Source: Candidatus Wolframiiraptor gerlachensis
GTDB taxonomy: Archaea > Thermoproteota > Nitrososphaeria_A > Caldarchaeales > Wolframiiraptoraceae
Direction: 5' to 3'
Length of the DNA: 64,000 bases
Assembly (NCBI GenBank): GCA_021323375.2
Contig: JAJPCT020000016.1
Span: 32,001 to 96,000, forward strand
The position numbers and the translations under genes were made by a program. Positions 1 through 64,000 of this stretch are shown here, in pieces (position 1 is the first letter of the stretch; the number at the start of each line of letters is the position of its first letter). The notes under the pieces are model-generated. The model ran no database searches, had not been told where the DNA came from, and worked only from the letters and a program-made list of their open reading frames with translations.

Positions 1-236
1 AGGTCTACTTGAGGAAGCTCGGAGTGGAGGATGCTTATGAGCTTATCCAGCGGGCGGTTAGGAATGGATGGGACAATGTTGTCGAGGTACTGAGAAGCCA
101 CCTGCCGGAGAGCGAGTATAGCAGGCTGGCGGATCTAAAGCCGTCAAGCTACATCGGCGAGGCGGAGAGGATTGCGATCCAGCTCCTCGATGAGGTCAAC
201 AGGATCTACAAGAAGATCACGGCTGCTCAATCCTAA
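1..236 (+). CDS. purB: Probable adenylosuccinate lyase, C-terminal part (truncated by window start)
   Basis: ...DAYELIQ...LADLKPSSYIGEA... resembles the PurB C-terminal domain; only about 77 codons visible. Confidence 0.6.
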   Translation, partial: VYLRKLGVEDAYELIQRAVRNGWDNVVEVLRSHLPESEYSRLADLKPSSYIGEAERIAIQLLDEVNRIYKKITAAQS

Positions 237-1119
237 CCCCATCAACCCCAAGCCTGACCCTAAACACCTCAAACCTCCTCGAGACCACCGGGATTATTTT
301 ATCCAGCTTATCCGGGTCCGCCACAGCTATCACGCAGCCGCCTCCACCAGCCCCGGTCAGCTTGGCACCATAAGCTCCCCCCTCCAAGCATAGGGCGATA
401 GCCTCCTCTATCTCCGGCGACGACACCCCAACCATCCTCAGGAACTCCTGGTTCCTATTCATTAGCCTCCCGAGCTTTTCTAAGTCTCTGCTCCTCAGAT
501 AATCCAGCCCCTCCATAATCATCCTCCCAACCTCATCAAGAAGCTGCTTGAATAGCTCAGGCTTCTTCTCGCTGAACTCCCTCACCCTCAGCACCAAGTC
601 CCCGGTCCTCCTCTGCCTGCCGGTGTTCACGACTAGGATCTCCTCGAGCCCAATGTCGAGCCTCCTATATCCATCCGACCGCGTGTAGAGCCCGGATCCA
701 CCGAATGTGGCGATCGAGGTGTCCATCCCGGATGGCATGTAGTGAACTATTTTCTCGCCCTCATACGATGCTTCGAGTATCAGGCTGTGGTCGACCCTTC
801 CCGTCAGCAGATGGAGTGCTGCTGCCGAGGATGATGCGGCGACCGCGGCCGATGAGCCGAGCCCAACACTCTGAGGTATCTTGGACCTGATCTCTATCAC
901 GAGGCCCGCACTCGCGCCTAGCCTGCTTAGAATGTACTCGGCAGCCCTCACCGCCGGACTGCCGCGGGATCCATCTCTCAGCCTAACACCACCCGATCTC
1001 GCAAGCTCAACGATCGCGGTTGCCCTGAGATCTATTGAGGCCACGATCGCGGGAGACCCATGAACGACGAAGTGCTCGCCGAATAATATTACCTTCCCCG
1101 GGGCCGATGCAGTCCTCAT
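217..1119 (-). CDS. mvk: Mevalonate kinase
   Basis: GHMP motifs PGKVILFGEHFVVHG, PQSVGLGSSAA, GAKLTGAGGGG. Confidence 0.92.
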   Translation of the reverse strand: MRTASAPGKVILFGEHFVVHGSPAIVASIDLRATAIVELARSGGVRLRDGSRGSPAVRAAEYILSRLGASAGLVIEIRSKIPQSVGLGSSAAVAASSSAAALHLLTGRVDHSLILEASYEGEKIVHYMPSGMDTSIATFGGSGLYTRSDGYRRLDIGLEEILVVNTGRQRRTGDLVLRVREFSEKKPELFKQLLDEVGRMIMEGLDYLRSRDLEKLGRLMNRNQEFLRMVGVSSPEIEEAIALCLEGGAYGAKLTGAGGGGCVIAVADPDKLDKIIPVVSRRFEVFRVRLGVDGVRIEQP

Positions 1120-1826
1120 TCCTCCTCATGCTCCCTCCTACTCCTGACTATCATCGGGATGACGATCTCATCTATGTACTCTATGAACTCCGACTCCGGC
1201 ATCCTTGTGAATGACGTGATGACACAGTTCCTCGTCAGCCCCATAACCCTATTGGTCCCGGCCACCGTGAATACTATATACCATATCTTTCCATGTTTCA
1301 GGTACTCTTCGTAGAGCGCCGTGTTCTTCAGCGAGTCGCCGTAGAGGGCGAGCTTATCGACATCAACGAAGTCGAGGTCGTCGAAGTATATCACCTTTGT
1401 TCCTTCCGGGTTTCTTTCATGAAACTCTCTCATGACCGATGGTGCGATCCTAGCCTCTGTGATCGCCTTATAGGATAGGAAGAGGTGGTGGGAGAGTAGT
1501 GAGGCAACAGCATTCGCGAAATGCTTCTCCTGAACCACCGTGAGAAGCGTGAGACCCTCGGCTCTCCTGAAGATTATCCTCGCCTCAACGGTCTTGAGGA
1601 CTGGCACAAGCCTCCCCCTCTGATTAACTGTTATCAACTTATCCCTGCTGAACACGCCCTCAAGCCTATCACTTTTTAGATCCAGATCCCTTACCTCTGT
1701 TATGAGCTCAAATTGCTGGCCATCCGCCTCTCTCTCCTCGATAAGCCTATAGCCCATCAGCTTGTCAGCTATCTCCTCGAGTGTTGTCTCAGCCCTTATC
1801 TCGAAGATCTTTGCGGCTAGCGGCAT
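1116..1826 (-). CDS. Conserved hypothetical archaeal protein
   Basis: 236-aa ORF with normal composition, overlaps the mvk start by 4 bp; no motif recognised. Confidence 0.75.
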   Translation of the reverse strand: MPLAAKIFEIRAETTLEEIADKLMGYRLIEEREADGQQFELITEVRDLDLKSDRLEGVFSRDKLITVNQRGRLVPVLKTVEARIIFRRAEGLTLLTVVQEKHFANAVASLLSHHLFLSYKAITEARIAPSVMREFHERNPEGTKVIYFDDLDFVDVDKLALYGDSLKNTALYEEYLKHGKIWYIVFTVAGTNRVMGLTRNCVITSFTRMPESEFIEYIDEIVIPMIVRSRREHEEE

Positions 1827-1850
1827 CTAGTGGTGGGGATGCCACCGAGC

Positions 1851-2765
1851 TCATAAAGATAGCTTGCGGCCGCGTCGGGGTAGGGCCCGCTCATAGACCA
1901 GTATCGTGAGGATTGTCGCGGCGGCTGAGGCGGCGATTAGTTGGAGCGTTTCATTCAGGCTTGTGAGCGCCCATGGTCTTAGGAGCATTGAGATGGCGAG
2001 CGCGATCATCAGGTAGCCCGAGAAGAGCTTTATCCTCCTCGACCATGCTTCCGAGATCCTCATTCTGCCCAAGGTGTATGCGAAGACGAGGACTATCCCG
2101 AGCATCGGCATGACATATATCATGTTGTAGAGCGCGAGGTAGATGTAATACTCCACATGGCCTATGCCGAGTGATGAGAGGAGGCTCGTATAGTATAGTG
2201 GGAAGCCCGGGGTGCAGGCGAGCTCGTATATGTTGACTGTGAACGCGAGCGCGGCCGAGCCAGCCGCTAGAGCCCCTAGAGAGCTTACGCGTAGAAGCCT
2301 TCTAGCGGATCTACCAACTTGGGCGAGGCTTTTCTCGGATGCGCCTAGGGATGGGCCGAGTCCATGGGCGAAATAGTCCTTCACGTTCAAGGCTCCAGCA
2401 GCCGCCACCATTATCATCACTATGAGGAAGAATGGGCCAAAGCCGCTCAGTATCCTGAAGACGTTGAGTACCGCGGCCATAAAGAAGAAGTAGGCGAGAC
2501 CTGAGATGAGGACGAATATCCCGCCGACTAAGAGGATGCGGGCGCGATCCCTCGCGTATATCAGGATACTGAGGAGGAATGTCAGGATGTAGAAGGCGCA
2601 GGGATTAACGCTATCCATCCCTGCGATCACGAGCGTGAGCCAGAGGAGGTTCTCGCCTGCGTTGCCGTCATCAAGCTGAGCCCCCATAGGGCCTAGCATA
2701 AATGCTAAGGATAACATGATAAGAACCGCTGCGAAGAATCCCCAAGCGATCCGCGAAGCCTTCAA
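1851..2765 (-). CDS. CcdA/DsbD-like membrane protein (cytochrome c biogenesis-type transmembrane domain)
   Basis: Multiple TM helices with paired Cys motifs DSVNPCAF and ELACTPGFP. Confidence 0.75.
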   Translation of the reverse strand: MKASRIAWGFFAAVLIMLSLAFMLGPMGAQLDDGNAGENLLWLTLVIAGMDSVNPCAFYILTFLLSILIYARDRARILLVGGIFVLISGLAYFFFMAAVLNVFRILSGFGPFFLIVMIMVAAAGALNVKDYFAHGLGPSLGASEKSLAQVGRSARRLLRVSSLGALAAGSAALAFTVNIYELACTPGFPLYYTSLLSSLGIGHVEYYIYLALYNMIYVMPMLGIVLVFAYTLGRMRISEAWSRRIKLFSGYLMIALAISMLLRPWALTSLNETLQLIAASAAATILTILVYERALPRRGRKLSL

Positions 2766-2814
2766 CCTCGATGACTTTTCTCAGCCATGGGATCTAGAAA
2801 ATTTTTCCATTCAG

Positions 2815-3297
2815 TTAGAGGTCTTTCTCGGCGCGATAAGCATCCCTGCCACGGCCATAATAATCCTTCAGCCTAGATGCGAAGGTGTATCCGAGTGACT
2901 TATAGAGCCTTATCGCGGGCTCGTTATCAACCGCCACCTCTAGGATCGCCCTCTCGCATCCGAGCTTCCTGAACTCGTTCTCGAGGCTTTTCAGGAGGGC
3001 TGCGCCGACGCCCCTTCTCCGGAAATCCGGCCTAACATCAAGCGTGTAGACATGGCCCACGACTCGGCCGCCGATCTTCTCAACTCTTCCTATCGCTGAG
3101 CCCACTATTTCGCCCTCCCCCGTAACAGCCTTCAAGGGGATGGAGCTTGGATCTATCAGGAGAAGTCTTAGAAACTGTTTCGAGTAGGCATCCCTGCCGA
3201 AGCAGGTTCTCTCCAGTTCATACATCCTCTCGAGATCCTCTAGGCTCGCCTGCTCGATCCTAATGCTCCTCGCTGGGCTCACGTAATTCATCAGCAT
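2815..3297 (-). CDS. GNAT N-acetyltransferase, RimI/Ard1-like
   Basis: HVYTLDVRPDFRRRGVG, LEVAVDNEPAIRLY, YYGRGRDAY. Confidence 0.88.
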   Translation of the reverse strand: MLMNYVSPARSIRIEQASLEDLERMYELERTCFGRDAYSKQFLRLLLIDPSSIPLKAVTGEGEIVGSAIGRVEKIGGRVVGHVYTLDVRPDFRRRGVGAALLKSLENEFRKLGCERAILEVAVDNEPAIRLYKSLGYTFASRLKDYYGRGRDAYRAEKDL

Positions 3298-3300
3298 GCC

Positions 3301-3423
3301 TTATATGATTCTATACTTCTCATCAAATACTTTAAGCCTTTCCTCTGACACGTCCCCCTCTTGTGATGCTTCTCTAGCCACCTCTCCCGTAGTGATCCCT
3401 GCGGCTATCGAAGAGTGTATCCC
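3301..3423 (-). pseudogene. Fragment resembling the C-terminus of a geranylgeranyl reductase-family flavoprotein
   Basis: Manual translation GIHSSIAAGITTGEVAREASQEGDVSEERLKVFDEKYRII*; no intact 5' part. Confidence 0.45.
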
Positions 3424-3659
3424 TTATGATATTTCCTTTTTTCTGTGATCCAGAAAATATGTCTTCTCATCACATATATCCTATCTCCCCGCTTATCAAG
3501 CCCATCCCCAGAACTGTTTTCTACACCCCTTGCATATCACTTGAACCATCCCCATTTTCGGGATGGTCCTTAATGAATAAGTGGGGACCCGTGTCGGGGA
3601 TATGTGGGGATGTTATTGCCCGGGGTTCTAGCCGGGATTTTTGTCCTCTAGAATCTTGG

Positions 3660-3764
3660 CGGGATTGAGGGTTTCGCCAGGGCTTATGCCCAGCATTTTA
3701 GGGGAATCCATGATGAGGGCGCTATGTGGCGAGCTCAGGAGCCTGCTTGAGGGAGGTGATATGG
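3660..3764 (+). pseudogene. Decayed homolog of the small ORF at 55509..55814
   Basis: FARAYAQH/(frameshift)LGESMMRALCGELRSLLEG aligns with FCRFYAGWLGNPLMERLRHEIYELLEE. Confidence 0.55.
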
Positions 3765-4635
3765 ATGGCTAGGATCTATTACGTTGATGTCACGATTCCC
3801 AGTGATAGGAAGAAGATACATGCGGGTCTTTGATGGTGGCAGGGTTTTCAGGGTTGGGAGGCTGAGCGAGCTGGAGGATGCCAGCGAGGTGTTCATTGAC
3901 GCGCTGTTTCCGGAGCCATATGAGGAGGTTCTTGAGCTGTTGAGGAGGGGTTAAGGCGTATCTGCTGAAAGATATTACCAAGTTGAGGAAGCTGAGGATG
4001 GAGAACAACTTGAAGAAGAGTGATGAGAATGATGCCATGCTACTTATACGAATTTCAAAAGAGAATTTTAGACCACTAGCGATTGAAGAACTGAGGCTCA
4101 GGATGCGAATGGAGCCGCTGATAAACAAATATGAGCGGATTATGCGATGGAAGAAGACCTTAAAGAGGCTGGTAAAGCGGGTCTTGATTGCAATTTCAGG
4201 GAGGTAGTAAGGCTTATGAACGCGGATAGACAGAAGATATCTGAGGAGGTTATTCGACAGGTGACCTCTCTTCCCATCCATGGTGAGGTTTATAGGAGGG
4301 CCTGCGAAATCCTCGGCGTTAAGAGGAGCGCCGAGCTAGCCATACTGGCGGTAAGGCTACCACTTCATCTACCGATGGTAAGATTGAAAGGACTATTGGG
4401 ATTGATTCCGGGCGGAAATGGAGGGCGATATAACCATGAACTGAGAGCACATATTGCAAGCTTTGCAGCAACTCTCTACATGAATGCTAAAAGACATGTG
4501 AATGCTTCGGATAAAGTTGCTGAGGTCGTTAATTGTCTACCAAAGAAGATGGCATTATGCAAGTTACAGCTAATGACTGTAAAGGCGTTACGGATAGCAT
4601 ATATTATGACTGTGAAGCCGCTGGTCGGCGAGTAG
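3765..4635 (+). pseudogene. IS110/TasR-like RuvC-Nop protein, copy 1 (three frameshifts)
   Basis: MARIYYVD...VFID...KKSDENDA...LKGLLGLIP...YNHELRAH, joined across frameshifts near 3825, 3950 and 4175; N-terminal half closely matches 55831..56691; SD GGAGGTGA upstream. Confidence 0.8.
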
Positions 4636-4758
4636 TAAAAGCCATAAAGACTGGTGAGGTTACACCCGGATTCCCACCATGGAGGATTTCATGAATCCAT
4701 GGATGATTTTATATGGTTCCCCTGCCGGTCTTTATGGCTACGAGGACTCGTCGGCCAG
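4621..4758 (+). ncRNA. Putative structured 3' RNA (nested hairpin) of the IS110/TasR-like element, copy 1
   Basis: Outer stem 4621-4633/4746-4758, middle stem 4641-4654/4725-4738, inner CCATGG...CCATGG stem; followed by a C/T-rich terminator-like tract. Confidence 0.6.
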
Positions 4759-4896
4759 TCCCACCCCCTAATCCCCTTTTTTATTAATTAAGTCTAGACT
4801 GGGAAGGGGAATGAAAACGAACCTAGATCTTAGTCTACTACTGAATTTTTATCTGGAAGAATTACTCAAGTTTGTTACTCGTGGGGTGCTGGAATT

Positions 4897-5685
4897 TTGG
4901 GGCCGCCGCTAATAATAGTGAAGCTCGGGGGATCTTTGATAACGGATAAGAGCCGGAGGTTCTCGCTAAACGCTGATGTGGTTAAGAGACTTGGAAGGGA
5001 GCTCGCCGAGGCTGTCAAGGAGTCGGGCGTGGATCTGATAGTCGTTCATGGAGGCGGATCATATGCTCATCCAATTGCTAAGGAGTACTTGGTCTCAGAG
5101 GGCTTAAGGAGCAAGGGGGGCTTGAGGGGCTTCGTCGAGACATCGAGGGTAGTTCGGATGCTCTGCCTCGATGTTCTCTCAAACCTTGTCGAAGGCGGCT
5201 TGATGGCAATATCAATACCAGCATCATCAATATTCACGACGAGATCAGGTAGGATAAGCACCTGTAATCTCGAGCCAGTATTTTCGGCATTGAGGCTTGG
5301 CCTCGTCCCAGTAACATCTGGCGATGTGGTTTTTGACCGGGATTTGGGGTTCACCGTCCTATCCGGAGATGAGATAAGCTCTTACCTGGCTGTCAGGCTC
5401 CGGGCGAAGAGGCTCATTTACACCATGAATGTGGATGGGATTTATGTTAGGGACTGGACGACCGGGGGAGTCAAGGTTGCCGAGGAATTCTCCCGGGGCA
5501 TGAGCATAGTGCCAGTCGGAGGCGAAGTCGAGGATGTCACGGGCGGGATAGCGAGGAAGATAGAGGAGGGCTTCATGGCAGCCGAAGCCGGAGTCGAGGT
5601 GCTATTCATCAATGGATTAGCCGAGAATAGGTTGAAGAATGCTATTTTGGGGCTGCCTGTTCCCGGGACGAGGCTTAAGCCTTAG
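4897..5685 (+). CDS. Isopentenyl phosphate kinase
   Basis: Amino-acid-kinase fold: KLGGSLITDK, VHGGGSYAH, SGD, DVTGGI. Confidence 0.88.
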   Translation: MGPPLIIVKLGGSLITDKSRRFSLNADVVKRLGRELAEAVKESGVDLIVVHGGGSYAHPIAKEYLVSEGLRSKGGLRGFVETSRVVRMLCLDVLSNLVEGGLMAISIPASSIFTTRSGRISTCNLEPVFSALRLGLVPVTSGDVVFDRDLGFTVLSGDEISSYLAVRLRAKRLIYTMNVDGIYVRDWTTGGVKVAEEFSRGMSIVPVGGEVEDVTGGIARKIEEGFMAAEAGVEVLFINGLAENRLKNAILGLPVPGTRLKP

Positions 5686-6304
5686 CCTGCTGGACCCTTA
5701 TCTGGAGGAATTCCTCGGGCTTAAGCTTCTCAGAGAGCTCGGGCGTCAGCTCACCCCTCTCCATCAAGACCCTCCTAGCCAGATACCAGAAGGCGTATGG
5801 TAGGGCCAGCCTCCCCCTATTATTTACCGGGATCACGAGATCGACGTTCGAGATCATGTTATCCGTGCTACACATGGCTATAACGGGGATCCGGGCTATC
5901 TTCGCCTCCATCACCGCCTGGTTATCATATCTCGGGTCGGAGACGAGAACAAGCCCCGGCTCTAAATATGTCTTAAGGCTCGGGTTGGTGAATGTGCCGG
6001 GCTCAAATTTCTCCACTATTGGTATGCAGCCCGTGTACTCACAGAACTTCCGGACTGGGACAACGCCATAGACGTGGGTTGAGACGACGACCACCTCCTC
6101 GGGCCTATAATATGAGATGAACCTAGCCGCGATATTCAGCCTCTCGATAATCTTGTTCAGGTCTATAAGATAGACACCATCAGGCCTAAGCTTGAAGATG
6201 AACTTCTCCATGTGCTTGACCTTTATCTTTGAGCCTATGTAGAGGCCATTCTTGATGAAGAGTTCCTGAATATTCTCCATCGAGTCTATGGATCCCTCAC
6301 TCAT
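5675..6304 (-). CDS. rps2: 30S ribosomal protein S2 (uS2)
   Basis: GLYIGSK, RPDGVYLIDL, FEPGTFTNP, DLVIPVNNRG; start chosen at ATG 6304. Confidence 0.95.
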   Translation of the reverse strand: MSEGSIDSMENIQELFIKNGLYIGSKIKVKHMEKFIFKLRPDGVYLIDLNKIIERLNIAARFISYYRPEEVVVVSTHVYGVVPVRKFCEYTGCIPIVEKFEPGTFTNPSLKTYLEPGLVLVSDPRYDNQAVMEAKIARIPVIAMCSTDNMISNVDLVIPVNNRGRLALPYAFWYLARRVLMERGELTPELSEKLKPEEFLQIRVQQAKA

Positions 6305-6432
6305 GCCCGCTTCCAGCCCGATAATCAAATCCTTTAAAAAACATTACTGTAAGATGGTCTGGAGATCTTCTAGGCTCGTGAAGGCGTCTCCTCTGGGGGA
6401 TCTTTGCGTGGGAGGGAAGAGTGTTTCGGCTT

Positions 6433-7683
6433 CTAGATCCTTAGCTCCGCCATCTTGTCCATGCCTATGTTCTCGCCTATTCGCAGTAGCTCGTTAGCTT
6501 TCGCGATGCGCTCTCCGCCGACTACCCCGGCCTTCAGGAATTTCCCGCCCCAAGCTACGGCGAGCTGGGCTAGATACCCCTCCGGCGGCTCTCCAGACCT
6601 GTGGGAGACGACGGGCACAATTCCATTCTCGTGGGCTATCTTGACAGACTTCATAGCGGTTGTGAGAAGGCCCACCTGATTCGGCTTAATTATCACGGCT
6701 CTAACAGCCTTTAGCTCAGCCGCTCGGCTCAAGATACTCGGATTGGTCACGATCAAGTCGTCGCCGCAGATTAGGGTCTTCCCGCCCACCTGCCTGCAAA
6801 GATCGGCGAACCCCTCCATATCGTCCTCCTCAAGGGGGTCCTCGACATAGAAGAGCTCATATTTGTCAACCCATTCAGCGACCCTACTCATCTGCGCCTC
6901 CCGATCAAGCTCTATGCCCTCGGTTGGATAGACATATTTCCGCTTCTTCGGGTCCCATAGGCTGGATGCCGCGACATCCACGCCCACCCTAATATTAAAG
7001 CCGAGCTCATCGGATATTTCGTCCGCCGCCTGTTTAAGGAGCCGGAGGCCATCCTCGGTCTTTATCGGCGGGGCATATGCACCCTCATCACCCCTACCGA
7101 GCGTGAAGCCCCCCAAGTGCTTGTCGAGGAGCTTCCCAGCCCTCGCATGAACCAGTATATTAGCCCTAACAGCATCCCCCACATTCCTCGCCCCAATCGG
7201 GCTCACGAGCATCTCCTGCCAGTCCGGGGCCCCCCTGCCAGCGTGAGCACCTCCACCAATCACGTTTCCAAGCGGATATGGTAGCCTGAATGAGTCGACG
7301 ATCCGGAGATGCTCGTAGAGGGGCTTTCCAGCAGCATTCGCTGCGGCTATGGCCACCGCGAGCGAGACTGCGAAGGCTGTATTGCCTCCCAGCCTCCGGA
7401 AATCCTCGGTCCCATCGAACTTCTTTAAGGTCTCATCAAGCGCCTCGTGATTGGAGACGTCTAGGCCCCTGAGCTTGGCCGCGAGCTCGCCGTTGACGAT
7501 TCTAACAGCCTCATCAACGCCATCCTCGGGATAATACATCACCTCCTTCCCGCCCTTGCTTTTCCCGGCTGGCGCCGCAGCCCTCCCAAAGGCGCCATCA
7601 ACCCAAGCATCCACCTCAATCGTCTCCTCTCCACGACTATTGTAAACTTTCCTAGCCCTCAGCCTCTCAAGCTTCAGGCCCAT
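6433..7683 (-). CDS. eno: Enolase
   Basis: [42 protein letters not shown]; start at ATG 7683. Confidence 0.95.
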
Positions 7684-7927
7684 TCTCCTCCACCTCCTCC
7701 TTCCCAGCCCGGGGATAGGGCTTGGAGCCATAGAGCGTATGAAGCTTAACTATCTCGTCAAAATACTCGTAGTGGCTTAGGAACATCCTCCTACAGCAGT
7801 ACCTCTTTATGCCCAGATCATCCAAGACCTTGCCCGGATGCTCACCCTCCTCAACCCTCCTAGCATACTCCTCCCACTTATCAGCGATCAACGCGCCACA
7901 GCTAAAACACCTAATCGGGAACATCAT
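7667..7927 (-). CDS. rpoN: RNA polymerase subunit N (Rpo10)
   Basis: PIRCFSCG...[14 protein letters not shown]. Confidence 0.96.
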
Positions 7928-8010
7928 TTCCCAAAACCCCGGATCAAGAAGCTCTCTATCATTATTTTAACATACTGTTAGGATCTAAACATTTAAGATA
8001 GAGCCTCTTT

Positions 8011-8730
8011 GTGGCAAAAATGATGCGCGTAGACGTGGCACTAGGCCCGCCCAAAGAACATCCTGAAAACCTTGTCGTCGTTGATATATTCAGGTCAAGC
8101 ACATCCATTGTTACGGCCTTAGAAAATGGAGCAGGCGAGATAATCCCCTGTCACTCGATTGGTAGAGCTAGACTACTCAAGAAGAGGCTGGGCGAGGGAA
8201 CGCTGCTCGTCGGCGAGCGGAGGGGGATAACCCCGAAGAACTTCGACCTCAACATTTCTCCAAGTCTACTCGTCCGAGAGCGCGTGGAGGGTAAGAGGAT
8301 AATATACTGTTCAACTAATCTGATACGCGTTGTCTCCAAGTATATGAATGATGCCAAGCATCTTATCATCGGCGGGCTGGTGAATGCCAGTGCCGTCGCG
8401 AAATATCTGAAAAAGCTCGGCCTCGACAACGTCACCATAGTCGCGTGCGGATATATCCCCGACAATCATGTGTCTTTGGAGGATGTGATAGGGGCTGGCG
8501 CAATAATCTCGAGGCTCGATGATGAGGATCTCTCGGACACTGCGTTCCTCGCCAAGCTGGCCTATGAGAACAAGGATTGGAGGAGGCTTGTATTACAAAG
8601 CCGCACCGCGAAATATCTCCAAAGTATTGGATGGGGGATTGATCTAGAGTTATGTCTAAGAGAGGATATATCAAATATCGTCCCAATTCTATCAGGCGGT
8701 ATCATCAAGGGAGTTAGAGTTGATGAGTAG
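8011..8730 (+). CDS. comB: 2-phosphosulfolactate phosphatase-family protein
   Basis: VVVDIFRSSTSI, GERRG, NISP, STN, LEDVIGAG. Confidence 0.85.
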   Translation: MAKMMRVDVALGPPKEHPENLVVVDIFRSSTSIVTALENGAGEIIPCHSIGRARLLKKRLGEGTLLVGERRGITPKNFDLNISPSLLVRERVEGKRIIYCSTNLIRVVSKYMNDAKHLIIGGLVNASAVAKYLKKLGLDNVTIVACGYIPDNHVSLEDVIGAGAIISRLDDEDLSDTAFLAKLAYENKDWRRLVLQSRTAKYLQSIGWGIDLELCLREDISNIVPILSGGIIKGVRVDE

Positions 8731-9129
8731 CTACCTGTATGACTTCTGCTTGAATCTTCTAGCAGATCTCCTGTTCGGCTTCTTGGGCTCAGCCTGCCTC
8801 GGATCGCCGGCTAATAGCACCCTGTTATAGCTCCTTATCTCCTCGCGGACCTTCTCATCATGATCCGCTATCGCTCTTGCTAGGGCGAACGCAGCCGCGT
8901 CGGCAATGGCCATGATGCCGCCGCCCTCAACCTTGATATCAAAGTCATGGCTCTTCCAGAACTTTTCATCGAAGTAGAGGGGCGTTAATATCTTCATTCG
9001 GGCGATCTCGTTCCCGAAGTACTCGAGGGGCTGATTGTTTATCAGTATCCTGCCAGTGCCGGGCCTAATTACGAGCCTCGCGACAGCCGTCTTTCTCTTC
9101 CCAACAAATACCCCAAGAGCCTTAGACAT
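8731..9129 (-). CDS. rps9: 30S ribosomal protein S9 (uS9)
   Basis: GKRKTAVAR, VEGGG, GDPRQAEPKK, QKSYR end. Confidence 0.96.
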   Translation of the reverse strand: MSKALGVFVGKRKTAVARLVIRPGTGRILINNQPLEYFGNEIARMKILTPLYFDEKFWKSHDFDIKVEGGGIMAIADAAAFALARAIADHDEKVREEIRSYNRVLLAGDPRQAEPKKPNRRSARRFKQKSYR

Positions 9130-9622
9130 AGGTTAGCCTCCCCCCTGTAAGCTCCTTACTCAGCTCTCCGAGGGTCATATACCTGATCACCCTGCCAGAC
9201 CTACTCATGGGCTCCCGGAGAATTGCGTCCTCTATCACTATCTTCTCAGCGCCTTCAAACTCCTTTGGAACGCCGACATAAATCTTCAGCCTCTTTAAGG
9301 CCTCCTTCCAGCGCTTATTATGCCTTGGAAGCATCCTGTATACCGTGTACCAGAAGATCCTCTCAGGTCTCCTCGGATACCATACCGTGCCGCGCTTCGG
9401 GGAGACGAGGGCCCTCCTAGAGATTAGGAACTTGTATCTCTCGAGTATCGCCTCCTTCTTGCCCGTGATTATCGCCTTCTCCACGTTGACGACCGTCACG
9501 TTCACGCCCTTCAGCAGCATTTTCGCTATCCTAGAGGCCGCCCTACCCAGCCTATGCATCGTCAGATCTACAACCACCTCCCTCGCGCCCTCCTCCAGCA
9601 TCCTCAGCCTCTGAGCCGCCAT
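9122..9622 (-). CDS. rpl13: 50S ribosomal protein L13 (uL13)
   Basis: LGRAASRIAK, NVEKAIITG, PRRPERIF, RLKIYVGVP. Confidence 0.95.
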   Translation of the reverse strand: MAAQRLRMLEEGAREVVVDLTMHRLGRAASRIAKMLLKGVNVTVVNVEKAIITGKKEAILERYKFLISRRALVSPKRGTVWYPRRPERIFWYTVYRMLPRHNKRWKEALKRLKIYVGVPKEFEGAEKIVIEDAILREPMSRSGRVIRYMTLGELSKELTGGRLTYV

Positions 9623-9683
9623 GATCTCGAGTCCCAGATCAGCTTGAAGAGACTTAAATATATAGATGCACGCCCCTTGGGGA

Positions 9684-10895
9684 TTAAGCCTCCTTCCCGC
9701 TACTCGGGGACTTCAGCGTGGCTGTCGAGACTATTAGCCCGATCACAGCTAGGATCGCCGTCGTCAGAAATGCCGGGGAGTATGATCCAGTGGTTGCCTG
9801 GATATAGCTCGCTAATGTTGGGCCTATGAGAGCGCCAGCCCCATATCCTGTGAAGACTATTCCATAGTTTGTCCCGAGATACTTTAGGCCGAAGAATGTG
9901 GAGGTGCCAGCGGGCGCGATCGCGAGCCATCCGCCGAAGACGAGCCATAGAAGGGCGAATGAAATTATGTATAGTGGCAGCGTGTAGGCCTGCGTGGCCA
10001 GTAGAGCCGCAGCGAAGATCACGATAAACGATATGAGCGCCGTCTTTCTTACCCCAAGGCGGTCGCAAAGATATCCGAAGAATGGCCTCCCCGCCCCATT
10101 AAAGATCGCGAAGACGCCTGTTGCGGCTGCGGAGAGCTCGGGCGTGAGCCCCACAACCTCTTGACCGTATTTCGCGGCAAGCGATATCGCCGTGAAGCCG
10201 CCGAGTGTCCCGAGAGCATAGGAGAGCCATAGTCCATAGAAGGTCGGCGTTCTAATCATCTGCTTGGGCTCGAGCTCTGCTAGAGCGTGGTTTTTCGCCG
10301 CTTGGGGCGTTGTGCTGAGCGGCGTACAGCCCTCGGGTGGGAAGCTAAGGGGGATCGAGAGGATTATCAGCAACGCTCCGAAGGCTATTCCAAGATATGC
10401 GAACGTGTTCATAAGACCGACCACGTGTATCAAGTAGTTTGCTAGGGGCGCGGTTATCAGCGGGGAGAGGCCGAATCCTAATATCGTTAGCCCAACCGCA
10501 AGGCCCCTCCTCTCGGGAATCCACTTGCTCGAGACGGATATCGGGACACCATATGCTATCCCAACGCCGGCTCCCGCGATAACGCCATAGAAGATCAGCG
10601 TGAATATTAGTGGCTCCGGCAGGCTGGCCACGAGGCTTGTTAGGAGCCATCCAAGACCCACTAACACCCCACCTATCAGCGATGTCCTTCTTGGCCCCAA
10701 GGCCTCCATTAACTTTCCACCGACAGGCATTAGAAGCGCAAATACGAGCAGGAATACCGTGAAGGGTAGACCTGACTCCACTGCGCTCCATCCGAAGAAG
10801 CTCTCCAGCGGCTTCCTAAAAACGCTCCAGCTATAGATCGTCCCAAGCATCAGGTTTATCACGAGGCCTATGGGCGGATATATCCACCGCTTCAC
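9684..10895 (-). CDS. MFS transporter, oxalate/formate antiporter (OFA) family
   Basis: GTIYSWSVF, KWIPERRGLAVG, FNGAGRPFFG, GTNYG; about 12 TM helices. Confidence 0.88.
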   Translation of the reverse strand: MKRWIYPPIGLVINLMLGTIYSWSVFRKPLESFFGWSAVESGLPFTVFLLVFALLMPVGGKLMEALGPRRTSLIGGVLVGLGWLLTSLVASLPEPLIFTLIFYGVIAGAGVGIAYGVPISVSSKWIPERRGLAVGLTILGFGLSPLITAPLANYLIHVVGLMNTFAYLGIAFGALLIILSIPLSFPPEGCTPLSTTPQAAKNHALAELEPKQMIRTPTFYGLWLSYALGTLGGFTAISLAAKYGQEVVGLTPELSAAATGVFAIFNGAGRPFFGYLCDRLGVRKTALISFIVIFAAALLATQAYTLPLYIISFALLWLVFGGWLAIAPAGTSTFFGLKYLGTNYGIVFTGYGAGALIGPTLASYIQATTGSYSPAFLTTAILAVIGLIVSTATLKSPSSGKEA

Positions 10896-10997
10896 AAGAC
10901 CCCACCAGACGCGTAGAAACCGATAATGCTGCTATTTTGACCCTCCCTTTTTGAGAGTTAACAGAAGTTATAAGGCTGGAAGAATGTGTGGGGAATT

Positions 10998-11360
10998 CTA
11001 GCCTATTATCTTCACACCGCTCCCGGTTGGGTATTTCTCGGCAAACTCCCTCGTCGTGAGGACTATGCAGCCGGATTTCAGGAGCTTTTCATAGGCCTTT
11101 TTCGAGAAGCCGAAAGCCGAGATCGTTATCGGGTGGTCGATGCTACCCGTCCCCAAGACCTTGCCAGGAACATAGACCACGTCGCCACTGCTCGTCAGCC
11201 TATTCAGCTTGTAGAGGTTTACAGCCCTCCTCTGCCTCCTCGACCTCTCAGCCTCCTCGAGTATCCTCCTCCAGAACCTCGTCTTCCTCGCCTCCCTCGG
11301 TATAGCCCTGATTATGCTCATCCTGAGACCCGGCTTAACAACCTTCCTCCGGCTAACCAT
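10998..11360 (-). CDS. rpl18e: 50S ribosomal protein L18e
   Basis: RRQRRAVNLYKLNR, VPGKVLGTG, GVKIIG. Confidence 0.95.
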   Translation of the reverse strand: MVSRRKVVKPGLRMSIIRAIPREARKTRFWRRILEEAERSRRQRRAVNLYKLNRLTSSGDVVYVPGKVLGTGSIDHPITISAFGFSKKAYEKLLKSGCIVLTTREFAEKYPTGSGVKIIG

Positions 11361-11394
11361 CGCGGATCAACTCATCATAAAGGTCTCTAAAAAA

Positions 11395-12054
11395 TCATTT
11401 GGTGGACCCCTGCTGGAGGGCTTCTTGGAAGAGCGCCTCGAGTTCCGCCGCCTTCTTTTCTAATGCCTTAGCAGCCTCCACCAGAATCCTCCTAGGCGGC
11501 AGAAATCCTATAGACTCGATGTAGAGTATTCTCTCATCTCCTCCGCCAGCTTCGGGCTCATATAGGGTTGCTATGGCGGCCTGCCACTTGGCGTGCTGCC
11601 TCCCCCTCCCAACCCTGACATAGAGCTCGAGCTCGATCTTCTGGCCCGGGCTGAGCTTTACTATCGGAATCCGGGGGCTTACAGGCTTCACGGTGGTCTC
11701 CTCCTCAGGCACTATGTCGCCGCTGTAAACCGTTATCGGCTCATCTTTGGCCTCAGCCCTAAGGACAAATCTCGCTGCACAACGCTCGCATCCAAGCCTC
11801 TTACCACAGCCACACTCCTCCGGGGGCACATAACGATCTATATCCGAGATAAATGGTATCAGCGAGATCCTATGCACCAGCACATCATTTGGCATACTGG
11901 AGCTATTCTCTATTATCAAAACCTCCTCAATCGCCATGGTTGGAACCTCATTAATCGCCATACGCCTAATAGCATTCGCAACCGCTAGGGGAACCCCCGA
12001 CAACAATATTCTAATGCTCTTATTATCCTCCTCCAAAAGCTTGACCGATATCAT
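11395..12054 (-). CDS. rpoD: RNA polymerase subunit D (Rpo3)
   Basis: ANAIRR, EVPTMAI, HRISLIP, GRQHAKWQ; Cys cluster CGCGKRLGCERC. Confidence 0.95.
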   Translation of the reverse strand: MISVKLLEEDNKSIRILLSGVPLAVANAIRRMAINEVPTMAIEEVLIIENSSSMPNDVLVHRISLIPFISDIDRYVPPEECGCGKRLGCERCAARFVLRAEAKDEPITVYSGDIVPEEETTVKPVSPRIPIVKLSPGQKIELELYVRVGRGRQHAKWQAAIATLYEPEAGGGDERILYIESIGFLPPRRILVEAAKALEKKAAELEALFQEALQQGSTK

Positions 12055-12112
12055 GAGCCGAGCATCCGGCCTTGAAGGCAGGCTAAAAGCATTTCGCACA
12101 AACACGTAGGAG

Positions 12113-13096
12113 CTATGTTACGTAAAAGCAGGCCACATAATGATCATTTTCAGCCTCCCTTAACTCGGGCTCTTCTCTTCGACAAATCTCCCCTGCGATC
12201 GGGCACCTCGGATGAAATCGACAACCAAGAGGGGGATTAATTGGGTTGGGAACCTCACCCTTTAACTCCACCCTCTTAGGCTCCTTCAATGGTCTTGGAA
12301 CGGGTATCGATGTCAGCAGCGCTTTGGTATAAGGATGGAGCGGGTTTTCAAAGACTAGTTCAGACGGGCCATGCTCAACGATCTTCCCAAGGTACATGAC
12401 CGCTATTCTATCCGCAATATACCTCGCCACTGCAAGGTCATGAGTTATGAATATGTATGTTAAGTTAAACTCCTGCTTAAGCATTAACATGAGGTCTAGA
12501 ATCGAGGCCCGGAGCGAGACATCAATCATCGAGACCGGCTCATCCGCGACGACAAGTTCCGGCTTCAAGACTATTGCACGCGCTATTGCAACCCTCTGCC
12601 TCTGACCCCCGCTAAGCGCTCGTGGATAAACATTATAGAACTTCTCCGGAGGCGTTAAGCCAACCTGCTCCAAAGTCTTCATCACAATGTCCCTAAGCTC
12701 GCTTCCCTGTGCCAATCCATGAATCTTTAATGGATGAGCAACCTGCTCGCCTATAGGCATCCGGGGATTAAGCGAGGCATATGGGTCTTGGAATATTATC
12801 TGCATCTTTCTCCTAAGTCTTCTGAGCTCCTCGCCTCGCAGATCTGTTATATCCATGCCGTTAAAGATAATCCTTCCGGAAGTTGGATCAATAAGCCTGA
12901 CTATTAGGCGGCCGAGGGTGGTTTTTCCACAACCACTCTCCCCAACAAGAGCTAAGGTCTCGCCACGCCAAACAGTTAAGCTTACTCCGTCAACCGCCTT
13001 GACAAACAGCTTCTCCTTAGCTAAAAGCCTCTCTAAGAAGCTCTTCTGAACTGGGAACCACTTACGGATATTTATCAGCCTTAAGATTTCATCCAC
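12113..13096 (-). CDS. Oligopeptide/dipeptide ABC transporter ATP-binding protein (OppF/DppF)
   Basis: [17 protein letters not shown]-terminal GCRFHPRCP. Confidence 0.93.
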
Positions 13097-14063
13097 CGCT
13101 CTCTAACCCCCCATTATATAAATGGCATCTAACCATTCTACCATCTAACTCCAGTGGTCTCGGAGGAATGCTTTTGCACATATTCATTACCTTGGGACAT
13201 CTAGGCCAGAATCTGCAACCAGCTGGCGGGTTCATCATGTCTGGCGGGCTTCCGGGAATATAAATCAGCTTGGTTCTAGGCTTTTCAACATTAGGTATAG
13301 ACTCTAATAGAAGTTGAGTGTAAGGATGTAGCGGCTCTTGAGACACCTTCTCTGAGGAGCCCACTTCACATAGCTCACCTGCATACATGACAGCTACCCT
13401 ATCACTTCTCTCGATCACCAGCGCTAGGTCATGGGTTATTAGGAGTATCGCCATTTTCATACTCCTTTTCAGATCAGATAATAAGTCCATTATCCTTGAC
13501 TGAACTATTACATCAAGGGCCGTTGTCGGCTCATCAGCAATTAGTAAATCCGGATTAAGCATAGTCGCCATAGCGATCATCACCCTCTGCCTCATCCCGC
13601 CGCTAAGCTGATGTGGATAATCATCAAATCTATCAGGAGCTATGCCAACACGCTCTAAAGCTCTCAACGCGATCTCCTTAGCCTCTTCCTTATTAACGCG
13701 TGTATGCACTATTATAGTCTCAATAAGTTGATCACCTATTTTACGTAAAGGATCCAAGGAAGTTAGAGGGTCTTGGAAAATCATTCCAATGTGTTTTCCA
13801 CGTATGTTCCTGAGCTCTTTTTCAGGAAGTTTTAGCAAGTCCATTTTTCGAAAAATGATTTCACCATCAACTATCCTACCTGGTGGTGGAATGAGACGCA
13901 CTATTGATAAGCCTAAGCTGGATTTACCGGAGCCAGATTCCCCGACTAATCCGAGGAGCTCGCCCCTACTGATTGAGAGAGATACATTATCAACAGCTCT
14001 AATGACACCCTCCCTAGTGAAGTAGTATGCTTTCAGGTTTCTCATCTTAAGGATCTCTTCCAC
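13089..14063 (-). CDS. Oligopeptide/dipeptide ABC transporter ATP-binding protein (OppD/DppD)
   Basis: GESGSGKS, YPHQLSGGMRQR, ADEPTTALD; start placed at GTG 14063. Confidence 0.93.
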   Translation of the reverse strand: MEEILKMRNLKAYYFTREGVIRAVDNVSLSISRGELLGLVGESGSGKSSLGLSIVRLIPPPGRIVDGEIIFRKMDLLKLPEKELRNIRGKHIGMIFQDPLTSLDPLRKIGDQLIETIIVHTRVNKEEAKEIALRALERVGIAPDRFDDYPHQLSGGMRQRVMIAMATMLNPDLLIADEPTTALDVIVQSRIMDLLSDLKRSMKMAILLITHDLALVIERSDRVAVMYAGELCEVGSSEKVSQEPLHPYTQLLLESIPNVEKPRTKLIYIPGSPPDMMNPPAGCRFWPRCPKVMNMCKSIPPRPLELDGRMVRCHLYNGGLESGG

Positions 14064-14917
14064 TAAGTCCTCACCTCCATTGCTTGGAAATATTCCGCTA
14101 CACTTTCGCCAATGAAGGTAAATCCTACAGCCAATATCATTATCATTAAGCCCGGGAACGTTATTAGCCACCAATATCCTGATAGCAAGTATGGGTGACC
14201 GGCTTTTAAGTCAAATCCCCAGTCTGGTGTTGGTGCTGGAACGCTTAGTCCGAAGAAGCTTAAAGCTGCCTCGGTTAGAACAACGTCTGCCACGCTAAGG
14301 GTGAAGACTACAGTGATTATTGAAATCACATTTGGGAAAATATATCTCACGAGAATCGTCATATGATTGGCTCCTATAGCCCTAGCTGCCTCAACATATA
14401 GCTGCTCCTTTATGCTTAACGTTTGTCCTCTCACCATCCTAAAATATGTAGGAACATAAACGATTGCAATTGCTATTGCCGTGTTGATGATCCCGGGCCC
14501 TAACGCCGCCGCCATAGCTATCGCTAGAATCAAGCTAGGGAACGCATAGATGGCATCCATAATCATGCTTAGGATCCTATCTAGTAAGCCGCCGACATAC
14601 CCTGAGATTAAGCCGAGTGGAACTCCTATTAGCATCGAGATTGCTGTTGAAAGCAAGACTACTATAATGATCGTTCTAGCACCATATACTATCCTGCTCC
14701 ACATATCCTGTCCTATCTTGTTTGTCCCAAGAGGATGTTCCCAGCATGGCGGCTGGAAGCCCGGACCCACGGTTCTCGTGGGGTCGTAGGGTGTTAAGAG
14801 TGGAGCAAATATTGCGAGAAATACTACGAACGTTACCATGCCCACGCCAACCCATCCTAAGGTACTCAACTTGACTTTGGGGACAAGCTTCATGAGAATT
14901 GGCCGAAAGGTGTACAT
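14063..14917 (-). CDS. Peptide ABC transporter permease (DppC/OppC)
   Basis: HPLGTNKIGQD, EAARAIGA (EAA motif), EAALSFFG. Confidence 0.93.
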   Translation of the reverse strand: MYTFRPILMKLVPKVKLSTLGWVGVGMVTFVVFLAIFAPLLTPYDPTRTVGPGFQPPCWEHPLGTNKIGQDMWSRIVYGARTIIIVVLLSTAISMLIGVPLGLISGYVGGLLDRILSMIMDAIYAFPSLILAIAMAAALGPGIINTAIAIAIVYVPTYFRMVRGQTLSIKEQLYVEAARAIGANHMTILVRYIFPNVISIITVVFTLSVADVVLTEAALSFFGLSVPAPTPDWGFDLKAGHPYLLSGYWWLITFPGLMIMILAVGFTFIGESVAEYFQAMEVRT

Positions 14918-14929
14918 AGCATCACCTCC

Positions 14930-15955
14930 CTAGTATCTTATCCTCGGATCTATGTACGCGTAGAGTATGTCAACTACTAGGTTGATTAGTGAGATTATTA
15001 TTGCGAAGAATACCACCGTGCCTTGGACTGTCGTATAGTCTCTATATTCTATTCTCTCGAAGAGGAATGTCCCCATACCCGGCCAGCTGAATGTGGTTTC
15101 CGTGAGAATCGCCCCCGTCATTAGGAGGGCGAGCTGAAGCCCCATCATGGTCATTATCGGGATGAATGCGTTCCTGAGGACGTGAATCACGAGCCTATGC
15201 TCTGGTATCCCGCGGGCCCTAGCAGCGATAACAAAATCCTGCCTCATTACCTCCTCAACACTGGTCCTGGCAACTCTGCTAAAGATCCCAGAAATGACAA
15301 GCCCTAGGGTTAGAGATGGAAGGATTATATGCCTCAGGGCACTCACAAAGCTATCCCACCTCCCGGTAAGAATGCTGTCTAAGAGGTAGAGCCCTGTGAT
15401 CATGGGAGGCTCAAGCCCCGGATCTATTCTTCCTCCAACCGGGAGAACTTTAAGCCAAACTGCGAATAGTAGCTGGAACATCATGCCTATCCAAGGTATA
15501 AAGAGCGCATATGTGATCGCGCTATAGATCTTGACTGCGGAGTTTGTCTTTCCACCCTTCCAGCCCCCTAGAGTACCCAATGCCACCCCGAGGATTATGC
15601 TGACCAAAAAGCCCGCTATCGCGAGCTCTATTGTTGCTGGAAGATGTTCCATTATTTCGACCAAGACAGGTCTTTTACCCCAGATCAAAGATCTACCGAA
15701 ATCGCCTCTAAAGAGATTTGCAAGATAGTTGAGGTACTGTATTGGGAGGGGTATCGGATTTCCAGACTCATCAACAAGACCCAAAGCTTTTCTAAGCTCC
15801 AGTACTCTCTCCGGAGGAGCCTTCATCCCGACAATCGCAATGACGGGATCACCGGGCATGACGCGCATGATGAAGAAGACTAAAGAGACCAATAGCAGTA
15901 TCGTCGGTATCACCAGCAAAAGCCTAGCAATTACAAAGACCTTGAGCGACGTCAC
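14930..15955 (-). CDS. Peptide ABC transporter permease (DppB/OppB)
   Basis: MPGDPV, GDFGRS, ARARG, TETTFSWPGMG, DPRIRY. Confidence 0.93.
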   Translation of the reverse strand: MTSLKVFVIARLLLVIPTILLLVSLVFFIMRVMPGDPVIAIVGMKAPPERVLELRKALGLVDESGNPIPLPIQYLNYLANLFRGDFGRSLIWGKRPVLVEIMEHLPATIELAIAGFLVSIILGVALGTLGGWKGGKTNSAVKIYSAITYALFIPWIGMMFQLLFAVWLKVLPVGGRIDPGLEPPMITGLYLLDSILTGRWDSFVSALRHIILPSLTLGLVISGIFSRVARTSVEEVMRQDFVIAARARGIPEHRLVIHVLRNAFIPIMTMMGLQLALLMTGAILTETTFSWPGMGTFLFERIEYRDYTTVQGTVVFFAIIISLINLVVDILYAYIDPRIRY

Positions 15956-16026
15956 TTCAGCATCACACCACCTTATGCCCTTATGCAAAGAATGAATTTC
16001 GAATGGAAAAATAAAAGTTTGGGGTG

Positions 16027-17748
16027 TTAAACAAGGGAATAGCTGGCGGCTAAACCGAATTCAAGCTCGGTGGTTCCTGGAATATATCTCATCATACCGG
16101 TCATAATGTTGTTCAAGATCTCCCACGTGAAGAAGTCGTAAGCATTTGCTGGATCCAAATCTGTTACCTTATCGGTAACGCCTATTATAATACGGTCCGC
16201 GATCCTGCCGCCCTCTTCCTTGTAGATTAGCCAGTATCTAAGTAATAGTGTTGGATCTAAAACCACTCCCTTAATACCCTTTCTATAAGCAATTTCCAGC
16301 TTACCTTGAGCAAACGGCACTATTACGGCATCCTCAGCCCAAATGTCTTGGATTCTCTCGTATAATGTGGTCCTCTCCTCAATTGAAGTCTTTGTTCTGG
16401 CCTCGACTAACAGTTTGCCCAGCTCCTCGCTCACATAAGCATTGCCCAGCCATCTACCAGCCTCATTAACAAATGGCGAGGTATAGTCGTCTGGATCAAT
16501 ATAGTCCGGATACCAGCCGTATAAGGAGGCTCCTAGCATTCTATTCCTCGTGTAATCTAGATACGTGGTCCACTCCGCGCTCTTAAGCTCGACTTCAACC
16601 ATTCCGATTTCCTCCCATTGCTGCTTTATCATCGTTGCCACATCAACTTCAGTGTCTCCATAATGTGTCGGCGTATACCATAGCTCTATCTTAAGCTTGT
16701 TAGACGAGCTGTAGCCGGCCTCTTCCAGAAGCTTTCTAGCTAGCTCGAGGTTCCGGTCACCATACTTTTCCTTGAAAGAATCCTTATGACTCCACATGCC
16801 CATAGGCACCATGCTGTAGAGTGGCTCATAGGTTCCGAGATAGACCTTCTCACAGATCGCTTTTCTATCAAGCGCAGCTGCAAGAGCTTTTCTAACTCTT
16901 GGATCGTCAAATGGTGGTATGTGCATATTAAATACTATGTATCTTATGGCTCCTCCCGGTGCTTCGAGAACTTCTATTCCCTCCTTCTTTTTCAAGTCCT
17001 GTATATCGGTTGGTCTAAGAGTTCTCCAAGCAATATCGACTTCACCCGCCTCTAAGGCCATTCTGAGGGCCGTGGCGTCCTTGTAAAACTTCACAATTAC
17101 CTGCTTAGTCTTTGGCATCCCGGCGAACCAGTATGGATTCGATTCTAAAACAAGCTCAACATCTCTTGTCCATTTTATAATCTTATGAGGTCCTGCACCG
17201 CCTGCTGTTTGATCGCTATCAATTTCATCTGGCTTATAAGCAGGATGAACTGGGAAGTATGTCGGAACAGCTAATAGTGCGGGGAAGAATGCAACCGGCT
17301 CCTTTAACGTGAACTTAACGGTATTGTCGTCTAAGGCTTTCCAATCGTCCAAGAAGTCTAGGACGAACCATGCTGGATCACCTTCTATCTTCGCTACCCT
17401 GTCAATAGATCTGACCACATCATGTGCTGTTAATGGTGTTCCATCAGCAAAATAGAGACCTGGCCTAAGCTTTACAATACATTCTTTCCCAACAACAGGT
17501 GGAGGAGCAGTAACGGTTGGTGATACCGTGACTGTTTTCGTTGATATTATTGTTGTTGCGATTGTTTCACGTCTTGTTTCGGTTACTGTGGTTGTTGGAG
17601 CGGTTGCGCTTCCCGCAAAGTAGCCTGCAACGCCTCCAGCAATTCCTGCAACGATGACCCCTGCAGCAACTTTCCCAGCGGTTGATAATGCTTCTCGCCT
17701 AGTTAATTTCCTCCTCTCATTCGCGCCCATGATGCTCTCCTCAACCAT
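16027..17748 (-). CDS. Family 5 peptide ABC solute-binding protein, circularly permuted, with twin-Arg-like signal/anchor and Thr-rich linker
   Basis: TRREAL plus hydrophobic helix and T-rich linker; LRPGLYFADGTPLTA near the N-terminus; DLDPANAYD...GLAASY at the C-terminus. Confidence 0.88.
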   Translation of the reverse strand: MVEESIMGANERRKLTRREALSTAGKVAAGVIVAGIAGGVAGYFAGSATAPTTTVTETRRETIATTIISTKTVTVSPTVTAPPPVVGKECIVKLRPGLYFADGTPLTAHDVVRSIDRVAKIEGDPAWFVLDFLDDWKALDDNTVKFTLKEPVAFFPALLAVPTYFPVHPAYKPDEIDSDQTAGGAGPHKIIKWTRDVELVLESNPYWFAGMPKTKQVIVKFYKDATALRMALEAGEVDIAWRTLRPTDIQDLKKKEGIEVLEAPGGAIRYIVFNMHIPPFDDPRVRKALAAALDRKAICEKVYLGTYEPLYSMVPMGMWSHKDSFKEKYGDRNLELARKLLEEAGYSSSNKLKIELWYTPTHYGDTEVDVATMIKQQWEEIGMVEVELKSAEWTTYLDYTRNRMLGASLYGWYPDYIDPDDYTSPFVNEAGRWLGNAYVSEELGKLLVEARTKTSIEERTTLYERIQDIWAEDAVIVPFAQGKLEIAYRKGIKGVVLDPTLLLRYWLIYKEEGGRIADRIIIGVTDKVTDLDPANAYDFFTWEILNNIMTGMMRYIPGTTELEFGLAASYSLV

Positions 17749-17881
17749 GTTTTTATCAAGTTATTTTTTGGGCTTCTACTGTCTGATAAACTTTATCCTA
17801 CTCTCCCCACGCGCCCCTTATACACTAAAATCGAATGAACTCTTCAAAGGCTATATTCTCCTACGAAGATATAACTATCTG

Positions 17882-18421
17882 ATGCTTAGGGTTGGTGGCT
17901 CAGTTATTGAGCTTGTTAAGGGTGATATCACGGAACTTGAGGTTGATGCCATTGTTAATGCTGCTAACTCGAGCCTTAAGATGGGTGGCGGTGTTGCTGG
18001 AGCCATCCTAAGGAAAGGTGGATGGAGCATTCAGGAGGAATGTGATAGGATTGGATACTGCCCGGTTGGTGGGGCCGTGATCACGGGCGCTGGAAGGCTT
18101 AAGGTGAGATACGTGATCCATGCGGTTGGCCCGAGGATGGGCGAGGGCGATGAGGATAATAAGCTCCGCAACGCAACCCTAAACTCCCTAAAGCTCGCGG
18201 AGCAGCATAATGTCAGGAGCATAGCATTCCCCGCGATCTCAACCGGGATATTTGGCTTCCCGAAAGATAGATGCGCGAAGATAATGCTGAGGACGGCGGT
18301 GGAGTATCTCCAGAAGGGCAGCAGGATCGAAAGGGTCATCTTCTGCCTCTATGACGATGAAACCTATAGGATATTCGAAGAGGAGCTTGAGAGGATAAAG
18401 AGGGAGCTCGGACAGGCTTAG
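17882..18421 (+). CDS. Macrodomain protein (O-acetyl-ADP-ribose deacetylase / ADP-ribose binding)
   Basis: GDIT, AIVNAAN, GGGVAGAI, IHAVGP, FPAISTGIFG. Confidence 0.93.
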   Translation: MLRVGGSVIELVKGDITELEVDAIVNAANSSLKMGGGVAGAILRKGGWSIQEECDRIGYCPVGGAVITGAGRLKVRYVIHAVGPRMGEGDEDNKLRNATLNSLKLAEQHNVRSIAFPAISTGIFGFPKDRCAKIMLRTAVEYLQKGSRIERVIFCLYDDETYRIFEEELERIKRELGQA

Positions 18422-18439
18422 TGGTGCTGTATCATCTCT

Positions 18440-19291
18440 TCAGGTGATGTATAGTGGACCTCCATGTTGCTCATCATACATCCTTTCGATCTCCTCGACT
18501 ATTCTCCTCAGATCCGCGTTCTCCTCCATGGCCTTGCTCATTGCCTGCTTGAGCGAGTCGGCCATCATCTTAAGCTCGCTAAGATCTACAATTATCCTCA
18601 TCAACTCGGTGAGTTTCATGGCTAGATGATAGGCGGCTATCGCGTTCGGATGCTGCATATAGGCTGGTGTATGAGCCCAGAGGCCCACGGCCTCGACCCC
18701 TACCTCCCTCGCCCTCAACATGAGATAACTATGGATGCTTGCCGGCCCACTGTACTCCGTTAGATCCAGCCCGGATAGCTTCATCTCGGCCCTCAAATGC
18801 TCCATGTTCACGACCGCGGAGATCTTCGTCCTGCGGGTATGTGGAACCTGATCCAAGACACCGCCCACGAGATACATCCTCTTAGCGGATAACATGCTGC
18901 AGAGATTTAGTATTAGGTTGGAGAACTCCCTCCAGCGGAGGCCTGGCTCCACGCCACTAAATATCACGAGAGACGCATCCTGTTCCTCATCCATCCAATA
19001 GTATATCGCGGCTCCAGGCATCTGAAGCCTCTCGATCAGCGCACCCCTTATCTCAACAAATGGTCTGCTTGTCGTCAAGTCATGAATCTCGGAGTAATCG
19101 ATCTCCATGATCTTCTCAGCGTCGAGCGCCCTAGCGAAGTACTCGACAGTGAGTGAGGCGACCCTGCCGGCATCGGGCCAGCCGCTAAAGCCGAGCAGCA
19201 TGTAACGCTTCTCAGCAGATCTTCCACTCTTCACCTTATTCTCGACCTCTCGGGGGATTTCTAGGAACATTAGGACACCTGACGCGAACAT
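18440..19291 (-). CDS. PAC2-family proteasome assembly chaperone-like protein
   Basis: GFSGWPDAG, SRP, GVEP, VPHTR, LWAHTPAY. Confidence 0.82.
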   Translation of the reverse strand: MFASGVLMFLEIPREVENKVKSGRSAEKRYMLLGFSGWPDAGRVASLTVEYFARALDAEKIMEIDYSEIHDLTTSRPFVEIRGALIERLQMPGAAIYYWMDEEQDASLVIFSGVEPGLRWREFSNLILNLCSMLSAKRMYLVGGVLDQVPHTRRTKISAVVNMEHLRAEMKLSGLDLTEYSGPASIHSYLMLRAREVGVEAVGLWAHTPAYMQHPNAIAAYHLAMKLTELMRIIVDLSELKMMADSLKQAMSKAMEENADLRRIVEEIERMYDEQHGGPLYIT

Positions 19292-19375
19292 GGGCTTCGG
19301 GGGATTTGAGGGTATCGGTCGCTGAGCACCCGCTTAAATCCTCCGATGATAATCGGCTATAGGGTGCTTGATAGT

Positions 19376-19882
19376 ATGGAGATCCGATTACAGCCTATAG
19401 GATATGTGGAGACTGACTATAGCGATGAGGAGATTTCAGAGGCATGGCCCCATGGTGTCGAGGGCAGAATCATAATCTATCCGAGGTTCTCTAATGGGCT
19501 CATGGACTTGGAGGGCTTCTCCCATATAATAGTCATTGCTTGGCTTCATAAGATCCCGGAGGAGGCTAGGATGACCCTCAAGGTCAGGTTCAAGAGGCTG
19601 ATCAGGCTGGGGCTAAGCATAGAGGAGGTTCCGGAGGTTGGGGTCTTCTGCTCCGACTCGCCGCATAGACCCAACCCGATGGCATCAACAATATTAAGGC
19701 TCAAGAAGGTTTATGGAAATGTGCTCCAAGTCTCGGGGCTCGACTTCCATAATGGGACACCGATACTGGATCTAGGAGCCTATACCCCATCATATTCTAT
19801 AGAGGGCTATATATTGCCGGACTGGTATACTGGATTGCTAGAGAAGCTTAGAGGAATTGGAATAAGTTGGGATAAGCTTTGA
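19376..19882 (+). CDS. TrmO/TsaA (YaeB)-family SAM-binding tRNA methyltransferase-like protein
   Basis: LQPIGYV, LEGFSHIIV, GVFCSDSPHRPNP, GTPILDL. Confidence 0.8.
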   Translation: MEIRLQPIGYVETDYSDEEISEAWPHGVEGRIIIYPRFSNGLMDLEGFSHIIVIAWLHKIPEEARMTLKVRFKRLIRLGLSIEEVPEVGVFCSDSPHRPNPMASTILRLKKVYGNVLQVSGLDFHNGTPILDLGAYTPSYSIEGYILPDWYTGLLEKLRGIGISWDKL

Positions 19883-20014
19883 GAAGGGGGCTCCACAGCC
19901 ACCGCGTTCACTTGAAACATACCTTGAGCATTAATGTGGTTTTCTTCATAAAGGTGTCATAATTAGGATGTGGGTTTAAGGTTAATAGGAGGCGTGCCGC
20001 GACTCCCGAATGGT

Positions 20015-20998
20015 ATGGCCGAGGTTTCCCGAGCTTCTTCACAGGGGGTTAGAATCTCGCTGCTGAAGCTTAGGCTCTCAATGATAGGCGTATGGGCGCT
20101 TATAACAGGCCTAGCAACGCTCATCATTACGGCCATCTTGCTTTATCTTGGGTTCCCGATAATCGGCATTTACGGGATACTTGGGTTCGTCGTCGCGTTA
20201 CATTTCTTCCAGTGGCTTATAGGCCCTTATATCGTCAACGCGATTTACCGGGTGAGGGAGCTTAGGCCCGGCGAGTATCCATGGCTGCGTGAGGCGGTTG
20301 AGAGAATCTCGGCGAGAAGCGGCTTAAAGCCTCCGAAGATCATGATAGCCGAGATAGATATACCGAATGCATTCGCCTATGGGAGCCCATTGACGGGGAA
20401 TATGGTCGCCGTTACTAGGGGCTTGTTAAGAACCCTAGAGCCGGAGGAGGTTGAGGCCGTGATAGGCCATGAGCTGGGCCACCTAAAGCACCGGGACATG
20501 GTGGTCATGATGATGATCAGCCTCATACCCGCCCTTATCTATTACATCGGATACACATTATACGTTTCCGGCTGGCTTGGTGGAGGCCGGAGCAGGGAAG
20601 GTGGTGGAAGCGGCTTCGCTATCCTGATAGGGATGTTGCTGATAGCCCTTAGCTTCATCTTCAACCTCTTCGTCTATTACATGAGTAGGCTTAGGGAGTA
20701 TTATGCGGACTCGCATGCCGCCCTCAACGTGGAGAATGGCGCCAAGAGACTCCAGAGAGGGCTCGTCAAGATAATGGCCGTATCCGGCAGAATCCCGAGA
20801 TCCATCAGGAGCAGACATGACCAGCTCAAGATGTTCTTCATCTCAGATCCAGACGTTACCATAAAGGCTTATGGCGACATCGACACGTTGATAGAGGAGA
20901 TTAAGAGGGAGAAGCCGAGTATGATCCTAGAGCTATTCAGCACCCATCCACATCCCGCGAAGAGGCTGAGGTTCTTGGATCAATTCATAACCGCGTGA
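20015..20998 (+). CDS. htpX: Zinc metalloprotease HtpX
   Basis: PNAFAYG, HELGH, SRLREYYAD, FSTHP. Confidence 0.92.
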   Translation: MAEVSRASSQGVRISLLKLRLSMIGVWALITGLATLIITAILLYLGFPIIGIYGILGFVVALHFFQWLIGPYIVNAIYRVRELRPGEYPWLREAVERISARSGLKPPKIMIAEIDIPNAFAYGSPLTGNMVAVTRGLLRTLEPEEVEAVIGHELGHLKHRDMVVMMMISLIPALIYYIGYTLYVSGWLGGGRSREGGGSGFAILIGMLLIALSFIFNLFVYYMSRLREYYADSHAALNVENGAKRLQRGLVKIMAVSGRIPRSIRSRHDQLKMFFISDPDVTIKAYGDIDTLIEEIKREKPSMILELFSTHPHPAKRLRFLDQFITA

Positions 20999-21084
20999 AA
21001 TCTTGGCGAAAAGTTTATCCCTCAACACATATTTTTCAGGCAATTGAAGAGGGGCTGGAGGCGGTTGCTGGAGGCTGGATCTGC

Positions 21085-22401
21085 GTGAGCGCTATAGAGG
21101 TTCTTGAGAGGCAGCCTCTCAGGAAGTTTCACTACGTCCTTCTAGCGATCACGAGCCTGATTTATGGCCTGACGGCGATGAATGTCATGCTTATCTCTGT
21201 CGCCCTCCCGCGAATCAGTGCTGAGTGGTCTCTCAGTACGCCAGCTGCCGGACTTCTCGCGAGCTTCGGCTATATCGGGATGTTCTTGGGCGCCCTCTCA
21301 AGCGGCTTCATAGCGGATAGAATTGGGAGAAAGCCCACGATGATAATCATGATCCTGATAGGGTCGGTGTTTACGGGGCTCTGCGGTCTCGCCCCGGGCT
21401 ACGAGATAATGGCGGCTTTTAGGCTGATAGCGGGCTTTGGGCTCGGAGGAACACTACCACTCCCGGGAGTCTACATGAGCGAGTATCCGCCGGCCAAATA
21501 TAGGGGCAGATTCGTCGGCATCGTTGAAACCGCATGGGTCTATGGAGCGATATTATCCGTCGTCTTCGGCTACATCCTGATACCGGAATATGGCTGGAGA
21601 GCCGCATTCAACGCCGCCTACATACCATTGATTCTCATACCGTTCATAGCCCTCCAAGTCCCTGAGTCGATAAGGTTCCTTGAGAGGAGAGGCCGGATAG
21701 AGGAGATCAAGAGCATATTCAAGAGATATGGGCTCGTCGAGGATGTTGAGGGGCTTTATTTAAGACCTCAGCCAATTCAGAAAATCGGAGTCAAGAGGCT
21801 GATCTCTGGCGAGTATCTGAGGAGGACGTTGATACTCTGGATGCTCTGGGCCGCCCTCGTATACACATATCACGGGATATTCATCTGGCTACCATCAATC
21901 TATGCTGAGAGGCTTGGCTTCTCCATCGTGAAGTCCCTCGAATGGGTTCTGATCGTCACCTTGGTGCAGGTTCCCGGCTACTATAGCGCCGCGCTGCTCC
22001 TAGATAAGGTTGGCAGAAAGCCCATCCTAGCCTTCTATCTAGCTGTTGCCGGCGTCGCATCCCTCTTCCTCTCAACAACCCGCGACATCAACATGATCCT
22101 TATCTATAGCTGTGTGATAAGCTTCTTTAACCTCGGCGCTTGGGCCGGGCTCTATGCCTACACGCCAGAGCTCTATCCAACAGAGCTTAGGGGGACTGGA
22201 TCCGGGGCTGCCGCGAGCATCGGGAGAGTCGCGGGCATACTGGCCCCATATCTCACTGGATACCTGATGTATATCAGTGGTGGAGAGCTTTTCTACGCCT
22301 TCCTAGTGTTCGCGCTGGTTCATCTCGTGGCCGCTGCCATAACAGGCGCCTTCGGCGAGGAGACTAAGGGCAGGAGACTTGAGGAGATCTCGAGGATCTA
22401 G
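21085..22401 (+). CDS. MFS transporter (SV2/aromatic acid:H+ symporter-like)
   Basis: ADRIGRK, SEYPPAKYRG, PES, ELYPTELRGTG, ETKGRRLE. Confidence 0.88.
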   Translation: MSAIEVLERQPLRKFHYVLLAITSLIYGLTAMNVMLISVALPRISAEWSLSTPAAGLLASFGYIGMFLGALSSGFIADRIGRKPTMIIMILIGSVFTGLCGLAPGYEIMAAFRLIAGFGLGGTLPLPGVYMSEYPPAKYRGRFVGIVETAWVYGAILSVVFGYILIPEYGWRAAFNAAYIPLILIPFIALQVPESIRFLERRGRIEEIKSIFKRYGLVEDVEGLYLRPQPIQKIGVKRLISGEYLRRTLILWMLWAALVYTYHGIFIWLPSIYAERLGFSIVKSLEWVLIVTLVQVPGYYSAALLLDKVGRKPILAFYLAVAGVASLFLSTTRDINMILIYSCVISFFNLGAWAGLYAYTPELYPTELRGTGSGAAASIGRVAGILAPYLTGYLMYISGGELFYAFLVFALVHLVAAAITGAFGEETKGRRLEEISRI

Positions 22402-23822
22402 TATGATCTCGCGACATAGACCACTGACCTGGCCTCGCCTCCGCATACCGCGCATGGGCCGAATGGCTTCTCGACTATATCATATCTCTCTCCCCTAACC
22501 TCTCCACCGACCTCGTCCTTCAGCTTCTCGGCGCACTCGATGCTCCCGCACCAGTTTATCCTCGCAATCCTCCTCTCCTTCAAGATCTTCTTTATCTCCT
22601 CCATGTTGTTGGCGTCGGAGATCACGCTGAGCATCATCCGCCTGCTCCTCTCAAGCAGGTTCGACTCTATTGCCCTCATCAGCTCATCCACTTTTCCGAC
22701 GAGCTCATCCAGCGACGCCTTAACCCTCTCCAGTGTATCTCTTCTCGCGAGGGTCACAGAGGACTCAACAACCTCCTTCGGCCCTATTTCCACCCTGACT
22801 GGGACGCCCATGAGCTCCCAATGATAGAACTTCTCACCCGGAGTAATGTCATCGCGATCATCAAGAACAGTCCTCCACCTGCCTGCCAGCATATCCCTCA
22901 CCTTGGACGCGTAGTCAAGTATCTGCTTCTCCTGCCCCTTGAATAGTATCGGGATTATCACGACCTGTGTTGGGGCAACCACGGGCGGTAGTACCAAGCC
23001 CCTATCATCCCCATGCTGGGCTATGATCGCTGCTATAACCCTGCTGAAGCCGAAGCCGTAGCATGTCTGATATGGCGTGCCCCTACTTCCATCCCTTTTC
23101 TCGAACTCTATCTCATATGCCTTTGCGAAGTTTCTCCCGAGGTTATGGATTGTGGCGACCTGATTTACCTTCCCATCGGGGTTCCATGCGTCGAATGCTA
23201 TCGAGTAAACTGCTCCAGCGAACTTGTCGAAATCCGGCCTCTTGAGTATGATGTAGCCTATGCAGAGCTTCTTCAGGACTGTCTCGTAGATCTGCATGGC
23301 CTCCCTAACCTGCTTCTCCGCCTCGGCCGCGTTCTCATGCACTGTGTGAGCCTCATTCCAGGGTATCTCCCTAACCCTATAGAGGGCTCTCGTGGCCATA
23401 GTCTCCCTACGATAGACATTCACGCTCTGATGAACCTTGAGTGGGAGATCGGCGTGGCTCCTTATCCAGAGCTTGAACATCGGATACATTATCGTCTCGG
23501 ATGTGGGCCTGATTATCAGCTTCTGCTCCCCGGAGCCCTGATCTATCACAAAGACCTCCTTCGAGAATCCCTTGATATGCTCCGCCTCCTTCCTGAATAG
23601 CTCCTCGCTGGTGACGAGGGGGAAGTACATCTTCTTGTGCCCAGTTTTCTCGAGCTCATCCTCGAGGAGCTTCTTGATCACGTCGAGCATGAAGGCCCCA
23701 TTCTCCAAGTAAACCGAGAAGCCCTTCACCGGGAACCTGTTATCAACTATCCTAGCCCTGAAGATGACGTCGTCAAACCACTCGGAGAAGTTTTCAAACT
23801 TCTTCGAAGCGGAGACGCTCAT
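22398..23822 (-). CDS. proS: Proline--tRNA ligase (archaeal type)
   Basis: RPTSET, HGDDRGLVLPP, GVPVRVEIGP, C-terminal Zn motif ending ARSY. Confidence 0.96.
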   Translation of the reverse strand: MSVSASKKFENFSEWFDDVIFRARIVDNRFPVKGFSVYLENGAFMLDVIKKLLEDELEKTGHKKMYFPLVTSEELFRKEAEHIKGFSKEVFVIDQGSGEQKLIIRPTSETIMYPMFKLWIRSHADLPLKVHQSVNVYRRETMATRALYRVREIPWNEAHTVHENAAEAEKQVREAMQIYETVLKKLCIGYIILKRPDFDKFAGAVYSIAFDAWNPDGKVNQVATIHNLGRNFAKAYEIEFEKRDGSRGTPYQTCYGFGFSRVIAAIIAQHGDDRGLVLPPVVAPTQVVIIPILFKGQEKQILDYASKVRDMLAGRWRTVLDDRDDITPGEKFYHWELMGVPVRVEIGPKEVVESSVTLARRDTLERVKASLDELVGKVDELMRAIESNLLERSRRMMLSVISDANNMEEIKKILKERRIARINWCGSIECAEKLKDEVGGEVRGERYDIVEKPFGPCAVCGGEARSVVYVARSY

Positions 23823-23889
23823 CCCGCTAAGCCGCGCCTCCCCCCGATATATAGCCTATCCACCATAAATCCCGGCCCATGGGGGCTTT

Positions 23890-24594
23890 CTAGCCCCTCC
23901 TCTCCCAGCTCTTAAGCGCCGCTTCCACCATTTCAGCTAGCAACTTTTTCGGGTCCTTTGCCTTGACATATGCGCTGGCTAGGAGGACTCCCTCGGTCCC
24001 GAGCTCTATCGCCTTGGCCACGTCATCGCCCGTCGAGATGCCCGCGCCGCAGAGTATGTGGACTGATGGATTTACCCTCTTAATCGCCTCAACGGCCCCC
24101 GTGACGACCTCAGGCTTCGCTTTCGAGACAGGTATCCCCGTCCCTATTAGCTCCGGGGGCTCAATCGCCAGCATATCCGGCCCTAGCGCCGCCCCAGCCC
24201 TAGTGGTCTCAACAGTATCTGTGCATAGCAGGGAGATCAACCCAACCTCTCTCAACCTCTCGAGAACCGCGCCAATATCCGCTAGGAGGAGCCTCTTCTC
24301 AGAATGGTTGACTATCGAGCCCACTGCTCCAGCAGCCTTAACATTCTCCGCGATTATTGAGCCTGTGTGGCTTCCGGGGCGATATGGGTCAACATGCTGG
24401 GCGAAGATCGGTATGCTGACATGCTCCACAACAGCCCTGAGATCGAGTAGCGGCGGGGCGACGATAATCGAGATACCATATTCCCTCGAGACCTCTTCAG
24501 CAATCCTAGCAAGCCTTATAGCATTCTCACCTATGGACTCGAGGTAAACCTTGAAGTTCAGTGCAATTACTGGATACTTTATCTCAACACTCAT
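23890..24594 (-). CDS. tpiA: Triosephosphate isomerase (archaeal type)
   Basis: NFK, NHSE, IEPPELIGTG, GAGI, GVLLAS. Confidence 0.95.
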   Translation of the reverse strand: MSVEIKYPVIALNFKVYLESIGENAIRLARIAEEVSREYGISIIVAPPLLDLRAVVEHVSIPIFAQHVDPYRPGSHTGSIIAENVKAAGAVGSIVNHSEKRLLLADIGAVLERLREVGLISLLCTDTVETTRAGAALGPDMLAIEPPELIGTGIPVSKAKPEVVTGAVEAIKRVNPSVHILCGAGISTGDDVAKAIELGTEGVLLASAYVKAKDPKKLLAEMVEAALKSWERRG

Positions 24595-24627
24595 ATCTTT
24601 CTTGGAGTATGAGCCTGTTGATAAGAA

Positions 24628-25533
24628 TTATCTCGTGGGCTTTGGTCGAGTTTTCTCACGCTTCCTCTCAATCACTTCTCCCCACATGAGCTTTATCTCC
24701 CCTATCAGCTCATCCACCTTGAGGGCACCCTTCTCGGTAATATAGGTGGTTATCAGCCTCGGCCGCAGGATCTCAAAATAAGGGTTCAGGCATCGGAGCT
24801 TGGCTTCCCCGACATATACCTCCTCCTCTGGATGCCTCTCTAGACCGAACCCGTAGATCGCCGCTTTCCAGAGATCCGTCACGATATTCACCGGAACCCC
24901 AGCATCCATCGCTGAGAGGGCGATCATCTTTGAGCCTATCTTGTTCGCGATCGAGCCATCATCGAGTATCGCATCACACCCCAGCACCACCGCATCAACA
25001 AGCCCCTGGTCCATAACATGTGATGCCGCCGCATCGACTATTAGTGTCACATCATGTCCCCTAGCCGCCAGCCTCTCAGCAAGCCTCCTCCCCTCATAGC
25101 CTGGCCGCGACTCAGTAATATACACGCTAATATCCCTGCAGTTTTCGAGGGCGCTGGCAACAGTTGAGCTATAACTATGGGTTAGAATGCTCCTATATCT
25201 CCTGATCATCTCGGAGGCGTTTTGCACAACGCTTCTCAGAGAGCTCTGGTACTCGTTTATGCACCTCCTCACAGCGTTCTCTATCGCTTCTCCCACGGAT
25301 TTTCCAGCCGAGACCTCCTTCTCGATTATCGAGCCAATCATGTGCGCTATGTTTGCTATCGAGGGCATGCTCGGCCTAGCTTCTGAGAGAGCCTTCACAA
25401 GCCTCCTCACGTCTTTGAGGCTCACGGGCTTCTCGAGAAGCTTCATGAAGGATACTGCGGCCCTGATCGTGAGCTGTGACGCGCCGCTCACCGAATCCTC
25501 CTTTATCTCCCTCACCAGATCCGCGATGTTCAT
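24628..25533 (-). CDS. eIF-2B alpha/beta/delta-family protein (ribose-1,5-bisphosphate isomerase-like)
   Basis: SGAS, RPSM, THSYSSTV, ESRP, NKIGS, NPYFE. Confidence 0.85.
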   Translation of the reverse strand: MNIADLVREIKEDSVSGASQLTIRAAVSFMKLLEKPVSLKDVRRLVKALSEARPSMPSIANIAHMIGSIIEKEVSAGKSVGEAIENAVRRCINEYQSSLRSVVQNASEMIRRYRSILTHSYSSTVASALENCRDISVYITESRPGYEGRRLAERLAARGHDVTLIVDAAASHVMDQGLVDAVVLGCDAILDDGSIANKIGSKMIALSAMDAGVPVNIVTDLWKAAIYGFGLERHPEEEVYVGEAKLRCLNPYFEILRPRLITTYITEKGALKVDELIGEIKLMWGEVIERKREKTRPKPTR

Positions 25534-25564
25534 CTTCCGCGAGGGCTACTGGATCACGTTATTA

Positions 25565-27007
25565 TTAAGGTGTTTGCGCCGATTCCTCGCCCAGCCGCCG
25601 CTCTTCAACCCCAGAGCCCAAGTGGATTATCTTGACCAAGTGGACGAGCTCTTCCCTCATGCCATATGTGAGGACCGCAGTTGGTTCTCTCACCCTTATC
25701 TCGCCCCTCATGATCTTCTTCTCCAGCTCGTTTAAGCCCTCCTCATAGCTCGTTGAGAACGCCTCAACGGTCTCCACGCCTCTCAGGAGCATCAGTCTTC
25801 TCAGGGTTCTCTTGCTGGGTGAGACCGCTATCACGCTCACGGACGGCCTGAAGCCCGCTATCCTCTGAGCTGTTCTACCGGAGATTGTATAGATGAGTAT
25901 CGCGGCGTTAAGGGACTCGGCCAGCGAGGCGACACCATATGCGAATCTTGTTCTAATATCCTCCCTAGGATCCACGCTCCTCCTCGGGGGAGTTATCCCG
26001 GGCTCATATCTCTCGATTATCTTGTGGAGCCACTTGACCGCCTCGACCGGATATTTGCCGACCGCCGTCTCATTCGTTAGCATCAGGACATCTACGCCCT
26101 CGGATACCGCCGCGACCACGTCCACGACCTCGCTTCTCGTCGGGACAGGGTTCTCTATCATCGAGCCGAGGAGCTGTGTAGCGATTATCACGGGCTTGCC
26201 CCTCTCAATGGACTTTCTAATGATCACGCTCTGTAGCCTTGGAACCTCCTCGAGCGGGAAATGCATGCCTAGATCCCCTCTCGCGACAAGGATCGCGTCA
26301 GCCGCATCCACTATCTCCTCTAGGTTCTTCACAGCGGCTGGAATCTCTATCTTCGCTATTATCGATGTCTGCTCCGCTCCGAGTGATAGTAGCATACCCC
26401 TCAGCATCGCCACATCATGCTCTCCCCTGACATAGCTTAACCCGATATAGTCGAACTCCTCGGTAGCTGCGAACTTCACGATCTCAACCTCCCTGCTGCT
26501 TATTGTTGGCAGGTCTAGATCCCTACCCCTTACAACCATGCTCTTCCTACTGCTTATCCTCGCATTGGTCAAGGCCTTCAAGACGACCTCTGAGGCTGAT
26601 GCTGACTCAACCTCGAATGCCGCGAGGCCATCATCCATTAATATCACATGCCCGCGTCTCAGCACCTTGAGAACAGTCTCGTTGGGAAGCGGGATAACTT
26701 TCTCATCTCCCCCACGAGCCCTATCTAGGGGGACAAGTTTCACAAATTCTCCAGACCTCACCTCTATCGGCTCATCAAGTATCCCCACGCGGACTGATGG
26801 GCCTGGCAGATCACCTATAAGAGCTAGATGTGTTGCGAGCTCGGCCTCAACCTCCCTAACGATCCTAACGGTCTCCCTCCACTCCTCGATGGACCCATGG
26901 CTAAAGTTTATCCTGAAGATCCTCGCCCCGGCTAGCGCCATCCCCCTGACGATCTCACGGCTCCTACTAGCCACGCCAACGGTTACAGCAATCTTTGTCC
27001 TGGTCAT
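25565..27007 (-). CDS. pyk: Pyruvate kinase
   Basis: RINFSHG, IIAKIE, ARGDLG, ATQ, PTRSE, ETAVG. Confidence 0.95.
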   Translation of the reverse strand: MTRTKIAVTVGVASRSREIVRGMALAGARIFRINFSHGSIEEWRETVRIVREVEAELATHLALIGDLPGPSVRVGILDEPIEVRSGEFVKLVPLDRARGGDEKVIPLPNETVLKVLRRGHVILMDDGLAAFEVESASASEVVLKALTNARISSRKSMVVRGRDLDLPTISSREVEIVKFAATEEFDYIGLSYVRGEHDVAMLRGMLLSLGAEQTSIIAKIEIPAAVKNLEEIVDAADAILVARGDLGMHFPLEEVPRLQSVIIRKSIERGKPVIIATQLLGSMIENPVPTRSEVVDVVAAVSEGVDVLMLTNETAVGKYPVEAVKWLHKIIERYEPGITPPRRSVDPREDIRTRFAYGVASLAESLNAAILIYTISGRTAQRIAGFRPSVSVIAVSPSKRTLRRLMLLRGVETVEAFSTSYEEGLNELEKKIMRGEIRVREPTAVLTYGMREELVHLVKIIHLGSGVEERRLGEESAQTP

Positions 27008-27057
27008 CCCATATCACTAGACAGGAGCTATGAGATAAGTTGTCCTCTCTAGGGGGC

Positions 27058-28122
27058 TTATAAGTATCCCTCAGCCTCGGCGAGCTCGGCATTTAGCACC
27101 GCGTTCCCAGCAGCCCCCCTGATCGTATTATGGCCCAAGACAAGGAACTTTACCCCATTTCTTAGAACCGGGTCTCTCCTAATCCTGCCGACGACCACCG
27201 ACATACCGTTACCAGCATACCTGTCCAGCCTCGGCTGAGGCCTATCCGGCTCATCCCTCACGATTATCGGCCTCTCCGGCGCGGTCGGCAGCCTGAGCTC
27301 CTGCGGCCTCCCCTTAAACCTCCTCATAGTCTCCGCGACATCCTCAGGCTCAGCCGGCTTATCCAGCTCGACGAAGATCGCCTCGAGATGCCCTTCGAGA
27401 ACATTAACTCTATGGCAGCTCGCCGAGATCTTGAAATCCGCGGGAGTGATCCTCGAGTTCTCCAGCCTGCCTAGGATCTTCAGCGCCTCCCGCTCAACCT
27501 TCTCCTCCTCATTTCTTATGTATGGTATGATGTTGTCCGTTATCGCCATAGAAGGCACCCCAGTCCAGCCCGCGCCCGAGAGAGCCTGCATCGTTGAGAC
27601 TATCACGCTCCTTATGCCATACTCATCCATGAGCGGTTTCAAGGCTATTATCATGGCATTCGACGTGCAGTTCGGGCTCGTGACTATGAAAGATCTCCAG
27701 CCCCTCTTCCTCTGCTCCCTGACAAGACCTAGGTGATCGGGATTAACCTCGCCTATCAGGATCGGGACATCCGGCTCCATCCTATAGGCACTCGTATCGC
27801 TTATCACAGGGATCCCCTCCCTCGCGAACTCAGCCTCAACCTCTCTAGCCACCTCCGATGGAAGCGCTGAGAATACTAGATCTACATCTCCCTCATGCTT
27901 AACATCCTCAAGCCGCGCCTCAACAACACGCATCCCCGCTGCCCGCTCCGGAATCTCGCCCTCAATACACCAGTGAACAACCTCAGCATACTTCTTCCCC
28001 GCAGATCTCGAGGAAGCAGCTAAGACCTCGAGCTCAAACCTCGGATGATCAGAGAGCAACTTGACAAATCTCTGACCGACCATCCCCGTAGCGCCCAGCA
28101 CAGCAACCCTCAACTTATCCAT
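27058..28122 (-). CDS. asd: Aspartate-semialdehyde dehydrogenase
   Basis: GATGMVGQ, PNC, QALSGAG, HNTIRGAAG. Confidence 0.95.
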   Translation of the reverse strand: MDKLRVAVLGATGMVGQRFVKLLSDHPRFELEVLAASSRSAGKKYAEVVHWCIEGEIPERAAGMRVVEARLEDVKHEGDVDLVFSALPSEVAREVEAEFAREGIPVISDTSAYRMEPDVPILIGEVNPDHLGLVREQRKRGWRSFIVTSPNCTSNAMIIALKPLMDEYGIRSVIVSTMQALSGAGWTGVPSMAITDNIIPYIRNEEEKVEREALKILGRLENSRITPADFKISASCHRVNVLEGHLEAIFVELDKPAEPEDVAETMRRFKGRPQELRLPTAPERPIIVRDEPDRPQPRLDRYAGNGMSVVVGRIRRDPVLRNGVKFLVLGHNTIRGAAGNAVLNAELAEAEGYL

Positions 28123-28311
28123 ATGCACTCCACCCCAACCCCATGCACCAAAACAGCCATGAATTAAAACTTTTGACATGCTCTAAGAACAATCTCCTAG
28201 ACACTTGACTCATGCCCCTTAAACTCCACATTCCATGATTACGGATAGCCCTCCAAATACTTATAAGAAGGGTTTAGGCTGGTTGTGCGAGGTGCAGTCT
28301 TAGTTTTGGGT

Positions 28312-28731
28312 ATGATTCCTCGTGATAAGCTTATCGGAATGCAGGTATACAACCCGAATGGAACATTTGTTGGGATTGTTCAGGATATTGCTCTGCCGCT
28401 TGGAGAAGGTGAGATGGGCATAGTAGTGACGACAAGGGCGCAGGCTATGGAGACGATTCCATGGAGCAAGATCTCAGCCGTTGGAGATATCATAATCCTC
28501 AAGGAGAATATTGAGATTAAGGTCCCGCCCGTGGAGATGGCCGCGCCGCAGGCCTTCCCATCACCTCAGGCACCATCAACAGAGAGCAAGGCTGGAGGAG
28601 CCTTGAAATCCATCGCCGGGGTCTTTAAGAGGGGTGGGGAGAAGCCCGCCTGCCCAACATGCGGCAAGTCATTAACATATATCGAGCAGTATAAGAGATG
28701 GTACTGCTATAACTGCGGCAAATACGTCTAG
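28312..28731 (+). CDS. PRC-barrel protein with C-terminal zinc ribbon
   Basis: LIGMQVYNPNGTFVGIVQDI...IPWSKISAVGDIIIL; CPTCG...WYCYNC. Confidence 0.8.
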   Translation: MIPRDKLIGMQVYNPNGTFVGIVQDIALPLGEGEMGIVVTTRAQAMETIPWSKISAVGDIIILKENIEIKVPPVEMAAPQAFPSPQAPSTESKAGGALKSIAGVFKRGGEKPACPTCGKSLTYIEQYKRWYCYNCGKYV

Positions 28732-28792
28732 CATTCACTCAATTAATCATTTTTGGCCGTTTTAGCTGAGCTGGCAAAATTTTGTATTTTGA

Positions 28793-30187
28793 TCAGTGTG
28801 CTATATTTAAGCCGAATGCTCTGTGTACCGCTCTTAGCGCCTTGACACCATCCTCTTCTTTGACTGCGAAGGAGATGTTGAGCTCTGATGATCCCTGTGC
28901 TATCATCTTTATGTTTATGCCCTCTGCGGCGACCGCGTTGAAGATTTTCGCGGCTACCCCGGGCTTGCCCCTCATCCCGGATCCTATGACTGCTATTACG
29001 CATATCCCCTCCTCATAGTCTATCTTTATCTCGTCCTCGGCGAACTCGCTCTTTATCGCCTTTAGCGCCTTTTTCAGGTCCTCTCTCGGCAGGGCTATCG
29101 AGATGTTTGCCTGCGATGATGCCTGTGAGACCATTATCACTTGGGCGCCTATCCTCGCGAGGAGGTCTAGGAGCTTGACATTAGTGTTCATAGCTTCTGA
29201 TGAGCCGATTCCGCTTGCGAGGATTATCGCCGCATCCCTTATCATCGTCAAAGCCTTGACGGTGTCGGACTCAGCCACTCTACTTATCAGCGTTCCCTCA
29301 GCGGATGGATTATAGAAGTTCTTCACCCTTATCGGGATATTCTCCTTGGAGGCTGGCTCGAGCGCCCCCGGGTGGATGACCTTCGCGCCGAAATATGCTA
29401 GCTCAAGAACCTCATCATAGGACATTCGCGATATCGGCCTTGCCTCTGGCACGAGCTTGGGATCCGCGGTCATCACGCCATCAACATCCTTCCAGAGGAT
29501 TATCTCGTCAACTTTGAGCGCCGCGCCTATTATTGTCGCGGTATAGTCGGATCCGCCCCTTCCCAAGGTCGTGATTACACCATCAGGAGTCGAGGCTATG
29601 AACCCTGTCACCACCGGGACTATCCCCTTCTCCAATAGGGGGCCAAGCCTCCTCCTAACCTCATGATATGTTATCCCCAGCGGCTTAGCGGATCCAAACT
29701 CGTCATTCGTGATTATGCCCGCATCCCATCCAGTGAGATACTCCGCCTTGACGCCGTGATCAACAAGCGAGCCCCAGAAGATCCTTGTCGAGAGCCTCTC
29801 GCCGAATGATAGGGCATAGTCCTTGATCCTCGGCGTGACCTCCTTTAGGTATGCGGTTATTGAGAGGAGCTTTCCGAGCTCCTCGATCTCCTGCTCAAGC
29901 TTCTCCCAAACATTTCTTCTTAGATCCTCCTTTCCTATCGCCTCCATGCAGGCATTTTTATGCCTCGCTCTAAGGCTCTCGATGAAGCTACGCACCTCGT
30001 CCTCGCGCCCCTTCTCAGCACTCCCAAGCGCCCCGAGTATCCCATCAGTTACACCGCTGAGCGCGGATACAACTGCGACAACGCGGCACCCGCGCTCGAC
30101 ATAATCCCTGACTATCTCGGCGGACCTCCTCAGAGTAGACCCGTCCTTGACACAGCTTCCGCCGAACTTCATCACGTAGCTGGCCAT
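28793..30187 (-). CDS. lysC: Aspartate kinase
   Basis: MKFGGS, TTLGRGGSDYTA, DVDG, two ACT domains. Confidence 0.95.
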   Translation of the reverse strand: MASYVMKFGGSCVKDGSTLRRSAEIVRDYVERGCRVVAVVSALSGVTDGILGALGSAEKGREDEVRSFIESLRARHKNACMEAIGKEDLRRNVWEKLEQEIEELGKLLSITAYLKEVTPRIKDYALSFGERLSTRIFWGSLVDHGVKAEYLTGWDAGIITNDEFGSAKPLGITYHEVRRRLGPLLEKGIVPVVTGFIASTPDGVITTLGRGGSDYTATIIGAALKVDEIILWKDVDGVMTADPKLVPEARPISRMSYDEVLELAYFGAKVIHPGALEPASKENIPIRVKNFYNPSAEGTLISRVAESDTVKALTMIRDAAIILASGIGSSEAMNTNVKLLDLLARIGAQVIMVSQASSQANISIALPREDLKKALKAIKSEFAEDEIKIDYEEGICVIAVIGSGMRGKPGVAAKIFNAVAAEGINIKMIAQGSSELNISFAVKEEDGVKALRAVHRAFGLNIAH

Positions 30188-30331
30188 GGCCTCCCGCCCT
30201 CCAAGGATGTCTCGCCGCTGAATTCTCTCACCAAAGGAAATTTTCCGGCTTATAGCCTTAAGCCGAGCCTGTCTCTGCAGCGCTAGCCTAATTAACGGGT
30301 TGGAGGGTAGGGGGCACGGGAGGCTGCTTGA

Positions 30332-30799
30332 ATGAGGGTTAAGCTTACTCTAGCTCTTAGTGATAGGCCCGGCGTCCTCTTGAAGGCCTTGGAACAGATC
30401 GCCTTGAATGGCGGTAATATTGTCTCGATAATTCATCGGAGGGATAGCATTACATCGGGCTATGTGCCCGTGAGCATTAACGTGGAGTTTCCTGATTCGG
30501 CGAGCCTTGAGAGGGCTAAGAAGGGAATAGAGGCCTCGGGGATACCGGTGATCGAGGCTGAGACCCTTGAGAAAGCCATTTGCACGATACTATTGATAGG
30601 TGCCGTGAAGATCGAGGATCTACTTAGAAGAGTTCATGAGCTCGGGTCTAGAGTTGCTGAGGTCTCCATGACCGGCGGCTTAACATCCCCATGCATCAAG
30701 GCGGTTATCGAGGCCCCATCCGAGAAGCTTAGCACACTTCTCGCATCCTTAGAGAGCTTTGCCGAGGAGCAGGGAGCGCTCCTGATAACCGAGTGGTGA
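30332..30799 (+). CDS. ACT-domain protein (regulator associated with homoserine dehydrogenase)
   Basis: LSDRPGVL...GGNIVSIIH; overlaps hom. Confidence 0.8.
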   Translation: MRVKLTLALSDRPGVLLKALEQIALNGGNIVSIIHRRDSITSGYVPVSINVEFPDSASLERAKKGIEASGIPVIEAETLEKAICTILLIGAVKIEDLLRRVHELGSRVAEVSMTGGLTSPCIKAVIEAPSEKLSTLLASLESFAEEQGALLITEW

Positions 30800-31791
30800 A
30801 GAGAATCATGTTGAGATGCATCATAGTTGGATACGGCTTCCTCGGGAAGAGGCTCGCCAAGCTAATAGCCTCTGGAGCTGTTAGGGGCATCAAGCTCGTT
30901 GGGATAGCATCCTCCAAGGGATACATCTACAAGGAGGATGGATTTCTGCCAGGCGATCTCCCGGATGACCTACGATCATCCAGCATGCTGAGGCTCGCGC
31001 CCGCATCAGAGCTCATCGATAAGAGGATTGCTGATCTTCTGGTCGAGCTTACTCCAACAAATATTAGGGATGGCGAGCCGGGGCTGAGCCATATCAGGCT
31101 CGCACTCGAACAGGGCATGGATGTTGTAACGGCGAATAAGGGGCCTATAGCCCTCGCGTATAAGGAGCTGATGGGGCTCGCCGAGGAAAAGGGCGCGATG
31201 CTCCTGCACGAGGCCACCGTCGGCGGCGGGATACCGCTCATCTCCCTCAAGAACCGCTGCCTAGTAGCCGACGAGCTCCTATCAATCAAGGGGATACTGA
31301 ATGGGACTACCAACTATATTCTTAGCAGGATGCACTTCGAGGGGATGAGCCTCGATCTCGCGCTAAGGGAGGCTCAGATGCTCGGAATAGCCGAGAGGGA
31401 CCCCACGCTCGACTTGGAGGGCGTGGACACAGCGCTGAAGCTCGTCATACTCGCGAACAGCCTGATGAACATGAGTAAGAGACTGAGCGACGTGAAGATC
31501 AAAGGGATAACCGGGATAACGAGCGAGGCCATCGCGGCGGCGAAGGAATCCGGGATGACGATAAAGCTCATCGGGATCGCTGATGAGGATGGCCTCAGGG
31601 TAGCGCCCAAACTCGTAAGGCTGAATGACCCAATATGCGTTCATGGAACCCTGAATGCTGTCAGCTTCAATTTCAGGATCCTCGGGAGGCTCACGATAAT
31701 CGGGGAGGGTGCTGGCGAATCAACAGTCTCAGCCCTCATAAATGATATCCATGAGGTTGTGAAGACTAGGATGCGGTCAAATAGGATTTAA
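30793..31791 (+). CDS. hom: Homoserine dehydrogenase
   Basis: GYGFLG, VVTANKGP, EATVGGGIP, GILNGTTNYIL. Confidence 0.93.
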   Translation: MVKRIMLRCIIVGYGFLGKRLAKLIASGAVRGIKLVGIASSKGYIYKEDGFLPGDLPDDLRSSSMLRLAPASELIDKRIADLLVELTPTNIRDGEPGLSHIRLALEQGMDVVTANKGPIALAYKELMGLAEEKGAMLLHEATVGGGIPLISLKNRCLVADELLSIKGILNGTTNYILSRMHFEGMSLDLALREAQMLGIAERDPTLDLEGVDTALKLVILANSLMNMSKRLSDVKIKGITGITSEAIAAAKESGMTIKLIGIADEDGLRVAPKLVRLNDPICVHGTLNAVSFNFRILGRLTIIGEGAGESTVSALINDIHEVVKTRMRSNRI

Positions 31792-31827
31792 GCGGGCTCG
31801 TGATCGGCTCTGTCCCCGGGAGCAGGC

Positions 31828-32733
31828 ATGCCTAAGATAGCTGTGGTCGGCCATCTAACAATAGACGAGATAGAGGTTGAGTGTGGAAGCTATACGAGTA
31901 TGGGTGGGGTCGCCTGCTACGCCTCCCTCGCCGCGAGGGTACTCGGCGCTGACGTGAAGATATTCACAAGGATTGGAGGAGACTTCCCGAGAAACTATCT
32001 TGAGGTGCTTGAGGATGCTGGAGTGGATTTGTCGGGAGTGGTTGTCGGCGAGGATGAGAGGAGCACCAAGTTCAAGCTAACTTACATGGGGGATCGGCGC
32101 TGTCTAAGACTTCTCTCAAGGGCCGGAGGCATAGAACTGGAGAAGCTTGCTGGCGAGCTCCAGTCGCTTGATGCGGTTTACCTCGGCCCAGTCGCATGGG
32201 AGGTGGACATAGAATCTATCAGCAAGCTGCTAGGCCGGGTTAGGAGGCTGGCTCTAGACCCACAAGGCCTGATGAGGACTATTGACGAGGCGGGCTTTAT
32301 CAAGCTCAAGAGGCTTGATCTCGAGATTCCCGGGCTCTGGATCCTAAGGTTATCGGGCGAGGAGGCCGAGGTGCTCACGGGATCCACCGATCCCATCGAG
32401 ATAATTGACCGCCTTAAGCGGGTTGGCGCGGAGATCACGATATTGACGCTGGGCAGGCTTGGAGGCATCATCGCGCATGGAGCCGATGTTATTAAGGTCC
32501 CATGTTATGAGACCAGCATCTTCGATCCGACCGGTGCTGGAGACGTATTTGGGGGAGCCTTCATAGCATCATATCTTGATTGCTGGGATCTCCGGTGGGC
32601 GGCGGCCATGGCATCCGCGATGGCATCCATAGTCGTGGAGGGGTCGAGCTTTAAGCCCCTCACCTCGCCCGGGGTAAGGGATGAGGCCAAGCGCAGAGCC
32701 GAGAAGATCTATAGGCTGATAGAGCCCCTCTAA
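31828..32733 (+). CDS. PfkB/ribokinase-family carbohydrate kinase
   Basis: GGVACYA, DPTGAGDVFGG. Confidence 0.88.
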   Translation: MPKIAVVGHLTIDEIEVECGSYTSMGGVACYASLAARVLGADVKIFTRIGGDFPRNYLEVLEDAGVDLSGVVVGEDERSTKFKLTYMGDRRCLRLLSRAGGIELEKLAGELQSLDAVYLGPVAWEVDIESISKLLGRVRRLALDPQGLMRTIDEAGFIKLKRLDLEIPGLWILRLSGEEAEVLTGSTDPIEIIDRLKRVGAEITILTLGRLGGIIAHGADVIKVPCYETSIFDPTGAGDVFGGAFIASYLDCWDLRWAAAMASAMASIVVEGSSFKPLTSPGVRDEAKRRAEKIYRLIEPL

Positions 32734-32894
32734 TCCACCTTTATCCCATGCTTCTCCAAGGCCTTCTTTATCTTCTCGATCTCCGATCTAAGCCGAACCA
32801 GCTCTCCAACAATCATCTCAAGATCTGATGGTAGAGCATAGCCCAGCCTTCTAGCATCCCTCAACCTATCAAGCAGATCCTCAGGCAAAGCCAT
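32730..32894 (-). CDS. Small coiled-coil hypothetical protein (54 aa, below the ORF-track cutoff)
   Basis: MALPEDLLDRLRDARRLGYALPSDLEMIVGELVRLRSEIEKIKKALEKHGIKVD*; TTTAAG box upstream. Confidence 0.55.
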   Translation of the reverse strand: MALPEDLLDRLRDARRLGYALPSDLEMIVGELVRLRSEIEKIKKALEKHGIKVD

Positions 32895-32979
32895 TACCAC
32901 ATCCCAAGAGGAGTATGCATAGCTCCCTTAAAACGGTAGCTGGGCCCCCATGACGGGGTATCAAGCGATATCGTATTAA

Positions 32980-33415
32980 TTAATTCTTATGGAAGGCGCT
33001 TGGATCGTCTGATGCCGCGATTATCCTCCCCCACCATGGACAATAGCTTCTAACAGTCTCTAGCCAATAATCGAGCTCGCTTTCCACAAAGCTGGGGGTG
33101 CTGTCGCAGAGCTCGATGCTGACCTCAACCATCCTCACCGTCTCGGGCTTCAGGTGCCAGCTCCAAGGCTTGTTGAAGCCACCATCCCCGCGGGCCAACT
33201 CCCTCATCGGGAACAAGCTATTCTTTCCCTCAATGTTCTCGAGGGCAAGCCTGATAGTCTCTGGATCGGTGACATAGATTACAAAGCGCTCACCGTTCAC
33301 ATCCACCAAGAAGGTATTTTCTATGAGGCTTCATGTATGGAGTTATGAAAAGTGTGGCCGCAATAGCCGCGATGACCACGAGCAAGATGATGACTAGTCG
33401 CCTACGAGGCTGCAC
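32980..33415 (-). pseudogene. BP74-like secreted/anchored protein, frameshifted
   Basis: N-terminal TM MQPRRRLVIILLVV is out of frame with the body ...NKPWSWHL..IELCD..P..VE...YCPW. Confidence 0.55.
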
Positions 33416-33560
33416 AGCATTTCTTGATCCAAGTCGCATATGTAACTTCCCATTCGTCATAGATCGAGCAGCCGGAGCCTAGGCCGCGTTTAGGAGCTAG
33501 TGATCTTGGAACAAGATTATTAAACACCATGATCTAAGGCGTGGTTTCGAGAAGAAAGAC

Positions 33561-34346
33561 ATGTCAATAGTGCAGGCTTTTCAGAGCATATCTGGCGGTG
33601 ATCCCGTGATCTTGGGCGCTTTAGCAGGCCTATTCACCTCGATTATGAATCTGTTGGGGGCTGTGCCAATACTATTCTTAAGGGGGCCTTTTAGGAGGAT
33701 TTCTGATCTTGGGCTTGGTTTTGCCTCCGGGGTCATGCTCGCGGCCAGCTTCACGAGCCTCATCCTGCCGGGGATCGAGCTTGGGGGCATAATGCCTGTG
33801 CTAGTGGGAATGATTCTTGGGGCTGCCGCGATCTCCCTGATGGATAAGCTGATACCCCACATGCATGCAATCATGGGTATAGAGAAGGGCTCCTCTAGGC
33901 TTAAGGCTGTATGGCTCTTCATCCTCGCGATAGTGATACATAATATGCCGGAGGGGCTGGCCGTCGGCGTTAGCATGGGGTCGGGCGACCTCGCGGCCGG
34001 CCTAGCCCTCGCGATAGCCATAGGGATCCAGAATATGCCGGAAGGGTTGTCCGTAGGCTTATCACTCATCTCCACGGAGAAGTATAGCAGGTCTAGGGCA
34101 TACATCATCTCCACGGCATCAGGGTTCGTCGAGTTCCCCCTAGCGATAATCGGCGCTGTGGCCGTCATGGTGATTCACCAGATAGTCCCATATGCTATGG
34201 GGTTTGCGGCCGGAGCTATGCTATTCGTGGTGAGCGATGAGATCATACCAGAGCTTCATAGGCTAGGGAAGGAGAAAAGCATAACCTATAGCCTGATAGC
34301 CGGGCTGATCGTGATGCTGTATCTAGACGTGTTGCTCTCGGCCTAA
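33561..34346 (+). CDS. ZIP-family metal transporter (GufA/ZupT-like)
   Basis: IHNMPEGLAVG, IQNMPEG, EIIPE. Confidence 0.92.
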   Translation: MSIVQAFQSISGGDPVILGALAGLFTSIMNLLGAVPILFLRGPFRRISDLGLGFASGVMLAASFTSLILPGIELGGIMPVLVGMILGAAAISLMDKLIPHMHAIMGIEKGSSRLKAVWLFILAIVIHNMPEGLAVGVSMGSGDLAAGLALAIAIGIQNMPEGLSVGLSLISTEKYSRSRAYIISTASGFVEFPLAIIGAVAVMVIHQIVPYAMGFAAGAMLFVVSDEIIPELHRLGKEKSITYSLIAGLIVMLYLDVLLSA

Positions 34347-34381
34347 CATGAATTACTTGACCGGATTATCTCTCGCGCCTT

Positions 34382-34933
34382 TTATAGGCCGAGCTCCCCA
34401 CTTATCCCATTCAATGCCCTGAGCGATATCTCGAGGAAATCATCTAGTGTTAAGCCTATTTGCTCGCAGAACATTATCCGCTCTCTGCTGACATTCCTTG
34501 CAAAGTCCTTCTGCTTGAACTTCCTCTTCAGTGTCTCAACGCTCACCTCAGCCAGCTTCTTATTTGGCATGACGAGGGCGGCGGCGATTATGAGCCCCGA
34601 GACAGCGTCAGCCGCGATCAGCGCCTTCTCCATATCACTCTCCGGCCTCACCCCAGTATTCTCGAAGTTATGGGACTTTATGGCCCTAATAATCTCCGGC
34701 GGCACGGAGCTTCCCAGAATCTTCTCAGCCTCCAATCCATGCCTGCTTGGCTCATCCTTCGTCAGCTCATAGTCTATGTCATGGAGGAGCCCCGCGAGCT
34801 CCCAGACCCCCTCATCCCGCCCTAGGTGCCGCGCAAGCTCCCTCATTATCGCGGATACAGCTATCATGTGTAAAACTATCTTATCATTCGCGACTTTCTC
34901 CCTGACAATTCTCAGCGCCTCCTCCCTATCCAT
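34382..34933 (-). CDS. HDIG/HD-domain phosphohydrolase
   Basis: H..AV, GLLHDIDYE, HG, IKSH, ADAVSGL, KDFAR. Confidence 0.88.
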   Translation of the reverse strand: MDREEALRIVREKVANDKIVLHMIAVSAIMRELARHLGRDEGVWELAGLLHDIDYELTKDEPSRHGLEAEKILGSSVPPEIIRAIKSHNFENTGVRPESDMEKALIAADAVSGLIIAAALVMPNKKLAEVSVETLKRKFKQKDFARNVSRERIMFCEQIGLTLDDFLEISLRALNGISGELGL

Positions 34934-34962
34934 CCAGCGCACCCCCTCATCCTCCAGATGCC

Positions 34963-36273
34963 TTAACAATATTCCTCCACTGCCTCGCGGATTCTTTTAC
35001 AAGCCTCTCTAAGGGGCTTCTCATCCAGAACAGCGGAGATTCTGATATGGTTGTTGTAGTTCTGCCCGAAACATGCTCCGGGCGCTATCGCGACGCTCTT
35101 CTCCTCGAGGAGCTTCCACGCGAACCTCCATGAATCGAAACCCTCCACGTTTATCCTCGGGAAGATATACATCGCGCCCTCCGGCGGCTTGACCTCTATG
35201 AGCCTAGACCTCGAGAGCTCCTCATAGAGTATCCTCAGCCTCATCCCGATGAGCTCCACGTTCCTCCTCGCCGACTCCTCGTCGTTTAGCGCTGCTAAGG
35301 CCGCCCTCTGGACAAACTCGGGTATACATGTTATGGCGGTGTTCTGGGCTCTCGCGATGCGAGTCACGGTCTCAGGGTCGGACACTACGTATCCAACCCT
35401 GAAGCCCGTCATGCCCCAAGTCTTCGAGAAGGAGTTGACCATTATCGCGCGCTCCGCCCCGAGCTTCAGAATGCTCTCGAACCCATCACAGTAGCAGAAG
35501 TCCATATAGACCTCGTCGCTCAGGATCCAGGCGCCATAATCCTCAGCGATCTCTATTATCGCTCTCATGCTCCTCTCATCGAGAACTCTTCCAGTCGGGT
35601 TATTCGGATAATTCAGGATTATCAGCTTGGTCAGCCTGCTAACCTCCTCCTGGATCGTGTTGACGGGGTCCCAGTTATCCTCGAACCTCGTCCTAATTAT
35701 CTTCGGCCTCCTGCCAAGCCATCTAACCTGATGGGCGTAGAGGGGCCAGGCCGGCTCTATCACAATAACCTCATCACAGAGCTCCGTCACAGCCTCTATC
35801 GATCCATATACGGCGAACGTCCCACCCGCCGTAACCGCGATATTATCGGGCTTCAGGTCGAGGCTGAATCTCTCGGAGAGCTTTGATGCTATCGCCGCCC
35901 TAAGCTCCATGATACCATTCGCCGGGCCATACTTGCTATAACCCTCCCTGATCGCCCTGCAGGCTGCCTCAACAGCGCTTGGCGGCGCGGTGAAATCCGG
36001 CTCACCAAGCTCCAGCCTATAGACCTCTCTCCCCATTCTCTGAAGCTCTAGGGCTCTTGAGGCAAACTCCCTCAGCTTTAGCCCACTCTCTGGTGTTCCG
36101 CCCCTACCGCATCTCTCCCTCTCCTCCAAGACTAGGGAGAAGATCTTTCTCGCGAAATCCCCGCTCAGCCCATGCTTGCTGAACTCCGAGATCATTGCAT
36201 CGAGCATTTCAGCGCTAAGCTCGGATCTAGCAAGTGATGCGCATATTCTGGATAGCTCCGCGAGCTCCCTCAT
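34963..36273 (-). CDS. PLP-dependent class I/II (aspartate-type) aminotransferase with N-terminal helical extension
   Basis: GEPDF, NYPNNPTG, SDEVY, SFSKTWGMTGFRVG. Confidence 0.9.
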   Translation of the reverse strand: MRELAELSRICASLARSELSAEMLDAMISEFSKHGLSGDFARKIFSLVLEERERCGRGGTPESGLKLREFASRALELQRMGREVYRLELGEPDFTAPPSAVEAACRAIREGYSKYGPANGIMELRAAIASKLSERFSLDLKPDNIAVTAGGTFAVYGSIEAVTELCDEVIVIEPAWPLYAHQVRWLGRRPKIIRTRFEDNWDPVNTIQEEVSRLTKLIILNYPNNPTGRVLDERSMRAIIEIAEDYGAWILSDEVYMDFCYCDGFESILKLGAERAIMVNSFSKTWGMTGFRVGYVVSDPETVTRIARAQNTAITCIPEFVQRAALAALNDEESARRNVELIGMRLRILYEELSRSRLIEVKPPEGAMYIFPRINVEGFDSWRFAWKLLEEKSVAIAPGACFGQNYNNHIRISAVLDEKPLREACKRIREAVEEYC

Positions 36274-36347
36274 CACAGCACCACCCTCTCCTCGCCGCCT
36301 TCTCCGAGAATTAAGCCTTTTAACCATTGCCATGGCCATTTACCATT

Positions 36348-37181
36348 ATGAGGGCTGAGGAGCCTAGAGCCGGGGAAGCCTTCTATCACATTAGAGTTAA
36401 GCCCGGGGAGGTCTCAAGATATGTTCTTCTTCCAGGAGATCCGGAGCGCGTCCCATTAATCGCGGAGTTCTGGGATGAGGCTTGGGAGGTCTCGTGTCAT
36501 AGAGAGTTTAGGCTCTGGAATGGCAGGGTTGGCGGCAGGCCGATCTCGGCATGCTCTACGGGTATAGGCTCGGCCTCAGCCTCGATAGCTGTCGAGGAGC
36601 TCGCTAGGGCGGGCGCGGACACGTTTATCAGGGTTGGGAGCACGGGTGCGATCCAGCCGCATATAAGGCTCGGAGACCTCGTGATATCATCCGCTGCCAT
36701 CAGGCTCGAGGGCGCGAGCATGGATTATGCGCCGCCGGAGTACCCAGCCGCCGCGAGCTACGAGGTCCTCTTAGCATTAATTGAGGCAGCTGAATCCCTT
36801 AACATCACCTATAATGTTGGCGTCACCGCTACCACGGATAGCTTCTACCTCGGCCAGGGGAGAAAGGGGTTCCGCGGCTACTCATGGAGCAGGTCCGAGA
36901 ACCTCCTCGAGGACTTGAGGAGGATGAATGTCCTCAACTTCGACATGGAGACATCCACAATATACACTATAGCATCCATTTACGGGCTTAGGGCTGGATC
37001 CGTCTGCGCGGTCTTCGCCAACAGGGTTAGGGATGAGTTCGGGATAGCTGGCGAAAAAGATGCAGCTAGAGTCGCGGTCGAGGCCATCAAAATCCTCCAA
37101 GAATGGGATGAGCTCAAAGCGAGGCGGGGTAAGCCCCTCTTCTACCCCTCACTTCTAAGGGGGTCTAATCCAAAAATATGA
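36348..37181 (+). CDS. udp: Uridine/nucleoside phosphorylase
   Basis: PGDPERV, STGIG, IRVGSTG, DSFYLGQGR, DME. Confidence 0.88.
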   Translation: MRAEEPRAGEAFYHIRVKPGEVSRYVLLPGDPERVPLIAEFWDEAWEVSCHREFRLWNGRVGGRPISACSTGIGSASASIAVEELARAGADTFIRVGSTGAIQPHIRLGDLVISSAAIRLEGASMDYAPPEYPAAASYEVLLALIEAAESLNITYNVGVTATTDSFYLGQGRKGFRGYSWSRSENLLEDLRRMNVLNFDMETSTIYTIASIYGLRAGSVCAVFANRVRDEFGIAGEKDAARVAVEAIKILQEWDELKARRGKPLFYPSLLRGSNPKI

Positions 37182-37209
37182 GCTCGAGAAGCTCTCGTAG
37201 AGAGTTCCT

Positions 37210-37803
37210 TTGAGCGGCCTTCTCGATTCCCTGCTTGAGTGGGCTAGACTTCATCTCGTCCCACTGGGGATTCCGGGGCTGATTTTAACGGCCTTCACGG
37301 AGTCCAGCTTCTTCCCAATACCGCCTGATGTCATCCTTATCCCGCTTGCCCTCCTAGACCCCGGAAACGCTGTGCTCTACGGCCTCGTGGCCACGGTCAG
37401 TTCGACGGCTGGAGCCCTCCTTGGCTACTGGATCGGTCTTAAGGGCGGGAGACCCATACTCCTTAAGCTGGCTGGCAAGAAGTCTGTGAAGAAGGCTGAG
37501 GAGTTCTTCAACAGGTATGGCGCCTGGGCTGTTGGGGTAGCTGCCTTCACGCCGATACCCTATAAGGTCTTCACTATAGCCTCTGGAGTATTCATGCTTA
37601 GGAACTTGAAGGCTTTCATCCTCGCATCAATTCTGGGGAGGGGTGGGAGGTTCATGGCCGAGGCAGTGCTCATAATGCTCTTCGGCGAGGAGATATTGTC
37701 ATTTCTCAGCGCGCACTTCGAGCTCATAACAATTCTAGTTGGCGCGGCCGTGATATTTTTCCTAGCGGTATATAGCCTCCTCAGGAGGAGATCACGCTCC
37801 TGA
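37210..37803 (+). CDS. YqaA/DedA (VTT) family membrane protein
   Basis: ESSFFPIPPD, TPIPYKVF, GRGGRF. Confidence 0.88.
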   Translation: MSGLLDSLLEWARLHLVPLGIPGLILTAFTESSFFPIPPDVILIPLALLDPGNAVLYGLVATVSSTAGALLGYWIGLKGGRPILLKLAGKKSVKKAEEFFNRYGAWAVGVAAFTPIPYKVFTIASGVFMLRNLKAFILASILGRGGRFMAEAVLIMLFGEEILSFLSAHFELITILVGAAVIFFLAVYSLLRRRSRS

Positions 37804-39108
37804 AGCCCTTCTTTTCCCAATCGTTATCCTCGCTGTTATGAGCCTCTCCCCCATGAAGAGCCATGAGCTTAGTAGGAGGAGCAGTGCCGCGAATCCCAGC
37901 ATCACCATTATTGATGTGATCGCGGATGTGATATCGCCCGCGAACCCACCCTGTATCGCGAGGAATAGGTGTGTGAAGGGATCTAGGAGGAGACCTATCC
38001 TGACTCCTATTGGGAGGCTCTCGAGGGGCGCGAAGATTAGGATGAAGAATGGGGGCATTAGGAGTGGGAATGTTATGACCCCGACGAGTTGCTGGGCGCT
38101 CCTGACATCGCTCCCGAGGACGCCGACAAGGAGCCCTATACATGTCATCATCACCATCGCGATGAATATCGCTGAGACGAGTATCGGGATGAAGATGGGG
38201 GATGGCCAGAGGTCGATAAGTGTTATGCTCACCTGCTGGCCTGCGGCAACCTCCTCGACCGGGATCCGCGCCATCATGCTCCCCGCGATCATCAGGCCGT
38301 AGACCCCGAAGCCGACCAGGAATGAGAATGTGCTTAAGAGGACTATAACAAATGTCCCCAAGAGCTTGCTGAGGAGTATTGTTATCCTCCTAGCCGGGAT
38401 CGTTAGGAGCAGCTCAAGGGTCTTGGACTCCTTCTCGAGGGCGATGCTTGTCGCCGAGACCGTGGATGCATAGCTCGCGACCATCACCGCGACTAGTGGG
38501 AGGCCGAAGAGCGTTGTCAGGAAGGTGGCGGCAACGGCGGAGGCAGGAGCCCTCAATATCCTGTCAAGATAAAGCACCATGGAATTCTCTAGGATCGGTT
38601 TCTCGAAGAACCTTGGATCAATACCTCCCCCATGAACTCTCTCAGCCAGAGACTTGAATATATCGAGTAGGATTGTTGAGATCCGCTGGCTCATGCTGAT
38701 CTCGGAGATCGAGGCGGATCTTATGGGGTAGATCGTCATGATCGTGCTCTGGATGCCGGATGTGAAGTTTCTCGTGAAGCCGCTCGGTATTATGATCACG
38801 GCATTGAGCTCCTTTCCGGCCGCCGCCCTGGCGCACTCATCCTCGGATGAGCACTCCACCTTGATGGTCCTAATCCCCTTTTCCCTGAGCAGCTCCGGGA
38901 GATGAGTAGATGTTAGCCATGTCTTTTCTAGGTCAGCTATCCCGATTACAAGGCCCACTTCAGCCCTCTCCATCGCCGCGCTCATCCCAAGGCCAGTCAA
39001 CGCGCCCATTATCGGGAAGACTATTAGCGGGATTATTATCGCGCCTACTAGTATGCTCCTCTCCATCAGGAGCTCCTTAACCTCCTTCTTAAGTAATGGC
39101 CCGAGCAT
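37792..39108 (-). CDS. ABC-2 type exporter permease (NatB-like)
   Basis: KEVKEL, IALEKESKTLELLLTIP, multiple TM helices. Confidence 0.85.
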   Translation of the reverse strand: MLGPLLKKEVKELLMERSILVGAIIIPLIVFPIMGALTGLGMSAAMERAEVGLVIGIADLEKTWLTSTHLPELLREKGIRTIKVECSSEDECARAAAGKELNAVIIIPSGFTRNFTSGIQSTIMTIYPIRSASISEISMSQRISTILLDIFKSLAERVHGGGIDPRFFEKPILENSMVLYLDRILRAPASAVAATFLTTLFGLPLVAVMVASYASTVSATSIALEKESKTLELLLTIPARRITILLSKLLGTFVIVLLSTFSFLVGFGVYGLMIAGSMMARIPVEEVAAGQQVSITLIDLWPSPIFIPILVSAIFIAMVMMTCIGLLVGVLGSDVRSAQQLVGVITFPLLMPPFFILIFAPLESLPIGVRIGLLLDPFTHLFLAIQGGFAGDITSAITSIMVMLGFAALLLLLSSWLFMGERLITARITIGKRRASGA

Positions 39109-39109
39109 C

Positions 39110-39826
39110 TTAAGCCGCCTCCACCAGCTTCGCGAAGACCTCCTCGAGATTCTGGGCCCGGTGCTCAGCCTTCAGCTCATCAGGCCTGCCCTCCGCGATG
39201 ATCCTCCCGCCGCTCATGAATGCAACCCGGTCACAGAGATACTCTATCTCGAACATGTTGTGGCTGGAAACTATGACGGTTGCGCCGCTCTCCTCCACGA
39301 ACCTCCTTATCCTCCTCCTGATATGCACGGCGTGGATGACGTCTAGACCGGAGGTCGGCTCATCGAGTATCGCAACCCTCGGCCTCAGCATTAATATCGC
39401 TGCGAGGATTATCCTCCGCCTCATACCCTTGCTATAGGATCCCATGGGCTTCCTCAGTGCATCGCCGAGCCCCGCGATCTCCATACCCTCCTTGATGCAT
39501 TCCCGACCCCTGCCATGAACCTCGGCCATGAAGCTGAGAAACTCCAAGCCTGTCAAGTGCCTGTAAACCCCGGCATCCTCCGGCAGATATGCGATGATTC
39601 TCCTAACCCTGTCCGGCTCATCCCTGACGCTGTGACCCATTATGATAGCGTCACCAACATCCGGCCTAAGGATCGTCGCGAGAATCCTGAGAGTCGTCGT
39701 CTTACCGGCACCATTCGGCCCAATCAAGCCGAAGATCTCCGACTCATCAACCTCAAATGAGACGCCCTTCAGAACCTCGAGAGACCCAAACCTCTTAACG
39801 AGACCGCTGGCCACGACAGCCCTCAA
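39110..39826 (-). CDS. ABC exporter ATP-binding protein
   Basis: GPNGAGKTT, YSKGMRRR, LDEPTSGLD; start placed at TTG 39826. Confidence 0.9.
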   Translation of the reverse strand: MRAVVASGLVKRFGSLEVLKGVSFEVDESEIFGLIGPNGAGKTTTLRILATILRPDVGDAIIMGHSVRDEPDRVRRIIAYLPEDAGVYRHLTGLEFLSFMAEVHGRGRECIKEGMEIAGLGDALRKPMGSYSKGMRRRIILAAILMLRPRVAILDEPTSGLDVIHAVHIRRRIRRFVEESGATVIVSSHNMFEIEYLCDRVAFMSGGRIIAEGRPDELKAEHRAQNLEEVFAKLVEAA

Positions 39827-40274
39827 GCATAAATCCCTTGAGGCTTGTAATCTTTTAGGATTTCTATTTTTCTCATATTGCTCCTTGCCTCTCAAATCTT
39901 CTACTAGGGCTAACTGGATTTTGCATGCATTATACATTACTTTACTTTAATATTCATAACTCATAATATCAGCCATCATAAGAGGCTTGACACCATCTCC
40001 CGAGTCTTGAATCTCCATCAACACGTCCGGAACTGCCTCGATCGTCCTATCTTTTCTTTATTGCTTCTATTATGGAAATTCCATGGAAGCATGGGCGGAT
40101 TATCGATGAAAAGAACTTGAAGAACTTGATAAAAAAATAGACCCTACTACAACCTCAAGGAACCATTAAGGCTCATAGGTAATGATGATGGGGAAGAAGT
40201 TTATGAGAAGACCTATAAAATCTTTTGGGACAAAAGGAGCGTTGAAGAAACTATCAAATTATATTGTCGATAGG

Positions 40275-40567
40275 GTTACCACTCCATTTGCTGGTAGTAA
40301 GGTTGGGGATTTCTGAGATGAGATCGATTCTGGGTGGAGGTGGAGGGTGATGAGGGTGATATACTCGTAAGTTAAGATCACATGTTGCGGCTATTGTAGC
40401 AAATCTTTACGCGTATGTTAGAAGGAATGTAAGCGTTTCGGATGAAATTGCCAATGTTGCTGAGTGTATGTCCAAAAATCAGGCGATAGTTAAATTGAGG
40501 CTGACGACTTTGGAGGCGTTAAGAAGAGCATACCCATGACAAAGCCGCTGGCCAGCAAGTTCTCGTA
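40275..40567 (+). pseudogene. IS110/TasR-like protein, copy 2 (3' remnant only)
   Basis: LPLHLLVVRL...YTRKLRSHVAAIVANLYAYVRRNVSVSDEIANVAECMSKNQAIVKLRLTTLEALRRAY aligns with the copy-1 C-terminus. Confidence 0.72.
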
Positions 40568-40693
40568 GCCATAAAGGCCAGCAAGCCAAGCCTTAAACCA
40601 TCCATGGATTCATAAAGATAGAAATCCATCCTCCATGGTGGCAGCTTCCGCCAGCTCTACTGGCCTTTATGGCTTTTAATACCCGCCGGCCAG
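40548..40693 (-). ncRNA. Nested hairpin cassette, copy 2, inverted relative to its gene
   Basis: Its reverse complement aligns colinearly with 4621..4758 while the flanks AAGCCG and TCCCACC keep the copy-1 orientation. Confidence 0.6.
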
Positions 40694-40759
40694 TCCCACC
40701 CTCCATTTTTGCCTTAGCCTTAGTATGTTTAGATTGGATCCTAACTTTGTCTGAACATG

Positions 40760-40824
40760 TAAAAGAGCTTCTGTCAACTTAGCAAGTAATCTCTTCAAGT
40801 CCTTTATCTTGACGTATGCGCTGA
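40760..40824 (-). pseudogene. Decayed duplicate of the tpiA 3' end
   Basis: SAYVKIKDLKRLLAKLTEALL versus tpiA SAYVKAKDPKKLLAEMVEAAL (about 23913..23976). Confidence 0.6.
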
Positions 40825-40863
40825 TATAAAGATGCTTTTCATCCCTAACTCTATTATCCTGAT

Positions 40864-40968
40864 CCTTCTCAGAAATATAGCTGGTTATCAGCCTCGGCCA
40901 CAGGATCCCAGACTATGGGTTTAGGCATTGGAGCTTAGCTTCCTCAACATATACCTTCTCCTCTAGAT
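40864..40968 (-). repeat. Decayed duplicate of the eIF-2B-like gene 3' region
   Basis: About 105 nt aligning ungapped to 24729..24833, roughly 85% identical by eye. Confidence 0.8.
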
Positions 40969-41907
40969 CTTGAGCTTCCGCCAGTCGCCCCTGATCTCGG
41001 GTTCGCCCCTAAGCCTTCTCAGGTAATTGTGTGCGGATAGTGCAGCTATCGCGCCCTGAGCTGCTGCTATCACGGCCTGCTTGTATGGCATATCGCAGAC
41101 GTCGCCGGCCGCGAAGACTCCCTCCCTGCTCGTTCTGCCAAGCCTGTCCGTTACAATCTCGCCGCGCTCGTTTAGCTCGATGAATCCCTTGAGCCACCCC
41201 GTATCCGCCGCGTATCCGAGCTCCACGAAGACACCATCAACCTCCAGCTCAATTCTCTCTCCCCTCTCAACTCCCCTCAGGATCAGCTTTCTAACCACGA
41301 TATCGCCGACCACTTCCTCCACCCTCACGCCCGTCATAACCTCCGCGCCTAATCCTCGCAGCTCCCTCAGGAGCCGATCATCCTCCCTAGGCCGCCCCGA
41401 GTAAATCACATAAACCATGTTATCGTAGTTTCTGAGTATCGTGGCAGCCTCATGTGCTTGATCGCCCCAGCCGACTACGGCCACCCTCCTGCCCCTGTAT
41501 AATGGCGCATCGCAGATGGCGCAGTAACTGACACCCCTACCCGCGAAGACATTCTCACCCGGAACACCCATCTTCCTCGGCTTCTTCCCGATAGCGAGGA
41601 TCAGCGCCCGCCCCTCATAGTCACCGCCCCTGCACTTGACCCTGAAGCCGCCCTCCACTTCCTCAACGCCAATCGCTTCATCATAGGATATCTCGGCCCC
41701 AAACTCTCTAGCCTGCTCGAGAATACTGTTCACGAGCTCGAAGCCCGAGACCGAGGGCGAGGCCGGGAAATTCTCTATTCTTGGTACTGTGAGAAGCTGG
41801 CCGCCAATATCCATCGTAACAACAAGTGTTCGCAGACCCTGTCTAGCGGAGTATAGCGCCGCGGTAAGGCCGGCAACACCGCCGCCCACAATCAGTACAT
41901 CATACAT
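40963..41907 (-). CDS. trxB: Thioredoxin reductase
   Basis: GGGVAGLTAA, GVSYCAICD (CxxC), GVFAAGD. Confidence 0.92.
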   Translation of the reverse strand: MYDVLIVGGGVAGLTAALYSARQGLRTLVVTMDIGGQLLTVPRIENFPASPSVSGFELVNSILEQAREFGAEISYDEAIGVEEVEGGFRVKCRGGDYEGRALILAIGKKPRKMGVPGENVFAGRGVSYCAICDAPLYRGRRVAVVGWGDQAHEAATILRNYDNMVYVIYSGRPREDDRLLRELRGLGAEVMTGVRVEEVVGDIVVRKLILRGVERGERIELEVDGVFVELGYAADTGWLKGFIELNERGEIVTDRLGRTSREGVFAAGDVCDMPYKQAVIAAAQGAIAALSAHNYLRRLRGEPEIRGDWRKLKI

Positions 41908-41964
41908 CGCTAGCCTACTTATTCGGCGGAAGCTATAAAGCATGCTCTAGAGCCTTGGAGAAGG

Positions 41965-42162
41965 ATGGAATTGAGCGCGCGAGCAATCCTCATCCCCAAG
42001 ATACTTTTGAAGCTCGCGGCCGCTGCAGCCCTAGCCATACTAGCATACTATGCTTATGAGGGCATATCAGCAGCCCTATCAGCCTCACCCATCTTCGCCG
42101 CCATATTCCTCACACTCCTCACAGCCGCAATAATCATAGGAATCATAAGCCTCCTCACATGA
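41965..42162 (+). CDS. Small two-TM membrane protein
   Basis: 65-aa hydrophobic ORF with GGAG upstream. Confidence 0.55.
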   Translation: MELSARAILIPKILLKLAAAAALAILAYYAYEGISAALSASPIFAAIFLTLLTAAIIIGIISLLT

Positions 42163-42366
42163 GAATACGTCGAGCAACAGCTATGCTTAACTACAAGCTG
42201 CGAAAGGCCCATACAAGAAAACAGTTAAACAACGTATTTGCATGCGTTCTACTAAAGACGTTGAGCATTTTTCGAAAAACGTAATAATGGTACCATATCC
42301 CTACAAATTGATGCGTCTTGCTGAGCGATTTTAAACACTTATTAACATCCCCCGACGCATTAATTC

Positions 42367-43248
42367 ATGAAGTATTGTCCGAAGTGTGGTAAGAAGCTTG
42401 AAATTCAATCACCTTACTGCCCATTTTGCGGGGCACTTCTTACAGAGCATCTTCAAGCACAGTATCATGCTGAGAAGAAGAATAGGAGAAAGGCGATAGC
42501 CGCGATCCTAGGGATCTCGGGCCTACTCGGGCTGGGGCTCATCGCATTCAGATACTATGGGGATGAGGTATACGAGTTGCTGAACAGGATTACTGGAGCC
42601 GGAGGGACAACTACGGTTACCAAGACCATAAAACCCACCGAGGCATCAGAGACAAGCCCACTCTCTACGACAACCTATTCAGCCGAGATAACCTCATCAA
42701 GCGCCTGTACCTCATTAACATCCTCACCAATGAGCACGACAGCAACTTCACCCTCCATATCAGGAAGTATTGGAACAACATCAACCGAGATAATATCGAC
42801 AACTAGGACTACTCGCACGACGGCTGTCCCAAGAATACCTGATAGAGACTGGGATCGCATAATATTCCCCTATATTGTGGTTGGTGGGCAGACGGCATAT
42901 GAGGGGTTTGAGGTTATGGTAGAAAATCGTGGAAACGCGCCATCATTCTACACTGTGATGGAGCTTTACAGTAGTTCCAGGGCGATGAACTTAGACCGCC
43001 CGCTGAACAGCTTCAGCCTAGTATGGCGCAGGGTTACAACCCTGAATGCAGGCCAGCGTATCGAGATCGATTTCTCAGAGCTACCCCTAAGCCATGAGGC
43101 CCTAGTATGGGTATGCTATGACCCGATCTTGGATCCGAAAAGCTTCAGAATGGATAGCGATGTCCAGCTCAGGAGCATCTATAGGAGAAGCTATGATAGG
43201 GATAGGCATGTGATGGCGCTTGGCAGATCAGGAATGGTGGAGGATTAG
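42367..43248 (+). CDS. Membrane-anchored protein: N-terminal zinc ribbon, TM helix, Ser/Thr-rich linker, unknown C-terminal domain
   Basis: CPKCG...CPFCG, one TM helix, long S/T tract. Confidence 0.75.
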   Translation: MKYCPKCGKKLEIQSPYCPFCGALLTEHLQAQYHAEKKNRRKAIAAILGISGLLGLGLIAFRYYGDEVYELLNRITGAGGTTTVTKTIKPTEASETSPLSTTTYSAEITSSSACTSLTSSPMSTTATSPSISGSIGTTSTEIISTTRTTRTTAVPRIPDRDWDRIIFPYIVVGGQTAYEGFEVMVENRGNAPSFYTVMELYSSSRAMNLDRPLNSFSLVWRRVTTLNAGQRIEIDFSELPLSHEALVWVCYDPILDPKSFRMDSDVQLRSIYRRSYDRDRHVMALGRSGMVED

Positions 43249-43251
43249 AAT

Positions 43252-45090
43252 ATGCCGAAGACCGCCATTCACGTGATAGTTCTGGATGAGGTAATCAGAA
43301 GACTTAAGATGAGTGATAATGAGATCGAGAAAAAGCTCGGCATGCTCATGAGCCAACATCGATCCGCAGCAGTTCTAGGGGCTATTGGGCCCGATCTATT
43401 CTTCTGGGCGCCGGACTTCGAGGCCGCGAGAAAGCTCTACAACTTTTACAAGAACTGGAAGATGGTTGTGGACCTCTATAATGAGACCATAGGCAAGGTT
43501 GTGAGGGCTATGGAGGCTCTGGGGGATCCTGTGGAGGATGCTGTTGAGAGCTTAGCACCCTCGACGATAAGCCTCGTGAAGATGCTTATCGAGGAGGTTA
43601 ATGAGACCGTTAGACTCCTCAAGTCAGTAATCGCCACGACACTCTTCAGCGAAGTAATCGAGGGATATAATGCTTTGAGCGATATCTCCGGATCGCCGAG
43701 ACTTTTCCACGCGCTCTTCGACGAGCTCATGCCGCCGATGCAGAAGGGTAAGAGGGAGTCAGAGTGGTATTGGCTTGATATGCTCCATTACAGGGATACC
43801 GGGAGATTCGCCGCAAACCTCATCAACTCCGCGGAACAAGATCCCCAGATAGCCTATGCGCTTGGATATCTAACACATATCGCGACAGATATTGTCGGAC
43901 ACGGCTATATCAACCAGATCGTCGGCGGGCCATACAGAATGCATCTTCAAAGACACATTACAGTTGAGAACTTCATAGACTCGTGGAAATTCTATGAGGT
44001 GTATAATGCTAGCATAAACGAAAAGCTTCACAGCATCTTGGAGCTTCCATCCTCCCTACCACCCGAAATCATCGACCTGATACATGACTCATTTAAGAAG
44101 ACCTATGAGGAGAGACCGCATCCAAACAGGATTAACAAGCCGTATAATGGCTTCCTGAGAAGGGAGGATATATCCGCGACATACGATGCCTATAGATTCA
44201 CCATCGAGGCATTGAAGAGCGTTAGTATAAGACCCCCAGAGGAGCCTTTCAGCGGGGTGATGGATGTCCTATCAGAGGCTTTAGGCGGGATACATGCGCC
44301 TCCATCCCCTCCGAAGCCCAAGAGGATGTGCGATATAGAGGATATACTCGCCATAGGCTTGACCGAGCGCTCAAGGGAGTGTTATGAGGAGTTTGCCAAG
44401 AGCATCGAGGAATGGCTCGAATATCTTGGAGAGCTACTTGAATGGACCCTCGAAACTATACTCGCAATAATAGACTTAATCACTGCCGCGCTTCTATCAT
44501 TGGCGATCATCACATTGATGGCAATACTATACGCCATCCAGCTATTACTATACATACTCCTAAGAAACTTCAGACAACTATATGTCCTAGCAGGCCTACT
44601 CTACCCAGAGCCAGATGAGCTAGAATCAGCCCATGCAAGAAACCTGATAACAAACTATCAATGCGAAAGCGTCGTTGGGCCAGGGGGATACCCACGACTC
44701 CACTCCTGCAATCTGAATAACCTCCAATGCCCCGATACAGAGATCGAACAACCTGGAACAATTCCAGCACTATATCATAGGGGCGCGGAGATAACACCCG
44801 ACTCATTTATAATCAAGGAGGAGTTCGGCCAACAAACAATAGACTCTATCATGCAGTATTCGAGAGCATCAACCCCGGAGAAGACTAGGGAGCTGGAGAT
44901 GGCGGGCCATGCTCTAGGCAATGCCGTAAGCCTCTCACGCTGGCTAATCTTGAACGCCTTCCTAAAGAACAACCTAGACATCGTCTACACGGACTGGAAC
45001 CTAGACTCGGATAGGGGCTATGGATACAAATGCTGGTACTGGGATCAGCAAACCGGTAAGGATGCCTATCTGCGAATAGTGTTCGTCTAA
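43252..45090 (+). CDS. Zinc-dependent phospholipase C/P1-nuclease-like family protein with internal hydrophobic segment
   Basis: MP...H, GAIGPDLFF, HY, GYLTHIATDIVGH, RHITVE. Confidence 0.72.
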   Translation: MPKTAIHVIVLDEVIRRLKMSDNEIEKKLGMLMSQHRSAAVLGAIGPDLFFWAPDFEAARKLYNFYKNWKMVVDLYNETIGKVVRAMEALGDPVEDAVESLAPSTISLVKMLIEEVNETVRLLKSVIATTLFSEVIEGYNALSDISGSPRLFHALFDELMPPMQKGKRESEWYWLDMLHYRDTGRFAANLINSAEQDPQIAYALGYLTHIATDIVGHGYINQIVGGPYRMHLQRHITVENFIDSWKFYEVYNASINEKLHSILELPSSLPPEIIDLIHDSFKKTYEERPHPNRINKPYNGFLRREDISATYDAYRFTIEALKSVSIRPPEEPFSGVMDVLSEALGGIHAPPSPPKPKRMCDIEDILAIGLTERSRECYEEFAKSIEEWLEYLGELLEWTLETILAIIDLITAALLSLAIITLMAILYAIQLLLYILLRNFRQLYVLAGLLYPEPDELESAHARNLITNYQCESVVGPGGYPRLHSCNLNNLQCPDTEIEQPGTIPALYHRGAEITPDSFIIKEEFGQQTIDSIMQYSRASTPEKTRELEMAGHALGNAVSLSRWLILNAFLKNNLDIVYTDWNLDSDRGYGYKCWYWDQQTGKDAYLRIVFV

Positions 45091-45173
45091 AAATAAGCTA
45101 GCCAAACATTCACCCCCTTCAAAAGATTGCAGATAATATTTTTAATAGGAGGCAAGTTTGTTGGAAATTTTTG

Positions 45174-45246
45174 GGGCCGGTAGATCAGCTGGGAGATCGC
45201 CCGCCTCGCACGCGGGAGGTCGCGGGTTCAAATCCCGCCCGGTCCA
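45174..45246 (+). tRNA. tRNA-Ala(CGC)
   Basis: Acceptor stem GGGCCGG/CCGGTCC with G3:U70, anticodon arm CCCGC-CTCGCAC-GCGGG, TTCAAAT T-loop; CCA not encoded. Confidence 0.96.
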
Positions 45247-45346
45247 CTAATTTTTCAAGGATTGATTCGCTGAATACTGTTTCTCCAGTGATTGCTTTGA
45301 TGAGAAAACTGTTGGTGAGGAAAGTAGCATCATTCATCCGTTGATG

Positions 45347-47134
45347 TTATGTGGATAAGTAGTAGTATTCTCCTTGTTCTTTCTGGATTTTGTCGAGTTG
45401 TGAGCCCGGTTTGTTTGCTCTCGGTCTCCCGGTTTCTGGATCTCTTCTAAATGTTATGCCGACTTCTTTTAGGAACTGGTTGAATCCCGTTTTCAGGTCT
45501 GTTGGCGGATTCGCGATGCCATGTATCCCCGGCTCCCCTGTGAAGACCATTAGCCTTGTCGAGGCGAAGTCTAGGACCATGAGATCGTGTTCTACAAGGA
45601 AGATGTAGGCTCTTCTATCCCTTGCGATCCTTCTCAGGTATCTCGCTATCGAGTATCTCTCCTCGACATCTAGGTAGGCGCTTGGCTCATCTAGAAGATA
45701 TATTTCTGCTTCTCTTGATAATGCCTCGGCCACTGAGACCTTCTGGAGCTCCCCGCCGCTCAGCTCGCTCATGTTCCTGTCGAGGAGCCTCTCCAGCTGG
45801 AGTGGCTCGATCACTTCGCTCCAGTAAATCTCCGTCTCGAACTTCGGGCCGGCTGCATCCCTCAACGCCTTCTCCACGACTATGTCCCTAGGCTCAGGGT
45901 ACTGGGGCTTATAGCTCACAGACTTATACTCCAGTCTATAGCCGTCATCGCACTCCTCCACGCCCGCGAGAAGCTTGATGAATGTCGTCTTGCCTATGCC
46001 ATTCGGCCCCAGTATGCCGATGACCTCGCCTGGGTATATTCGGCCGCTTCTAACCTCCAGCCTAAACCCATCATACGTCTTCGTCATCTCAGGCCACTCA
46101 AGTGGCATACCGCCCTCAATGATCTCCTGCTGCGATGGTGGCCTAACCTGAAAGGTTATCCTCTCCGACCTGAACCTAACATTATCTGTCGGGATATAGC
46201 CATTCAGGAAGATGTTTATTCCCTCTCTAACGCCGAATGGTCCCGAGACTATGCCGAAGATGCCGGCTCTGCCATAGAGTATGAAGACCTTGTCCGAGAG
46301 ATAGTCGAGGACAGCGAGGTCGTGATCGCAGACGAGTATCCTGATGTTACTGCTGAGCATTGACCTTATCGCTGCGGCGGCTCTAAGTCTCTGCCTTATG
46401 TCTAGGAAGCTAGATGGCTCATCCACGATGAATGTGTTCGCGTCCCTGGCTAGGCATGCGGCGAGGGCGAGCCTCTGAAGCTCTCCACCACTAAGGGCTG
46501 AGACCTCCCGATTCAGCAGGTGCCCGAGCTCAAATAGCTCGATAACCTTCTCCAGCTTACCGGGGCTCGCAACGCGCCTAAGAACATCTCCAACCTTCCC
46601 CCGGACTACCTTTGGTATCTTCTCGATATACTGTGGCTTGTAGCTTATCTTGATCTCACCTCTAGCTATTCTGGTGAAATAGTCTTGGAGAAGTGTTCCC
46701 CTGAATTGCCTCGCAAGCTCCTCATAGCTCGGCTCACTCGAGTCAAATCTTCCTAGGTTCGGCTTCAGGATGTTGGCGAGTATCTGGAGGGCCGTGCTCT
46801 TCCCGGTTCCATTCTTACCGATCAGGCCGACGACTGCACCGGGCTCCGGATATGGAAGCCTATAAAGCCTGAAAGTATTTGGCCCATACTGGTGAACAAG
46901 ATCGGACTCGAGCTCCCGAGGAAGGTTGACGATCGTGATAGCCTTGAATGGGCACTTAGAGGCGCACAAGCCACAGCCTATACATAGCGGCTCGACGATC
47001 ACCGGGTAACCATCTTCACCCAGCTTGACGACCTCGATGCCGCTCCTCACCTTCGGGCAGAACCTGGTACATTCTAACCCACACTTCTTCGGGTCACACT
47101 TCTCCCTGTCAATGACCGCTACCCTAAGCTGCAT
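45347..47134 (-). CDS. Ribosome recycling ATPase ABCE1/Rli1
   Basis: N-terminal 2x[4Fe-4S] Cys motifs, two ABC domains with LSGGELQ, FRRD..GRPRANK. Confidence 0.96.
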   Translation of the reverse strand: MQLRVAVIDREKCDPKKCGLECTRFCPKVRSGIEVVKLGEDGYPVIVEPLCIGCGLCASKCPFKAITIVNLPRELESDLVHQYGPNTFRLYRLPYPEPGAVVGLIGKNGTGKSTALQILANILKPNLGRFDSSEPSYEELARQFRGTLLQDYFTRIARGEIKISYKPQYIEKIPKVVRGKVGDVLRRVASPGKLEKVIELFELGHLLNREVSALSGGELQRLALAACLARDANTFIVDEPSSFLDIRQRLRAAAAIRSMLSSNIRILVCDHDLAVLDYLSDKVFILYGRAGIFGIVSGPFGVREGINIFLNGYIPTDNVRFRSERITFQVRPPSQQEIIEGGMPLEWPEMTKTYDGFRLEVRSGRIYPGEVIGILGPNGIGKTTFIKLLAGVEECDDGYRLEYKSVSYKPQYPEPRDIVVEKALRDAAGPKFETEIYWSEVIEPLQLERLLDRNMSELSGGELQKVSVAEALSREAEIYLLDEPSAYLDVEERYSIARYLRRIARDRRAYIFLVEHDLMVLDFASTRLMVFTGEPGIHGIANPPTDLKTGFNQFLKEVGITFRRDPETGRPRANKPGSQLDKIQKEQGEYYYLST

Positions 47135-47142
47135 ATCCCGCG

Positions 47143-48510
47143 CTATGCTCCCCCGCTAAGCCTCCTTATAGTCTCCATTATCACGTTCTCCGCCTCGCCC
47201 ACTATCTCGCTCAGCCTCTTCTCCGTCCTCGCCTCTGCCGTCATCTTCACCTGGGGCATGGTGTTGGACTGTCTAACAAGGATCCAGCCATCATCGAAAT
47301 AGGCCTTTACACCATCTATAGTGCTCACCTTGAGGCCCTTCTCCCGATAGTATCTCGCGATTTCCTCCACGACCCTAGCCTTCAACTCATCCGGGCACTC
47401 GAACGTCTTTATCGGTATAGATGGATACTTGGGTATCTCATCAACGAGCTTGGAGAGCTTCTTACCCGTCCTCGCAACTATCTCCGCCATCTTAAGGGTC
47501 GCGTAAACCGCGTCATCAAAGCCCCAAATCTCCGGGAAGTAGAAGTGGTTACTCTTCTCGCCGCCGATGACCGCTTTCAGCTCCCTGACAGCGTTCAGGA
47601 GGAAAGCTCTTCCAACTCTCATCTCGACGGGCTCGCACCCCTTCTCGAGAATAATCTCCCTAAGAGCGCTGCTACTCGACACGTCATAGACAACCTTACC
47701 CCGTTTATCCAAATGCTTGACATAGATCGCGAGCGTGATGTCCCCTGGGATTATCCTGCCTAGATCATCCACGAAGACAACTCTATCTCCATCACCATCA
47801 AATCCAGCGCCAAAGTCTGCTCCTGATTCAACAACGATTCGCTGTAGATCCTTTAAGGTCTCCTCTGTGGGCTCGGGGAGGTGGCCCGGGAAACGGCCAT
47901 CTGGAACATCATTTATGCTCACGATCTCTATTCCAAGCCTCTCCGCTATCTTGGGGAATGGTATTGCAGCCGCCCCATTAGAATAGTCCACCGCGATCTT
48001 CATACGGGCACCTATCCTGAACTTTGAGACCATGAACTCGATATAGGGCGCGAGTATGTCAACCTTCTCAATCTTTCCCGGCCTCTCACCCTCCCTAAAC
48101 CTCCTATTAATGATCATGTCTCTCAGTTCCTCCATTCCGGCTCCGGCCGAGAGCGTCGCTCCTCCCTGCTTCACGATCTTAAACCCATTCCACTCGGGCG
48201 GATTATGGCTCGCTGTGACCTGAACCCCTCCATCAACTTTGAAATAAACCGTGGAGAAGTATAGCATGGGCGTCGAGACCATTCCAACATCCAGCACATC
48301 ACATCCAGCTCTGGTCAAGCCCCTCGCCAAACCCGCTACCAGCACCTCTCCACCTATCCTAACATCCCTACCAACAACAACCCTGCCACGATTACCGAGA
48401 AATGTCCCATAGGCTAGGCCGATGAGCTCGGCGACCACCTCATCCAGATCCTGACCATAGACCCCCCTAATGTCATAAGCTCTAAAGATGTGCGGCTTCA
48501 CGGAAACCAT
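47143..48510 (-). CDS. Phosphomannomutase/phosphoglucomutase
   Basis: FRAYDIRG, TASHNP, FDGDGDR, GEKSNH. Confidence 0.93.
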   Translation of the reverse strand: MVSVKPHIFRAYDIRGVYGQDLDEVVAELIGLAYGTFLGNRGRVVVGRDVRIGGEVLVAGLARGLTRAGCDVLDVGMVSTPMLYFSTVYFKVDGGVQVTASHNPPEWNGFKIVKQGGATLSAGAGMEELRDMIINRRFREGERPGKIEKVDILAPYIEFMVSKFRIGARMKIAVDYSNGAAAIPFPKIAERLGIEIVSINDVPDGRFPGHLPEPTEETLKDLQRIVVESGADFGAGFDGDGDRVVFVDDLGRIIPGDITLAIYVKHLDKRGKVVYDVSSSSALREIILEKGCEPVEMRVGRAFLLNAVRELKAVIGGEKSNHFYFPEIWGFDDAVYATLKMAEIVARTGKKLSKLVDEIPKYPSIPIKTFECPDELKARVVEEIARYYREKGLKVSTIDGVKAYFDDGWILVRQSNTMPQVKMTAEARTEKRLSEIVGEAENVIMETIRRLSGGA

Positions 48511-48718
48511 AATTATCTAGTATCAGAGTTGCTCAGCCTCAACTTTAACCCTTTTTCAAGGCCAAGTATGGCCAAAATGCACCAAAACATAGCTCAATAA
48601 TGGCGCAGCGCGGGGCTGTTCATCACCCCTAATATACCTTTCTCAGGCTTAGGGGCCGAAAAAACCCCGGAGTAAAGCTAAATTTATGGGCTTGAAAAAC
48701 ACGAATAATTGAGAAAAC

Positions 48719-48895
48719 ATGCCCCGTGAAAGGATCGTGGTTGAATCAAAGGTACGAGAGCTTCTGCCGGAAGGAATACGCCTCGCATCCGACGCTCTCG
48801 ACGGACTCGACCAAGCCGTTAGAGAACTGATAAACAAGGCCGTGCAAAGATGCAAAGCAAATGGAAGAAAGACAATAATTAAAGAGGACTTCTAA
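48719..48895 (+). CDS. Small histone-fold protein (58 aa, truncated alpha3 / face-to-face type), missed by the ORF track
   Basis: MPRERIVVESKVRELLPEGIRLASDALDGLDQAVRELINKAVQRCKANGRKTIIKEDF*; RKTxxxxD motif; TTTAT box upstream. Confidence 0.82.
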   Translation: MPRERIVVESKVRELLPEGIRLASDALDGLDQAVRELINKAVQRCKANGRKTIIKEDF

Positions 48896-48984
48896 CACTC
48901 TCCAACACACTATTTTCTATTCCTCCCAAAGATTTTTCCAGGATGAAAAAATGGAACGATGTGGAAATTGAACTGTTATCCTTA

Positions 48985-50169
48985 TTACCAGTACTTGATC
49001 CCCCTATTCTTAATGTAGTCGTAGACCTTTTTCGCGGTCTTCTCCATCCCGAAGGCCTTAAGGTGTAGAAGGGTCTCCGCATACGCCTTGCTCCTTATCG
49101 CGTTCTTAGTCTCGTCTGATATCTTGTCGAATTCGTTGAAGAACTGTTTTAGCGCGAACTTAGAGTTCTCGACGAATATTTCAGCCTCAGGCACCCCCTC
49201 CTTTCTATAGCTCTCAATAACCCACTTGTAGACCCTCCGGTATAGTTCTGGCTCGTAGATTCTCAAGATATCATAGACCATGAGCATATAGATTGTCGCG
49301 ACGTTGCCCTTACCTATCACCCCCTTCGGGAATTTTTCTGCAATGAGGTGGAGTGGTGTCCCGCTCACGCCATGCTGAGCAACTCTAGTTGGATACCCGT
49401 TATCCCATAATGCTCGAACTATCTCAACTGTGCGCTGGATGTTTATCCCGAGCTGTGGTATTATATTACCCTCCGCGTCCACCGAGACGCCATGTTTTGA
49501 GCCATTGTTTATCGCGAGCCAGTGGAGGTCGACTCCATTCTGCTTCATGCTCTTCACGTAGTGTAAGGCCTCCTCGACAGTTGTTAGCTCTGTCTTGCCT
49601 ATCTCGCCGACCTCGCCCTCCCTACCATAGTTCCTGTGCCCTATCAGCTCATCTAAGTACCTGAACATCTCTGTGCCAACCTCAATTATCCGCTTAAGTT
49701 GCTCAGGCACGGTATCCTTGGTTAGGTCGAAGAGGTATGAGGCGTCTATGGCGAAGCTTGTGAACCCTGCCTCAACCCTAGCGGCAAGCTCTCGCTTAAC
49801 GTTCTCGATCTCCTCATCGGTGCCCTTCCTGATCACGACGTGATCTGCGTGGAGGACGTAGCCATACCAGCCGACATTCTCCGCAGCCTTTCTCACGCGC
49901 TCGGCGAATGTTTTAGGTGTCAGGCCGGTATAACCTCCCTTCAAGTTCATCTCGGATAGGGCTAGCTCAAGGATCACCACGTTCTCAGTATCCTTGGCCG
50001 CCTTCAGAACCCCCTCAATCACCTCGAGGGTAACCCTTGGATTGACCGCGAGGACTATCTCCCTCGGCGGCGTCAAGGCCTCGAAGAGAACATTCCCCGG
50101 TATCGGGGGCTTGGGATCCTCGAAAAATGCCACATGCTCTGGTTTCATCCAGTCAGCCACCTCAATCAC
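48985..50169 (-). CDS. Class II fructose-bisphosphate aldolase-family protein
   Basis: LHADH, GFTSFAIDAS, EGEVGEIG, NGSKHG, QHGVSG, KGNVAT. Confidence 0.85.
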   Translation of the reverse strand: MIEVADWMKPEHVAFFEDPKPPIPGNVLFEALTPPREIVLAVNPRVTLEVIEGVLKAAKDTENVVILELALSEMNLKGGYTGLTPKTFAERVRKAAENVGWYGYVLHADHVVIRKGTDEEIENVKRELAARVEAGFTSFAIDASYLFDLTKDTVPEQLKRIIEVGTEMFRYLDELIGHRNYGREGEVGEIGKTELTTVEEALHYVKSMKQNGVDLHWLAINNGSKHGVSVDAEGNIIPQLGINIQRTVEIVRALWDNGYPTRVAQHGVSGTPLHLIAEKFPKGVIGKGNVATIYMLMVYDILRIYEPELYRRVYKWVIESYRKEGVPEAEIFVENSKFALKQFFNEFDKISDETKNAIRSKAYAETLLHLKAFGMEKTAKKVYDYIKNRGIKYW

Positions 50170-50367
50170 AAGTTAGCGCTCCTATAATTTAACACTTTGC
50201 ATATAGGAAAAGGCTAAATACCATGCTCCAGCCGAGGGCGGCCATTTTAACATCGAAAAAGCATCCCCTACAGCCCCTTTTTAGCCCCCTCTCCTTAGAC
50301 TTAGAGGGCTGCATCGAGGGGTTAAGCCCTCATGATTTTTATGGTGGATGGGCGTTTTGATCCTGAA

Positions 50368-51195
50368 ATGGCTCAAGGTGTGGTCGTGATCGGCTTAGGC
50401 GAGGTTGGTAAGCCCATCTACGAGATCTTGAAGGAGAGCTTTGCAGAGGTATATGGTTATGATCTCAATCCATCCGCCCGGGTTGATGAGCTGGAGAACA
50501 TCCCCACCAGCATTGATGTGATCCATATAGCCTATCCATTTAAGGGATTTAATGACTTCGTGGACTCGGTGGCTGGTTATGCGTATAAGCTCGGGGCTGA
50601 GACCGTTATCGTGCATTCGACAGTAGCTCCGGGCACTACCCGAATCATCCAGTCGAGGATCGAGGCCTATGTAGCCTATTCGCCGGTAAGGGGCAAACAT
50701 CCGTATCTCAAGGATCATCTGATGTTCTGGCCCAAGTGGGTCTCAGCAGTGAATAAAGAGGCCTTGGAGCATGCTAGGATCCATCTCGAGCAGGCAGGCT
50801 TCAGGGTGAGGGTTGCCCCCGATCCCGAGTCTCTCGAGCTGGCGAAGCTCTGGGAGACGGTGTATAGGGCCGCGATGATAGCATGCTGGCAGGAGGCCCA
50901 TAGGATCGCGAGGATGTTCAAGGCGGATATCGGCGTCATCGCCGAATTCATCTCCGAGGTTCATGAGGTGCTTCGCGATAGGCCGGTCTACTACCCGGAC
51001 TTCATAGGAGGACACTGCCTAATACCCAACACCCGGATACTTCATGAGATAACAGGCTCGGATCTCCTAGAATTCATCCTCCAATCAAATGAGAAGCGCG
51101 CCGAAGAGATGCGTGACGAGAGTATCGCAAGAGAGGTGGAGAAGGTTAAGAGAATCTGGCTAAACCTTGCCCCCAAGGAGTATTATCGCATGTAG
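50368..51195 (+). CDS. UDP-glucose/GDP-mannose dehydrogenase-family protein (short form)
   Basis: GLGEVG, HSTVAPGTT, ELAKLWET, IGGHCLIPN. Confidence 0.8.
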   Translation: MAQGVVVIGLGEVGKPIYEILKESFAEVYGYDLNPSARVDELENIPTSIDVIHIAYPFKGFNDFVDSVAGYAYKLGAETVIVHSTVAPGTTRIIQSRIEAYVAYSPVRGKHPYLKDHLMFWPKWVSAVNKEALEHARIHLEQAGFRVRVAPDPESLELAKLWETVYRAAMIACWQEAHRIARMFKADIGVIAEFISEVHEVLRDRPVYYPDFIGGHCLIPNTRILHEITGSDLLEFILQSNEKRAEEMRDESIAREVEKVKRIWLNLAPKEYYRM

Positions 51196-51243
51196 TTGGA
51201 ATAATTTAATTTTTGAATATACTCAGGGTGCGCGCCAGCATAT

Positions 51244-52254
51244 TCATACCTTTTTCATGTCCTTCATGTTTGCTAAGCAGTGGGGTGCGAATGTCTCAAC
51301 CTGTATCCCCCTTTCAACTATGGCAGCTGCGGGCGTGATTCCTCCAGCCATGGAGATCCCGAACCTATCTAGCGACACCGGGATCCCTAGAACAGGCTCA
51401 TTTGACCTCCCGATCTTTAGGATCCCACTCCATCCCTTCCTCACCATCTTGTCAATTATTTCGATGGTCTTTTCCTCAGCCTCCGCAGGTATCTCCCTCA
51501 TATTGGCTGGAACCATCCCTGAGCCAGTCTTTAGAACATTCAGTATAGATGTAGCCCGCTTATAGACGAATATCTCGAGGGGATGTATGGTTGTGTGCTC
51601 GTAGTCTAGAACGTCCACGAAGCGTATGGGCTTTCTCCTCAGGAATTGAACGAGACCGCCGTATTTCAGGAATATGGGTATGCCATTTTTCATCAAGACA
51701 CCGTCTATGGTTAGGTTACAGACTGTGAGTAGTGCAATCTTACCCTCGGGCGCACTGACGCTCCTATACTCCTCATTCTCTTCGATTATCATGTAGTAGG
51801 GCGCGGGTAGGAGCCCATTTTCATAGAGTGAGCGAATCAGATCTATGGCCTCCTCGGCATGGCTTTTATCTATGACTGTTATATTCGCCACGACATCCCC
51901 GGAATTGTTATCGGGGTAATAGGTCGTCTTATAGGCTAGCGACATGTATTTCGTCAGGATTGAGCCCATCCTCTCGTAGGCTAGAGCTCGGGTTAGCTCT
52001 TCCAAGCCCTTCTCCGTGATCCTTCTACCAATCCTCTCATGGCCCTCGACAAATCCCCTCTCCTCAAGGATCTTGAGATGATATCTAACGGCTCTTTCGC
52101 TGAGCAGGAAGCCCCGCTTAGCAAGCTCCCTCTGTATTATTGATGAGCCGATTGGCTCGACATGCTCGCTCAGGATTCTCAGAATCTCTATCTGCTTCCT
52201 ATCAAGCTCTTCAGCCGACAAGGGGGCGCTCCACCCTCTCCGAGAGATAGACAA
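51244..52254 (-). CDS. NrpR-family nitrogen regulator (wHTH plus DUF128 domains)
   Basis: PIGSSII...SERAVRYHLKILEERG, TVCNLTIDGVLMKNGIP, GGITP. Confidence 0.85.
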   Translation of the reverse strand: MSISRRGWSAPLSAEELDRKQIEILRILSEHVEPIGSSIIQRELAKRGFLLSERAVRYHLKILEERGFVEGHERIGRRITEKGLEELTRALAYERMGSILTKYMSLAYKTTYYPDNNSGDVVANITVIDKSHAEEAIDLIRSLYENGLLPAPYYMIIEENEEYRSVSAPEGKIALLTVCNLTIDGVLMKNGIPIFLKYGGLVQFLRRKPIRFVDVLDYEHTTIHPLEIFVYKRATSILNVLKTGSGMVPANMREIPAEAEEKTIEIIDKMVRKGWSGILKIGRSNEPVLGIPVSLDRFGISMAGGITPAAAIVERGIQVETFAPHCLANMKDMKKV

Positions 52255-52343
52255 CTGGAAGCAACGCGAGATAAGGTTTCATGGCCTTATCACAGTTTGC
52301 AGAGCATATCATAATCATAATATCGTATTGAGGTGGGGTCATA

Positions 52344-52372
52344 CGGTAACGTATTGCCGAAATTCTTATAAG
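52344..52372 (+). promoter_or_regulatory. Candidate NrpR operator (CGGTA-N6-TGCCG) abutting the BRE/TATA (CTTATAAG) of gdhA
   Basis: 16-bp imperfect palindrome 52344-52359 with the same spacing as the methanococcal GGAA-N6-TTCC operator. Confidence 0.55.
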
Positions 52373-52414
52373 TGATGAACTTCGAGAGGTGAGCCAGATT
52401 TGGAGGTGGAGTTT

Positions 52415-53674
52415 ATGAGCGGATTAGATCCATTTGAGATGGCTGTTAAGCAACTTGAGAGGGCTGCCCGCTACATGGAGATAAGCGAGGAGGCGCTTGA
52501 GTTCCTTAAGAGGCCGATGAGGATCTTGGAGGTCTCCATCCCCGTCGAGATGGACGATGGGTCTGTGAAGGTCTTCACCGGCTTTAGGGTTCAGCATAAC
52601 TGGGCTCTAGGGCCTACCAAGGGCGGTATAAGGTGGCATCCCGAGGAGACTCTCAGCACAGTCAAGGCCCTCGCGATGTGGATGACGTGGAAATGCGCAA
52701 CGCTCGGGCTGCCATATGGCGGGGGCAAGGGAGGAGTGGTGGTAGACCCGAAGAGGCTCAGCGACCGGGAGAAGGAGAGGCTGGCGAGAGGCTATATAAG
52801 GGCAATCTATGACGTGATAAGCCCCTACACCGATATCCCAGCGCCCGATGTCTACACTAACCCGCAGATCATGGCATGGATGATGGACGAGTATGAGGTA
52901 ATTTCTAGGAGAAGGGATCCATCATTCGGGATAATTACCGGGAAGCCTATTATCGTCGGCGGGTCCCTAGGGAGGGAGACCGCGACAGCTCAGGGTGCCA
53001 TATTCACGGTGAGGGAGGCCGCGAAAGTCCTCAAGATGAGCCTTGAGGGCAAGAGGGTCGCCGTTCAGGGTTATGGAAATGCGGGATACTATATGGCAAA
53101 GCTCGCTAGGGAGCAGCTAAAGATGAAGGTTATAGCTGTCTCCGACTCTAAGGGCGGGATCTATAACCCGGATGGCATTGACCCTGATAAAGTTCTCAAG
53201 TGGAAGCAGGAGCACGGCTCGGTCGTGGACTTCCCAGGCGCCACGAACATAACAAATGACGAGCTTCTAACACTCGATGTCGAGGTCCTAGCACCCTCCG
53301 CGATAGAGGGAGTGATTCATAAGGGCAACGCGGATAAGATCAGGGCCAAGATACTGGCCGAGGTCGCAAACGGCCCAGTGACGCCGGAGGCCGATGAGAT
53401 ACTCTTCGAGAAGGGCGTTCTCCAGATACCAGACTTCCTCTGCAACGCTGGTGGAGTGACCGTGAGCTACTTCGAGTGGGTCCAGAACATAACAGGCTAC
53501 TACTGGAGCGAGGAGGAGGTGAGGGAGAGGCTGGATAAGAAGATGACCGAGGCATTCTGGGGAGTATACAGCATCCACAAGGAAAAGAGGATACACATGA
53601 GGGACGCGGCATATGTGAGGGCCGTCACAAGAGTATACGAGGCGATGAAGGCACGCGGATGGGTGAAAAAATAG
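52415..53674 (+). CDS. gdhA: Glutamate dehydrogenase
   Basis: [42 protein letters not shown]. Confidence 0.96.
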
Positions 53675-53728
53675 AAATCCCCAACCCCTATCTCTCAAAA
53701 TCATCCATCTTTAATTAGGAGAATCTCT

Positions 53729-54078
53729 TCAGACGAGCATCATTCGCATAGACCTAAGTTCCCGCTTAAATGGGTCTAGAATAAGCCCGAGAATCTCTAG
53801 CGTTACTGCACCTAGAACAGGCTGATCACCCTCCTCCCCCAATACTACTGGAGTATGCCCCTCGCCCTGCGGCAGGATAATATAGTACTCTGAGACCTTC
53901 CTCCTCATCCTTGTCCCATCCGCAAGGATAAATTCATGTTCTCGAATGGGTTTTAGCCCTATCTTCCTCCAGACATTGCGGGGAGAACAGTATACGTGGC
54001 TCCGCTATCAATGAGGAAAGAGAGTTCCTCCTCTCCCGTTGGTCCTCTTACGATCCCCTCAACATGTACTAGGCCTAA
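53729..54078 (-). pseudogene. Clan AA (retropepsin-like) aspartic protease, frameshifted and start lost
   Basis: GLVHVEGIVRGP...FLIDSGATYTVLP/(frameshift)VWRKIGL...LADG...LGAVTLEILGLILDP. Confidence 0.75.
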
Positions 54079-54120
54079 AGTTTCTCAAAGGCTCTTTTTG
54101 GAGTTAGGGGTATTAAAGCG

Positions 54121-54534
54121 TTACTTGAGTGGGACGTACATGCTGGATCTTGTCGCCCCCACTCCGGCTTTTCCATGCTTCACCTGTTTGCATGTTATCG
54201 CGAATTCTCCCAGCCTATGCCCTATCATCTCGGGCTTTATCTCAACCGGGACGAATTCCTTCCCATTGTATACGTGTATTGTTAAGCCGACCATCTCAGG
54301 CAGGATCACCATGTCCCTCGCATGTGTCTTGATAGGCTTCTTCGGCTTCTCACCCCTCTTCAGCATCTCATTCGCCTCTCTCACCTTCTCGAGAAGCCTT
54401 AGCTGGACGTGGTTCAGGCCGCGCATAAGGCTCCTCCTCATCCTACTTGGCAGTAGCTTTATGAACTGATCCATGCTCATCTGCCTAAGCTCATCCAGCG
54501 TGTAGCCTCTGTAGGTGAACTCCCGCCTTGATAT
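54121..54534 (-). CDS. rps19: 30S ribosomal protein S19 (uS19); conserved N-terminus implies an ATA start at 54534
   Basis: [15 protein letters not shown] is in frame upstream of the ORF-track ATG; [23 protein letters not shown]. Confidence 0.93.
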
Positions 54535-54608
54535 AGGGCTTCACCTTCCTTTTTATCAGCTGACATGTTAATAAAGATAATGGGGGTCTGCTAAGACGCT
54601 CATGTCCA

Positions 54609-54894
54609 TCAACCTACCTCCCAGAACCTCTTTCTACATGCTTCGCATACTACCTGAACAATCCGGCTATCTACTATGACCGCATAACTCCTAACCCTCT
54701 CCTTAAGCCCCCTCTTTGTTAAAGCTATAAGACTTCCACATAGATCACATACCGCCTCGTACCTCTCAATATGTAAGACCTCTCTGATCCTGCCTTTCTT
54801 ATCAACAGTCGTGATTATCAAGAGGTCTTAAGGCGAATTCCTGAACCCTTGGGTCTCCATCAATAGGTGCTAGGATGATCATCCTAGCATCCAT
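54609..54894 (-). pseudogene. Small Zn-finger protein (CxxC...CxxC), probably frameshifted near 54822
   Basis: VCDLCG...VCEAC; ATG at 54894 (MDARMIILAP) is out of frame with the body. Confidence 0.45.
54868..54889. repeat. Perfect 22-bp palindrome TGCTAGGATGATCATCCTAGCA
   Basis: Exact self reverse-complement, read directly. Confidence 0.9.
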
Positions 54895-54895
54895 C

Positions 54896-55219
54896 CTAGA
54901 CCACTCCCACCACTTTATCCCCCTCTAGGATCACTGTCTCACCACCCCAGACACTCCTAACAAGGCTCTTGGTCTCCCTCATATTCTCACTTAAATACGC
55001 GGAGTCCCCATACTCGTTGAAGGCACTAATAGTGAAGATCTTAGACTTGGGGTCATAGACTACTGTAACGGCTATGCATCCGAAGCCCGGCCTGAACCTG
55101 CTCCTAAGCCTTCTTATCCGCCTATAACACTCCTCGTATACCTTATCATACGCCCGACACCTGACAAACAGGCCGTCTATGCCTTTTGGAAGGGGCTTCT
55201 CGGCTGGCCTGCCGCACAC
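54896..55219 (-). CDS. Hypothetical protein (virus/plasmid-like, possibly 5' truncated)
   Basis: 107-aa ORF in the accessory island; start abuts a divergent ORF. Confidence 0.55.
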   Translation of the reverse strand: MCGRPAEKPLPKGIDGLFVRCRAYDKVYEECYRRIRRLRSRFRPGFGCIAVTVVYDPKSKIFTISAFNEYGDSAYLSENMRETKSLVRSVWGGETVILEGDKVVGVV

Positions 55220-55221
55220 GT

Positions 55222-55311
55222 ATGCATGTTTTCGGCCTGCTGATACTGCTGACGATCCTAGCCGTCGCGCTGTACTCCTACCTGCTCATCTACGGGGCGA
55301 TTGCGGCATGA
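55222..55311 (+). CDS. Tiny single-TM peptide
   Basis: MHVFGLLILLTILAVALYSYLLIYGAIAA*. Confidence 0.35.
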   Translation: MHVFGLLILLTILAVALYSYLLIYGAIAA

Positions 55312-55508
55312 GGGCGTTGAAGAGGATTCTATCTAAGGGTCGCCGAGGCCGTCGGCGAGGCCCTGCCGTCGGGGATCATAGACCCCTAGATCCTCTGGTG
55401 GATCATCCTATCGCTAATGCTGCCATTTATTGCTGGCCGGAGTGATGTGGATGGCCGAGAAGGGATTTATAGTTTATGGAGGCTCCGACCTAAGGAGGCT
55501 GCTGAGGG

Positions 55509-55814
55509 ATGTTGAGGATCGGTATGGCGGCGCGTTCGACGAGCTCGGGCCCGGGCGCCGCCCAGGACTTCAAGCATATGATCGACTGCGTTGACGGCTT
55601 TCTGGATCTCTTGGCGGATCCGAGGGCGGACTCCAGGGTCAAGCTGATAGACTATGCGAGGATCAGGGATGATGTCTTCGAGTTCTGCCGGTTCTACGCC
55701 GGGTGGCTGGGAAATCCATTGATGGAGAGGCTGAGGCATGAGATATATGAGCTGTTGGAGGAGGCCATAGAATGGTGGGGAGAGCAGGATGTCCTCGACA
55801 TCATGGGGTGCTGA
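55509..55814 (+). CDS. Small helical accessory protein upstream of the IS110/TasR-like gene
   Basis: 101-aa ORF; homologous relic upstream of copy 1. Confidence 0.65.
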   Translation: MLRIGMAARSTSSGPGAAQDFKHMIDCVDGFLDLLADPRADSRVKLIDYARIRDDVFEFCRFYAGWLGNPLMERLRHEIYELLEEAIEWWGEQDVLDIMGC

Positions 55815-55830
55815 GGAGGAGGTGATATGA

Positions 55831-56691
55831 ATGGCCAGGGTCTATTATGTTGATACCGCCATTCCCAGCGACAGGAAGAAGAGAAGGAAGAATAAGACGC
55901 ATGTGGTCTTCGACGGGGATAGGACGTTTAAGGTGAATAGGCTGACAGAGCTGGAAGACGCCGGCGAGGTATTCATTGACACGTTATTCCCGGAGATCTA
56001 TGATGAGGTCGTGGAATTGTTGAGGAGGGGTGTTAGGGTGTATCTGCTGAAGGACGCCACCAAGCTGAAGAGGCTGAGAATGGAGAACAATTTGAAGAAG
56101 ACTGATGAGAATGATGCTATGCTACTTTCAAGGATTCCTCAATGCAGCTTCAAGCAGATCACATTCAAGGAAATGATACTGTTAAGACTAATCGAGGAGT
56201 ATGAGAGATATGTTGAGTGGCGGATGGTCATCCGGCGATGGTATCAAATCCACCCATTAAACTCCTTCAAAGAGTGTATTAGAGAACTCCGCTCCCTATG
56301 CGAGCGCCATGCCCGCAAGATTATTAGAGAAGTTAGGAATGATGAAAGCTATGGAACAATATATAGAGCGGCATGTGAAGCGCTGGGGATCGAGAATAGT
56401 GTTCATGTCGCGATATTAATAGTAAAGCTACCACTAAACTGGAAACTCGCCAAATTAAAGGGATTGCTGGGACTAACGCCACACAGCAAAAAACACAAAA
56501 AATATAACCATAAACTACGCGCAAATCTTTCAAACATTGCCGCGAATATTTACTTGAACTACAAGCGATTAAAGACTAAACCAGAGATTCTACAAGGACT
56601 CGAGAACCTTCCAATGAGGAAAACAATTTTTCGGTTAGAGATAAGGATACTGAAGGCATTGAAGAGAGCCAAAGTTGCCGGCGAGTGGTAA
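55831..56691 (+). CDS. IS110/TasR-like protein (RuvC-like DEDD-type domain, coiled coil, GLxP/Nop-like domain), intact copy 3
   Basis: Acidic tetrad D8, D50, D92, D95 (KKTDENDA matches IS110 KTDxxDA); LKGLLGLTP...YNHKLRANL; 286 aa; SD GGAGGTGA. Confidence 0.75.
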   Translation: MARVYYVDTAIPSDRKKRRKNKTHVVFDGDRTFKVNRLTELEDAGEVFIDTLFPEIYDEVVELLRRGVRVYLLKDATKLKRLRMENNLKKTDENDAMLLSRIPQCSFKQITFKEMILLRLIEEYERYVEWRMVIRRWYQIHPLNSFKECIRELRSLCERHARKIIREVRNDESYGTIYRAACEALGIENSVHVAILIVKLPLNWKLAKLKGLLGLTPHSKKHKKYNHKLRANLSNIAANIYLNYKRLKTKPEILQGLENLPMRKTIFRLEIRILKALKRAKVAGEW

Positions 56692-56794
56692 AAGCTACGC
56701 CAGTAGGTTGAGGTGAATTTCCGCCATAGACTTATAAGTCTATGGTGGTTGCGCGGGAGTTCCTACTGGCGTAGCTACTAGAACCGCCGGCCAG
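56674..56794 (+). ncRNA. Nested hairpin cassette, copy 3
   Basis: GCCGGCG/CGCCGGC outer stem, perfect 14-bp middle stem 56694-56707/56762-56775, inner CCGCCATAGACTTA/TAAGTCTATGGTGG. Confidence 0.6.
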
Positions 56795-56876
56795 CCACCC
56801 CCTTCTCTCCCTTTTTCCCCACCTAATGCATAAATGCTAATAGCAGTTGATACGTAGAAATAGTATATCTTAAAGA

Positions 56877-56968
56877 GGGCCGGTAGATCAACCAAGAGAG
56901 CTTCTAAGCCCCACCAAAACATCCACCTTACACATAGGAAGTCATAGGTTCAAATCCCGTCCAGTCCA
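56877..56968 (+). pseudogene. Decayed tRNA-Ala-like pseudogene with a ~19-nt insertion in the D-arm region
   Basis: GGGCCGGTAGATCA...GGTTCAAATCCCGTCCAGTCCA aligns to 45174..45246; stems broken. Confidence 0.7.
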
Positions 56969-57153
56969 ATTTTAATCACCAGCCTACCCTATAATAAAAA
57001 GCTAAAGCTTTAGAAAATTCGCCCCCTCATTATTTTATCAAAGCTCATGTATGGCTAGAGTAAAAAAGATAACCAGAACTCCCTTGGCACAGGTCATTCT
57101 CAGCGAGCCCAAGATTTAAGGATATACAGCGCCCCCGGTGCTTTCCTAATGGC

Positions 57154-58110
57154 CTAGCTTGGGGCATCCTTCACCCCAGTTCTTCTCGAGAGTTGTGGGA
57201 GCATCTTCTCAACCGCCTTCACTACCAGCAGCGCTAGTATAGTCGAGAAGAGTGTTTGGCCGAAGACATCCCTTGCATAGGATATTATGGCGACTGGGAG
57301 CCCCTTTATGAAGACGTTTACGATGAAGTATATTGTCGCCATGTAAATGCCGCTCGCGAGGAGTATCGCCGCTTGCAGGGGCATACTTCTACCCTTACCG
57401 AGGCCTGCTATCATCCCCTCTCCCCCATGAGCTATTATCGTGATGAACCATCTCGGGTACCCTATTATCAGATCCGCTATCAGTGGGCCTATCGCGCCGA
57501 CGAGCCCTCCAACCCTAGACCCATAAAGGAGGGCTGCCGCGAATATTGCTGTATCGCCTATGTTCGTGTATCCGCCCGTAGGCGATGGGAAGAATGATCC
57601 GGTGAATGCCGTCAGCACGGCTGCCATTGCGGATAATGATGTCGCGGCCGCGAGCTCAACACTGGTAAACCTCAGGATCGGCTCTGCGCGGCCGAACCTT
57701 AAGATGATAGCCGCCTCGACTGCTAACATGATGATCGCGGGGGCTAGAAGCATGTCGCCGAGCATAGAAGATGGGTAATCGAAGGCGCGCGGTAGAATCG
57801 GCAATACAATCGTCGAGATGAGTGCTAGGATAGCAATATATCCACACCATTTAACACGCCTTCTGAGGAAGATGCTACTGGAAGAGATCGCGGCTAGGAT
57901 CGAGGTCGCTGAGAAAGCTAGGTAGAGCGGCACCCTGATCTTCTCCGCATCAGGCAGGGAGATCGCGGACAATATGTCGGAGACGCCGAGATGTTTCAAG
58001 ATTATTGAGAGCTGAATCCCTACGCTCGCCGCGATTAGAGACATGGTCAAGGCCATTATGATTATTATCGTCCATAAGATCCTCTTATCCAGCTCTAGTG
58101 TGGATTTCAT
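57154..58110 (-). CDS. ECF transporter S component with N-terminal membrane extension
   Basis: C-terminal PSPTGGYTNIGD...GAIGPLIADL..GYP.W..TIIAHG.EG. Confidence 0.78.
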   Translation of the reverse strand: MKSTLELDKRILWTIIIIMALTMSLIAASVGIQLSIILKHLGVSDILSAISLPDAEKIRVPLYLAFSATSILAAISSSSIFLRRRVKWCGYIAILALISTIVLPILPRAFDYPSSMLGDMLLAPAIIMLAVEAAIILRFGRAEPILRFTSVELAAATSLSAMAAVLTAFTGSFFPSPTGGYTNIGDTAIFAAALLYGSRVGGLVGAIGPLIADLIIGYPRWFITIIAHGGEGMIAGLGKGRSMPLQAAILLASGIYMATIYFIVNVFIKGLPVAIISYARDVFGQTLFSTILALLVVKAVEKMLPQLSRRTGVKDAPS

Positions 58111-58207
58111 GCCCCAGCTACCTCAAGAAGTGTTTTTGCCGATATTTATCCGAAGCGTATGAAGCTCATGGTTAGTATTGTCGAGCGCGCTTCTGGTATA
58201 GGGGCGA

Positions 58208-59368
58208 TCATGTGCCTAGGATTCTTACAAGCCTGCTCGCGAGAATCACTGCTATGGCCGGGTAGATGCATAAGCTCGCAAATGCCGTGGAAAGCGGTAT
58301 CGCATTGAGTAGTAGGGCTATGATGATGGGTCCGAAGAGGTTTCCAACATCCCATGATGTCAGGTATATCGAGTTACCTAGTATCCTGAGGTTCGGTCTT
58401 ACGACATGGGCTGTTATCGTCGCGGTTAATGGAAATGTGAGGCCATGCGCCATCGCGATGAGGTAGAGCCCGATTATGAAGAGCAGCGTGCATGGTGCTA
58501 GGCCGGCGATCAGCGCGCCGATGGCGCAGGAGGCCATAGAGGCCTCGAGAAACCTGACAATATTGATCCTGCCCATGTATCTCGATAATATTGTCCGGGT
58601 TATGTATGTGATCAGGTAGTAGCCAGTGAATATTGCTAGGATGAGATGATCTGGGATTCCAAGCTCTATGCTCGCCTTCAACGGGCCATATGCGAAAATC
58701 CCTCCAATAGCTATTGAGTAGAGGAGGTATAGGAGTGTTGGGAGGAGGAGCGGCTCTCTGAGAACATCCTTGATCATGGATGATGTTATCTTCGAGTAAT
58801 ATGATTCCTCCCAGAGCGGCGGCCTAGTCTTTGCGAATACCGTTCCGAGGAGGACTGCGATCAAGCTGATCAACGCAGCGGAGGCCATGAGCATCCTCAG
58901 ATCCATTAGGTAGCTAAGGGCCACGCCGATTGCTGGCCCAGTCCAGAGGCCGAGAGCAACATAGGCAGTGTAATCCGCAACCGACTTCCGAGCCTCCTCC
59001 GGCGCCATTATCAGGCTTGCGAGCGAGAGAGTTAAGGTGTAGTTCAGGGCGAATGTAACTCCCTGCAGCACCCTGAAGACCCCCAGCATCCAAGATGTCG
59101 TGCTGATCGCGTAGCCGAGCAGGGCCACGGTATTCAACGTTATCCCGAGGACAAGTATCCTCAGCGCATTCCTCCTCACCGCAAGCATTGACGCAGGTAT
59201 CCTGCTGAGCGCGGAGGCCACTGCCGCTAAGGATACCAGTATTCCGACCTCGCTCTCCGACGCCCCTAGAACCGAGTATATGTAGACGGGCAAGATCGGG
59301 CCAATAATCTCATATGAGAGGGTAAACGTGAACGTTGTGTAATTGAGGAGCCTTTGATGCCATCTCAT
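58208..59368 (-). CDS. MFS transporter
   Basis: About 12 TM helices, FRVLQG, GPAIG, DVGNLFGP. Confidence 0.8.
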   Translation of the reverse strand: MRWHQRLLNYTTFTFTLSYEIIGPILPVYIYSVLGASESEVGILVSLAAVASALSRIPASMLAVRRNALRILVLGITLNTVALLGYAISTTSWMLGVFRVLQGVTFALNYTLTLSLASLIMAPEEARKSVADYTAYVALGLWTGPAIGVALSYLMDLRMLMASAALISLIAVLLGTVFAKTRPPLWEESYYSKITSSMIKDVLREPLLLPTLLYLLYSIAIGGIFAYGPLKASIELGIPDHLILAIFTGYYLITYITRTILSRYMGRINIVRFLEASMASCAIGALIAGLAPCTLLFIIGLYLIAMAHGLTFPLTATITAHVVRPNLRILGNSIYLTSWDVGNLFGPIIIALLLNAIPLSTAFASLCIYPAIAVILASRLVRILGT

Positions 59369-59433
59369 AATAGGTCGGGACTGATATCCTTAATATCCCC
59401 GATAATAAACCTTGAAGAATGGAGAATTGGGCA

Positions 59434-60159
59434 CTACTTCTTCTTCCTGCCGGTTCTCCTTGCCGCGATGTAGCCAACCTTTCTCCCAGGCGGCGCGTTT
59501 CTAGACACCGTCTCAGGTCTTCCAAGCTTCTTCCGAGTTCCACCGAATGGATGGTATGCGGCGGCCATCGCGACACCGCGGACCCTCGGATACGTTGCAA
59601 CTCTATGTTTCGCCACCATCCAGTGATGCTTCTTACCAGCCTTTAGGAAGGGCTTATCCCGTATCCCCCCGCCTGCGACAACACCTATCATCGCGAGACA
59701 CTTAGAGCTTAGCTCTATAACCTTCTTCGATGGCAGCGAGACTATCGTCCTATCACCAAGCTGTGATGTGACGGTCGCGTATGTCCCGGGCGCTCGGACG
59801 AGCTTGCCACCATCCCCTGGCTTATGCTCTATCATCGAGACCTCCGTTCCCTCGGGGATCTTGGCTAGCGGAAGGATGTTGCCCGGAGCTATCGTCGCCT
59901 GCTCGCCCATCTCGATAACCTGGCCCACATACATCCCCTCAACAGCCACGACCGGGAAAGTCTCGCCATTCTCCAAGGCGATTAGGGCTACTGGAGCGCC
60001 CCTACCGGGATCATGATCCAGCTCAACCACCCTGCCGAGCAGGAGCCCAGACTGCGAGATTAGCTGAGACGGGTAGCCGACGGCATACTTCCGCCTAAGC
60101 GATGCCCTGAAAGTCGGCGAACCCCTACCCAGCCTCTGAGCCCTAATCCGCTTACCCAT
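59434..60159 (-). CDS. rpl2: 50S ribosomal protein L2 (uL2)
   Basis: MGKRIRAQRLGRG, HDPGRGAP, PRVRGVAM, HPFGG, PPGRKVG. Confidence 0.96.
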   Translation of the reverse strand: MGKRIRAQRLGRGSPTFRASLRRKYAVGYPSQLISQSGLLLGRVVELDHDPGRGAPVALIALENGETFPVVAVEGMYVGQVIEMGEQATIAPGNILPLAKIPEGTEVSMIEHKPGDGGKLVRAPGTYATVTSQLGDRTIVSLPSKKVIELSSKCLAMIGVVAGGGIRDKPFLKAGKKHHWMVAKHRVATYPRVRGVAMAAAYHPFGGTRKKLGRPETVSRNAPPGRKVGYIAARRTGRKKK

Positions 60160-60397
60160 CCCCCATCCACCGGGATCCTATCCAGTCCACCAGCCCAGAC
60201 CCCAATTTATTAAATATTTTCGCATCACATGAGCTTCCACTATTAAACCTCCTTTCAGCAAGTTTTCAGCATTGAGATGCAAGTTCTAGTTTACTCAGCC
60301 TTTTCATTTCGAGCATATTCCTTCTACAAGGGGATATAGTCTTTCAAGAGTTTGAGGAGTCCATCTTTTGAGGCCGTATTGATCCTCACCCGCCGGG

Positions 60398-60658
60398 TTA
60401 GAGTATTCCGAGTTCGACTGCGAGGTCCGCTGCCCTGTATTCTGGCTTTAGCTTGACATATGCCTTCTTCTCACCTCTTGGCGTTATCATCGTATTCACC
60501 TTCTCCACCTTCACGCCATAGAGTTCCTCGACTGCCCTCTTTACATCGGCCTTGGTCGCTCTCAAGTCGACTATGAAGGTGAGCTTATTCTCTTTCTCGA
60601 TTAGCGAGACTGCGTCCTGTGTTATCACGATCCTCTTGATTACTTCGGAGGCCCTCAT
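60398..60658 (-). CDS. rpl23: 50S ribosomal protein L23 (uL23)
   Basis: [23 protein letters not shown]. Confidence 0.95.
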
Positions 60659-61491
60659 GCCAGACCACCTAGTATCCTTTCATCCAGCTTTTCTAGGGCG
60701 GATCTTGTCCAGATTGTAAGCCTGCCTGGCTTGGCGCCGGGCGCGAGGTGGAGAACGCTTAGATCCTTCAGCTTCACGACCTCGACACCGGGAATGTTCT
60801 CCGCTGCCTCCTCGATTCCGCGATCCTCGAGTATAACTATCAGCGGCCCGACCCTCCGCTTATATCTTCGGCCCCTCCGCTTACCCTTCCCAGCCCTAAC
60901 CTTCTTCTTGCTACATCTCTTGAGTTCCTCGCCAAGCCCTATCTTCTCCAAGAATTCTCGAACCCCCCTAGTCTTTGCGATAGACTGGAGCGCATCATCA
61001 ACGACTATTGGGAGCGGGAGGTCTTCCGGGATCTTATGCCCCCTAGCCTTAACCGCCTCTCTATCTGCCGTGAATGCTATCGCCACGGCGAGCGCCGCCC
61101 TCTTCTCCTTCTCATTGAGATCCTTGTGGATCTTCTTTTCCGGCACCGGTGGGTGTCCCGGTCTACCGCCTACGGCCGAGTTAATCATCCCGCCCGCCAT
61201 CGCCTTGCCAGTACCATGAGCTCTTATCCGGGATACTCTGGCTACTCCATAGCCCGCTCCAAGCGACTCAACCGAGTACTTGTGGCCCGAGCCCTTGAAC
61301 GTGCCCTTAGGCTGTAGGACATGGGTCTGGAGATGTATGAAGGCCCTCCAGACCAAGTCCTCCCTGAGCGGGGCCAAGAAGGTCTTGGGGAGCGTGATCT
61401 CGCTGACCCTGTTACCGGCTAGATCTAGGACGGGCACTCTCCTTTCGCCCACCCTAGAAGCATTCATCAGTAGCTCAACCAGCAGGCTCAT
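60655..61491 (-). CDS. rpl4: 50S ribosomal protein L4 (uL4)
   Basis: [33 protein letters not shown]. Confidence 0.95.
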
Positions 61492-61616
61492 CCTAGGCTT
61501 CTAGCCCATAAAGCCCATATTTAAGGCTCTTCAGAGAAATGGTCCAGAAAAACATTCACGCCCCATAGAAATTGTTATATCCATATCTTGAGAATTTTCA
61601 TGAGAGCCGGGGCCCC

Positions 61617-62043
61617 TTGCTTAATGAGTTCGAGTATTCTCGGTGGATAGGGCTGCTTGCCAAGCCCTTGAGTCGGCGAAGGCTGATCTCTCGCGGGGAT
61701 TATAACTGGGCCTGCTTTAAGGCGGAGCAGGCTGCTGAATGCGCTTTGAATGGTCTTCTTAGGGGGCTTGGAATATTTTTATTATACAAATAGTCTAGTT
61801 AGCATGCTCGCCAAGCTGCCAAAAGACTTGGATTTATCAGGCATAATGCAGGCGACAAGCGAACTGGATAAGCTATTCCTGCCAACACGTTATCCTGATG
61901 CTTGGGTGGGGGGTGTGCCCTCCAACTATTATACTAGGCAAAATGCGAGGGCGGCGATAAGCTATGCTCTGATGATCATTAAGCGGGTTGAAGATTCCTG
62001 GAGCTCGCTTCGGGGGAGGGAGCAGCGTATAGCTAGAGTCTAG
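61617..62043 (+). pseudogene. HEPN-domain protein (HEPN-MNT type), frameshifted; no intact partner
   Basis: YNWACFKAEQAAECAL in one frame, LDKLFLPTRYPDAW in another. Confidence 0.75.
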
Positions 62044-63020
62044 ACTGGTATCCCCGCATATAATAGCTGTGGCGGCTCGATCGGCGGCGGAGGCCTTGCC
62101 GGTATCCGGAGGACTATCGGCCTCTTCGGCGTCCCCGGGACGGTTCCTTCGAGAAGTATGCATGTTGTTCTTATGATTCCAAAGTGCGGGAACCCGCCTT
62201 TCGGAGTAAGCTTTGAGCCATCCTCCTCAATCGCGAGTATCCTCTTGTTATATTCCGTTCTTCTGTGGTAGCCGAGCTGACCCGGCCTCGGCACCGTATA
62301 TGGGACGTATTCAGGTGTTCTGCCGCCGATTGCCCCGACAACACGCCTTCCCTTCCTCTTCTTCCTCGGCAGGATCTTGACGCCCCATCGCTTCACCACG
62401 CCCTCAAAGCCCTTGCCCTTCGTCACAGCGATGACGTCTATGAAGTCTCCGGGCTTGAAGACCTCGCTTATCCTGATCTCCTGCCCGAGCTTCGAGACAG
62501 CATAGTCGATCGCCTTCTCTATGTCCCCACCGACCTTTATCTCTATTATATCCGGCTTCTTCTTCGAGAGGCCGGCTTGCTTCGGGAATGCCATGCCAAT
62601 TATCCTAACCTCTGTAATATCGCCTCGCAGAGCCTCCAGCTTCCTCAAATCCTCCTCATTCGGCCTCCAGCTCGGGATCTTCCTCCTAATCAGGTCCACG
62701 GGAACCTTGCTGCTCCAGACTCTCAAGAGCTCTTTGAGAGATTTGTTCTCCTCAGTGTATGCGACTATGCCGGCCGCGAGCATCGGCGGGGTGACTATCA
62801 CGGTGGCAACCTTCGCGACCTCCTGGCCCTGGGTCGGGGAGTTCGGCGTAGTGTCTATGTAGTATGCTGTGAGGTGGCCCGCCTTATAGCCCAAGAAGCC
62901 TAAGGGCTTCGGCTCGCCCTCATATAGAGGCCAATACCTTACCCTAGGGACGAGGCGACTGGCCCTGCCTCTAGGCAGGAATGCGAGTGAACCTGATCTC
63001 GGCTTCGAATCCTTGACCAT
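62040..63020 (-). CDS. rpl3: 50S ribosomal protein L3 (uL3)
   Basis: PRSGSLAFLPR, GYKAG, TKGKGFEGVVKRWG, GQLGYHRRTEYNKR. Confidence 0.96.
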   Translation of the reverse strand: MVKDSKPRSGSLAFLPRGRASRLVPRVRYWPLYEGEPKPLGFLGYKAGHLTAYYIDTTPNSPTQGQEVAKVATVIVTPPMLAAGIVAYTEENKSLKELLRVWSSKVPVDLIRRKIPSWRPNEEDLRKLEALRGDITEVRIIGMAFPKQAGLSKKKPDIIEIKVGGDIEKAIDYAVSKLGQEIRISEVFKPGDFIDVIAVTKGKGFEGVVKRWGVKILPRKKRKGRRVVGAIGGRTPEYVPYTVPRPGQLGYHRRTEYNKRILAIEEDGSKLTPKGGFPHFGIIRTTCILLEGTVPGTPKRPIVLRIPARPPPPIEPPQLLYAGIPV

Positions 63021-63123
63021 CCGCTATCTCCCGCATAGCCCTAGGGCTCGACGATATAAGCCTAATCCTTGGAAGTTTGTGGGAATCCCCTTAAATACGA
63101 GGCTGGCGAGTCTTAGTTTTGCT

Positions 63124-63609
63124 ATGGCTGCTCGGGAACTTCCCGTGACCCGTGAGATAATTGAGCTGATTAGGAGGCCGAGTGTGGTTGGCTTGGCGAC
63201 TCACCGGCATTTGCCACATGAGAGGGCGATATACATGAGGCATGGTAGATGCGGCTTCGCGATCGACGTGCTGGTGGAGGAGAATGGTGTTAGGAGGCTC
63301 TACTCCGTCCTCGTGGAGGCAGAGGTGAACATCGGCGATAGGAGGGAGTTTAAGTCATTCATGGAGCTCGGCGGCATAATCCGCTACCAGCTCTCCGAGA
63401 AGATCGGCGACACGTTCAAGATAACAAGGAAGGAGCTCAGCTACAGGGATGGAGAGGAGCTCTTCCATCAAGTCGATCTTGTTAGAGCCGCATTCTACGA
63501 GAAGTATCGGGAGCTCAAGGCCAAGGCCGGGGTTGAACCGGCGAAGATAGAGGAGGAGATCTTCCACCAGGTTGGAATCAGGCCCGAGGAGATGCTTCTC
63601 GGAGTATAA
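63124..63609 (+). CDS. Hypothetical protein
   Basis: 161-aa ORF from ATG 63124 with TTAAAT box upstream; no motif recognised. Confidence 0.7.
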   Translation: MAARELPVTREIIELIRRPSVVGLATHRHLPHERAIYMRHGRCGFAIDVLVEENGVRRLYSVLVEAEVNIGDRREFKSFMELGGIIRYQLSEKIGDTFKITRKELSYRDGEELFHQVDLVRAAFYEKYRELKAKAGVEPAKIEEEIFHQVGIRPEEMLLGV

Positions 63610-63613
63610 GCTG

Positions 63614-64000
63614 ATGATAGGGCTCGCGCTCGCGGAGAGGGCCGAGGATGCTAAAAGGATTGCTGAGAGGCTGGTGAAGTCTCAGGAGTATAGGCTCGTC
63701 AAGTCATTCAGGCTTATTGAGATTGAGACAGAGATAGGCTATGTCTCTGTGGCCGCTAGGGAGGATGAGTTCGTCGAGAGAGGCGATGCGCTGGCGGCAT
63801 GTATGCATTATCCGCGTGCTGGCATAAGGTTCCTCGAGAATCTCCTAGAGTCCGAGGATCTCGTGAAGACTTTGATGAATCTCGACCTCTTCCTTTCCGG
63901 CGCTATAGTTGATTATGAGAGGGTTGTCTTGTTCAGGGATCATGTCGGCCATATGCCCCTAGCATATGCTAGACATGGTAGGTCGCTCATAGCGGCCTTG
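63614..64000 (+). CDS. Probable asparagine synthetase-like protein, N-terminal part (runs off window)
   Basis: Open to window end; LFRDHVGHMPLAY resembles the GATase-II RDxxGxxPLYY motif. Confidence 0.55.
   Translation, partial: MIGLALAERAEDAKRIAERLVKSQEYRLVKSFRLIEIETEIGYVSVAAREDEFVERGDALAACMHYPRAGIRFLENLLESEDLVKTLMNLDLFLSGAIVDYERVVLFRDHVGHMPLAYARHGRSLIAAL

Follow-up and report, generated by a model that had tools for sequence, protein, structure and literature searches.

Within one 64,000-nt stretch of archaeal DNA (the window), three copies of a recombinase gene are each followed by a long hairpin, and behind the second copy the hairpin reads in the opposite direction to its surroundings. 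The first-pass annotation of this DNA described the hairpin as an invertible segment, and offered either an on/off or guide-switching inversion or the passive inversion of a palindrome as its cause. The locus therefore raises three questions: whether the hairpin was really turned round where it lies, what the hairpin is, and what may have turned it.

Orientation of the copy 2 cassette

The copy 2 cassette is 146 bp long and was placed at 40548..40693 on the minus strand by nhmmer, a covariance model and RNA folding. On the plus strand it reads ...AAGCCG CTGGCCAGCAAGT TCTCGTA GCCATAAAGGCCAG ... CTGGCCTTTATGGC TTTTAAT ACCCGCCGGCCAG TCCCACC. Its outermost parts are the two arms of a 13-bp stem, CTGGCCAGCAAGT at 40548..40560 and ACCCGCCGGCCAG at 40681..40693, which were assigned from the sequence and from the orthologous locus in a congeneric genome, and each of which holds one breakpoint. 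Inside the arms lie the two halves of an internal loop, both belonging to the minus strand. TCTCGTA (40561..40567) is the reverse complement of TACGAGA, which stands on the 3' side in canonical copies, and TTTTAAT (40674..40680) corresponds, when reverse-complemented, to A(G/T)TAAAA, the 5' half in canonical copies, which normally carries the stop codon of the recombinase. When the cassette is reverse-complemented, it is colinear with the canonical plus-strand hairpins of copy 1 (4621..4758), whose gene is broken into three ORF pieces by frameshift, and copy 3 (56674..56794), which overlaps the stop codon of an intact gene for a 286-aa DEDD recombinase (55831..56691, plus strand). Both have A/GGTAAAA on the 5' side, containing the stop codon of the upstream gene, and TAC(G/T)AG(G/A) on the 3' side.

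Neither flank of copy 2 is inverted. Upstream is the 3' remnant of a decayed DEDD recombinase gene (40261..40547, plus strand), seen by tblastn and translation as about 95 codons with four stops and a frameshift, and it ends in ...AAGCCG like its relatives. Downstream are TCCCACCC and a run of T, as in all other copies. The conserved tail TCCCACCCTCCATTTTT, which stands behind every canonical hairpin, is found uninverted at 40694..40710 on the plus strand.

With an nhmmer profile built on 17 canonical hairpins, the minus strand of copy 2 reaches 88.2 bits and the plus strand 30.3; with the covariance model the two strands score 96.7 and 49.3. Folded as RNA, copy 1 gives -67.7 kcal/mol on the plus strand and -55.0 on the minus strand, copy 3 gives -70.9 and -63.7, and copy 2 gives -59.4 and -82.8, with a z of -9.1 for its minus strand. 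One strand folds better because G-U pairs turn into A-C on the wrong strand; copy 2 folds best on the minus strand, so its G-U pairs lie there. Despite the quasi-palindromic hairpin, the assignment of orientation is clear and not marginal, and the earlier description of a reverse-complemented interior between co-oriented flanks is borne out by the sequence, both models and the fold.

The state of the locus in populations was judged, strain by strain, from Logan contigs of four runs in four studies, and such contigs drop minor variants. The contigs of X1, a possible source run, carry the flipped form and match the whole stretch with 0 differences. Single contigs also span both flipped junctions in X3 (39803-40999, 5 differences, 1 gap), X4 (39725-40999) and X5 (40206-40764, 1 difference), at 1-5 differences from the window across these three runs. 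For the copy 2 strain all four runs show the flipped orientation only, and, as read from contigs, the flip is fixed in this strain. In another X4 contig (depth 13.6), position 39829 is joined to 40667 of the opposite strand, and the 12-nt apical insert is missing. Because this contig has flank SNPs of its own, it represents a second strain with a truncated canonical hairpin.

Inversion in place, recurrence and rarity

The copy 2 locus is syntenic with locus L056 on contig C1 of the congeneric genome G005, where the cassette is canonical. Window positions 38880-39832 are 94.4% identical to L056 1-953, and positions 40970-42456 are 94.8% identical to L056 1650-3135. The two hairpins align on opposite strands only (81% over 148 nt). 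They have in common the copy-specific loop TAGAG(C/T)TGGCGGAAGCT(G/A)CC, which was found in no other copy from the genome that holds the window (G000) when 47 full-length hairpins were aligned.

The same site is empty in three other genomes (G002, G011 and G008), where it reads ...TTTAAGGCTT GAGCTT CCGCCAG.... The minus-strand loops of copy 2 match both halves of this ancestral target. The segment at 40587..40598, minus-strand GTTTAAGGCTTG, equals the left half (TTTAAGGCTT plus G) at 12/12 nt, and the segment at 40643..40654, minus-strand CTGGCGGAAGCT, is complementary to the right half AGCTTCCGCCAG, again at 12/12 nt. Since the guides match their own target halves, the flipped cassette is the resident guide of this insertion. 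Synteny with G005, G002, G011 and G008 restarts at the core GAGCTT and the right target half CCGCCAG (40972..40984, plus strand). Sequence comparison thus shows that the cassette was turned round in place, after the G000 and G005 lineages split, and this supports the earlier proposal that the whole hairpin was inverted between the arms of its CTGGCC...GGCCAG stem.

A flipped hairpin was also found at G005:C54:4973-5110, reading ...AAGCCG CTGGCCGACGAGT CCTCGCA GCC...GGC TTTTACT ACTCGTCGGCCAG CCCCACC. Its syntenic partner, G000:C22:49628-49764, is canonical; the flank (92.6%) and the gene (73.9%) of the pair align on one strand and the hairpin (88%) on the other. The two flips are independent inversions, one in each lineage. 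They are not confined to dead copies, as the one on C54 follows a recombinase gene whose frame stays open over 230 aa up to the end of the contig and terminates in ...KPLADESSQP*. There the inversion would have changed the protein tail from ...KPLAGE* to ...KPLADESSQP*. An altered protein end had been suggested for copy 2, where the gene is dead and the point is moot, and it seems to apply to the C54 copy instead.

Two origins without an inversion were weighed. An assembler that crossed the inverted-repeat region in the wrong direction would leave the same picture; the DNA here does come from a metagenome-assembled genome, and the region is quasi-palindromic. Still, the perfect inverted arms are at most 14 bp, and usual assembly k-mers are longer than that; three further runs from other studies (X3, X4 and X5) independently bridge the flipped junctions, and the second flip lies at another locus in a separately assembled genome. 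We consider an artefact hardly credible. Only marginally less far-fetched is a flipped hairpin brought from elsewhere by ectopic gene conversion, or by a nested or reverse-orientation insertion. About 30 similar hairpins in the genome could have served as donors, and the gene remnants of G000 and G005 at the copy 2 locus have no remaining alignment at the DNA level. Against such a donor, the copy 2 loops match their own target halves and also the ortholog's loops in G005, they are absent from all other G000 copies, and the tail and gene end of copy 2 are contiguous and canonical.

In copy 2, the 7x7 loop and all that lies inside it are inverted, and AAGCCG upstream and CCCACC downstream are not, so both exchanges fell within the 13-bp stem. 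Pair 11 of the stem is G-T in L056; at this pair the plus strand of copy 2 shows A and C, which is that pair complemented and swapped, so pair 11 belongs to the inverted segment. No information comes from pairs 1-8 and 10, which are Watson-Crick in the ortholog and hence unchanged by inversion, and pair 9 is ambiguous. With positions 1-10 either uninformative or carrying later-arisen changes, the breakpoints are resolvable only to the 13-bp stem. The first-pass annotation had placed them in the outermost ~6 bp; that placement is not demonstrable, since the G-T pair it depends on, at position 7, is younger than the split of G000 and G005. The arms at G005:C54 form a perfect 14-bp inverted repeat and carry no breakpoint information. 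Each outer-stem arm includes the small palindrome GCCGGC.

Flips are rare among loci. Over three genomes, 2 of 51 hairpin loci are flipped (1/30 in G000, 1/12 in G005 and 0/9 in G002). The G000 loci, counted with two hits of E > 0.1 left out, comprise 26 full-length and 4 truncated hairpins; 29 are canonical relative to the CCCCACC tail, and copy 2 alone is flipped. When the covariance model was run with stricter filters on 41 related genomes, it placed the hairpin in G000, G002 and G005 only. The gene was present on 80 metagenome contigs, of which six stop at the gene and the other 74 continue into a hairpin, in no case flipped (0/74). Five loci in other named genomes (one in Candidatus Geocrenenecus, one in a Nitrososphaerales MAG and three from a Nitrososphaeria MAG) include four with a hairpin, flipped in 0/4. 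The 3' junction in its flipped form, taken as a pattern with at most 3 mismatches, occurs in 76 genomes from this order at the two known places only. Partial flips, with the interior turned relative to the outer loop or at inner or apical stems, were absent from the 47 full-length hairpins; oriented by best strand, these align colinearly throughout the interior.

A guide RNA gene inside an IS110-like element

The shape of the hairpin is kept across subfamilies. Its parts are an outer stem of 13 bp, a 7x7 internal loop that is conserved, a second stem, a further internal loop that is large and variable, and a stem at the apex. Compensatory changes were seen in 18 of 28 predicted pairs. Rfam returned no family for the hairpin, and a tRNA was its only hit in the window.

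The variable loop was read against a second insertion, at G000:C1:50975, which is filled in G000 and empty in G002 and G011. This element is about 1.6 kb long and consists of a small leader ORF, the recombinase gene, the hairpin and a tail of about 62 nt, with GAGCTT on both sides. The 3' strand of its variable loop equals the left target half CTTAGCCGAG, and the 5' strand, once reverse-complemented, agrees with the right half GCTTCTTTCT(G)ACCCT at 15/16 positions. The strands of the internal loop match both target strands around a core. With variable loops that correspond to the insertion site on both of its sides, the cassette is a guide RNA gene of bridge/seekRNA-like type; it lies within the element and does not form its end. 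An alternative layout, in which the outer stem is made of the right end and an inverted copy of it, was rejected: the right end lies about 62 nt past the hairpin, and GAGCTT stands at both ends. For the donor-binding loop, inspection by eye gave no convincing match, with ends known from one full element and one remnant.

Across 57 distinct metagenome loci, an exact reverse-complement match of at least 10 nt between the hairpin interior and the locus's own downstream flank was present in 22/57, versus 64/3192 shuffled pairings, a significant excess. The corresponding test on upstream flanks was not significant (4/26 versus 47/650), probably because the left end, behind the leader ORF, is not at a constant distance. 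Within G000, the match between the 5' loop and the copy's own downstream flank rose above the cross-copy maximum of 13 nt in 1 of 26 copies (16 nt); that of copy 2, at 13 nt, equals the maximum. Guides differ among copies within one genome.

Two further observations concern the layout of insertions in this genome. There are 258 nt between the copy 2 hairpin tail and the core in G000, and a fragment of this stretch (40864-40968) is 86% identical to a gene piece at 24729-24833. At the copy 3 locus, G005 is without 2.4 kb (window ~54709-57142); this is a composite indel and is unsuitable for mapping ends.

The gene before the hairpin encodes a DEDD recombinase of about 290 aa. With the copy 3 protein as query, tblastn found about 16 further loci in G000 (1.28 Mb, 27 contigs). 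At least six genes in this genome are open full-length frames, and intact copies are present in G005 too. The protein scores below the usual family thresholds, with 15.4 bits for Pfam PF01548 (cut-off 29; E <= 0.1 for 14/35 relatives) and 11.7 for NCBIfam NF033542 (cut-off 140). An alignment of 35 proteins nevertheless contains the RuvC-like N-terminal DEDD domain, in which E46, D50 and D92 are invariant and D8 (>=90% of rows) and D95 nearly so. In the same alignment S190 is invariant and Y225 nearly invariant, and there is no conserved Ser in the stretch 'TPxKxK', where one was expected.

The structure was predicted with AlphaFold (AF2) at pLDDT 91.5 and pTM 0.85. Foldseek gave ISCro4 (9t56) and IS621 (8wt6, 8wt9) as the best PDB matches, followed by TIGR-TasR, with E values of 5e-7 to 1.5e-5 and TM scores of 0.52-0.60 over about 320 columns. 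The match to ISCro4 and IS621 is full-length and takes in the C-terminal half. A protein profile run against PDB sequences gave no meaningful match. By structure, the protein is an IS110-type DEDD recombinase; the first-pass annotation had named Piv, a member of the IS110 family.

The element resembles the IS621, ISCro4 and ISEc11 bridge-RNA (seekRNA) elements in its DEDD RuvC-like recombinase of the same overall fold, as far as those elements are described in the cited passages (PMC11208160, PMC11187229). It shares with the IS1111 group a non-coding RNA downstream of the gene (PMC11208160, PMC11187229). As is described there for IS110/IS1111 elements, loop strands correspond to the target's top and bottom strands, a short core stands at both ends, and the enzyme class can invert DNA (PMC11208160, PMC11187229). 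It differs from them in its protein of only about 290 aa, below the Pfam and NCBIfam thresholds, in a hairpin that overlaps the stop codon, in the small leader ORF before the recombinase, and in carrying different guides in different copies of one genome.

Mechanism and relation to known inversions

Copy 2 goes back to an insertion of an RNA-guided, IS110-like archaeal element that has since decayed, and its 146-bp cassette is a guide RNA gene that forms a long hairpin whose variable loops pair with the halves of the insertion site. After G000 and G005 split, the whole cassette was inverted by exchange between its own 13-bp outer-stem arms. We put the probability at about 55% that this was a passive arm-to-arm exchange, a rare event that became fixed as a by-product of the palindrome and not a regulatory switch. 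The likeliest route would be DNA-polymerase template switching, or short-homology recombination between the inverted repeats, an event known for hairpins as spacer inversion. The guide RNA gene now lies on the strand opposite the dead recombinase gene. The copy would thereby lose its guide in cis, and a sense transcript would bear an antisense hairpin with A-C mismatches, complemented guides and reversed conserved loops.

The geometry of both flips fits a passive exchange. The inverted segment is bounded exactly by inverted repeats, 13 bp at copy 2 and a perfect 14 bp at G005:C54; the spacer is exactly reverse-complemented, the flanks are unchanged, and the sister lineage has the ancestral state. 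The stem is also internal to the element: where both ends could be mapped, in a single element, the right end lies about 62 nt past it. In yeast, spacers are reported to be inverted by template switching when the arms exceed 9 bp, and short-homology recombination between inverted repeats is a second known route (PMC8604942); the cases here are alike in their arm length, their exact boundaries, their untouched flanks, the ancestral sister lineage and independent recurrence at different loci. In the passages of that source used here, however, the inverted spacers are 2-5 bp (PMC8604942), and the spacer here is about 120 bp and is a structured RNA gene with inner inverted repeats of its own that went unused. 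Among 47 hairpins, none is flipped at the apical stem or at the inner stem, which is equally long (12-14 bp) and has a shorter spacer. A process driven by repeat length and distance should favour the inner repeats, yet it was the outer stem that served in each event; as there are only two (n = 2), the argument is weak. Hairpin-loop inversions also occur in plastid DNA.

A further point against the passive exchange is that the genome has at least six intact recombinase genes. IS621 is reported to be capable of DNA inversion (PMC11208160), so a capable enzyme is at hand. The recombinase of the element, supplied in trans from intact copies and possibly with a guide RNA, could have carried out a site-specific, off-pathway inversion at the arms, and we regard this as unlikely but well ahead of the other alternatives. 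Its fold matches IS621 and ISCro4 (Foldseek E ~5e-7, TM 0.55-0.60), and IS621 programmably inverts DNA between oppositely oriented sites, with Piv as an invertase homologue, according to the same source (PMC11208160). The outer stem was used in both flips and inner stems in none, the palindrome GCCGGC lies within each arm, and both G000 and G005 have intact copies. Yet the outer stem is not the element end, which was mapped about 62 nt further on, and it is without the repeated core GAGCTT; no guide loop complementary to the stem was found by inspection. Flips are very rare despite many active-looking copies, and precise excision of the cassette was not seen, the hairpin being kept in 74/74 gene copies with downstream sequence. 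The stronger form of this idea, that the IS110-like recombinase itself flips its own guide RNA gene at the outer stem and that the exclusive use of this stem is its footprint, is somewhat more doubtful again. Should the recombinase prove to cause the flip, the guide gene of such an enzyme would be shown to be a DNA substrate of the enzyme itself. Self-inversion, if true, would uncouple the guide of a copy from its mRNA and would silence the targeting of that copy or put the RNA under other transcription, which would be a new way to switch or retire an RNA-guided transposon.

A programmed, reversible switch, in which the flip silences the guide RNA or changes the strand or guide that is expressed and so regulates transposition, is improbable, and is the least supported among the mechanisms weighed here and those put forward in the first-pass annotation. 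Like an invertible segment, the cassette has inverted repeats at its borders, and the flipped RNA folds excellently on the minus strand (-82.8 kcal/mol, z -9.1), where changes in the stem since the split from G005 preserve pairing; one of the flipped copies (G005:C54) also follows an open recombinase frame. Against a switch, each strain shows a single orientation in the contigs of four runs, which drop minor variants, and the flipped loci number 2/51 in the three genomes and 0/74 in metagenome contigs. Copy 2 has no gene left to regulate, the bounding stem is not an element end, and the antisense of the guides would, by reasoning, give no simple alternative target. The proposal of an on/off or guide-switching inversion is thus unsupported. 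Passive inversion of a palindrome, the other reading offered earlier, is the best fit to an event that is rare, fixed and bounded by an internal stem, with the enzyme still in play.

As in the Piv, Hin and Fim switches, the segment is bounded by inverted repeats, here the 13-bp arms that hold the breakpoints, and Piv is a DEDD-family relative that inverts a segment between inverted sites (PMC11187229, PMC11208160). Piv, as portrayed in these sources, reversibly flips a gene segment within populations and thereby varies pilin (PMC11187229, PMC11208160), whereas here the orientation is fixed per strain, flips are rare and the enzyme gene of copy 2 is dead. Variation in orientation across loci and strains, as in such switches, is not common (2/51, 0/74 and 0/4). 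The ssr9 RNA of ISPpu9/MITEPpu9 is comparable as a separable small-RNA module downstream of an IS110-family transposase gene, one that also has solo copies (PMC12288879). It moves as an excised minicircle between direct A'/B' boxes, and inversion is not described in the cited part of that report (PMC12288879); the cassette here was turned round where it lies and was nowhere seen to be precisely excised. Full-text searching of open-access papers and bioRxiv returned no account of a bridge or seekRNA gene in flipped orientation. The inversion is a fresh instance of a known event, the hairpin-bounded inversion, in a new setting, a bridge-like RNA gene.

What the locus offers is a clean natural example of such an inversion, dated by two orthologous locus pairs, in a gene for an RNA, where it matters which strand is read. 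The locus is valuable above all because it brings to light the guide RNA that goes with an archaeal relative of the bridge recombinases, a compact protein of ~290 aa. The element family is more interesting than the flip: it combines a 3' guide RNA laid over the stop codon with a leader ORF and copy-specific guides that can be read directly against empty target sites, and it is present in about 30 copies in a hot-spring archaeal genome of ~1.3 Mb.

A complete element and its target

The complete element is about 1.6 kb long and lies at ~49579-51175 of contig C1 in the source genome, G000 (positions 2479-4076 of the extracted locus L163). It was delimited by comparing this filled site with empty sites in two related genomes, G002 (contig C62, ~14622-14626) and G011 (contig C18, ~18147-18152), and the comparison shows that both ends carry the GAGCTT repeat. 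The variable loop of its hairpin matches both halves of the target as seen in the empty sites, which is the same target-binding logic as that of bridge RNAs.

Guides vary between copies in the metagenome loci L077-L156, and in these loci a guide matches its copy's own downstream flank in 22 of 57 cases, versus 2% in shuffled pairings. The guide-matched flanks of L084 and L102 resemble a tRNA gene's 5' end, and tRNA genes also adjoin several element copies in G000.

Copy 2, its insert and a second strain

Compared with its ortholog in the related genome G005, the flipped hairpin of copy 2 (window 40548-40693) carries an insert of 11-12 nt at 40609-40619, which reads GGATTTCTATC on the minus strand. 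The insert lengthens the apical stem, with the result that copy 2, despite its dead gene, has the most favourable folding energy among copies 1-3, the three from the window that were folded. A stretch of 258 nt (window 40711-40968), absent from G005, separates the tail of copy 2 from the GAGCTT core. Its final 105 nt match positions 24729-24833, which fall within a gene on the minus strand, at 86% identity.

In X4, a single hot-spring run, a second strain has its ABC-ATPase flank joined straight to the hairpin (window 39829/40667). This hairpin is 5'-truncated, in canonical orientation, and without the 12-nt apical insert.

Composite insertion and possible rearrangement

The entire 2.4-kb block at window ~54709-57142 is absent in G005. 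It contains other ORFs, the leader, copy 3 and its hairpin, and a tRNA-like fragment (56923-56968), and is a composite insertion rather than a simple element.

A stretch of about 175 nt at L163 16404-16579 (G000 contig C1, ~63503-63678) aligns to the opposite strand of G005 contig C11 (10011-10188) at 88%. Two oppositely oriented element copies adjoin it, and the region may have undergone a larger inversion or rearrangement between copies of the element. Because tRNA-like sequence lies immediately 3' of the hairpin in this region, the stretch may itself be a tRNA.

Recombinase and leader ORF

The catalytic Ser of IS110 enzymes is expected in a particular stretch of the protein. No conserved serine was seen there in an alignment of 35 recombinase-family proteins (A3), in which S190 is invariant and Y225 nearly so.

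Most copies have a small leader ORF immediately 5' of the recombinase start, for example at window 55509-55814 and 3426-3750. The leader occurs in at least two sequence types, and its 3' end overlaps the ribosome-binding site GGAGGTGAT.
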